DNA from: a virus
Taxonomy: Duplodnaviria > Caudoviricetes
Length of the DNA: 31,763 nucleotides
Strand: one strand, 5' to 3'
IMG/VR virus record: IMGVR_UViG_3300047561_000086
Location: 1-31,763 of that record
Shown here: positions 1 through 31,763 of the stretch, in pieces
Layout of the letters: each line of letters opens with the position of its first letter
Numbering within the stretch: the stretch's first letter is position 1
Notes under the pieces: model-generated
Databases searched by the model: none
Told to the model about the DNA's origin: nothing
What the model saw: only the letters and a program-made list of their open reading frames with translations
Program-made: the position numbers and the translations under genes

Positions 1-127
1 TTAATTGATATAGGAGAATTATTATGGCATTTGCCAATTCCAGTATCAGCGACATCATTGCGACCAACATTCAAAGCCGTACTGGTGAGTTAGCTGATAA
101 CGTCACAAACAACAACGCCCTTTTGCG
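1..127 (+). repeat. Left copy of 127-bp direct terminal repeat (circular assembly overlap)
   Basis: 1-127 is identical to 31637-31763; the right copy restarts the major capsid gene directly after the scaffold gene. Confidence 0.97.
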
Positions 128-1025
128 CCGACTCAAAGACCGTGGAAATGTGAAAACATTTTCTGGCGGTAATGTGATTTTGCAAGAGATTATGTATAGC
201 GACAGCACAACAAATAACACGAATTCTTATTCTGGTTATGAAGTGTTGAACGTTTCACAAAACAGCCCAATCAGTTCTGCCCAATTTAGCATTACTCAAT
301 ACGCTGCTGCTGTGTCCATCTCTGGTCTTGAAATGATCCAGAACTCGGGCAAAGAGGCAATTATTGATCTGCTAGATGGTCGCATGATGGTTGCCGAGGC
401 TCAATTGGCTAACCGCATTGGCGCTGACATCTACACAGATGGCACTGGCAATAGTGGTAAAAACCTTACTGGTTTGGGCGCAGCGGTTCCTGATGCACCT
501 TCTACTGGTACTTACGGCGGTATCAATCGCGCTAACTACAGCTTCTGGCGTTCACAAAAGTATTCTGGCGTGACTGATGGCGGCTCTGCTGTTTCGGCTT
601 CAAACATCCAGTCTTACATGGATTCTTTGGCTGTTCAGTTGATTCGTGGCACAGACAAGCCCGACTTGATCGTTGCTGACAGTAATTACTACCGTTTGTA
701 TTTGCAGTCTATGCAATCCATCCAGCGTGTTACTGATGGCGGCAATTCGAGCCAAGGCGCTGGTTTTGCTTCATTGAAATACTATGGCGCTGGTATGGCA
801 TCTGATGTCGTGCTTGACGGTGGTATCGGTTCTAACGCTACTGCAAACCATATGTGGTTCTTGAACACCAAGTATTTGATGTTCCGTCCGCACGTTGACC
901 GTAACTTTGTGCCTATTGGTGGCGAGCGTCAAGCTGTCAACCAAGATGCAATCGTTAAGTTGATTGGTTGGGCTGGTAATTTGACTAGCTCAGGCCCACA
1001 GTTCTGTGGCGTTCTGATCGCTTAA
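24..1025 (+). CDS. Major capsid protein
   Basis: 333 aa, strong SD (AGGAG), directly follows the scaffold gene on the circle; N-terminus MAFANSSISDIIATNIQSRTGELADNV resembles podovirus-type coat proteins. Confidence 0.88.
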   Translation: MAFANSSISDIIATNIQSRTGELADNVTNNNALLRRLKDRGNVKTFSGGNVILQEIMYSDSTTNNTNSYSGYEVLNVSQNSPISSAQFSITQYAAAVSISGLEMIQNSGKEAIIDLLDGRMMVAEAQLANRIGADIYTDGTGNSGKNLTGLGAAVPDAPSTGTYGGINRANYSFWRSQKYSGVTDGGSAVSASNIQSYMDSLAVQLIRGTDKPDLIVADSNYYRLYLQSMQSIQRVTDGGNSSQGAGFASLKYYGAGMASDVVLDGGIGSNATANHMWFLNTKYLMFRPHVDRNFVPIGGERQAVNQDAIVKLIGWAGNLTSSGPQFCGVLIA

Positions 1026-1039
1026 AGGAGTATGTAATC

Positions 1040-1336
1040 ATGGCATATACAATCACCCCCCTCATTGGTATTGACTTTAACAATATCGTTAATACCAACA
1101 CAAACAGTGCTGGTACGGCTATTCCTACATTTGGCCCCTTGGGTGCTGAAGTGTTTGGTTCTGATGGCAAAATTTATGTTTTGGCTCAAGCCAACGCATC
1201 TATTCCCGCCTCAACAGCCGTTTGCACTGTCAACGCAACCACATTCTTGGTAACAGCTTCTGGCGGTTCTTACAGCTCGCCCGCAGTTGCCCTAGTCTCT
1301 GGTGACACTGCTTGGTTCTCCAAAGCATCTGTGTAA
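1040..1336 (+). CDS. Probable capsid decoration/cement protein
   Basis: 98 aa, A/S/T/G-rich, AGGAG SD, lies between the capsid gene and a terminator. Confidence 0.55.
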   Translation: MAYTITPLIGIDFNNIVNTNTNSAGTAIPTFGPLGAEVFGSDGKIYVLAQANASIPASTAVCTVNATTFLVTASGGSYSSPAVALVSGDTAWFSKASV

Positions 1337-1339
1337 AAT

Positions 1340-1370
1340 AAAAGGGGCGGCATAAAAACCGCCTCTTTTT
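1340..1370 (+). terminator. Rho-independent terminator after capsid/decoration genes
   Basis: AAAGGGGCGG-cataaaaa-CCGCCTCTTTTT hairpin with U-tract. Confidence 0.85.
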
Positions 1371-1385
1371 AATTAAGGAACAAAA

Positions 1386-1748
1386 ATGGCTATTCCCTCA
1401 CGAATTCTTGGCGCTGGTAACTCGCCTTTGTCCACAGTATCTATCGCTGGCGATGGCGCTGTTGGCATTGTTGCATTGGGTTCTACTGCCGCTACCGCAA
1501 CACAATTGTCGGCTGTGTTCAACACAATCACCACTTCATCTGCTTCTACGGGCGTTAAATTGCCTCCTACTGAAGCGGGCGCACTGGTTGGTATTCGTAA
1601 TGATTCGGGTCAAACAATTTCTGTTTACCCTTACAATACAAGCTCGACTATCAATGCAGCAGCAACATCTGTTACATTGGCAACTGCAAAAAGTATGATT
1701 CTTTTCGCTCCAAGCGCAACAACTTGGGCATCCGTCACTTCAGCTTAA
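1386..1748 (+). CDS. Small virion structural protein (hypothetical)
   Basis: 120 aa, A/S/T-rich, AAGGA SD, in the head module. Confidence 0.55.
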   Translation: MAIPSRILGAGNSPLSTVSIAGDGAVGIVALGSTAATATQLSAVFNTITTSSASTGVKLPPTEAGALVGIRNDSGQTISVYPYNTSSTINAAATSVTLATAKSMILFAPSATTWASVTSA

Positions 1749-1765
1749 TCCCCACAGGATAAAAA

Positions 1766-2296
1766 ATGGCACTAGATTCCGATATTGCAAACGCAGATTC
1801 GCATCTGCACGTTGAGTTCTACACATTTGATAAAGCACCGTACAAAGACAGCCCGTTTGTGCGAATTATGGTTCCAGGCGATAAGTACAACATCATTGAG
1901 CAACCTGTTCGTGATGACCATAAGGAGCGCTTTCCCCGTCAATGGTTGCACTATCAAATGCAAAACTCAGAAGGTGGGCCTGTCATTGGCACAACTTTGC
2001 AAAATTGGCATCTAGACCGCCCTGAAGAATTTACAGACAGTCAAATGGCTGAACTGCAAATTCTAAAGTTTCAAACTGTTGAGCAAGTTGCTACGGCAAG
2101 CGATGCTCAATTGCAGCGCGTTGGAATGGGCGCTGTTGGATTGCGTGAAAAAGCAAGGGCATACCTATTGCGCCGCAATCAAAGTGAAAGTTCATTTGAA
2201 TTAGAGCAAACCCGTTCTGAATTGAAAGAATTACAAGAGCAAATGAAAGCCTTGTTGTCTGAAAAAACAAGAGGCCGCCCTAAAAAAGAGGTGTAA
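1766..2296 (+). CDS. Conserved phage hypothetical protein with C-terminal coiled coil and RGRPKK tail
   Basis: 176 aa, AGGA SD, between head genes and adaptor. Confidence 0.6.
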   Translation: MALDSDIANADSHLHVEFYTFDKAPYKDSPFVRIMVPGDKYNIIEQPVRDDHKERFPRQWLHYQMQNSEGGPVIGTTLQNWHLDRPEEFTDSQMAELQILKFQTVEQVATASDAQLQRVGMGAVGLREKARAYLLRRNQSESSFELEQTRSELKELQEQMKALLSEKTRGRPKKEV

Positions 2297-2299
2297 ATT

Positions 2300-3211
2300 A
2301 TGTCTAGCACTATGCTTCAGTTAGTGCAGCAAGTTACCAATGAATTAGGCGTTTCAACACCGACAAGTGTTGCAGGGAATACTAATCAAGACGTTATCCA
2401 AATTCTTGCGTTAATGAACGCAGGCGGGTACGAGTTTCTGCGCAAACATCCTTGGCGAACGCTTACAGTTCAAAAACAGTTTTACACTGAATATCTAACC
2501 ACAACAGGCACGTGGAGTAGTAGTGGAACTACCATCACGGGAATCCCGTCTACAACTGGTTTAGATAACACCTACATGGTGGTTGGCACAGGGATTGACC
2601 AGAACACTTTTATTCAAACGGTGGATTCAGGCACATCTGTCACCATTGATAGAAAAACAACTGCCGCTGGGACTGGTGCAACCGTGTACTTTCAAAAGAT
2701 GAAGTATGCGTTTCCAAGCGACTATGAGGCCATCATTCCACGAACAATGTGGGACAAAGATAAGCATTGGGAGATGTTAGGCCCAGAGGATGCCCAACAA
2801 TGGGAATGGTTGCTGTCTGGATACATTGCAACTGGCCCGCGAATTCGCTGGCGCTTGTTTAGCAAGTATTTCCAAATTTGGCCTGGCTTTTCTAATGCTG
2901 AGTTTTTGGGGTATGAATACCGTTCAAACGCTTGGGCAAATAGTGCATCAGATGTTCCAAAATCATCGTTTACTCTTGACACCGATACTTGCATTTATCC
3001 TGATCGGTTGATGGTTCTTGTAACCAAGCTCAAGTATTTTGAGGCCAAAGGTTTTGACACAACGGCAATGTATCGCAACTATTTGGAAGAAATGGAAGCG
3101 GCTATTGCTTTGGATATGTCTGCTGCTAACTTGTCGTTTGCGCCAAGGCCAGGCACAATTTTGGTCGGATATGACAACATCCCTGATAGTGGTTATGGGG
3201 CATCACCGTAA
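2300..3211 (+). CDS. Head-tail adaptor / tail tubular protein A-like (P22 gp4 position)
   Basis: 303 aa, GAGGTG SD, adaptor-like helical N-terminus, immediately upstream of the nozzle gene. Confidence 0.65.
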   Translation: MSSTMLQLVQQVTNELGVSTPTSVAGNTNQDVIQILALMNAGGYEFLRKHPWRTLTVQKQFYTEYLTTTGTWSSSGTTITGIPSTTGLDNTYMVVGTGIDQNTFIQTVDSGTSVTIDRKTTAAGTGATVYFQKMKYAFPSDYEAIIPRTMWDKDKHWEMLGPEDAQQWEWLLSGYIATGPRIRWRLFSKYFQIWPGFSNAEFLGYEYRSNAWANSASDVPKSSFTLDTDTCIYPDRLMVLVTKLKYFEAKGFDTTAMYRNYLEEMEAAIALDMSAANLSFAPRPGTILVGYDNIPDSGYGASP

Positions 3212-4752
3212 TGCCAAAAATTGCCCAAAGGACTGCCGCTAATGTAGCGAGTATCCCAGCGCCCGTAGGCGGCTGGAATGTGCGTGATTCATTGGCAAAT
3301 ATGGCGCCGACTGATGCGGTGGTAATGACCAATTTCTTTCCGACTGTTTCAAGTGTAAACTTGCGCGGTGGATACAGCAAATGGTCAACAGGGATAACGG
3401 GCCAAGTTGAAACGCTAATGGCGTATGAAACTGGTTCTGTAAGTAAATTATTTGGGATTGCTAATGGCTCCATTTACAACTGCACAACTCAAGGCGCTGT
3501 CGGCGCTGCTGAAAAAACTGGGTTAACAAACAGCCGTTTTGAGCATATCAACGTTACAACGGCTGGAGGAAGTTATCTCTACGCTTGCAATGGTCTTGAT
3601 GACCCATTGCTGTACAACGGCACAACATGGGCAAGTATTAACGGCTCCAGCACAATTGCAATCACGGGCATAACCACAAATAAACTAAACAATGTGACGT
3701 TGTTTAAAAACCGAGTTTGGTTTATTGAAAAAGAAAGTTTAAAAGCCTGGTATTTGCCAACTAATTCGGTTGGCGGTGCTGCTCAAGTTTTAGACTTGAG
3801 TTCCATTGCCCGAATGGGCGGGTACATTGTTTCTTTGAGCGCCTGGACAATTGATGCGGGTTATGGCGTTGACGACAATCTGGTGTTTGTAACGTCCCAG
3901 GGCGAGATTATTGTTTATAGAGGCACAGACCCCGCATCTGCAAGCACATGGGCTTTAGCGGGCGTTTGGAAGCTAGGAGCGCCTGTTTCGCAGCGTTGTT
4001 TGTACAAGTATGGTGGCGACTTGTTAATTCTAAGTTTGGATGGCCTGTTGCCGTTAGCTTCAGCGTTGCAGTCAAGCCGACTTGATCCAAGAGTGAACTT
4101 GTCTGACAAAATTCAAGGCGCAATTACTGAAGCAACAACAAATTATCAAAATTCATTTGGTTGGGCTTTGCTTTATCACGCAAAAAACAATGCTTTGTGG
4201 ATTAATGTTCCTGTTGGTCTTGGGGTGCAAGAGCAATTTGTAATGAACACCATTACAAAGTCATGGACAAGATTTACAGGATGGGACGCTAATTGTTGGG
4301 AAACATTTGATGACAATCCTTATTTTGGCGGGGAGGGTTATGTTGGTTTGGCGTGGAATGGTTATGTTGATGACATAAACGACATTAATGCAACTGCTTT
4401 GCAGGCATTTAATTATTACGAAAGCCGTGGAGTAAAGAAGTACTTTACAAGAGCCAGGCCGTCCATTTTCACAGATGGAACCCCTGCAATTTTGGTAGGC
4501 ATAAATGTTGATTTTGATATTTCAAACACAACAGGAAGTTTAACTTTTAGTCCAACCAGTTATGGTTTATGGGATACATCCGTTTGGGACAACGCATTGT
4601 GGGCAAGTGGAACAGTCATAACAAACAATTGGCAAGGCGTTACAGGCATTGGCTACTGTGCGGGTATTCAGCTAAAATCAGCATCACAAGGCTTGCAAAT
4701 TGAGTGGGCCTCAACCGATGTTGTTTTTCAACAAGGATGGGCTGGTATATGA
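3211..4752 (+). CDS. Tail hub/nozzle, P22 gp10-like packaged-DNA stabilization protein
   Basis: 513 aa, beta-rich, N-terminal PAPVGGWN motif, TAATG coupling with the adaptor gene. Confidence 0.75.
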   Translation: MPKIAQRTAANVASIPAPVGGWNVRDSLANMAPTDAVVMTNFFPTVSSVNLRGGYSKWSTGITGQVETLMAYETGSVSKLFGIANGSIYNCTTQGAVGAAEKTGLTNSRFEHINVTTAGGSYLYACNGLDDPLLYNGTTWASINGSSTIAITGITTNKLNNVTLFKNRVWFIEKESLKAWYLPTNSVGGAAQVLDLSSIARMGGYIVSLSAWTIDAGYGVDDNLVFVTSQGEIIVYRGTDPASASTWALAGVWKLGAPVSQRCLYKYGGDLLILSLDGLLPLASALQSSRLDPRVNLSDKIQGAITEATTNYQNSFGWALLYHAKNNALWINVPVGLGVQEQFVMNTITKSWTRFTGWDANCWETFDDNPYFGGEGYVGLAWNGYVDDINDINATALQAFNYYESRGVKKYFTRARPSIFTDGTPAILVGINVDFDISNTTGSLTFSPTSYGLWDTSVWDNALWASGTVITNNWQGVTGIGYCAGIQLKSASQGLQIEWASTDVVFQQGWAGI

Positions 4753-5186
4753 ACGCAAAAATGGAAAAATTTGCAAATGTTTCAGCCGAGGCCGTAGTGC
4801 TTATTGGCAAACATTGGACTGAGCTTTATGGTAATGCCAACTTAAAAAGTGATTTAGGTGGCATGATTGAACTGGAAAAAACGGGAAATTTTGCATACTT
4901 TACTTTGCGCACCGAAACAGGTGAATTGGCGGGTCATGCAGGGTTTATGGTGTTCAGATCGCCTTTTTATGGCGAAATGCAAGCGCTGGACGTTTTTTAT
5001 TATGTGTTGCCAGATCACCGAGGCGGTCTTGGAATTTGCAAGCTGCTTAAATTAGCAGGGCAAATGCTTAAAGTCAATGGTGTAAGTCAAATCATGATAA
5101 GCCATAAAAAAAATCAAGATTTAAGCGTTTTGCTTCAAAGAGCAAACTATGAGCCATCAGGCGAAACATACGAATTTAAGGAATAA
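4749..5186 (+). CDS. GNAT-fold protein between tail and ejection genes (T7 gp13/P22 gp14 position)
   Basis: YVLPDHRGGLG acetyl-CoA-binding-like motif; start placed at the ATGA overlap (4749). Confidence 0.7.
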   Translation: MNAKMEKFANVSAEAVVLIGKHWTELYGNANLKSDLGGMIELEKTGNFAYFTLRTETGELAGHAGFMVFRSPFYGEMQALDVFYYVLPDHRGGLGICKLLKLAGQMLKVNGVSQIMISHKKNQDLSVLLQRANYEPSGETYEFKE

Positions 5187-5188
5187 AC

Positions 5189-8056
5189 ATGGCTTTCTTA
5201 TGCCCTCCACCTGCGGCAGTAACGCCTGATTATGCGGCGGCGGCGACTGCTCAAGGCGTAGCAAACAAAGATACAGCAATTACGCAGGGTTATTTAAACA
5301 ACCCCAACATCGTAGGCCCGTTGGGTGGTCAAACCGTTACGTTTGATCCTCTTACAAACCAGCCGACAATTACTCAAAATCTGACCCCAACTGCACAATC
5401 CACGTTGGAGTCGCAGCAACGAGTTCAACAAGGTATGGCAAACCTTGGCGAAACAAGTCTTACAAGTGCATCAAAGATTATTGGTACTCCATTTCAATAT
5501 ACGGGGCCAAGCGTTACCACTTCACTTGCTGATGCTGGAACAATACAAGGCGCACCTAATTTAACGGGCATGGGGTTGGCTGCTGGTGGGTTTACAGGCG
5601 ATAAAGCTGTTGGTAATGTTACTGGCGGCACAGCCACAGGAAATGCGCAAAGCGGTCAAGCGTATGGCTCTGTTACCAACCCACAAGCTAGTGCCACCAC
5701 ACAAGGCGGCCAGGCTATCGGTGGTATATATAGCGGCAATGCTTTAGGTAATTTCCAAGGTGGACAAGCAACTGGTGGTGTAAACGGCCCAACCTTGCAA
5801 CAAAGTTATGGAAATTATGGGACTGTCCAAGGTGGCCCTAATTTGGGGGGCATGGGTTCTGCTGGGTCAATTTCAGCAAATCAATACGGTTTAGCCCAAG
5901 GTAATGTTGCAGCAGATCAATATGGTTTAGCCAAAGGCGATGTTGCTGCAAATCAATATGGTTTGGCCCAAGGGAATGTTGCTGCAAATCAATATGGTTT
6001 GGCCCAAACAAATGTTGCTGCAAATCAATACGGTTTGGCTGGCGGCATAAACCCAACGCAATATGGTTTGGCCCAAGGAGGGGTTCAAGGCGTTAATTTG
6101 CAACAATCAATTGGGAATATTGGCAAAATTGACCAAAATTTAAACGCTAATAATTACCTTGCTAACAACCAATTAAATTTAAGCAATGTAGCAAAAATGC
6201 CTGTTAATGCAGGAACTACGGGACAAGCAGCAATTATGTCTCGACTTGCGCCTCAATTAGAACGCCAACAAAAAGCAAATGCACAAAACTTGGCGAACCA
6301 AGGTTTAGTTGCGGGTGGCGAGGCGTATACAAATGCAATGCGAGATCAAGCCTATCAACAAAATGATTTGTTGACACAAGCTGCTTTGCAGGGAATAGGT
6401 TTAGATACTTCGGCAAATCAACAAGGTTTTAATCAAGCCCTGGCTACGGGCCAATTTGGAAACACTGGCATACAACAAAACTTTGGCAATGCTTTGGCTG
6501 CTCAACAAGCACAAAACGCAGCTCAAAGTCAAGGTTTTAATCAGCAATTGCAATCAGGCCAATTTGGTAATCAAGCGCAGTTGGCAAGTTTTGGCGTAAA
6601 TTTGCAGAACCAACAAGCTCAAAATCAAGCAATTGCACAAAACTACGGTCAAGGTTTAAATGCGCAGCAATTGGCAAATCAATCTGTTGCCCAAAACTTT
6701 GGTCAAGGCCAAACAGCCCAAAATGCTGCAAATGCTGCTGTTGCGCAAAACTTTGGTCAAGGTGTAACGGCTAACAATCTTTCAAATCAAGCAATTGCGC
6801 AAAATTACGGTCAAGCGATGACATCTCAACAGGCTGCTAATCAAGCTATTGCGCAAAATTACGGCCAAGCAATGACATCTCAGCAAGCCGCTAATCAAGC
6901 AATTGCACAAAACTTTGGTCAGGGCATGGCTGCATCTAATGCAGGAAATGCAGCACTTTCGCAAAATCAAAACGCTGCATTGCAACAACAAACTGCTGCA
7001 AATCAAGCACAAGCACAACAATACGCCCAAGCGCAAGGTAATGCACAATTTGCAAACCAAGCCCAATTGTCGGGTTTTGGTGCAAATCTACAAAATCAAC
7101 AAGCGCAAAATCAAGCCATTGCCCAGAATTCAGCACAAGGATTAGCCCAGCAGCAAGCATATAACGCAGCAATTGGTCAAAACTTTAATCAAAATCTGCA
7201 AAATCAACAAGCCTACAATGCTGCAATTGGTCAAAATTATCAACAAGGAATGGGAAATCAAGCGGCTCAAAACGCAGTGGCTGCCCAGAATTTTGGTCAA
7301 AACGTAACTAATCAGCAGCTTGGAAACCAAGCAACCCAGCAAAACTTTAACAATGCGTTGGCTACTCAACAGGCCCAAAATCAAGCTATTTCCCAAAACT
7401 TTGGACAAAATGTAACAAGCCAACAACTTGCAAATGCAGCGGCTGGTCAAAACTATCAGCAAGGAATGAACACACAAGCTGCACAAAACGCAGCACTTTT
7501 GCAAAATCAAAACATTGCATCACAACAACAGCAATTGGCTAACGCTGCACAACTTCAGCAATACAACCAAAACCTTGGAGGCGCCCAATTTGCTAACAAT
7601 GCCGCTTCGCAAAGTTTACAAACTCAACTCGCCTTGCGCAATCAGCCTTTGAATGAAATCACAGGTTTGATGAGTGGTTCGCAGTTGCAAATGCCTCAGT
7701 TCCAAGGCTACAACCCAACAAATATTGCCCCAGCCCCTATATTTGCGGGTGCGCAAGCACAAGGTGCAGCGGCTTTGCAGAATTACGGCATTGCACAATC
7801 TGGCGCTAATGCCACAACAAGCGCGCTATTTAACCTTGCGGGTTCAGCATTGCCTTATATGTCTGACCGCCGATTGAAGTCAAACATTGAGCGCATTGGC
7901 ACACATAAACTTGGAATCGGTCTTTATGAGTACGACATCTTTGGCGAGCGTCAACAAGGCGTAATGGCAGATGAGGCTGAAAAAGTTATGCCTGAGGCTG
8001 TATTGATGCACCCAAGCGGTTACAAAATGGTCAACTACGGTTTATTGAACGGGTAA
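5189..8056 (+). CDS. Q/N/A/G-rich repeat virion protein with C-terminal S74 intramolecular chaperone domain; probable ejection/pilot protein (P22 gp7 position)
   Basis: 955 aa with 9-, 12- and 18-aa repeats; C-terminal SDRRLKSNI...GVMADE...VNY S74 signature at 7862-8056; AAGGA SD. Confidence 0.7.
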   Translation: MAFLCPPPAAVTPDYAAAATAQGVANKDTAITQGYLNNPNIVGPLGGQTVTFDPLTNQPTITQNLTPTAQSTLESQQRVQQGMANLGETSLTSASKIIGTPFQYTGPSVTTSLADAGTIQGAPNLTGMGLAAGGFTGDKAVGNVTGGTATGNAQSGQAYGSVTNPQASATTQGGQAIGGIYSGNALGNFQGGQATGGVNGPTLQQSYGNYGTVQGGPNLGGMGSAGSISANQYGLAQGNVAADQYGLAKGDVAANQYGLAQGNVAANQYGLAQTNVAANQYGLAGGINPTQYGLAQGGVQGVNLQQSIGNIGKIDQNLNANNYLANNQLNLSNVAKMPVNAGTTGQAAIMSRLAPQLERQQKANAQNLANQGLVAGGEAYTNAMRDQAYQQNDLLTQAALQGIGLDTSANQQGFNQALATGQFGNTGIQQNFGNALAAQQAQNAAQSQGFNQQLQSGQFGNQAQLASFGVNLQNQQAQNQAIAQNYGQGLNAQQLANQSVAQNFGQGQTAQNAANAAVAQNFGQGVTANNLSNQAIAQNYGQAMTSQQAANQAIAQNYGQAMTSQQAANQAIAQNFGQGMAASNAGNAALSQNQNAALQQQTAANQAQAQQYAQAQGNAQFANQAQLSGFGANLQNQQAQNQAIAQNSAQGLAQQQAYNAAIGQNFNQNLQNQQAYNAAIGQNYQQGMGNQAAQNAVAAQNFGQNVTNQQLGNQATQQNFNNALATQQAQNQAISQNFGQNVTSQQLANAAAGQNYQQGMNTQAAQNAALLQNQNIASQQQQLANAAQLQQYNQNLGGAQFANNAASQSLQTQLALRNQPLNEITGLMSGSQLQMPQFQGYNPTNIAPAPIFAGAQAQGAAALQNYGIAQSGANATTSALFNLAGSALPYMSDRRLKSNIERIGTHKLGIGLYEYDIFGERQQGVMADEAEKVMPEAVLMHPSGYKMVNYGLLNG
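5864..6076 (+). repeat. Six ~36-bp coding tandem repeats (GNVAANQYGLAQ)
   Basis: QYGLA occurs six times at 12,12,12,12,11-aa spacing; DNA unit ~gttgctgcaaatcaatatggtttggcccaa. Confidence 0.9.
6413..7654 (+). repeat. 23 in-register 54-bp (18-aa) coding repeats, consensus ~AIAQNFGQxxxxQQAANQ
   Basis: Ungapped 18-aa periodicity over aa 409-822; two adjacent units are identical (AIAQNYGQAMTSQQAANQ). Confidence 0.9.
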
Positions 8057-8060
8057 AAAC

Positions 8061-9614
8061 ATGGCTAATCAATACGAACAGTTTAATGTTGCAAACCCTT
8101 ATCAGTTGCAACAACAAGAGTTGGATCGCCGGCAAAAAATAGCTGAGATTCTGCAACAGCAAGCATTTGAACCTATGCAAGCGGGTTCATATCAAGGCAT
8201 TCAAGCACCAATTAGCCCCGTTCAAGGTTTGGCTAAAGTGCTTCAAATGTACTTAGCAAACAAGAATCAAGAAAACGTAAAAACAGAACAAAAAGCGTTG
8301 GGTGAGCAATACCAAGCAGATACATCTGCTGACATTCAAAGATTGATTAAAGGTTTGCAAGGCCAAGCGGCTGTGCCTGAGATGCAACAAAAACCAATGG
8401 CAGCAGATTTTGCAGACAATCCAAACCTTGCGTCAACATTTTCGGAAATGTCGCCTGACCAACAAAAAGCGTTTACTACGCCTGCCATTCAAGGAAAAGC
8501 AGCGGGAGTGCTTGACCCATCGTTGATTGGCGAGTTTAAAACGCCTGGTATGCAACAACAGGCCTTGAATATGTACATGGGCCAACTTGCTCCTAAAGCG
8601 CCTTTGATTCTTGGTGAAGGTCAAATTGCATACAACCCAACAACAGGTGCAGAAATGTTTAAAGGCGGCTCTAAGTCTCCTTTTGGCAATGTTACCCCCG
8701 CATCATATACGTCTGATAGCTTGAAAGCATTTTCTGATGGCGGTGGTAAAGACTTTTCTTTATTAGTCCCAGTAGTCAGTGCAGATACTCAAGCCAGATT
8801 GACGCAAGATGCAGAACAAAATGCGGCAAGATTGAAACAAGATCGTGAAATTTCTGATCGTGCATTTAATAGTTTAAGCGCAAATCAGAGAGCGTCTCTT
8901 GCTAACGAGGGCGCAAGACTTGGAATTAGTGCGGCTGATCTTTATTTCAATACTGGAATAAGGGCGGGAGGTGCGCCAAATGTAGGGTCTCAACCTGTTG
9001 TTGCACAGCCAGGTATGCAAGCGCCTACTCAGACCCAAGCTAGGCCCGTTGCTGCGCCTGTATTGGCACCCACGGCGCCTGCTTTAGCCTTGGCTGCTGC
9101 TTTGTCGCCAAAAGCACAACAAGAGTTGCAAGTTACCCAATTAAAAGGCCAGCAAGAAGCTGCTCAAGCATTGCCACAAGTTATGCAACAAGGTCAAACG
9201 TTAATTAACGGCATTGACCAAATGATTGGCAAAAAAGATGCACAAGGCAAAGTCATTGTTCCTGAGCACAAAGGGTTGAAAGACGTAGTTGGGACAACCA
9301 TTCCGTTTGAATACAAGCCATTCCAAGGCGGCACACCAGGCGCTGACTTTAAAGCTCTTTACGACCAGGTTAAAGGTGGCGCTTTCCTCGAGGCCGTTCA
9401 ACGTATGAAAGGCAGCGGCGCAATTTCTGAGATTGAAGGTGCAAAAGCCACTGCCGCATTGACAGAAGCCTCAACAGCGCAATCTCCTGATGCGTTTAGA
9501 GGCGCAATGTCTAGGTTTAGGGATGCCATCCAAACAGGCATGAACAATTCCGCAACCAAAGCAGGCAAAGGACAAATTCCGACCTATAACCCCGCAACTG
9601 GAAGGATTGAGTAA
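8061..9614 (+). CDS. Probable internal virion/ejection protein (P22 gp20 position)
   Basis: 517 aa, A/Q-rich helical composition, no Cys or Trp, second of three genes between GNAT and tail fibre. Confidence 0.6.
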   Translation: MANQYEQFNVANPYQLQQQELDRRQKIAEILQQQAFEPMQAGSYQGIQAPISPVQGLAKVLQMYLANKNQENVKTEQKALGEQYQADTSADIQRLIKGLQGQAAVPEMQQKPMAADFADNPNLASTFSEMSPDQQKAFTTPAIQGKAAGVLDPSLIGEFKTPGMQQQALNMYMGQLAPKAPLILGEGQIAYNPTTGAEMFKGGSKSPFGNVTPASYTSDSLKAFSDGGGKDFSLLVPVVSADTQARLTQDAEQNAARLKQDREISDRAFNSLSANQRASLANEGARLGISAADLYFNTGIRAGGAPNVGSQPVVAQPGMQAPTQTQARPVAAPVLAPTAPALALAAALSPKAQQELQVTQLKGQQEAAQALPQVMQQGQTLINGIDQMIGKKDAQGKVIVPEHKGLKDVVGTTIPFEYKPFQGGTPGADFKALYDQVKGGAFLEAVQRMKGSGAISEIEGAKATAALTEASTAQSPDAFRGAMSRFRDAIQTGMNNSATKAGKGQIPTYNPATGRIE

Positions 9615-11647
9615 TGTCTGACGTATATAAAACTGTACAGATTCCAAATTTTGGGCCAGTTAACTTTCCGACCGATATGTCGGACGATCAAATTAATGCT
9701 GCAATTTTTAAGATTACGCAGACCCCACCATCTCAACCCGCAGTAGACAAAACAGTTGAATCACCCGCAATGATGCAAGGCCGACAAGCTGACTTGTCAA
9801 TGCCTAGCAAAATGGGATTGGCAGCGGCTCAAGGTTTAACTTTTAACTTTGCTCCAAAGATTGCTGGAGCAGGCGCAGCGGCTTTAGACATTTTGCAACG
9901 TGGCACAGAATCCAACCCAACCGAGGCTTATGCTAATACCCGTGATTACGTCAAAGGGGTAAATGAGCAATTTAGGGAGACTAACCCTAAAACCGCATTT
10001 GCAAGTGAAGCTGTTGGTGGGTTGCCTCTTATATTTACTCCAATGGGAATGACAAGCAAAGCGGCTCAAACAGCAGAGGCATTGTCAGCAGCACAAAAAA
10101 TGGCAATGGCTGCGGGAATGGCGGGTAAGCAAGGCACAATTTCTGCTGTTGGCGCTTCTGACATCAACCCCGTAACAAGCCCCACAGAATATGCCCAAGA
10201 TATTGCTAAAAAAGCGGCAATTTCGTCTGCTTCTGGCGGTGTTTTATCTGGAGCAGGCCAAAGCGTTTACAACGTAGGTAGCAATGTTGCACAGCGTTAC
10301 ATTCCCGAAAGTGCCAAAGATGCGGCCCGAGTTAAATTGGCGCAAGCCTTAGAGCGCGGTGGAGATGGCTTAAATTCTGTTTTGAATCGTGTGCAGCGTG
10401 AAATGGGGTTAAACCCTAATGCAAGCGTTGCGCAGGCAGGTGGCCCAAGTGCTTTGAGTCAGTTGGATGTGTTGGCATCACTGCCAGGACAAGCTAAAAC
10501 GCTTGTAGAGCGCCGAATTCGTGAGCAACAGATGTTTAGACCTGAGCGCCTTATAAATGCGGCAGATGAGGCTCTAGGCACTCAAGGCAAGGGTTTTACA
10601 GCCACATTAGAAGCATTAGATGCGGTTAAAAAGGCCACGGCTGCACCTTTGTATGAACAGATTAAAAACGTATCTGTCAGAATTGATCCCGAATTGCAAT
10701 CTTTAATTCAAGCCTCAACATCTGCGCATGGAAAAGCAGAATTGTTGACGCAATTGAATAGACAGTTGCCGATTGACATTTCCAAACTTAAAGCGGGTGA
10801 TGATGTCCCACTTAAAGTTATGGATGTTGTTAAACAATCCCTTTATGACATGGGTGAATCGGTTCGTGGCAAGTTTGGCGAAGCAACAAACACAAGCCGA
10901 GCTTATGACGATTTGCGCGTGGCATTGACAAACAAACTTGGAGCCTTATCGCCTGCGGATAAGAATGGATCAATCTACCGTCAAGCCTTGGATGCCTACG
11001 CTGGCCCATCACAGTTGAGCAATGCTGTTGTTAAAGGCCGAACAGCAATGAAGCAAGACGATATTGCATTGTCTGACTTGATGGGCAATATGTCGGGAAG
11101 CGAAATAGAGGCTTTCCGCATAGGCGCATTGCAGTCTTTAAAAGACAAAGTTGGCACAGAAGCGGGTCAGACTTCATTGTTAAAGATGTGGAAAGAACCC
11201 TCAACTAGCAATAGATTAAAAGAAATATTTGGCGATAACTACCAAAAATTTGCTCAAGATGTTGCCAAAGAAGCTAGATTAAAACCATTAGAGCAAGTGG
11301 GCCGAGGTTCTGCAACTTTTTCCAGAATGTCGGGCGCTGAAGATTTGGGCGTAATGCCGACCACAATGGCTGCGGGCAAAGCGGTAACAAATGCGGCAAC
11401 TGGCAACCCATTGGCGGCGGTGGGTGAGGCTGTAAATGTTAAAAACAGGATTGGTCAAGTTATCAATCAAATGCCCGAAACGACAAGAAACGAATTGGCT
11501 AAAATGCTATTGTTGCGCGGCGCAAAAGGTCAATCAGAAATACAAAATGCAGCGGCGTTGATTCGTGCTTTGAACCAAAGATCAACGCAAATGCAAACTG
11601 GTGGCGGCTCAATCATTGGGCAAAACATTGACCAATACGACAGATAA
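9614..11647 (+). CDS. Probable internal virion/ejection protein (P22 gp16 position)
   Basis: 677 aa, Ala-rich, N-terminal 'VNFPTDMSDDQI' motif and GLTFNF segment typical of ejection proteins; TAATG coupling. Confidence 0.62.
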   Translation: MSDVYKTVQIPNFGPVNFPTDMSDDQINAAIFKITQTPPSQPAVDKTVESPAMMQGRQADLSMPSKMGLAAAQGLTFNFAPKIAGAGAAALDILQRGTESNPTEAYANTRDYVKGVNEQFRETNPKTAFASEAVGGLPLIFTPMGMTSKAAQTAEALSAAQKMAMAAGMAGKQGTISAVGASDINPVTSPTEYAQDIAKKAAISSASGGVLSGAGQSVYNVGSNVAQRYIPESAKDAARVKLAQALERGGDGLNSVLNRVQREMGLNPNASVAQAGGPSALSQLDVLASLPGQAKTLVERRIREQQMFRPERLINAADEALGTQGKGFTATLEALDAVKKATAAPLYEQIKNVSVRIDPELQSLIQASTSAHGKAELLTQLNRQLPIDISKLKAGDDVPLKVMDVVKQSLYDMGESVRGKFGEATNTSRAYDDLRVALTNKLGALSPADKNGSIYRQALDAYAGPSQLSNAVVKGRTAMKQDDIALSDLMGNMSGSEIEAFRIGALQSLKDKVGTEAGQTSLLKMWKEPSTSNRLKEIFGDNYQKFAQDVAKEARLKPLEQVGRGSATFSRMSGAEDLGVMPTTMAAGKAVTNAATGNPLAAVGEAVNVKNRIGQVINQMPETTRNELAKMLLLRGAKGQSEIQNAAALIRALNQRSTQMQTGGGSIIGQNIDQYDR

Positions 11648-11656
11648 GGACACAAA

Positions 11657-13705
11657 ATGAGTTACAACGGTACAGGCACCTTCAATATCAACACAGCGGG
11701 CCAACCCGTTGTTTCAGGCACAACCATCACTAGCACAGCATTTAATTTGTTGACTGCTGATTTGGCTACTGGTCTAACTACCGCATTAACCAAAGATGGG
11801 CAAACTACACCCACTGCAAATATTCCAATGGGGACGTTTAAACTTACAGGTTTAGGTGCGGGTACTGCGGCAACTGATGCGGCCCAATATGGTCAATTGC
11901 AAAAAGGTGCAACCACTATTGCAACCGTTACAGGCACAGATACATTAGTTGGAACTTTAGCTCCCGCACTTACTGCTTACGCCGCAGGCAACTTGTTTTC
12001 ATTTGTTGCGGCGGCCACAAACACAGGCGCAGCTACGATTAACATAAACAGTTTGGGTGCTAAAAGCATCACAAAACAAGGTACAACCGCTTTGGTTGCG
12101 GGTGATATTGTAATTAATCAAATTTCTCTAATTGAGTATGACGGAACTAGATTTCAATTACTTAATCCATCTAGCAATTCAAACGTTACAAGTATTTCAT
12201 TTGGTAGCACGGGATTAACCCCAGCAACTGCAACAAGTGGCGCTGTTTCTGTTGCAGGAACTTTGGCAATAGCTAATGGCGGCACTGGGACAACTTCTAC
12301 AACTTTTGTTAATTTAGCAAGCAATGTAACTGGAACTTTGCCAGTTCTTAACGGTGGTACAGGCGTTACATCAAGTACAGGCTCTGGTAGCAATGTGCTG
12401 TCAACTTCCCCAACATTAGTAACTCCACTTTTAGGAACACCCACAAGCGGAGTTGCAACGAATTTAACGGGATTGCCTTTGTCTACTGGTGTAACAGGTA
12501 CTTTGCCTGTTGCCAACGGTGGTACGGGTCAAACTACCTACACCGATGGGCAATTGCTGATTGGCAATTCCACAGGAAATACATTAACTAAAGCAACTTT
12601 AACTGCGGGAGTCGGAATAACTATAAGCAATGGTTCTGGTGCAATTACGATTGGTAATTCAAGCATAATTAAAACATGGACTTCAATAACATCCACAGGA
12701 ACGTACACAGTACCCTCAGGTGTTACCTCTATCCGTGTTTATGCTTTTGGTGCTGGCGGTGATGGTGGGAGTGGACTAGTAGTTAATATTCCCGCCGGTG
12801 GTGGCGGTGGTGGTGGATGTGCTTTTGGGGATATATCAGTCACAGCGGGTGATGTTTTTACAGCGACAATTTCTTCTGGTGTTGCAACTTTTACAAAAGG
12901 AGCCACTACATATTTAACTGCAAATAAAGGCACGGCAGGAGTGGGAAATACGCAAGGTACACCTGCGGCGGGAGTTGGCGGGACTGCAAGTAAAGACGCA
13001 AGCGTAACCAATGGTGGCGCTTATTCAGGCGGTGATGGCGGGTTTGGTACAGCTTTAGCCGTTGGATATGGAGGAGGCTCTTCTGGTTCTCCTTTAGGCA
13101 CTGGATATGCTGGCTATCAAAATACTTCTGGTAATGTAAGCGGGGGTGGTGGTTGGGGCGGCGTTGGTGGTTGTGGTGGTGGCGGCACAGGAGGTGCGGC
13201 TGGCATTCCCAGTGCAGCAAGCGCAGGTGGCGGGGCGGGTGGTGCTTCAACTTCGGTTCCTTACACAACTGCAGGCGGTTTAAGTAGAACCATATTTAAT
13301 GCGTTCAGCGACCCTTTATTGTCAGGTTGTGATAGTCCTGGTGGATATGGAACTGGAAATTTTGGCGCAAATACTACTTTTCTATCAGTAAGTAATGCGG
13401 GCAATGGCGCAGGCGGTGGCTCTGCTTCATCAACTCAAACTGTTACTACTTTTAATGGTGGTGCGGGTGGATTAGGTGGTGGAGGAGGTGGCTCATTTAT
13501 TGGCACAGCAAGTGGTACTGCAAGGGGAGGCGCTTCAACATTTGGAGGCGGCGGAGGAGGCGCAAATGCTAATGGAACAGGAACTCCAACTGCTCTTGGA
13601 GGTTCGCCTATATATGCGGGGGGCGGCGGTGGAGCATATTCCATAGTTGGTGGCGTAGCTACTCGCGGCACAGGCGGCGCAGCTATTGTTTTGATTTACG
13701 CATAA
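11657..13705 (+). CDS. Tail fibre/receptor-binding protein with C-terminal glycine-rich domain
   Basis: 682 aa, T/G-rich, three GTL(P/A)xxNGGTG repeats, many GGGGG runs in the C-terminal half. Confidence 0.8.
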   Translation: MSYNGTGTFNINTAGQPVVSGTTITSTAFNLLTADLATGLTTALTKDGQTTPTANIPMGTFKLTGLGAGTAATDAAQYGQLQKGATTIATVTGTDTLVGTLAPALTAYAAGNLFSFVAAATNTGAATININSLGAKSITKQGTTALVAGDIVINQISLIEYDGTRFQLLNPSSNSNVTSISFGSTGLTPATATSGAVSVAGTLAIANGGTGTTSTTFVNLASNVTGTLPVLNGGTGVTSSTGSGSNVLSTSPTLVTPLLGTPTSGVATNLTGLPLSTGVTGTLPVANGGTGQTTYTDGQLLIGNSTGNTLTKATLTAGVGITISNGSGAITIGNSSIIKTWTSITSTGTYTVPSGVTSIRVYAFGAGGDGGSGLVVNIPAGGGGGGGCAFGDISVTAGDVFTATISSGVATFTKGATTYLTANKGTAGVGNTQGTPAAGVGGTASKDASVTNGGAYSGGDGGFGTALAVGYGGGSSGSPLGTGYAGYQNTSGNVSGGGGWGGVGGCGGGGTGGAAGIPSAASAGGGAGGASTSVPYTTAGGLSRTIFNAFSDPLLSGCDSPGGYGTGNFGANTTFLSVSNAGNGAGGGSASSTQTVTTFNGGAGGLGGGGGGSFIGTASGTARGGASTFGGGGGGANANGTGTPTALGGSPIYAGGGGGAYSIVGGVATRGTGGAAIVLIYA

Positions 13706-13714
13706 GGAACAATC

Positions 13715-13969
13715 ATGAGATTTGCATATATCAATAACGGCATGGTCTTCGATTCAATTGAAGTACGCCCAGAAACCGTGTTTTACCCTGCTTATGCTTC
13801 TTTGTTTATAGAAGTTCCCGATGAAGTGCGTTCTGGCTGGTTTTATGATGGAACAACTTTTTCACCACCACCAGAGCCAGACCCTATTCCCGAGCCAACT
13901 GCGCCTACCAAAGAAGAATTGATGGCAGAACTTGCAGCCCTCACAGCAAAAATTCAAGCATTGGCTTAA
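13715..13969 (+). CDS. Small tail-fibre-associated protein (assembly chaperone-like)
   Basis: 84 aa directly after the fibre; GWFYDGTTFSPP motif, Pro-rich linker, short C-terminal coiled coil. Confidence 0.55.
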   Translation: MRFAYINNGMVFDSIEVRPETVFYPAYASLFIEVPDEVRSGWFYDGTTFSPPPEPDPIPEPTAPTKEELMAELAALTAKIQALA

Positions 13970-13971
13970 TC

Positions 13972-14205
13972 ATGACACCTGATTCTTTCGACCCAATTAA
14001 ATATGGCGTTTTGTGGGAGCGCGTTCAATCTTATGAGCGCCGCTTTGATGAAATGTCAACCAAAATTGACAAATTGGAAAGTTCGATTGAAAAACTGGTA
14101 GAGATGGCTAATCAATCCAAAGGTGGATTTTGGATGGGCATGACCATTGTGTCGGCATTGGGTAGTGTTGCTGGTTACTTTTTGCATTGGATTAACAAGG
14201 GTTAG
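13972..14205 (+). CDS. Coiled-coil plus C-terminal TM protein (holin/XhlA-like lysis protein)
   Basis: 77 aa, heptad region followed by KGGFWMGMTIVSALGSVAGYFL. Confidence 0.55.
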   Translation: MTPDSFDPIKYGVLWERVQSYERRFDEMSTKIDKLESSIEKLVEMANQSKGGFWMGMTIVSALGSVAGYFLHWINKG

Positions 14206-14215
14206 TCTGTGTTAA

Positions 14216-14554
14216 ATGCGTTTGTTTCTCTTAATCTTTTTGATGCTGATAACAGTGTCGGCGGCAGAGGAAAAGTTAATCCTTTCAGCAGCGCCGCCAG
14301 AGAAGCTAGACAAACCCAAGCCTGTGCAAAGCTGTTTGGTGTACGATTTTTATGCAATTGCCTGGACAATGCACGATCCAATGGAACGGCGTATAGCTAT
14401 GTTAAATTGGTTGGATAAAAATGTATGCAGCACCCAAAATTACGCAGATATTTGGAACAGTTTATCGGAATGGTCGGGCGCATCGGACAACGCTTTGCTA
14501 CGCGCAAAAGTGATACAGGGTTACGAAAAAGCACTCAAGAGGGAAAACAAATGA
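14216..14554 (+). CDS. Exported protein of unknown function
   Basis: Signal peptide MRLFLLIFLMLITVSA; two Cys in the mature part; ATGA overlap with the next gene. Confidence 0.55.
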   Translation: MRLFLLIFLMLITVSAAEEKLILSAAPPEKLDKPKPVQSCLVYDFYAIAWTMHDPMERRIAMLNWLDKNVCSTQNYADIWNSLSEWSGASDNALLRAKVIQGYEKALKRENK

Positions 14555-14799
14555 ACGACAACATCAAAGCCAGATTAACGTTTGCGGTTACTTTGATGGT
14601 TAGCGCAACCTTGTGCCTATCTGTCTTGGCTATGGTTGCGGCATTCCTTTTGGGACTATGGGCAAAAGAAGTGGACAACGCTGAAGTGTTTAAGCTGATA
14701 AGCCCCGCATTTCAGACCATCATCGGTGGTTTTATCGGCCTGCTGGCTGGTGTAAAGCTGTCCCATGATGAGGATGAACGCCCTTGCAAAAAGGATTGA
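14551..14799 (+). CDS. Two-TM membrane protein (lysis cassette)
   Basis: Start placed at ATGA overlap (MNDNIKARLTF...); two hydrophobic segments. Confidence 0.6.
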   Translation: MNDNIKARLTFAVTLMVSATLCLSVLAMVAAFLLGLWAKEVDNAEVFKLISPAFQTIIGGFIGLLAGVKLSHDEDERPCKKD

Positions 14800-14800
14800 T

Positions 14801-15295
14801 ATGTTTGAACTACTAGGTGGCGGTGTTATTGGTTCTTTGCTTGGTGGCCTGTTTCGTATGGCCCCCGAGGTGCTGAAATGGCTAGACAAAAAGAACGAAC
14901 GTACCCACGAACTGGCTATGTTCCAGCAACAATGCCAATTAGAAACATTGCGCGGTCAGCAGAAGCTGGCTGAGATTGGCGCTCAACGGGAAGCAACAGT
15001 AGACGCTGGCGTGATGAATGCCTTTAATTCAGCCATAGAACAGCAAACAGAGATGGTTAAAGCCGCTGGTGGATGGGTGGCTAGTCTTTCCGCTTCTGTG
15101 CGTCCTGTGATGACGTATTACTTGTTGGTGATGTATGGTGCAGCAAAGGTTGCGGGAATGTATTTGGCTTGGGTGGGCGGACAACCAGCAGCAGATATTT
15201 TTGCAAAATCATGGGCTCCAGATGATATGGCCTTATTGACAGGAGTAATTAATTATTGGATGATCGACCGCAGTTTAATGAAACGAGGTCTCTAA
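14801..15295 (+). CDS. Holin-like membrane protein (3TM type)
   Basis: MFELLGGGVIGSLLGG N-terminus, 'WVASLSASVRP' followed by TM segments, basic C-terminus; AAGGA SD before 14801; upstream of endolysin. Confidence 0.65.
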   Translation: MFELLGGGVIGSLLGGLFRMAPEVLKWLDKKNERTHELAMFQQQCQLETLRGQQKLAEIGAQREATVDAGVMNAFNSAIEQQTEMVKAAGGWVASLSASVRPVMTYYLLVMYGAAKVAGMYLAWVGGQPAADIFAKSWAPDDMALLTGVINYWMIDRSLMKRGL

Positions 15296-15786
15296 TGGGA
15301 AAAGCATTCAATTATGTTCGTGGTAGCTTGTCGGATCGTTTTTGGGTAAAAGTCAACAAACTTGGCCCTGAAGATTGCTGGGAATGGCAAGCGTCTATTG
15401 ATACGCGAGGATATGGTAATTTTGGTGTTCCAAAAAATGATGGCAAATATCTTATGCAAAGAGCGCATCGTGTTGCATGGGAGCTAACAAACGGGCCATT
15501 GTTAAATTCTTCTCAACATCTTTGTCACACGTGCGATAACCGAAAATGCGTTAATCCTGCTCATTTGTTTGTTGGCAATCCCAAATTAAATATGCAAGAT
15601 TGTGCAGACAAGGGTCGTTTTAACGATCGTAAAGGCGAAAACAATCCAAGGTCTAAACTGACAATTGATGACGTAAAAAACATCAGAAATTCAGATTTGC
15701 CATTGTCAAAACTTGCTTTGCAATATGGTGTTGCAAAATCAGTGGTTGGATATGCTCGCAACAAAGTTACTTGGACGCACGTGTGA
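15295..15786 (+). CDS. Free-standing HNH homing endonuclease
   Basis: RFWVKV...CWEW...GYG...AHRVAWE...CHTCDNRKCVNPAHL...N motif and C-terminal GENNPRSKLT HTH-like domain. Confidence 0.92.
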   Translation: MGKAFNYVRGSLSDRFWVKVNKLGPEDCWEWQASIDTRGYGNFGVPKNDGKYLMQRAHRVAWELTNGPLLNSSQHLCHTCDNRKCVNPAHLFVGNPKLNMQDCADKGRFNDRKGENNPRSKLTIDDVKNIRNSDLPLSKLALQYGVAKSVVGYARNKVTWTHV

Positions 15787-16223
15787 GACTAGACATAGCG
15801 GTTGCGCTGTGTAAGCAGTTTGAGGGCTTCAGAAACAAGCCTTACCTCTGCCCAGCGGGTGTGCCCACAATTGGGTATGGAAGTACCTATTATGGGAATG
15901 GTGCAAAGGTTGCACTATTTGATCCACCAATGTTAGAGCCTGATGCAGAAGCGTTATTGCTCCATGAACTGCAATTTACCTACCTTCCAGGGGTGTTGCG
16001 TAATTGTCCTATTCTCTTAACAGATGAACGTAAGTGTAATGCTGTAGTAGACTTCTGCTATAACCTTGGGATCGGACGACTTCAAACTAGCACATTGAAA
16101 CGCAAAATCAATGAGCAAAATTGGGAGGCGGCTAAAGATCAACTTCTGTTGTGGAACAAAGCCGGTGGGCGTGTCTTACCTGGCCTTGATAAACGCAGAA
16201 AAGCAGAAGCAGCGCTTCTCTGA
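15783..16223 (+). CDS. Endolysin, GH24 phage lysozyme
   Basis: FEG...PYLCPAGVPTIGYG catalytic region, DFCYNLG, GLDKRRKAE; GTG start in a GTGA overlap. Confidence 0.93.
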   Translation: MRLDIAVALCKQFEGFRNKPYLCPAGVPTIGYGSTYYGNGAKVALFDPPMLEPDAEALLLHELQFTYLPGVLRNCPILLTDERKCNAVVDFCYNLGIGRLQTSTLKRKINEQNWEAAKDQLLLWNKAGGRVLPGLDKRRKAEAALL

Positions 16224-16231
16224 GGATTTTT

Positions 16232-17185
16232 ATGATTTCTGAAGAACAGTTTTTAGAAACTTGGAATCGGTTGAAATCGGCAAAATTAGTGGCAGAAGAA
16301 CTAGGTGTTACAGAAAGATCGTCTCATGCTAGAAGAAGACGTTTAGAAGAAAAGCACGGGAAAACCCTTCCAGTAAACGATCAACGATGGATTTACCGGC
16401 AACACATCTTTCCAAATGCCGTTGATTTGGGGATAGAAAATGGCACTGTTATCGTTTTCTCGGATGCTCACTTTTGGCCTGGTATACGTTCAACGGCGTT
16501 TAAGGCGCTACTATATGCGATTGAAACGTATTCCCCCAAAGCAGTTATTTGTAATGGTGATGCCTTTGATGGCGCTGCTATTAGTCGCCATCCCCCAATG
16601 GGCTGGGAGAAACTTCCCTCCGTAATCCAAGAGTTAAACGCCTGCAAAGCAATGCTTGGGGAGGTGTCGGAGACTGCAAAAACAATCCGACACAATGTAA
16701 AGTTGATATTTACAATGGGAAACCACGATGCGAGATTTGCTGCGAGATTGGCGGCTAATGCACCGCAATATGTCCAAACTCCAGGATTCCGTCTTGAGGA
16801 TCACTTTGAAGCATGGCAATTTGCTTGGTCGGTGTGGCTAACCAAAGAGGTAATCGTTAAGCACCGCTACAAGGGTGGGGTTCATGCTACCCACAACAAT
16901 ACTGTGGGGGCTGGCACAAGCATCGTAACGGGCCATTTGCACAGCTTAAAGGTTACGCCATACTCTGACTATAACGGCAACCGATTTGGGGTGGATACAG
17001 GCACTTTGGCAGACCCGTATGGCCCGCAGTTTTCTTACTCAGAACACAATCCTCTAAATCACCGTTCGGGCTTTGCCATGCTGACGTTCAAGGACGGGCA
17101 ATTATTGTGGCCCGAATTATTCCATGTATGGAATAAAAACCACATTGAGTTTCGCGGGGAAATCATACAAGTGGACGGTTATTAG
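16232..17185 (+). CDS. Calcineurin-like metallophosphoesterase with N-terminal HTH-like segment
   Basis: SDAH, NGDAFD, MGNHD, GHLH motifs in canonical order; GAGGA SD. Confidence 0.9.
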   Translation: MISEEQFLETWNRLKSAKLVAEELGVTERSSHARRRRLEEKHGKTLPVNDQRWIYRQHIFPNAVDLGIENGTVIVFSDAHFWPGIRSTAFKALLYAIETYSPKAVICNGDAFDGAAISRHPPMGWEKLPSVIQELNACKAMLGEVSETAKTIRHNVKLIFTMGNHDARFAARLAANAPQYVQTPGFRLEDHFEAWQFAWSVWLTKEVIVKHRYKGGVHATHNNTVGAGTSIVTGHLHSLKVTPYSDYNGNRFGVDTGTLADPYGPQFSYSEHNPLNHRSGFAMLTFKDGQLLWPELFHVWNKNHIEFRGEIIQVDGY

Positions 17186-17200
17186 CCGCCCACTGTATGC

Positions 17201-17503
17201 TTACTCTGCAATTTCGTCGTCTTCGTCTTCGCATTCTGTTACGTCACATTCGTACCAATCGTCAGATTCCTCGTCGTACCAGTAATACACTTCATTTTCC
17301 TCATCGTACCAATACGCCACACCTTCGTCGTCGTACTCGTATTCTTCGTCTTCTTCTTCGTCATCATTGAAAAAGTCTACATCATCATCGATTTCTTCCA
17401 TGTTTTCAACAAAAGAAGCCAAAGCAACCAACTTCCAAAATTCACCAGTGTTGTACTTAACAACATCACCAAAACCAAAATTAATCTCAAGCGCAAAGTC
17501 CAT
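17201..17503 (-). CDS. Highly acidic aromatic-repeat protein
   Basis: 100 aa, about 42 D/E versus 2 K and 0 R; AGGGG SD; YWYDEE repeated. Confidence 0.75.
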   Translation of the reverse strand: MDFALEINFGFGDVVKYNTGEFWKLVALASFVENMEEIDDDVDFFNDDEEEDEEYEYDDEGVAYWYDEENEVYYWYDEESDDWYECDVTECEDEDDEIAE

Positions 17504-17553
17504 AAATTTCCCCTAAAAATGTAGCGCAGCACATTGCTGCAACCACATATTAC

Positions 17554-17805
17554 CTAGTTTTTTAGAAGATTTATGTCAGGTTTAGGGCAGTTTTCGGGCA
17601 CAGGAATTGCTATATAAACAGGCGTCCAATCCCTCCCATAGCGTTGTTTTTCCCAGCGATCTATGTACACATCAGGCATTTTGGGAAGGGCGTGTTTTAT
17701 GCAATCCGGTGTAAGTTTGGTGTAAAACTGCAATTGTTTGCGGGTTAGTCCATCTGGGTGTTCTTTCAACGCCTTTCTGATTTCGGAATGTCTACTGCGC
17801 CTCAT
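17554..17805 (-). CDS. Small winged-HTH-like protein
   Basis: IRKALKEHPDGLT...MPDVYIDRW pattern; ATGA overlap. Confidence 0.6.
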   Translation of the reverse strand: MRRSRHSEIRKALKEHPDGLTRKQLQFYTKLTPDCIKHALPKMPDVYIDRWEKQRYGRDWTPVYIAIPVPENCPKPDINLLKN

Positions 17806-17999
17806 TTACTTTTTACTTTCTTAAAGTCAAGCGCACCAGTGCGCGCAAAATCATCTTTGGGCGGCTGGTACACGGGTTGCGCCCAGATGTTAATGGTGTT
17901 GGCTAAGGCTTTGTTGTTGGCTTGTGGGCGCAGCTTCCAAGGAATAATATTTTCCAGCTTGTCCTGCGCCGCAGCGCGTTTTGATTCGTAGCCTGTCAT
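17802..17999 (-). CDS. Hypothetical protein
   Basis: 65 aa, GAGGTG SD, ATGA overlaps at both ends. Confidence 0.65.
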   Translation of the reverse strand: MTGYESKRAAAQDKLENIIPWKLRPQANNKALANTINIWAQPVYQPPKDDFARTGALDFKKVKSK

Positions 18000-18202
18000 G
18001 CTTCACCTCTTTCACGGATAATATCAGCCGCAATAGACGCAAGATGTCCATCATCACAAATCTTTGCACACGCCTCACGCTCGTGTGCTGCTACCAAGGC
18101 GGCAAAGGCTTTAAGTTGATCGTCAATATATCCATCGTCAACCCATACACCTGCGTTATCTGTTTGAAGCCCAGCTTGCTTTGCTAGTTCAATGATGTTC
18201 AT
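17996..18202 (-). CDS. Hypothetical protein (EREACAK motif family)
   Basis: Start placed at MNIIELAKQAG (18202); AFAALVAAHEREACAKICD motif common in proteobacterial phages. Confidence 0.7.
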   Translation of the reverse strand: MNIIELAKQAGLQTDNAGVWVDDGYIDDQLKAFAALVAAHEREACAKICDDGHLASIAADIIRERGEA

Positions 18203-18366
18203 TTGAACACCGCCGCTACAAGCATGGACGCCCCCACTACAAAGATCACCCACACGATCAAGCCCTTAACTTGCTGCACAAACTGCGCGTAGTCGCTTGG
18301 CTCGGGTTCGTCAAACTCCCAATCTTTTTGCTTGGGCTCCATGTATTTTTTATCCGCATCAGTCAT
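18199..18366 (-). CDS. 55-aa single-TM protein (not in ORF track)
   Basis: MTDADKKYMEPKQKDWEFDEPEPSDYAQFVQQVKGLIVWVIFVVGASMLVAAVFK; ATGA overlaps with both neighbours; AAGGA SD. Confidence 0.7.
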   Translation of the reverse strand: MTDADKKYMEPKQKDWEFDEPEPSDYAQFVQQVKGLIVWVIFVVGASMLVAAVFK

Positions 18367-18554
18367 TTGTATTCCTTCATGCGTTCGTTAAGGCGTTCAA
18401 TACGGGCTAGGCTTAGTTGGAGGCAAGCCTCTGCGTACTCGGCGGCATTTTCTGACTCAAGCCTTTCAAGATGCGCCTGGGCCAAAGACTGGGTAATTAC
18501 TTCCAAAGGGGTCAAATCACGCCAGTAATCTTTAAAGAATTTTAGAAATTTCAT
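18363..18554 (-). CDS. Hypothetical helical protein
   Basis: 63 aa, ATGA-coupled on both sides. Confidence 0.65.
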   Translation of the reverse strand: MKFLKFFKDYWRDLTPLEVITQSLAQAHLERLESENAAEYAEACLQLSLARIERLNERMKEYK

Positions 18555-18856
18555 GCTTTAACAAATACACCGTTTTCGCGGAGTATGCCTTTGCGGTTTT
18601 TAATTGAATCGTAGGCAACTTCCATGCAGTCAACCAGGTTTATGTCTTGCAGGGCGCAGTAAATGATTAGGCAAACCATCACGTCACCAACCGAATCAAC
18701 AATGTCTTCGCGGTTGTCTTTGATAGTGGCATCGGCAAGTTCTCCCATTTCACTCATTGCTTTGAGTAATTGAGTGCCAGCCGTTGAGTTAGGGATAATC
18801 CTGCGGGCTTCTGCCCATCGGATGATCTCAATTTCTGTCATTGCGTAAGTAGTCAT
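18551..18856 (-). CDS. MazG-like NTP pyrophosphohydrolase
   Basis: QLLKAMSEMGELADA...IVDSVGDVMV ExxE/D motif; AYDSIKNRKG...NGVFVK. Confidence 0.85.
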   Translation of the reverse strand: MTTYAMTEIEIIRWAEARRIIPNSTAGTQLLKAMSEMGELADATIKDNREDIVDSVGDVMVCLIIYCALQDINLVDCMEVAYDSIKNRKGILRENGVFVKA

Positions 18857-18865
18857 TTTTAATCC

Positions 18866-19105
18866 TTAAAAAGGTACGTCAAAATCGTCTTTGGGTAAAC
18901 CCTTAAAACTTTCTTTTGGCTGTGGGTCATTGAGATATGCCCACCCTGCCCAACCGCCCTCAACCAAGGGGATAACGTCAATCTTGAGCATTTCCCCGTT
19001 TTTGGTGTTGATGATTGAGCCGATACGCTGGTAACGGTTCTTTTGTTGTCCGTCCTTGTTGGTGTATGTCCCAACAACACAGGAAATTTCTTTAGTGATT
19101 GCCAT
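18866..19105 (-). CDS. Small single-stranded DNA-binding protein-like
   Basis: 79 aa, beta-rich, acidic-aromatic tail DDFDVPF; follows exonuclease and annealase genes. Confidence 0.7.
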   Translation of the reverse strand: MAITKEISCVVGTYTNKDGQQKNRYQRIGSIINTKNGEMLKIDVIPLVEGGWAGWAYLNDPQPKESFKGLPKDDFDVPF

Positions 19106-19107
19106 GA

Positions 19108-19761
19108 TTAATTACTTTCAATGATTGCGTTAAGTTGTTGAATTTGCACGTTTACTTCTGATAAAAAGTTAATGATTTCCCCTTCCATTTCCCTGATAAA
19201 TGCGTTGTCGCGGTTAACCCGTTTGATAAACAATTGGGCTTTAGCGGGCATCCTGGGATCGAATACAACGTAATCGCAATAAGCGCGTCCTGTGCAAGCC
19301 ATTTGGAATTGCATTTGCGTGTTGTACTTGGAAGGCACTTTGCCGGTTAACAATGTGTCAATCATGGTCGCCGTGTTTGGGCATTTGATTTCTACCAGCC
19401 CATCGTCCCCGACAAGGCCATCAGGAGAGGCACCAGCCCACTCAATCGTTGGGTGGGGTACAAAGCCTACTTCCTCAACCATTGCGCCCGTTTTGGCCTC
19501 ATACGCTGCACGGGCAAATGGTTCCTGAGTTGTTCCCCATTCCATTGCAGCGTTGGTAAACGAATCGCCTTTGGTTTGGGTAAGGCGTTCGCAGACCAGT
19601 TGGGCCATGTAGTTGTCGCGGCTGGTGGAGTAACCGCTTTTGGTCTTTGCCATCAGATCAGCAACCCGTGATGCGGTTACTTTGCCCAGACGGGCGGTAA
19701 ACCAATCGTCGGTGCCTTGTTCAATCAGACCAGGCCATGCGTTAGGTAGTTCAAGCGACAT
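19108..19761 (-). CDS. YqaJ/lambda-exonuclease family recombination nuclease
   Basis: QGTDDWFTARLGKVTAS, ASPDG, EIKCP, QMQFQM motifs. Confidence 0.95.
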   Translation of the reverse strand: MSLELPNAWPGLIEQGTDDWFTARLGKVTASRVADLMAKTKSGYSTSRDNYMAQLVCERLTQTKGDSFTNAAMEWGTTQEPFARAAYEAKTGAMVEEVGFVPHPTIEWAGASPDGLVGDDGLVEIKCPNTATMIDTLLTGKVPSKYNTQMQFQMACTGRAYCDYVVFDPRMPAKAQLFIKRVNRDNAFIREMEGEIINFLSEVNVQIQQLNAIIESN

Positions 19762-20323
19762 TTTTAAGTTCCTTTAAGCGTTTGTTTTTGACTGCAATTA
19801 CTTTGGCCTGATACACCTGGTCGCCATCACAGCAAGCATAAGCCCCGTTGTAGGCAAGTTTTAATTCGTCAATGGTTGCGCAAGTTGCCATAACCACTAA
19901 TTGATCCTCAATAAACTTAACGTTTGGCTCTGATGCCGGTTGTACTTGTTTCCTAGTTGCTGCATTACCATCATCGTCCTCTGGAGCGATACCACAAGCC
20001 GCCATCAGGGAATAGCGCCGTGCATACGTCAGCGCAGAGCCGTAACCCTGCGGGTCTTGTTTGGCAGCGGGAACGTGCAGCTTGCCACACTCCATCATCT
20101 CGCCTGATTCGTGGACAAAGACTGTTTCCACAGTTACTCCGGTGTCGTCCATGCTGGTGCGCTGGATAAGGGCAATGCCAGCCCCGTTTAGCCCTTCAAT
20201 TACCGCCTCAACGCAGGCTGACAGATCAGCGTACTTGCTGCGGAAATGCGGGTTAGTGGAACTTTTAAGTGCAGGCCCAAAGGCGCGTTGTGCTTTTACT
20301 AATGCTGTTGCGATATTTTTCAT
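19751..20323 (-). CDS. erf: ERF-family ssDNA annealing protein
   Basis: NPHFRSKYADL and QGYGSALTYARRYSL...EDDDGN signatures; start placed at MKNIATAL. Confidence 0.93.
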   Translation of the reverse strand: MKNIATALVKAQRAFGPALKSSTNPHFRSKYADLSACVEAVIEGLNGAGIALIQRTSMDDTGVTVETVFVHESGEMMECGKLHVPAAKQDPQGYGSALTYARRYSLMAACGIAPEDDDGNAATRKQVQPASEPNVKFIEDQLVVMATCATIDELKLAYNGAYACCDGDQVYQAKVIAVKNKRLKELKNVA

Positions 20324-20403
20324 AGTGCCCATCCGTAAACTAAAACCCATGCAAGGGAAATGCCGATAAACACGGCGAGAGTGATGTCTTTTGCTTTGTT
20401 CAT
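20320..20403 (-). CDS. 27-aa membrane peptide (not in ORF track)
   Basis: MNKAKDITLAVFIGISLAWVLVYGWAL; AGGAG SD; ATGA overlaps on both sides. Confidence 0.68.
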   Translation of the reverse strand: MNKAKDITLAVFIGISLAWVLVYGWAL

Positions 20404-20612
20404 GCCGTTACTCCTTCAGCGCAATAAACTGCTTTGTGTATTTCGTGATGAATGTCGCCCAAGTCAGTGTGCATCCAGGTATGCACAGGCCGGAAATGGG
20501 CGTAGAGTGAGAATTCGCAGATGTTGATGGTTTCTGCCATCATTGCGGGAGTGATTAAGCCTTGGTGTAAGGCTTCCTCGTATTCTGCTTGAAGTAGTGC
20601 TATGTCTTTCAT
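20400..20612 (-). CDS. Hypothetical early protein
   Basis: 70 aa, AGGAG SD. Confidence 0.65.
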   Translation of the reverse strand: MKDIALLQAEYEEALHQGLITPAMMAETINICEFSLYAHFRPVHTWMHTDLGDIHHEIHKAVYCAEGVTA

Positions 20613-20627
20613 ACTTGCTCCTAAAGG

Positions 20628-20641
20628 GGGGCCGAAACCCC
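20628..20641 (-). promoter_or_regulatory. UUCG-tetraloop hairpin between early genes
   Basis: Minus strand GGGGT-TTCG-GCCCC just upstream of SD AGGAG. Confidence 0.6.
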
Positions 20642-20653
20642 GTTACGTGGGTT

Positions 20654-20836
20654 TTATTGGTTTTCAAACCAGTTATTGTGGAATGTTTGGAATGCGTTAT
20701 AAGCATCATTCCGAGTTTGAAAGCCGTTTTGAAATTCATCTTCCACCAAATGCTTAAAAGAAAACAAGTTGTTAGTGGCATAAATTTCGCCAAGAGGCTT
20801 GCCAGTAATGGAATAAATGGTGTCAATTTTTTTCAT
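20654..20836 (-). CDS. First gene of the leftward early operon, hypothetical
   Basis: 60 aa, AGGAG SD. Confidence 0.65.
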   Translation of the reverse strand: MKKIDTIYSITGKPLGEIYATNNLFSFKHLVEDEFQNGFQTRNDAYNAFQTFHNNWFENQ

Positions 20837-20882
20837 GCTGCTTACTCCTAAAAAGACCCCGAGAAGTTCAGGGCATGGTTGA

Positions 20883-20910
20883 ACTATATCACAAATGTGA
20901 TGCCTGACAA
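20883..20910 (-). promoter_or_regulatory. Leftward sigma70 promoter overlapped by palindromic operator
   Basis: TTGTCA-16 nt-TATAGT with extended TGn; spacer contains ATCACAaaTGTGAT. Confidence 0.75.
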
Positions 20911-20976
20911 GTCTTTTTTAACAATTATTTCTATCGGTTTGGCATTGTCATAGGTTTTTTTAATGGCCTCCCATGC

Positions 20977-20994
20977 TCACAGATGTGATATAGT
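20977..20994 (+). promoter_or_regulatory. Rightward extended -10 promoter with palindromic operator
   Basis: TCACAgaTGTGA-TATAGT; 16/18 identical to the inverted leftward copy. Confidence 0.72.
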
Positions 20995-20999
20995 GAGGC

Positions 21000-21179
21000 A
21001 TGGACTTACTGGAAATTGCAATCAAAGCGGCTGGCGGCGTAGGCAGATTGGCCTATATGCTGGACGTAAAGCAGAACACGATCAGCAACTGGCGGCAGCG
21101 CGGTGTGCCTAAGTCATGGCAACAGGTGCTGGTGTACAAGTTCAAAAAACAGATTGCGGAAGCGCAAAAAATCGTTTAG
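21000..21179 (+). CDS. cro: Cro/YdaS-like HTH regulator, 59 aa (not in ORF track)
   Basis: MDLLEIAIKAAGGVGRLAYMLDVKQNTISNWRQRGVP is a typical Cro HTH; first rightward gene. Confidence 0.85.
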   Translation: MDLLEIAIKAAGGVGRLAYMLDVKQNTISNWRQRGVPKSWQQVLVYKFKKQIAEAQKIV

Positions 21180-21182
21180 AGT
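21154..21182 (+). promoter_or_regulatory. Putative sigma70 promoter for the first small RNA
   Basis: TTGCGG-17 nt-TAGAGT. Confidence 0.5.
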
Positions 21183-21187
21183 GAAAT

Positions 21188-21278
21188 TGTTGGTGGTTGT
21201 CCAACGGGTTAGCGCCGTTGTTTTGAAGTTCCTATAGATAAATCAGCTTCCACTGCTTTATGTGAGCAACCACCAACA
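21188..21278 (+). ncRNA. Predicted four-way-junction small RNA
   Basis: 12-bp perfect closing stem TGTTGGTGGTTG/CAACCACCAACA enclosing three hairpins. Confidence 0.65.
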
Positions 21279-21286
21279 CCTACACA

Positions 21287-21315
21287 TTGCAGAAATGCAA
21301 AAAGTGATGTAAGAT
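21287..21315 (+). promoter_or_regulatory. Putative sigma70 promoter for the C4-like RNA and replication operon
   Basis: TTGCAG-17 nt-TAAGAT. Confidence 0.6.
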
Positions 21316-21321
21316 TTGAGT

Positions 21322-21428
21322 AACGCTTGGTCGCGTTTAAGGTAGTAGGGTTACACATGCACTCTGGCGGGACTACCCCGTTCGACCAACTTCAGCGATG
21401 GAGAGAGTGCAGGTGTAGCCCTTTTTTT
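21322..21428 (+). ncRNA. C4/P4-CI-like antisense RNA element with upstream complementary target boxes
   Basis: Three-way junction with ~18-bp closing stem and U-tract; internal ACTACC and CGACCAA are complementary to upstream GGTAGT and TTGGTCG. Confidence 0.65.
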
Positions 21429-21439
21429 ATGGGGTTTTT

Positions 21440-21631
21440 ATGTTAATTTTTCCAAGAGAACTTGAGACTCACGTTTATGGACAAGAAGGTGTAATTTATT
21501 TTGAACAATTTGATGGCGATGGAAATAGAACTACGGTTATTAGACTAAGCATCCATCAATTTCAAGAAATTTTTAATAGACAAAAAATAGTTGTTGCCGA
21601 GGCTAGAGAAGAACAAGAGGATGTGCAATGA
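21440..21631 (+). CDS. Hypothetical protein
   Basis: 63 aa, GGGG SD, ATGA overlap with the replication gene. Confidence 0.6.
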   Translation: MLIFPRELETHVYGQEGVIYFEQFDGDGNRTTVIRLSIHQFQEIFNRQKIVVAEAREEQEDVQ

Positions 21632-22431
21632 AACGCCCATCATTTCAGTTTTACCCTAGCGACTGGCTGCGCGATACAGCGCTGCGATCTTGCTCCCTTG
21701 GTGCGCGTGGAATGTGGATTGACATGATCTGCTATATGCACGAAGGCACACCTTATGGACACTTAAAGGTTGGGAACAAGGTTATCCTTCCTATTAACCT
21801 TGCCAGCATGGTAGGGGCAACCTTGCAGGATGTTGAAGGTTGGTTAGATGAGTTGCGCCAGTCTGGTGTTTTTGAAACATTGGAGGATGGCACGATATGC
21901 TCCAAGCGAATGATTAGAGACGAACGCCTAAGAGAAGCCCGTGCAGCAGGTGGTAAATTAGGTGGAAACCCTGCTTTGAAGGTTAACCTTGATGATAACC
22001 TTGAAGTTGAAAAAGAGGTTAAACAAATTCCAACCCCTTCATCTTCATCTTCATCTTCATCTTCTTCTTTAAAGAATACAAAGAATACAGTTACGCCACC
22101 TGTCGGTGTCGCAGATTCTGTTTGGCAGGATTGGTTGATTCATAGGAAAGCAAAACGGGCAGCGGTAACTCAAAGCGCATTGGATGGCATTGCCAAGGAA
22201 GCCGGTAAAGCAGGAATAACTTTGCAAGCCGCCTTGGAGATGTGCTGCATGAGAGGCTGGACAGGTTTTAAGGCCGAATGGTTAAAAGACAAAGACGCAG
22301 GGCAGAAATCCTTTGCTGAAAAAGAATACGATTTTAAACGCGAACGTTGGGAAGCCATGACGGGTAGAACGCCGCAAGCAGAAATCAAGTCTTACAACTT
22401 TATGGAGATTGAAGATGACACAACCCATTGA
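21628..22431 (+). CDS. Phage replication initiator (lambda O-analogous, DUF1376/YdaU-like N-terminus)
   Basis: MKRPSFQFYPSDWL..., Ser-run linker, C-terminal WQDWLIHRKAK...RGWTGFKAEW domain. Confidence 0.8.
   Translation: MKRPSFQFYPSDWLRDTALRSCSLGARGMWIDMICYMHEGTPYGHLKVGNKVILPINLASMVGATLQDVEGWLDELRQSGVFETLEDGTICSKRMIRDERLREARAAGGKLGGNPALKVNLDDNLEVEKEVKQIPTPSSSSSSSSSSLKNTKNTVTPPVGVADSVWQDWLIHRKAKRAAVTQSALDGIAKEAGKAGITLQAALEMCCMRGWTGFKAEWLKDKDAGQKSFAEKEYDFKRERWEAMTGRTPQAEIKSYNFMEIEDDTTH
21766..22089. repeat. Probable replication origin: AAGGTT/AACCTT iteron-like motifs, (TCATCT)4 and (AAGAATACA)2
   Basis: Eight exact AAGGTT/AACCTT hexamers in two clusters inside the initiator gene, including palindrome AAGGTTAACCTT at 21979-21990. 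Confidence 0.55.
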
Positions 22432-22849
22432 TAGACTTTTTGAGAGACTGAGCATGACTTACGGCAACGCATGGGATAACTCGCTGGGAAGCGCCCCGCT
22501 AAACGAAATCAAGTCGTTTTGGATGCACGAACTGGCGGGGTTTCTGAAATCCAAAGAGGCCATGATGTCCATTTCCTACGCTTTGGATCACTTGCCCGAG
22601 CGCCCACCAAACCTTGTCCAGTTCAAAAATCTGTGTATGCAGGCGCCAATTGTCAAACCATTGGCCCTGCCCGAGCCACCGGCAAACCCCGAGCGTGTAA
22701 AGCAGGAGTTGGCAAAACTTGCGCCTTTGCGGATGGGGCCAGGGGTTGATCCAAAGGCTTGGGCGCGGAGAATCCTTGCGGAATACGCTGCTGGACGCAA
22801 AAAGCCTGTGGCGGTTGTACAGATGGCCCGCGATGCCTTGGCATCCTGA
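22415..22849 (+). CDS. Replication accessory protein (lambda P position)
   Basis: Follows the initiator; IDRLFERLSMTYG and ERPPNLVQFKNLC motifs; GGAG SD. Confidence 0.6.
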   Translation: MTQPIDRLFERLSMTYGNAWDNSLGSAPLNEIKSFWMHELAGFLKSKEAMMSISYALDHLPERPPNLVQFKNLCMQAPIVKPLALPEPPANPERVKQELAKLAPLRMGPGVDPKAWARRILAEYAAGRKKPVAVVQMARDALAS

Positions 22850-23015
22850 TGAGGCCCGAGCCAAGATGTTTGCCCATTACCTTACCCTTTGTCGGATGCC
22901 TGGCGTAAAAGATTACGCATGGCGGCGGGTTAAGGAACTGGATAAGCAGGACTTGTACAAGGGAATCAAAGATTACATTTTGGAGAATATGAATGCGCAG
23001 AGCAGCACGGGTTGA
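22833..23015 (+). CDS. Hypothetical protein
   Basis: MPWHPDEARAKMFAHY... fills the gap between flanking genes; start uncertain. Confidence 0.5.
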   Translation: MPWHPDEARAKMFAHYLTLCRMPGVKDYAWRRVKELDKQDLYKGIKDYILENMNAQSSTG

Positions 23016-23268
23016 CGCAAATCAAGACCAGGTGGTAAGCACATTACGGGCGGCAGGCGCTTACGTTTGGATTATTGGCTTGCCGGTGGACTTACTGGTA
23101 GGCTACAAAGGCCACACCGTCTTAATGGAAGTCAAGGATGGCCCTGGGAAGCGTTTAACAGCCCTACAAGAGGCTTTTTTTGCAAAGTGGGAAGGTGGTA
23201 CGTTGTCAAGGGTTGACGGGCCAGAAGCGGCTTTAAACGTTTTAAGGGTTATAGATGCGCAGCCTTGA
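22993..23268 (+). CDS. VRR-NUC-like PD-(D/E)xK nuclease / resolvase
   Basis: RRAARVDANQ, PVDLLVG...LMEVKDG, LTALQEAF motifs. Confidence 0.75.
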   Translation: MRRAARVDANQDQVVSTLRAAGAYVWIIGLPVDLLVGYKGHTVLMEVKDGPGKRLTALQEAFFAKWEGGTLSRVDGPEAALNVLRVIDAQP

Positions 23269-23536
23269 ACAAAACCGCATGATGTGGGCAAACCTTGAGG
23301 ACATTGCCAACCAGGTCGTCTGGTATGGTCAAAAACTCCATAAAGAGGAATGGAAGGACGTTTTGACCGCCGCCCTCAAAAGACAAAAGGTTGTGCCTGG
23401 CATTGATGGGGGATTCGTCATCATTGGGGCGCGAACTAGCAAGATGACTGTTGCCGAAATGACCGAGTTAATAGAGTTATCCACAGCATTTGGGACAGAA
23501 CAAGGGGTAAAGTTCCGTGCTTTTTCCGAAGCGTAA
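23255..23536 (+). CDS. ninB: NinB family recombination protein
   Basis: RSLEQNRMMWA...EEWK...VPGIDG...RTSKMTVAEMTELIE signature. Confidence 0.9.
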   Translation: MRSLEQNRMMWANLEDIANQVVWYGQKLHKEEWKDVLTAALKRQKVVPGIDGGFVIIGARTSKMTVAEMTELIELSTAFGTEQGVKFRAFSEA

Positions 23537-23840
23537 ATACGTCCGAAGCAAGGCGCTGTTGGAAGCCTGCCGCACAATTGCCTGCCAAAATTGCGGAATT
23601 GAGGATGGGACGGTCTGCGCCGCGCACATAAATTGGGGCGGCGGGAAGGGTAAAGCGGTCAAGGCAGACGATAACCTGGTCGCCAGCCTGTGCTTTGCTT
23701 GTCATTCCGCACTAGACCAGGGCGCTGGCATGAGCAAGGAAGAACGGCAAGAAATGTGGCAAAAAGCCCATAAAAAAACCGTAGATAGGTTGATTGAAAG
23801 CAATCAATGGCCCAAAAATGTACCAATTCCTGTACAATAA
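23517..23840 (+). CDS. Zn-binding HNH-like nuclease (DUF1364/YbcO-like)
   Basis: CQNCG...AAH...KADD...LCFACHSALD. Confidence 0.7.
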   Translation: MLFPKRKYVRSKALLEACRTIACQNCGIEDGTVCAAHINWGGGKGKAVKADDNLVASLCFACHSALDQGAGMSKEERQEMWQKAHKKTVDRLIESNQWPKNVPIPVQ

Positions 23841-23856
23841 AACCGCAGTTGTCTTA

Positions 23857-23896
23857 TGGTGAAAATGTACTAAAATGCAATTTCACCACTTTTTTT
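23857..23896 (+). terminator. Rho-independent terminator/attenuator at the early-late boundary
   Basis: TGGTGAAA-a-TGTA...TGCA-a-TTTCACCA hairpin followed by CTTTTTTT. Confidence 0.65.
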
Positions 23897-23906
23897 AGGA
23901 AAAAGC

Positions 23907-24278
23907 ATGGATAAGTACGCTGGATTTGTCTCAAACTTTGTTTTGGCAATGCTGCATTGCGGCACAAACGCCCATCTAATGCACTGGACAACCAATAGCT
24001 TTAGCAAGCATTCGGCCTTGGCTACGTTCTATGACCTGATCGTGGAGCAAACAGACGCATACGCCGAGGCTTACATGGGCAAATACGGGCAACTGAAGAA
24101 GTTTCCCAATGAGTACCACCCGCCAAACCCTGACCCAATTAAGTATTTTGAAGTGCTGTCTAAGTTCGTAATGAACATCAGAAAAGAACTTCCCCAAGAC
24201 TCAGAGCTAAATCAGCTTGTGGATAACATTCAAGAGAACATCGATTCAACCTTGTATAAATTAAAGTATCTGAACTAA
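23907..24278 (+). CDS. Ferritin/Dps-like protein (DUF5856-like)
   Basis: HLMHW...SKHSAL...YD...DAYAEAYMG ferroxidase-like spacing; ends TLYKLKYL; AGGA SD. Confidence 0.72.
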   Translation: MDKYAGFVSNFVLAMLHCGTNAHLMHWTTNSFSKHSALATFYDLIVEQTDAYAEAYMGKYGQLKKFPNEYHPPNPDPIKYFEVLSKFVMNIRKELPQDSELNQLVDNIQENIDSTLYKLKYLN

Positions 24279-24279
24279 T

Positions 24280-24370
24280 TGAGGGCGGTCAAACAGGCGC
24301 TTGAGGATGTCGAGTGCGTTATTTTCCTGTTTTCTCGCGCACGTAATCAAAGACCAAATCAACGCCCTCA
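24280..24370 (+). promoter_or_regulatory. Structured RNA leader upstream of the parB-mom genes
   Basis: Nested stems TGAGGGCG/CGCCCTCA, GGTC/GACC, AAACAGG/CCTGTTT, GCGCTTGA/TCGAGTGC. Confidence 0.6.
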
Positions 24371-24382
24371 CCCAAAAAGGCA

Positions 24383-24901
24383 ATGAAAAAAATGCAAATA
24401 GTCCAGCGCAAGATAGAAGATTTAATCCCTTATGTGAACAACAGCCGCACCCACAGCGATGAGCAAGTGGCGCAAATAGCGGCAAGCATCAAAGAGTTTG
24501 GCTGGACTAACCCAATCTTAGTAGACGGGGAAAACGGCATCATTGCGGGGCATGGGCGGGTCATGGCAGCCCGAAAGCTGAAATATAAGGAAGTGCCAAC
24601 CATTGAACTAACAGGAATGACCGAAACCCAAAAAAAGGCGTACATCATTGCCGACAACCGCCTGGCGCTTAATGCAGGGTGGGACAATGAAATGCTGACC
24701 ATAGAGTTAAACGACTTGCTGGCAGACGGTTTTGCCTTGGAATTGTTAGGTTTTGACCCTACTGAAATGCAAACACTAATAAATGGCGGTCCAGACTTTG
24801 CGCCAGCAACAGAAGATGAGCAGGGCAAATTAGATGAGTTAGACCCTAAATGGATTGCTTGCCCACATTGCGGGAAAGAATTTGATGCAAGACAAACCTG
24901 A
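24383..24901 (+). CDS. ParB/Srx N-terminal domain protein with C-terminal CPxCG
   Basis: PYVNNSRTH...SIKEFGWTNPIL...IIAGHGR...YIIADNRLA; CPHCGKEF. Confidence 0.9.
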   Translation: MKKMQIVQRKIEDLIPYVNNSRTHSDEQVAQIAASIKEFGWTNPILVDGENGIIAGHGRVMAARKLKYKEVPTIELTGMTETQKKAYIIADNRLALNAGWDNEMLTIELNDLLADGFALELLGFDPTEMQTLINGGPDFAPATEDEQGKLDELDPKWIACPHCGKEFDARQT

Positions 24902-25595
24902 ACTCAAAATAGATTGGGCAAGCCATGAGGCTGCAAAATATGCTTGTGAAAATTGGCATTACAGTAAAGTAATCCCCGTAGGAAAACTTGTTAAGGTAGG
25001 TGCATGGGAAGGTGGTAAGTTTATTGGTTGTGTTATTTTTGGGCGTGGTGCTAACAATAATATGCTCAAACCCTTTGGTTTAAATGCCGATGAAGGTTGT
25101 GAGTTAGTCCGAATTTCATTGCGTAAACATGAAACGCCGGTAAGTAAAATTTTATCTTTTGCTTTGAAGTTTTTAAAGAAACAATCACCTGAACTGCGAT
25201 TGGTTGTGTCTTACGCTGATGCTGACCAAAATCATCATGGTGGAATTTATCAAGCAACAAATTGGATATATGATGGTTTAAAAAATGCAAACACAATGGG
25301 TGCTTTTATCATAAATGGCAAAAAAACACATCCAAAATCGGTGCATAGCAAAGGCATAAAACAAACCATAGTAGCTGTAAAAAAACATTTAGACCCTAAT
25401 GCAACAATTTTTTATACTAAAGGCAAACATCGGTATTTAATGCCTCTTGATAAAGAAATGGGTGCTAAGATTGCACCACTAGCAAAGCCTTACCCTAAGC
25501 GTGAGAAGCAGGCGATGGTCGATTCCCTCGACACAGCGGCGGTGCGTCACCGACCCTCACGCTCCATATTGATAGAAGAACTTTCGGAGATATAA
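24885..25595 (+). CDS. mom: Mom-family (GNAT-fold) adenine hypermodification enzyme
   Basis: WHYS, FIGCVIFG, ELVRI, VVSYAD...HHGGIYQATNWIYDG, KHRY, KPYPK motifs; lies between ParB-N and terminase genes. Confidence 0.8.
   Translation: MQDKPELKIDWASHEAAKYACENWHYSKVIPVGKLVKVGAWEGGKFIGCVIFGRGANNNMLKPFGLNADEGCELVRISLRKHETPVSKILSFALKFLKKQSPELRLVVSYADADQNHHGGIYQATNWIYDGLKNANTMGAFIINGKKTHPKSVHSKGIKQTIVAVKKHLDPNATIFYTKGKHRYLMPLDKEMGAKIAPLAKPYPKREKQAMVDSLDTAAVRHRPSRSILIEELSEI
25499..25566 (+). tRNA. Non-canonical tRNA(Gly)-like element, anticodon TCC, CCA encoded, inside the 3' end of mom
   Basis: Perfect 7-bp acceptor stem GCGTGAG/CTCACGC plus T-CCA; anticodon arm GTCG-ATTCCCT-CGAC; bulged T-arm GGCGG-TGCGTCA-CCG(A)CC; reduced D-arm. 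Confidence 0.78.
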
Positions 25596-25596
25596 A

Positions 25597-25929
25597 GTGC
25601 AGCAAGGCAAAAAATATACCCCGACTGATGATAATAAGAAGCTAGTCAAGACGCTAGCGGCGGTTGGCATTACCTTTGAAGACATAGCGACCAAGCTAGA
25701 AATCAGTTCAGACACGCTTGTAAAGTACTACAAAAAAGAATTGGACGATGGGCGCATTGATGCTAACGCAAGCATTGGGCAGACCTTGTTCCAGCAGGCA
25801 AAGAACGGCAATACTGCTGCGGCTATCTTTTGGCTAAAGACCAGGGCTAGATGGAAAGAAACCCAAGCGGTTGAGCTTAGTGGCCCTGATGGGGCTGAAA
25901 TGGTTATCAGATGGCAAGCGGAATCATAG
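25597..25929 (+). CDS. terS: Terminase small subunit
   Basis: N-terminal HTH, GNTAAAIFWLKTRARW, VELSGPDG tail; GGAG SD, GTG start; overlaps TerL. Confidence 0.85.
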   Translation: MQQGKKYTPTDDNKKLVKTLAAVGITFEDIATKLEISSDTLVKYYKKELDDGRIDANASIGQTLFQQAKNGNTAAAIFWLKTRARWKETQAVELSGPDGAEMVIRWQAES

Positions 25930-27251
25930 AAATCCCGTACAGCCCTAGAAAGCAGTTTAGGGAGTTTCATGCCAGAACTGAACGCTGGGCTTGCTTGGTG
26001 GCCCACCGTAGGGCGGGCAAGACCGTGGCGGCTATCAATGACCTTATCAGGGCGGCAATCACTTGTAAAAGCCCCATGCCCTTGTTTGGGTACGTTGCCC
26101 CGTTTAGGAGCCAGGCTAAGAGCGTGGCGTGGGATTACCTTAAATACTTTGCCCGTCCCATTACCAAGTCCAGCAATGAAGGCGACCTAATCATTGAATT
26201 GCTCAATGGGGCAAAGATCAGGCTATTCGGGGCAGACAACGCCGATGCCATGCGTGGGCTAGGCTTTGATGGCCTTTACCTTGATGAGTACGGGGACTTT
26301 AAGCCTAGTGTTTGGGGTAACGTAATCAGGCCGGCGCTATCAGATAAGCAGGGCTGGTGCGTCTTTGGCGGCACACCCAAGGGCAAGAATCAGTTTTGGA
26401 GCATCTATGAGACAAGCAGAAAACTGCCAAACGACTGGTTTTCGCTATCCCTGCCTGCCAGCAAATCCAAGCTATTGCCCGAATCCGAGTTAGATGCGGC
26501 AAAGGCCCAACTAGCGGAAGATCAGTATTTGCAGGAATATGAGTGCAGTTTTGAGGCCGCAATCGTTGGCGCGATATGGGGCATTGAGATGCGTAAAGTC
26601 ACCGAAGACGGGCGCATTACCAAGGTTGAAAACCAAATTGAGGTCAAAACACACACTGCTTGGGACTTGGGGCATACCGATGACACAGCGATTTGGTGGT
26701 ATCAAGTCATAGCTGGTGAGATACACATTGTTGATTTTTTTGCACTTTCTGGTGGCACAATCGAAGAATTTGTATCAAAAATCAAAGAAAAACCCTACAA
26801 TTACGGAAAGCACTACTTACCGCATGATGCAAGGGCTAGGACTTTGGCAAGCGGTGGGAAGTCAGTAATTGAGCAAATGGCAGCAAAATTGGGCATCAAC
26901 AACCTGGCTATTGTGCCAAGTTTAAGTGTCCAAGAGGGCATTCAGGCTGTGCGTACAGCATTGCCTAGATGTTGGTTTGATGCTGAAAAATGCGCAGATG
27001 GCATTGAGGCGTTAAGGCAGTATCAGCGTGAGTATGATGAAGACAAGAAGGCTTTTAGGCAAACGCCCAAGCACGATTGGACAAGTCACCCCGCTGATGC
27101 CATGAGGATGTTAGCAATTAGCTGGCGGGAAGAACCGAAAGATAAACCGCCAGACTCGAGTAAAGTGTTGATTGTTGGCCCTGAAAACGAAGTCACAATG
27201 AACGATATGTGGGCAATCCACAAACAAACCGCAAGGAGTAATCGAATATGA
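25911..27251 (+). CDS. terL: Terminase large subunit
   Basis: Walker A HRRAGKT, Walker B YLDE, GTPKG, nuclease WDLG...D and HPADA. Confidence 0.97.
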   Translation: MASGIIEIPYSPRKQFREFHARTERWACLVAHRRAGKTVAAINDLIRAAITCKSPMPLFGYVAPFRSQAKSVAWDYLKYFARPITKSSNEGDLIIELLNGAKIRLFGADNADAMRGLGFDGLYLDEYGDFKPSVWGNVIRPALSDKQGWCVFGGTPKGKNQFWSIYETSRKLPNDWFSLSLPASKSKLLPESELDAAKAQLAEDQYLQEYECSFEAAIVGAIWGIEMRKVTEDGRITKVENQIEVKTHTAWDLGHTDDTAIWWYQVIAGEIHIVDFFALSGGTIEEFVSKIKEKPYNYGKHYLPHDARARTLASGGKSVIEQMAAKLGINNLAIVPSLSVQEGIQAVRTALPRCWFDAEKCADGIEALRQYQREYDEDKKAFRQTPKHDWTSHPADAMRMLAISWREEPKDKPPDSSKVLIVGPENEVTMNDMWAIHKQTARSNRI

Positions 27252-27562
27252 GTGGAATTAATACACCCTACGCCTACCAATATGAGCACGTGCCATCTAG
27301 TCAAACAGCGCAAGTGTTGGGCGGCACAGGCGCTGCTGGTGACTACATTCATCGCTTGGCTTGCACAGTATCAACTGCGGCAACAGGTAGCGTTCTTATT
27401 CTTGATGGTGCTAGTTTTAGCCACACCATACTACCTGCATTGCCTGGCGGCGGTGTTGGTCAATACGACATTGAGCTAAACGCACGATCTAGAAATGGCG
27501 CATGGAAGATCACCACAGGCGCAGGCGTTGAAGTGTTAGCTGTCGGCATTTTCTCGGCTTAA
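27248..27562 (+). CDS. Small beta-rich hypothetical (possibly virion) protein
   Basis: 104 aa, AGGAG SD, ATGA overlap with terL. Confidence 0.65.
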   Translation: MSGINTPYAYQYEHVPSSQTAQVLGGTGAAGDYIHRLACTVSTAATGSVLILDGASFSHTILPALPGGGVGQYDIELNARSRNGAWKITTGAGVEVLAVGIFSA

Positions 27563-27564
27563 TC

Positions 27565-27720
27565 ATGTCTAAAGCCGGACTTTATGCCAATATTTTGGCA
27601 AAACAAGAACGAATCAAAGCGGGTTCAGGCGAAAAAATGAACAAAGTGGGCAGCAAAGATGCCCCAACCGCCCAAGATTTTAAAGACGCTGCTAAAACCG
27701 CAAAGCCTGATAAAAAATGA
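27565..27720 (+). CDS. 51-aa basic phage protein (not in ORF track)
   Basis: MSKAGLYANILAKQERIKAGSGEKMNKVGSKDAPTAQDFKDAAKTAKPDKK; GLYANI...GSGEKM pattern familiar from aquatic podoviruses; ATGA overlap. Confidence 0.75.
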   Translation: MSKAGLYANILAKQERIKAGSGEKMNKVGSKDAPTAQDFKDAAKTAKPDKK

Positions 27721-28010
27721 CAGCCGCATGGACTCGCAAGGAAGGCAAAAACCCTGAGGGCGGGTTGAACGCCAAAGGGCGGGCGAGTTATGCAGCAGAA
27801 ACAGGCGGCAAGCTAAAGCCTCCCGTTAAGTCTGGCGACAACCCAAGGCGCGCATCTTTTCTTGCGCGAATGGGCGCCACCAATGGCCCAATGGAGAAGA
27901 ATGGCGAGCCTACACGGTTAGCCCTTGCTTTGAAGGCTTGGGGCGCATCATCTAAAGAAGATGCCAAAGCCAAGGCAAAAGCAATTTCTGAAAGAAACAA
28001 CAATGGCTGA
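27717..28010 (+). CDS. Basic phage protein (DUF6321-like)
   Basis: AWTRKEGKNPEGGLNAKGRASY...RRASFLARM...LALKAWG. Confidence 0.75.
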   Translation: MTAAWTRKEGKNPEGGLNAKGRASYAAETGGKLKPPVKSGDNPRRASFLARMGATNGPMEKNGEPTRLALALKAWGASSKEDAKAKAKAISERNNNG

Positions 28011-30219
28011 ATTAGTCCCAACGGAAGTTGACAAGTACAACACCCTGATCGCCACTTATGACAACGAGTTCAAGAAGTGGGAAGCGCGAACCAAGAAGAT
28101 TATTCGGCGCTACAGGGATGACACCCGAAGCGCAAGCGGCAATGACACTGCCAAATTTAATATTCTTTGGTCTAATGTTTCAACCTTAATCCCCGCTGTT
28201 TACAGCAAGATGCCAAAGGCTGATGTCAGCCGTAGGTTTGGCGACAATGACCCAGTTGGGCGTGTTGCATCTACACTGGTTGAACGTGCGCTAGATTTTG
28301 AGATTGAGCATTACACCGACTTTAGAAGCACCATGCGCCATGCGGTGGAAGATCGTTTCTTGGGAGGCCGAGGCGTGGCATGGGTTCGTTATGAGCCGCA
28401 CGTTGTGCAAATGCCTGGTATGCCCGAATCCCCTGAAAACGATGATGGCCTGCAAGTCACCGAAGATGCAGACGAGGCAGAAACCAAAGATTTCACCGCC
28501 GGCGAAGTTGAGCCAATGGAGCAGATTGAGTATGAATGCGCACCGACTGATTACGTCCATTGGGCTGATTTTGGCCACAGCGTTGCCCGTACATGGGAGG
28601 AAGTAACCCAAGTTTGGCGTTGGGTTTACATGACCAAAGACTCGCTGATTGAGCGTTTTGGCGAGGAAGCGGCTAAAAATATCCCGTTGGATAGCGGCCC
28701 TGATCCTTTGTCAAACTACGCAAGCAGCCAGCGAGAATACACGCGAGCAAAGATTTGCGAATTGTGGGACAAAGAAACCGCCAAGGTTTATTGGTTCAGC
28801 AAACAAGGCAACAAGTTTATTGATGTACGGGACGATCCGCTAGAGTTAGAGCAGTTTTTCCCCTGTTGCAGACCTTTGTATGCAACGATGACAAGCGACA
28901 GCCTTGTACCCGTGCCTGATTTCGTGTTGTATCAAGACCAGGCCAATGAACTGGACATCTTGAGCGACCGCATTGATGGGTTGGTTAAGTCTTTGCGTGT
29001 TCGCGGTGTTTACGATTCAAGCGTCCCCGCATTGCAGCGGTTGTTGACTGAGGGAGACAATAACTCCCTAATTCCTGTTGACAAGTGGATGGCGTTTAGT
29101 GAAAAAGGCGGCTTAAAAGGCGCAATTGACCTTCTGCCTTTGGATACATTGGCTAATGCTTTGCTCCAATGCTATCGGGCTAGGCAGGAAATCAAGCAGC
29201 AAATCTATGAAATCACGGGTTTGTCGGACATTTTGCGGGGTGCATCACAGGCCAGCGAGACCGCTACCGCCCAACAGATCAAAGGGCAATTTGCAAGCCT
29301 TAGATTGCGGTCTATGCAAGAGGAGGTGGCTTTGTTTGCCTCTGACTTGATTAGGCTTAAAGCGCAGATTATTTGCACCAAGTTCCAACCGCAAACCATA
29401 ATGATGTATGCGGCAGCGAGCCAAATGCAGCCCGTAGATCAGCAGATGATCCCGCAGGCTTTGGAATTGCTTAAAGACAAGCCATTGCGCAACTTCCGAA
29501 TTGAAGTGGCGGCAGATAGCTTGGTGCAATTGGATGAGGCGCAAATTAAGCGCGAGCGTACCGAGTTTATTGGTGCGTTTGCGGGATTCTTGCAGCAAGC
29601 GATGCCAGTTGCGCAAGCAAGCCCAGAGATGACCCCTGTTCTGATGGAAATCATGAAGTTTGGCGTTAGTGCGTTCAAATCATCGTCACAACTTGAGGGG
29701 GTTATTGACCAGGCGCTTGACCAAATCAAGCAAAAGATGGCGCAACCACCACCGCCCAAGCCTGACCCTGAGATGATAAAGTTGCAGGCCCAGCAGCAAT
29801 CTGAGCAAATGCGCGTCCAGGCAGATATACAAGCCGCCCAAGCAAAAGCACAATTTGACGCCCAATTACATCAAGCCAAAACCCAGGCTGATATGCAAAT
29901 GGAGCAAATGAAGATGCAAGCAGAAATGCAAGCCGAAGCGCAAAAACAACAATTTACGGCTCAACTTGAAAGCGCAAAACTTGCCCGCGAACAAGAAATG
30001 GAGCGTTTTAAAGCTGAATTAGATGCGAACACCAAGATTCGTGTTGCCCAAATTAGCCATTCAGCGTCTATGCTACCCGAAGATATGAACACGCATCAAC
30101 AAATGAGTATTGCGTTAAACCAAGACTTGCGCAATATGATTGAAAATTTGGCCAATCAAATTTCTTTATCAAACAATATTAAGCCTGATAAAGCTGTTGA
30201 TATGGTAATTATTGAGTAA
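28003..30219 (+). CDS. Portal protein with long Q/A-rich C-terminal coiled coil (P22-type barrel)
   Basis: FNILWSN, YEITGLSDILRG...ETATAQQIK motifs; between terminase and scaffold; start placed at MAELVPTE. Confidence 0.88.
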   Translation: MAELVPTEVDKYNTLIATYDNEFKKWEARTKKIIRRYRDDTRSASGNDTAKFNILWSNVSTLIPAVYSKMPKADVSRRFGDNDPVGRVASTLVERALDFEIEHYTDFRSTMRHAVEDRFLGGRGVAWVRYEPHVVQMPGMPESPENDDGLQVTEDADEAETKDFTAGEVEPMEQIEYECAPTDYVHWADFGHSVARTWEEVTQVWRWVYMTKDSLIERFGEEAAKNIPLDSGPDPLSNYASSQREYTRAKICELWDKETAKVYWFSKQGNKFIDVRDDPLELEQFFPCCRPLYATMTSDSLVPVPDFVLYQDQANELDILSDRIDGLVKSLRVRGVYDSSVPALQRLLTEGDNNSLIPVDKWMAFSEKGGLKGAIDLLPLDTLANALLQCYRARQEIKQQIYEITGLSDILRGASQASETATAQQIKGQFASLRLRSMQEEVALFASDLIRLKAQIICTKFQPQTIMMYAAASQMQPVDQQMIPQALELLKDKPLRNFRIEVAADSLVQLDEAQIKRERTEFIGAFAGFLQQAMPVAQASPEMTPVLMEIMKFGVSAFKSSSQLEGVIDQALDQIKQKMAQPPPPKPDPEMIKLQAQQQSEQMRVQADIQAAQAKAQFDAQLHQAKTQADMQMEQMKMQAEMQAEAQKQQFTAQLESAKLAREQEMERFKAELDANTKIRVAQISHSASMLPEDMNTHQQMSIALNQDLRNMIENLANQISLSNNIKPDKAVDMVIIE

Positions 30220-30336
30220 TCGTGCTATGTGTTGAAATTTTTGCTACAATTAAACCAGGCAAAATGTCAATGCGGACAAAATGCAGTTAATTTGGAACGA
30301 CCACATCGAATCAGATAACGAGGAAATTTTGCTCAT

Positions 30337-30678
30337 ATGAGAACAACTTACGTTATACGTAATGGCGAATTGGTTGAAAAACACAAAGCCAATGATGAAA
30401 TTAATGCACCTATGGTTATGGGTGACATTGCTCCTTACCAATCAATGATTGACGGTTCTATGATCCAGAGCCGAAGCCGACACCGTGAACATCTAAAAGC
30501 AAATGGATGTATTGAGGTGGGCAATGAATCAATGGAAACAAAACTCACAGCACCTTCTAGCGAAAAAAGGCGTGAGGTATTGGCGCAACAATTGGGCAAC
30601 ATGACCCATAGCGAGGCCAATAACATAATGAATACATTGCGTGAGCAAGCCAATCAAATGAAATACCACAGGAGATAA
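30337..30678 (+). CDS. Conserved phage hypothetical protein
   Basis: PYQSMIDGSMIQSRSRHREHLKANGCIEVGNE motif; GAGGA SD. Confidence 0.7.
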   Translation: MRTTYVIRNGELVEKHKANDEINAPMVMGDIAPYQSMIDGSMIQSRSRHREHLKANGCIEVGNESMETKLTAPSSEKRREVLAQQLGNMTHSEANNIMNTLREQANQMKYHRR

Positions 30679-30680
30679 TT

Positions 30681-31640
30681 TTGGATACTACAGAACCCAT
30701 TGTCCCAACAGAAGCGTCTGACAACCGCCGCGACTTGCTTTCACAGCAATTTGATGAGGTAGCGCAAGCTGAACCCGCAAAATTTGAGCGTGATGATACG
30801 GGTAAATTTGCTGCTACTAATGGTAAACCCGTAGAAGAACCGGCAGAAGAACCCGTTTGGAAACGTGCGCCAGCGAGCTGGAAGAAGGATTATCACGATG
30901 TCTGGCAAACCGCTGACCCAAGGATGCAAGAGTACGCCTGGCAGCGCGAAGAACAAATGCGCAAGGGCGTTGAGCCTTTAATCTCTAAGGCGCAGTTTGC
31001 AGACCAGATTAACGAGGTTGTCAGCCCTTATTTGCAAACCATACAGGGAATGGGGTTAGACGCCCCCAAAGCGGTTAAAGCCTTGCTGGAGGCTGACCAT
31101 CTGTTGCGAACCAGTAACGGGCAAAATAAATTGCAGTTATTTAGTAGATTAGCGCAACAATATGGTGTAAACTTAAACGAAGTCAACTTCCAGCAGGGGG
31201 TTGACCCGACGATTTATGCACTTCAAAACGAGCTAAACAATGTTCGTGGCGAGGTGAATGGCTGGAAACAGCAACAAGAGCAAGCTCAAAATCAGCAGCT
31301 TTTAGGCGAAATTGAAAAATTTAGCTCTAAAGCAGAACATTTTGAAGAAGCCCGTCCGACCATGATTCAGCTCCTACAGAGTGGCGTGGCCCAGACGTTA
31401 GAGGACGCATATGAAAAAGCTGTGCGACTCGACCCTGAGTTATTTGACAGCGTACAAATCAGCAAACAGGCCGAATTGGATAACGCAAAACGAGTAGCGG
31501 CAGACCGAGCAGCGAAATCTGCAAGGGCTAATGCGGTTTCGGTAAAGAGTTCCACACCAGGAATGGCAACCAAAAACAATGCTCAAGACCGACGCAGTTT
31601 ATTGGCAGAGCAATTTGACCAAATAACTGCACGACTTTAA
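30681..31640 (+). CDS. Capsid scaffolding protein
   Basis: Acidic N-terminus with RDDTGKF, APASW motif, helical Q/E-rich body; AGGAG SD with TTG start; precedes the capsid gene. Confidence 0.8.
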   Translation: MDTTEPIVPTEASDNRRDLLSQQFDEVAQAEPAKFERDDTGKFAATNGKPVEEPAEEPVWKRAPASWKKDYHDVWQTADPRMQEYAWQREEQMRKGVEPLISKAQFADQINEVVSPYLQTIQGMGLDAPKAVKALLEADHLLRTSNGQNKLQLFSRLAQQYGVNLNEVNFQQGVDPTIYALQNELNNVRGEVNGWKQQQEQAQNQQLLGEIEKFSSKAEHFEEARPTMIQLLQSGVAQTLEDAYEKAVRLDPELFDSVQISKQAELDNAKRVAADRAAKSARANAVSVKSSTPGMATKNNAQDRRSLLAEQFDQITARL

Positions 31641-31763
31641 TTGATATAGGAGAATTATTATGGCATTTGCCAATTCCAGTATCAGCGACATCATTGCGAC
31701 CAACATTCAAAGCCGTACTGGTGAGTTAGCTGATAACGTCACAAACAACAACGCCCTTTTGCG
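31637..31763 (+). repeat. Right copy of 127-bp terminal repeat (contains capsid gene start at 31660)
   Basis: Identical to 1-127. Confidence 0.97.

What the first reader, a model, noticed from the sequence alone, without database searches (positions are those of the whole stretch)
24885..25566. Mom-family DNA hypermodifier carrying its own non-canonical tRNA(Gly): candidate dedicated glycyl-donor system
Seen: starting exactly after the codons for the KPYPK motif, 25499-25566 folds as a 68-nt tRNA-like RNA. It has a perfect acceptor stem GCGTGAG/CTCACGC, discriminator U, encoded CCA, and an anticodon arm GTCG-AT[TCC]CT-CGAC reading UCC (Gly). The T-stem has a bulged A (GGCGG/CCG-A-CC), the T-loop is TGCGTCA instead of TTCRANY, position 37 is C and the D-arm is nearly lost. 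Established: bacterial GlyRS identity elements are G1-C72, C2-G71, G3-C70, U73, C35 and C36, all retained here; EF-Tu reads T-stem pairs 49-65 to 51-63, where the bulge sits; the Mu Mom product N6-(1-acetamido)adenine is chemically a glycinamide adduct; GNAT-fold Fem ligases use aminoacyl-tRNA, and staphylococci keep non-proteinogenic tRNA(Gly) species for this. I also recall recent work reporting Gly-tRNA(Gly) as the Mom co-substrate, which should be verified. Inference: the phage encodes an RNA that host GlyRS can charge but the ribosome cannot use, giving Mom a private activated-glycine pool. Standard tRNA finders would probably miss it or call it a pseudogene.
Basis: partly seen in the sequence, partly recalled or inferred. 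Interest (0 to 1): 0.93.

Follow-up and report, generated by a model that had tools for sequence, protein, structure and literature searches.

The report
Phage glycine-carrier RNA inside mom gene
This phage carries, inside the tail of its Mom-family DNA-modification gene, a small tRNA-shaped sequence that recurs beside hundreds of such genes, keeps the glycine-loading marks and lacks the codon-reading marks, so it likely supplies the phage's own glycine for disguising its DNA (not yet tested at the bench).

Summary
The element is real. 25499-25566 is a 68-nt tRNA(Gly)-like fold nested in the 3' end of a Mom-family ORF (PF25680; six Mu active-site residues kept). ARAGORN and Rfam miss it. 56 of 80 nearest Mom loci and 80 of 80 loci of a Mu-like subfamily carry a family member. 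All stems covary. G1-C72, C2-G71, G3-C70, UCCA and a bulged T-stem A are invariant (46/46). Decoding features are lost: base 34 is free (A commonest), 32-38 is paired, and U8, U33 and TΨC are not kept. Searched by RNA pattern alone, 72 of 72 fully flanked viral hits lie beside mom: at its 3' end, at its 5' end, or (other searches) antisense behind promoter motifs. A second phage GNAT family (PF22559) has it in 17 of 80 loci. Mu Mom uses Gly-tRNA(Gly) (PMC13219725). Best reading (0.7): a host-charged, ribosome-excluded glycyl donor. No expression or biochemical data exist, and Mu and 24 close relatives lack it, so it is accessory. I found it in no paper; this scan noted similar Mom-linked RNAs before on other DNA.

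The parts
24383..24901 (+). ParB-N-domain protein, overlapping the mom start
   Evidence: PF02195 E 7e-6, phrog_620 E 3e-64
24885..25595 (+). Mom-family GNAT ORF, 236 aa. The Mom domain ends at PYPK (residue 205); the last 31 codons run through the RNA element
   Evidence: PF25680 E 3e-45; phrog_1384 E 8e-58; PDB 8bv8 E 1e-6. Read from the pairwise alignment to Mu Mom: H58, Y59, R111, S124, D149 and Y159 kept; W48, R151 and W181 not kept
25499..25566 (+). 68-nt tRNA(Gly)-like RNA, D-arm-less (short) subtype
25499..25505 (+). Acceptor stem 5' strand (G1, C2, G3 invariant); pairs with 25556-25562
   Evidence: pairs 1-3 invariant 46/46; pairs 4-7 covary
25512..25537 (+). Extended anticodon arm: 2-bp helix 25512-13/25536-37 in place of the D-stem, 5-bp stem 25518-22/25528-32, 5-nt loop 25523-27, anticodon UCC at 25524-25526
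25538..25555 (+). T-arm: 5 bp, non-canonical 7-nt loop, bulged A at 25553 between pairs 51-63 and 50-64
   Evidence: bulged A in 46/46 distinct Mom-found copies; three of five pairs covary
25563..25566 (+). Discriminator U73 and encoded CCA
   Evidence: 46/46
25597..25929 (+). Terminase small subunit; its start lies 1 nt after the mom stop (coupling arrangement)
   Evidence: phrog_309 E 5e-19; family-wide coupling
25911..27251 (+). Terminase large subunit

Best explanation
The element is a conserved tRNA(Gly)-like RNA tied to phage mom genes, and it is most likely cut out of the late mom transcript, charged with glycine by the host's glycyl-tRNA synthetase, ignored by EF-Tu and the ribosome, and used by Mom as glycyl donor to modify adenines in phage DNA. 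Shown here: the fold and its covariation; invariant acceptor identity, CC and UCCA; loss of decoding features; near-absolute linkage to mom; free position and strand; nesting in a translated, coupled ORF; Mom active-site residues. Shown in print for Mu only: Gly-tRNA(Gly) is the Mom co-substrate. Inferred: processing (RNase P and 3' trimming), charging, EF-Tu exclusion by the T-stem bulge, transfer by this Mom, and that the product is the same 6-NcmdA base. The RNA is probably an accessory booster rather than obligatory. It would give late-expressed Mom a glycyl pool that translation does not drain. Because it sits inside the ORF, a transcript would yield either protein (plus coupled terS) or RNA.
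For: (1) Covariation on alignments not fitted to the structure. 40 sequences: 99.8% of acceptor and T-stem cells paired, 7 of 12 pairs change on both sides, 0/500 shuffles. De novo consensus of 26 gapless 68-mers: 11 of 19 pairs compensatory. 61 cloverleaf copies: 14 of 22. G-U pairs outnumber A-C 38 to 3 in acceptor positions 4-7 of 278 distinct copies, so the constraint is on RNA of this strand. (2) GlyRS identity set per PMC9976931 is invariant: pairs 1-3 and UCCA 46/46. A CC in the loop was parsed in 108 of 110 copies found by a pattern that did not specify it. C36-to-G49 spacing is 11-12 nt in 120 of 122 short and 11 nt in 101 of 104 cloverleaf copies. PMC13219725 speculates that Mom reads only the acceptor end, so the conserved distant CC points to the synthetase (inference). 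(3) Not a decoder. Base 34 is A 20, U 18, C 6 and G 0 in the 46 Mom-found copies (2 have a 4-nt loop), and A 109, U 99, C 14, G 4 of 226 pooled. Base 33 is U in only 82 of 226. U8 is present in 0 of 131 short copies. The bulge sits in the 49-65/50-64/51-63 stretch that sets EF-Tu affinity (PMC3239215). (4) Linkage: RNA-only 28-nt pattern, about 1400 viral stretches estimated; 72 of 72 fully flanked hits and 115 of 120 listed lie beside a Mom gene. Genomes: 51 of 56 fully flanked valid hits. (5) Acts in trans: copies lie at the 3' end, at the 5' end or antisense. 9 of 9 antisense copies in Mu-like-subfamily loci have a Bacteroidota-type -7 motif within 35 nt, against 81 of 1286 background windows. 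Tandem copies occur. Short and cloverleaf forms swap 34 times on the Mom tree (shuffled 62-83). (6) The RNA also sits beside PF22559 phage GNATs in 17 of 80 loci with no Mom hit.
Against: No expression, charging or transfer data. Mu Mom needs no partner RNA and accepts all three E. coli isoacceptors. 24 of the 80 closest Mom loci lack the RNA; 23 of their 24 records have no model hit anywhere and one has a canonical tRNA-Gly. 16 of 20 cultured Mom-phage records checked have none beside mom. In 283 of 321 loci the mom frame reads through the RNA. Stops inside it are avoided (24 of 308 in the mom frame, 327 of 616 in other frames). The mom stop abuts the next start in 130 of 193 (41 of 386 in control frames). 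So many transcripts are translated intact rather than processed. The degenerate T-loop and missing D-loop could impair processing or charging. Two clostridial copies lack the CC (L460, L466) and two viral copies have A73 (L343, L347). No measurement of a bulge's effect on EF-Tu was found (0 occurrences of 'bulge' in PMC3239215). This Mom lacks R151, essential in Mu. Homologues are related, so counts are not independent events.
Confidence: 0.7

Rival explanations
1. Resupply or decoy tRNA: the RNA is charged but mainly protects the reaction or the host glycine-tRNA pool from host defences (anticodon nucleases, Gly-tRNA-acetylating toxins) instead of being Mom's direct donor. This is partly compatible with the best explanation as the reason the RNA is kept.
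For: The closed anticodon loop and free base 34 would suit nuclease escape (inference). TacT reads U73 and G71 of Gly-tRNA(Gly) (PMC9976931), both kept here.
Against: A general decoy need not stay within 1.5 kb of mom in 72 of 72 loci, nor follow a second phage GNAT family.
Confidence: 0.1
2. Cis processing or regulatory element: a tRNA-like site that lets RNase P or GlyRS cut or bind the mom-terS mRNA and so doses a host-toxic enzyme; the released RNA is a by-product.
For: Nested in the ORF at the 3' end (283 of 321) or in the N-terminal codons; selected read-through and coupling.
Against: Antisense copies behind promoter motifs, copies outside the ORF and in tandem, and copies 0.7-1.2 kb from the GNAT gene. 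Processing alone would not need C35/C36 or the fixed anticodon-to-acceptor spacing.
Confidence: 0.1
3. Uncharged inhibitor (RNA antitoxin) that occupies Mom's tRNA site to keep the enzyme off host DNA.
For: Tight linkage and trans action; the acceptor end is what Mom is thought to read.
Against: An inhibitor has no reason to keep the anticodon CC and an exact UCCA end, both synthetase determinants.
Confidence: 0.06
4. A functional but odd translational tRNA(Gly) that helps late phage protein synthesis.
For: Some cloverleaf members pass Rfam RF00005 (4 of 14 element-bearing loci tested) or are annotated tRNA-Gly in GenBank.
Against: Free base 34, 5-nt loop, no U33/U8, T-stem bulge and, in this subtype, no D-arm.
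Confidence: 0.03
5. Decayed tRNA, att-site remnant, by-product of protein coding, or a DNA hairpin for packaging next to terS.
For: It lies in an ORF and directly before terS.
Against: Compensatory changes; the tail is read in different frames and is not conserved as protein; G-U excess; other positions and strands. No integrase among the window ORFs scanned (not every ORF was scanned).
Confidence: 0.01

Closest known systems
Phage Mu Mom (PF25680, PDB 8bv8; PMC13219725)
   Same: Same family; H58, Y59, R111, S124, D149 and Y159 kept; C-terminal PYPK shared. Donor is Gly-tRNA(Gly).
   Different: 22% identity; R151, W48 and W181 not kept. Mu has no such RNA anywhere in its genome and uses host isoacceptors. 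The paper's main text and the two searchable supplements mention no mom-linked tRNA.
Non-proteinogenic tRNA(Gly) NP1/NP2/NEW of Staphylococcus aureus with FemX/A/B (PMC12256121, PMC9976931)
   Same: Glycine identity kept, EF-Tu region of the T-stem altered, partner is a GNAT-fold aminoacyl transferase.
   Different: Those are chromosomal UCC tRNAs in tRNA/rRNA operons with T-stem pair substitutions, feeding peptidoglycan. This family is phage-borne, usually nested in its enzyme's own ORF, has any base at 34, a closed 5-nt loop, a T-stem bulge and often no D-arm, and would feed DNA.
Canonical bacterial tRNA(Gly) (Rfam RF00005)
   Same: Acceptor identity, CC, U73-CCA, 12-bp acceptor/T stack, anticodon-to-T-stem spacing of a 4-nt-variable-loop tRNA.
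   Different: The window copy scores no Rfam tRNA or ARAGORN hit. It lacks the D-arm, U8, TΨC and the 7-nt loop.
PF22555/PF22559 phage DAM-like/GNAT-like genes
   Same: 17 of 80 such loci carry a tRNA(Gly)-like RNA with the same identity set, some with the same bulge.
   Different: A different GNAT family whose chemistry I did not find tested; many of its RNAs lack the bulge.

Membership tests
Mom family (PF25680) | Profile match above the curated cut-off | tested here: met
   154.9 bits against cut-off 27.1
Mom family (PF25680) | Catalytic R111 and S124, plus D149, H58, Y59, Y159 | tested here: met
   R76, S87, D112, H25, Y26, Y122 in the window protein, read from the alignment
Mom family (PF25680) | R151, W48, W181 (needed in Mu Mom) | tested here: not met
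   D, E and K at these columns. R/K151 is found in 5 of 220 RNA-bearing homologues, so it is not a family-wide feature
Mom family (PF25680) | Makes 6-NcmdA from Gly-tRNA(Gly) on dsDNA | not testable with these tools
   shown for Mu only
Bacterial tRNA(Gly) acceptor identity | G1-C72, C2-G71, U73, C35, C36, CCA | tested here: met
   window; acceptor pairs and UCCA 46/46, CC in every loop; identity list from PMC9976931
Bacterial tRNA(Gly) acceptor identity | Is glycylated by GlyRS | not testable with these tools
   needs an in vitro assay
Canonical elongator tRNA (RF00005) | D-arm, U8, 7-nt anticodon loop, TΨC loop, unbroken T-stem (list recalled, compared with a canonical tRNA-Gly) | tested here: not met
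   no Rfam or ARAGORN hit
Non-proteinogenic tRNA(Gly) (staphylococcal NP type) | Lacks G49-U65 and G51-C63 | tested here: met
   window has G49-C65 and C51-G63 plus a bulge; criterion from PMC12256121
Non-proteinogenic tRNA(Gly) (staphylococcal NP type) | UCC anticodon, encoded in a chromosomal tRNA/rRNA operon, Fem partners | tested here: not met
   N34 is free, the RNA is phage-borne and the partner is Mom
Non-proteinogenic tRNA(Gly) (staphylococcal NP type) | Weak EF-Tu binding and delivery to a non-ribosomal transferase | not testable with these tools
   inferred from the bulge position
att site / tRNA remnant | Identity to the 3' part of a host tRNA, no structural selection, integrase nearby | tested here: not met
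   covariation and non-canonical T-arm; no integrase among scanned ORFs

The most novel reading that the evidence does not exclude
A widespread, uncatalogued class of phage 'aminoacyl-carrier RNAs': tRNA(Gly) derivatives rebuilt so that host GlyRS charges them and EF-Tu cannot take them. They are written inside the coding sequence of their own DNA-modifying enzyme, exchanged as a module among Mom lineages, and shared with a second phage GNAT family (PF22559), which would then also be a tRNA-dependent DNA glycyl-transferase. One transcript would yield either the enzyme or its co-substrate.
Probability: 0.55. Interest if true: 0.92.

Novelty: new variant of a known kind. Interest (0 to 1): 0.86.

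Why it matters
It would add an unrecognised RNA component to one of the commonest phage DNA hypermodification systems, just after Mom's co-substrate was identified. It gives a natural series (near-canonical tRNA, bulged cloverleaf, D-arm-less 68-mer) showing what GlyRS needs and how EF-Tu is avoided, which bears on orthogonal aminoacyl carriers. It predicts the chemistry of an uncharacterised phage GNAT family (PF22559). It also shows a tRNA gene nested in a translated, coupled ORF that annotation tools miss: the Psychrobacter phage Y8A paper reports no tRNA genes, yet two copies follow one of its Mom-family genes. Cultured phages make it directly testable.

Tried and rejected
ARAGORN found nothing in the window, and only an unrelated tRNA-Asn in 39 homologous loci. 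Rfam gave no relevant hit in the window. RNA evidence: no RNA holder was listed for 24300-26200, so no reads were laid; this is no evidence either way. Blastn of the 68-mer against cultured phages gave only chance-level partial hits. Sigma-70 and terminator scans gave only weak consensus sites, none assignable to the RNA. No repeats of note. R151 versus presence of the RNA: R/K in 6 of 20 RNA-less and 5 of 220 RNA-bearing Moms, but the six form one clade, so I draw nothing from it. Strict Mom-RNA co-evolution is rejected: 34 subtype switches on the tree. The structured RNA downstream of RNA-less prophage Moms (L053 type) is a different element; neither model hits it. One energy comparison used a misplaced structure string and is not used. 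A first search for PF22559 relatives used a wrong reading frame and found nothing; it was repeated. Rows dropped before counts: pattern hits without a pairing acceptor stem (11 of 95 genome hits, likely chance) or truncated (3), and hits with under 700 nt of flank, are reported apart. L252 and L466 were relabelled as RNA-bearing after inspection. No structure prediction, complex prediction or metagenome scan was run.

Full report
Setting. The window is a complete 31,763-nt virus record with direct terminal repeats, a tailed phage by its head, portal, tail and terminase genes. The locus reads ParB-N protein, Mom, terminase small subunit, terminase large subunit. The Mom ORF matches PF25680 at E 3e-45 and the Mu Mom structure 8bv8 at E 1e-6. 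Against Mu Mom (22% identity) it keeps H58, Y59, R111, S124, D149 and Y159 but not W48, R151 or W181; the roles of these residues are from PMC13219725 section 13.

Observation. The quoted bases are there and fold with z = -3.1. ARAGORN and Rfam see nothing. Two corrections matter. The element starts on the third base of the last Lys codon and lies inside the ORF, which stops at 25595, one base before the terS start. The anticodon loop has five nucleotides closed by a 32-38 pair.

Conservation, found from the protein side. Of the best 80 of 600 viral loci with a relative of this Mom, 56 carry the element. Among 46 distinct copies, G1-C72, C2-G71, G3-C70, UCCA, G49-C65, G53-C61 and the bulged A never vary. 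Acceptor pairs 4-7 take three to five pair types each, with one mismatch in 184 cells. On a plain MAFFT alignment of 40 short copies, 99.8% of acceptor and T-stem cells pair, 7 of 12 pairs change on both sides, and no shuffle or slid register comes close. RNAalifold on 26 gapless 68-mers predicts the same structure de novo, with 11 of 19 pairs compensatory. The shuffle control ignores relatedness, but four pair types at single positions are hard to get otherwise. A 76-nt cloverleaf subtype with a covarying D-stem and the same bulge also exists (its T-stem was fixed by the search pattern). In 80 loci of a second, Mu-like subfamily, 52 pass the strict parser (null 1 of 1600) and the other 28 are hit by the cloverleaf model. 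These include forms with a 4-bp bulged T-stem and without encoded CCA. The query for this set came from RNA-found proteins, so 80 of 80 is somewhat favoured. The cloverleaf model also scores canonical tRNA-Gly at 34-46 bits, so weak hits were read by eye.

Linkage, found from the RNA side. Three viral pattern scans and one genome scan used no protein information. With the least specific pattern (the 3' 28 nt; about 1400 stretches estimated, 120 listed), all 72 hits with 700 nt of flank on each side, and 115 of 120 overall, have a Mom gene beside them. The other two viral patterns gave 70 of 70 and 70 of 71. In genomes, 51 of 56 valid, fully flanked hits have Mom beside them. The record titles span Pseudomonadota, Chloroflexota, Bacillota, Acidobacteriota and other phyla. 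Of the six exceptions, two lie 0.7-1.2 kb from a PF22559 phage GNAT, one has Mom about 4 kb away on the same contig, one has Mom on another contig, and two have none that I could find. Following this up, 17 of 80 PF22559 loci carry a tRNA(Gly)-like RNA, and none of the 80 has a Mom hit.

What is kept and what is lost. The bacterial glycine identity set (G1-C72, C2-G71, U73, C35, C36; PMC9976931, passages) is complete. The spacing from C36 to the T-stem is held at 11-12 nt even where the D-arm is gone and replaced by a short helix. Decoding features are not kept. Base 34 is A, U or C in the 46 Mom-found copies (20, 18 and 6; two have 4-nt loops) and G in only 4 of 226 pooled copies. Base 33 is U in 82 of 226. 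Position 55 is G in 43 of 46. That A34 glycine tRNAs are essentially absent from bacteria is recalled, not checked. The bulge lies between pairs 50-64 and 51-63, among the three pairs that set EF-Tu affinity (PMC3239215, passages with Table 2; no bulge was measured there). The Arthrobacter phage Grekaycon copy has no bulge but carries C49-G65 and A51-U63, the weakest-binding Watson-Crick pairs in that table. The staphylococcal non-proteinogenic tRNAs use the same region (PMC12256121, passages).

Trans action. Copies lie at the 3' end of mom, within its first codons, on the opposite strand, outside the ORF, or in tandem (L107, L113, Psychrobacter phage Y8A). All nine antisense copies in the Mu-like-subfamily loci have TAnnTT(T)G within 35 nt upstream, against 81 of 1286 background windows and 3 of 14 same-strand copies; the Bacteroidota -7 consensus is from PMC12632263 (passage). 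L544 has a perfect sigma-70 promoter before its antisense copy. On a FastTree of 240 Mom proteins the short and cloverleaf forms change 34 times (shuffled 62-83), and absence needs 5 changes (shuffled 16-20). The RNA is thus an exchangeable module, absent in a few lineages.

Nesting. In 283 of 321 loci the mom frame reads through the RNA. Stops inside it are rare in the mom frame (24 of 308) and common in the other two (327 of 616). The mom stop falls within -14 to +10 nt of the next start in 130 of 193 cases, mostly the -1, -4 and -8 overlaps, against 41 of 386 for control frames. The tail is not conserved as protein. I infer that read-through keeps the downstream gene coupled and that only untranslated transcripts release the RNA. 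These loci are related, so the counts are not independent.

Mechanism. Mu Mom transfers glycine from Gly-tRNA(Gly) to N6 of adenine in dsDNA, needs the terminal ribo-A, accepts all three E. coli isoacceptors and rejects Gly-tRNA(Ala) (PMC13219725: abstract and sections 9, 10, 13, 14 read). A phage RNA with glycine identity, an exact UCCA end, no decoding features and a near-absolute tie to mom is best read as a glycyl donor that translation cannot drain (0.7). Processing, charging, EF-Tu exclusion and transfer are inferred.

Against. There are no expression data (one search listed no RNA run, which is no evidence either way). Mu has no such RNA. Neither do 24 of the 80 nearest Mom loci, at 58-65% identity. 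Of 20 cultured Mom-phage records checked, four have the RNA beside mom (Y8A, B2_17, Grekaycon, Dropshot), two have a canonical-looking tRNA-Gly elsewhere and 14 have nothing. Two copies lack the CC and two have A73. The RNA is therefore accessory. Decoy (0.1), cis-processing (0.1), inhibitor (0.06), translational (0.03) and remnant (0.01) readings remain at the stated weights.

Novelty. Six full-text searches found no paper on a mom-linked tRNA-like RNA. The few papers returned were read by passage (PMC7824862; bioRxiv 2023.03.24.534169; PMC9976931) or seen only as listings (PMC13313380, PMC4738411). The library omits most subscription papers, and one supplement of PMC13219725 could not be searched and may bear on this. 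Single members are annotated as plain tRNA-Gly in GenBank, and the Y8A paper reports no tRNA genes (PMC10434257, passages). Earlier notes of this scan reached similar readings on other DNA; they are unchecked and not counted as support. The principle (a non-proteinogenic tRNA feeding a GNAT-fold transferase) is known from staphylococci. The RNA family, its architecture, its nesting and its DNA-directed partner are not. I rate it a new variant of a known kind, interest 0.86.

Noticed in passing
L053, L054, L059, L060, L074 (about 10-140 nt after the mom stop); related form in L057, L064, L067, L073: Prophage Moms that lack the tRNA-like RNA are followed by a terminator-like hairpin and then a different, conserved branched RNA structure that pairs with the next gene's ribosome-binding region. 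No Rfam hit on it in the four loci tested.
   Followed up: partly
L460:957-1025, L466: Two clostridial copies beside Mom keep acceptor, UCCA and bulge but have no CC in the anticodon loop.
   Followed up: no
L343:1642-1715, L347:1645-1718; L342, L346, L664: Identity variants: A73 in two copies; C3-G70 or A3-U70 in others.
   Followed up: no
L652:3237-4595, L653:8724-9272, L656-L735: PF22555/PF22559 DAM-like/GNAT-like phage genes have a tRNA(Gly)-like RNA nearby in 17 of 80 loci.
   Followed up: partly
L505:1862-2002; L107; L113: Tandem pairs of the short RNA; in L107 and L113 the two copies are of different short subtypes.
   Followed up: partly
L655:710-2290: A 527-aa ORF with Mom as its C-terminal domain and about 320 N-terminal residues with no Pfam hit.
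   Followed up: no
L417, L438, L436: Family members in bacterial genome contigs with no Mom nearby (beside PilZ, ferritin-like/PNPOx or glycosyltransferase genes).
   Followed up: partly
window 17201-17503 (-): 100-aa, very acidic Asp/Glu/Tyr-rich ORF with no PHROG hit; possibly a DNA mimic (guess).
   Followed up: no
window 23907-24278: DUF5856 / ferritin-like protein (PF19174, phrog_858) directly upstream of the ParB-mom module.
   Followed up: no
window 4704-5186: A second acetyltransferase-like ORF (phrog_1249) among the structural genes.
   Followed up: no
L016:1887-1923: Rfam abiF RNA hit above its gathering score in a Mom locus.
   Followed up: no
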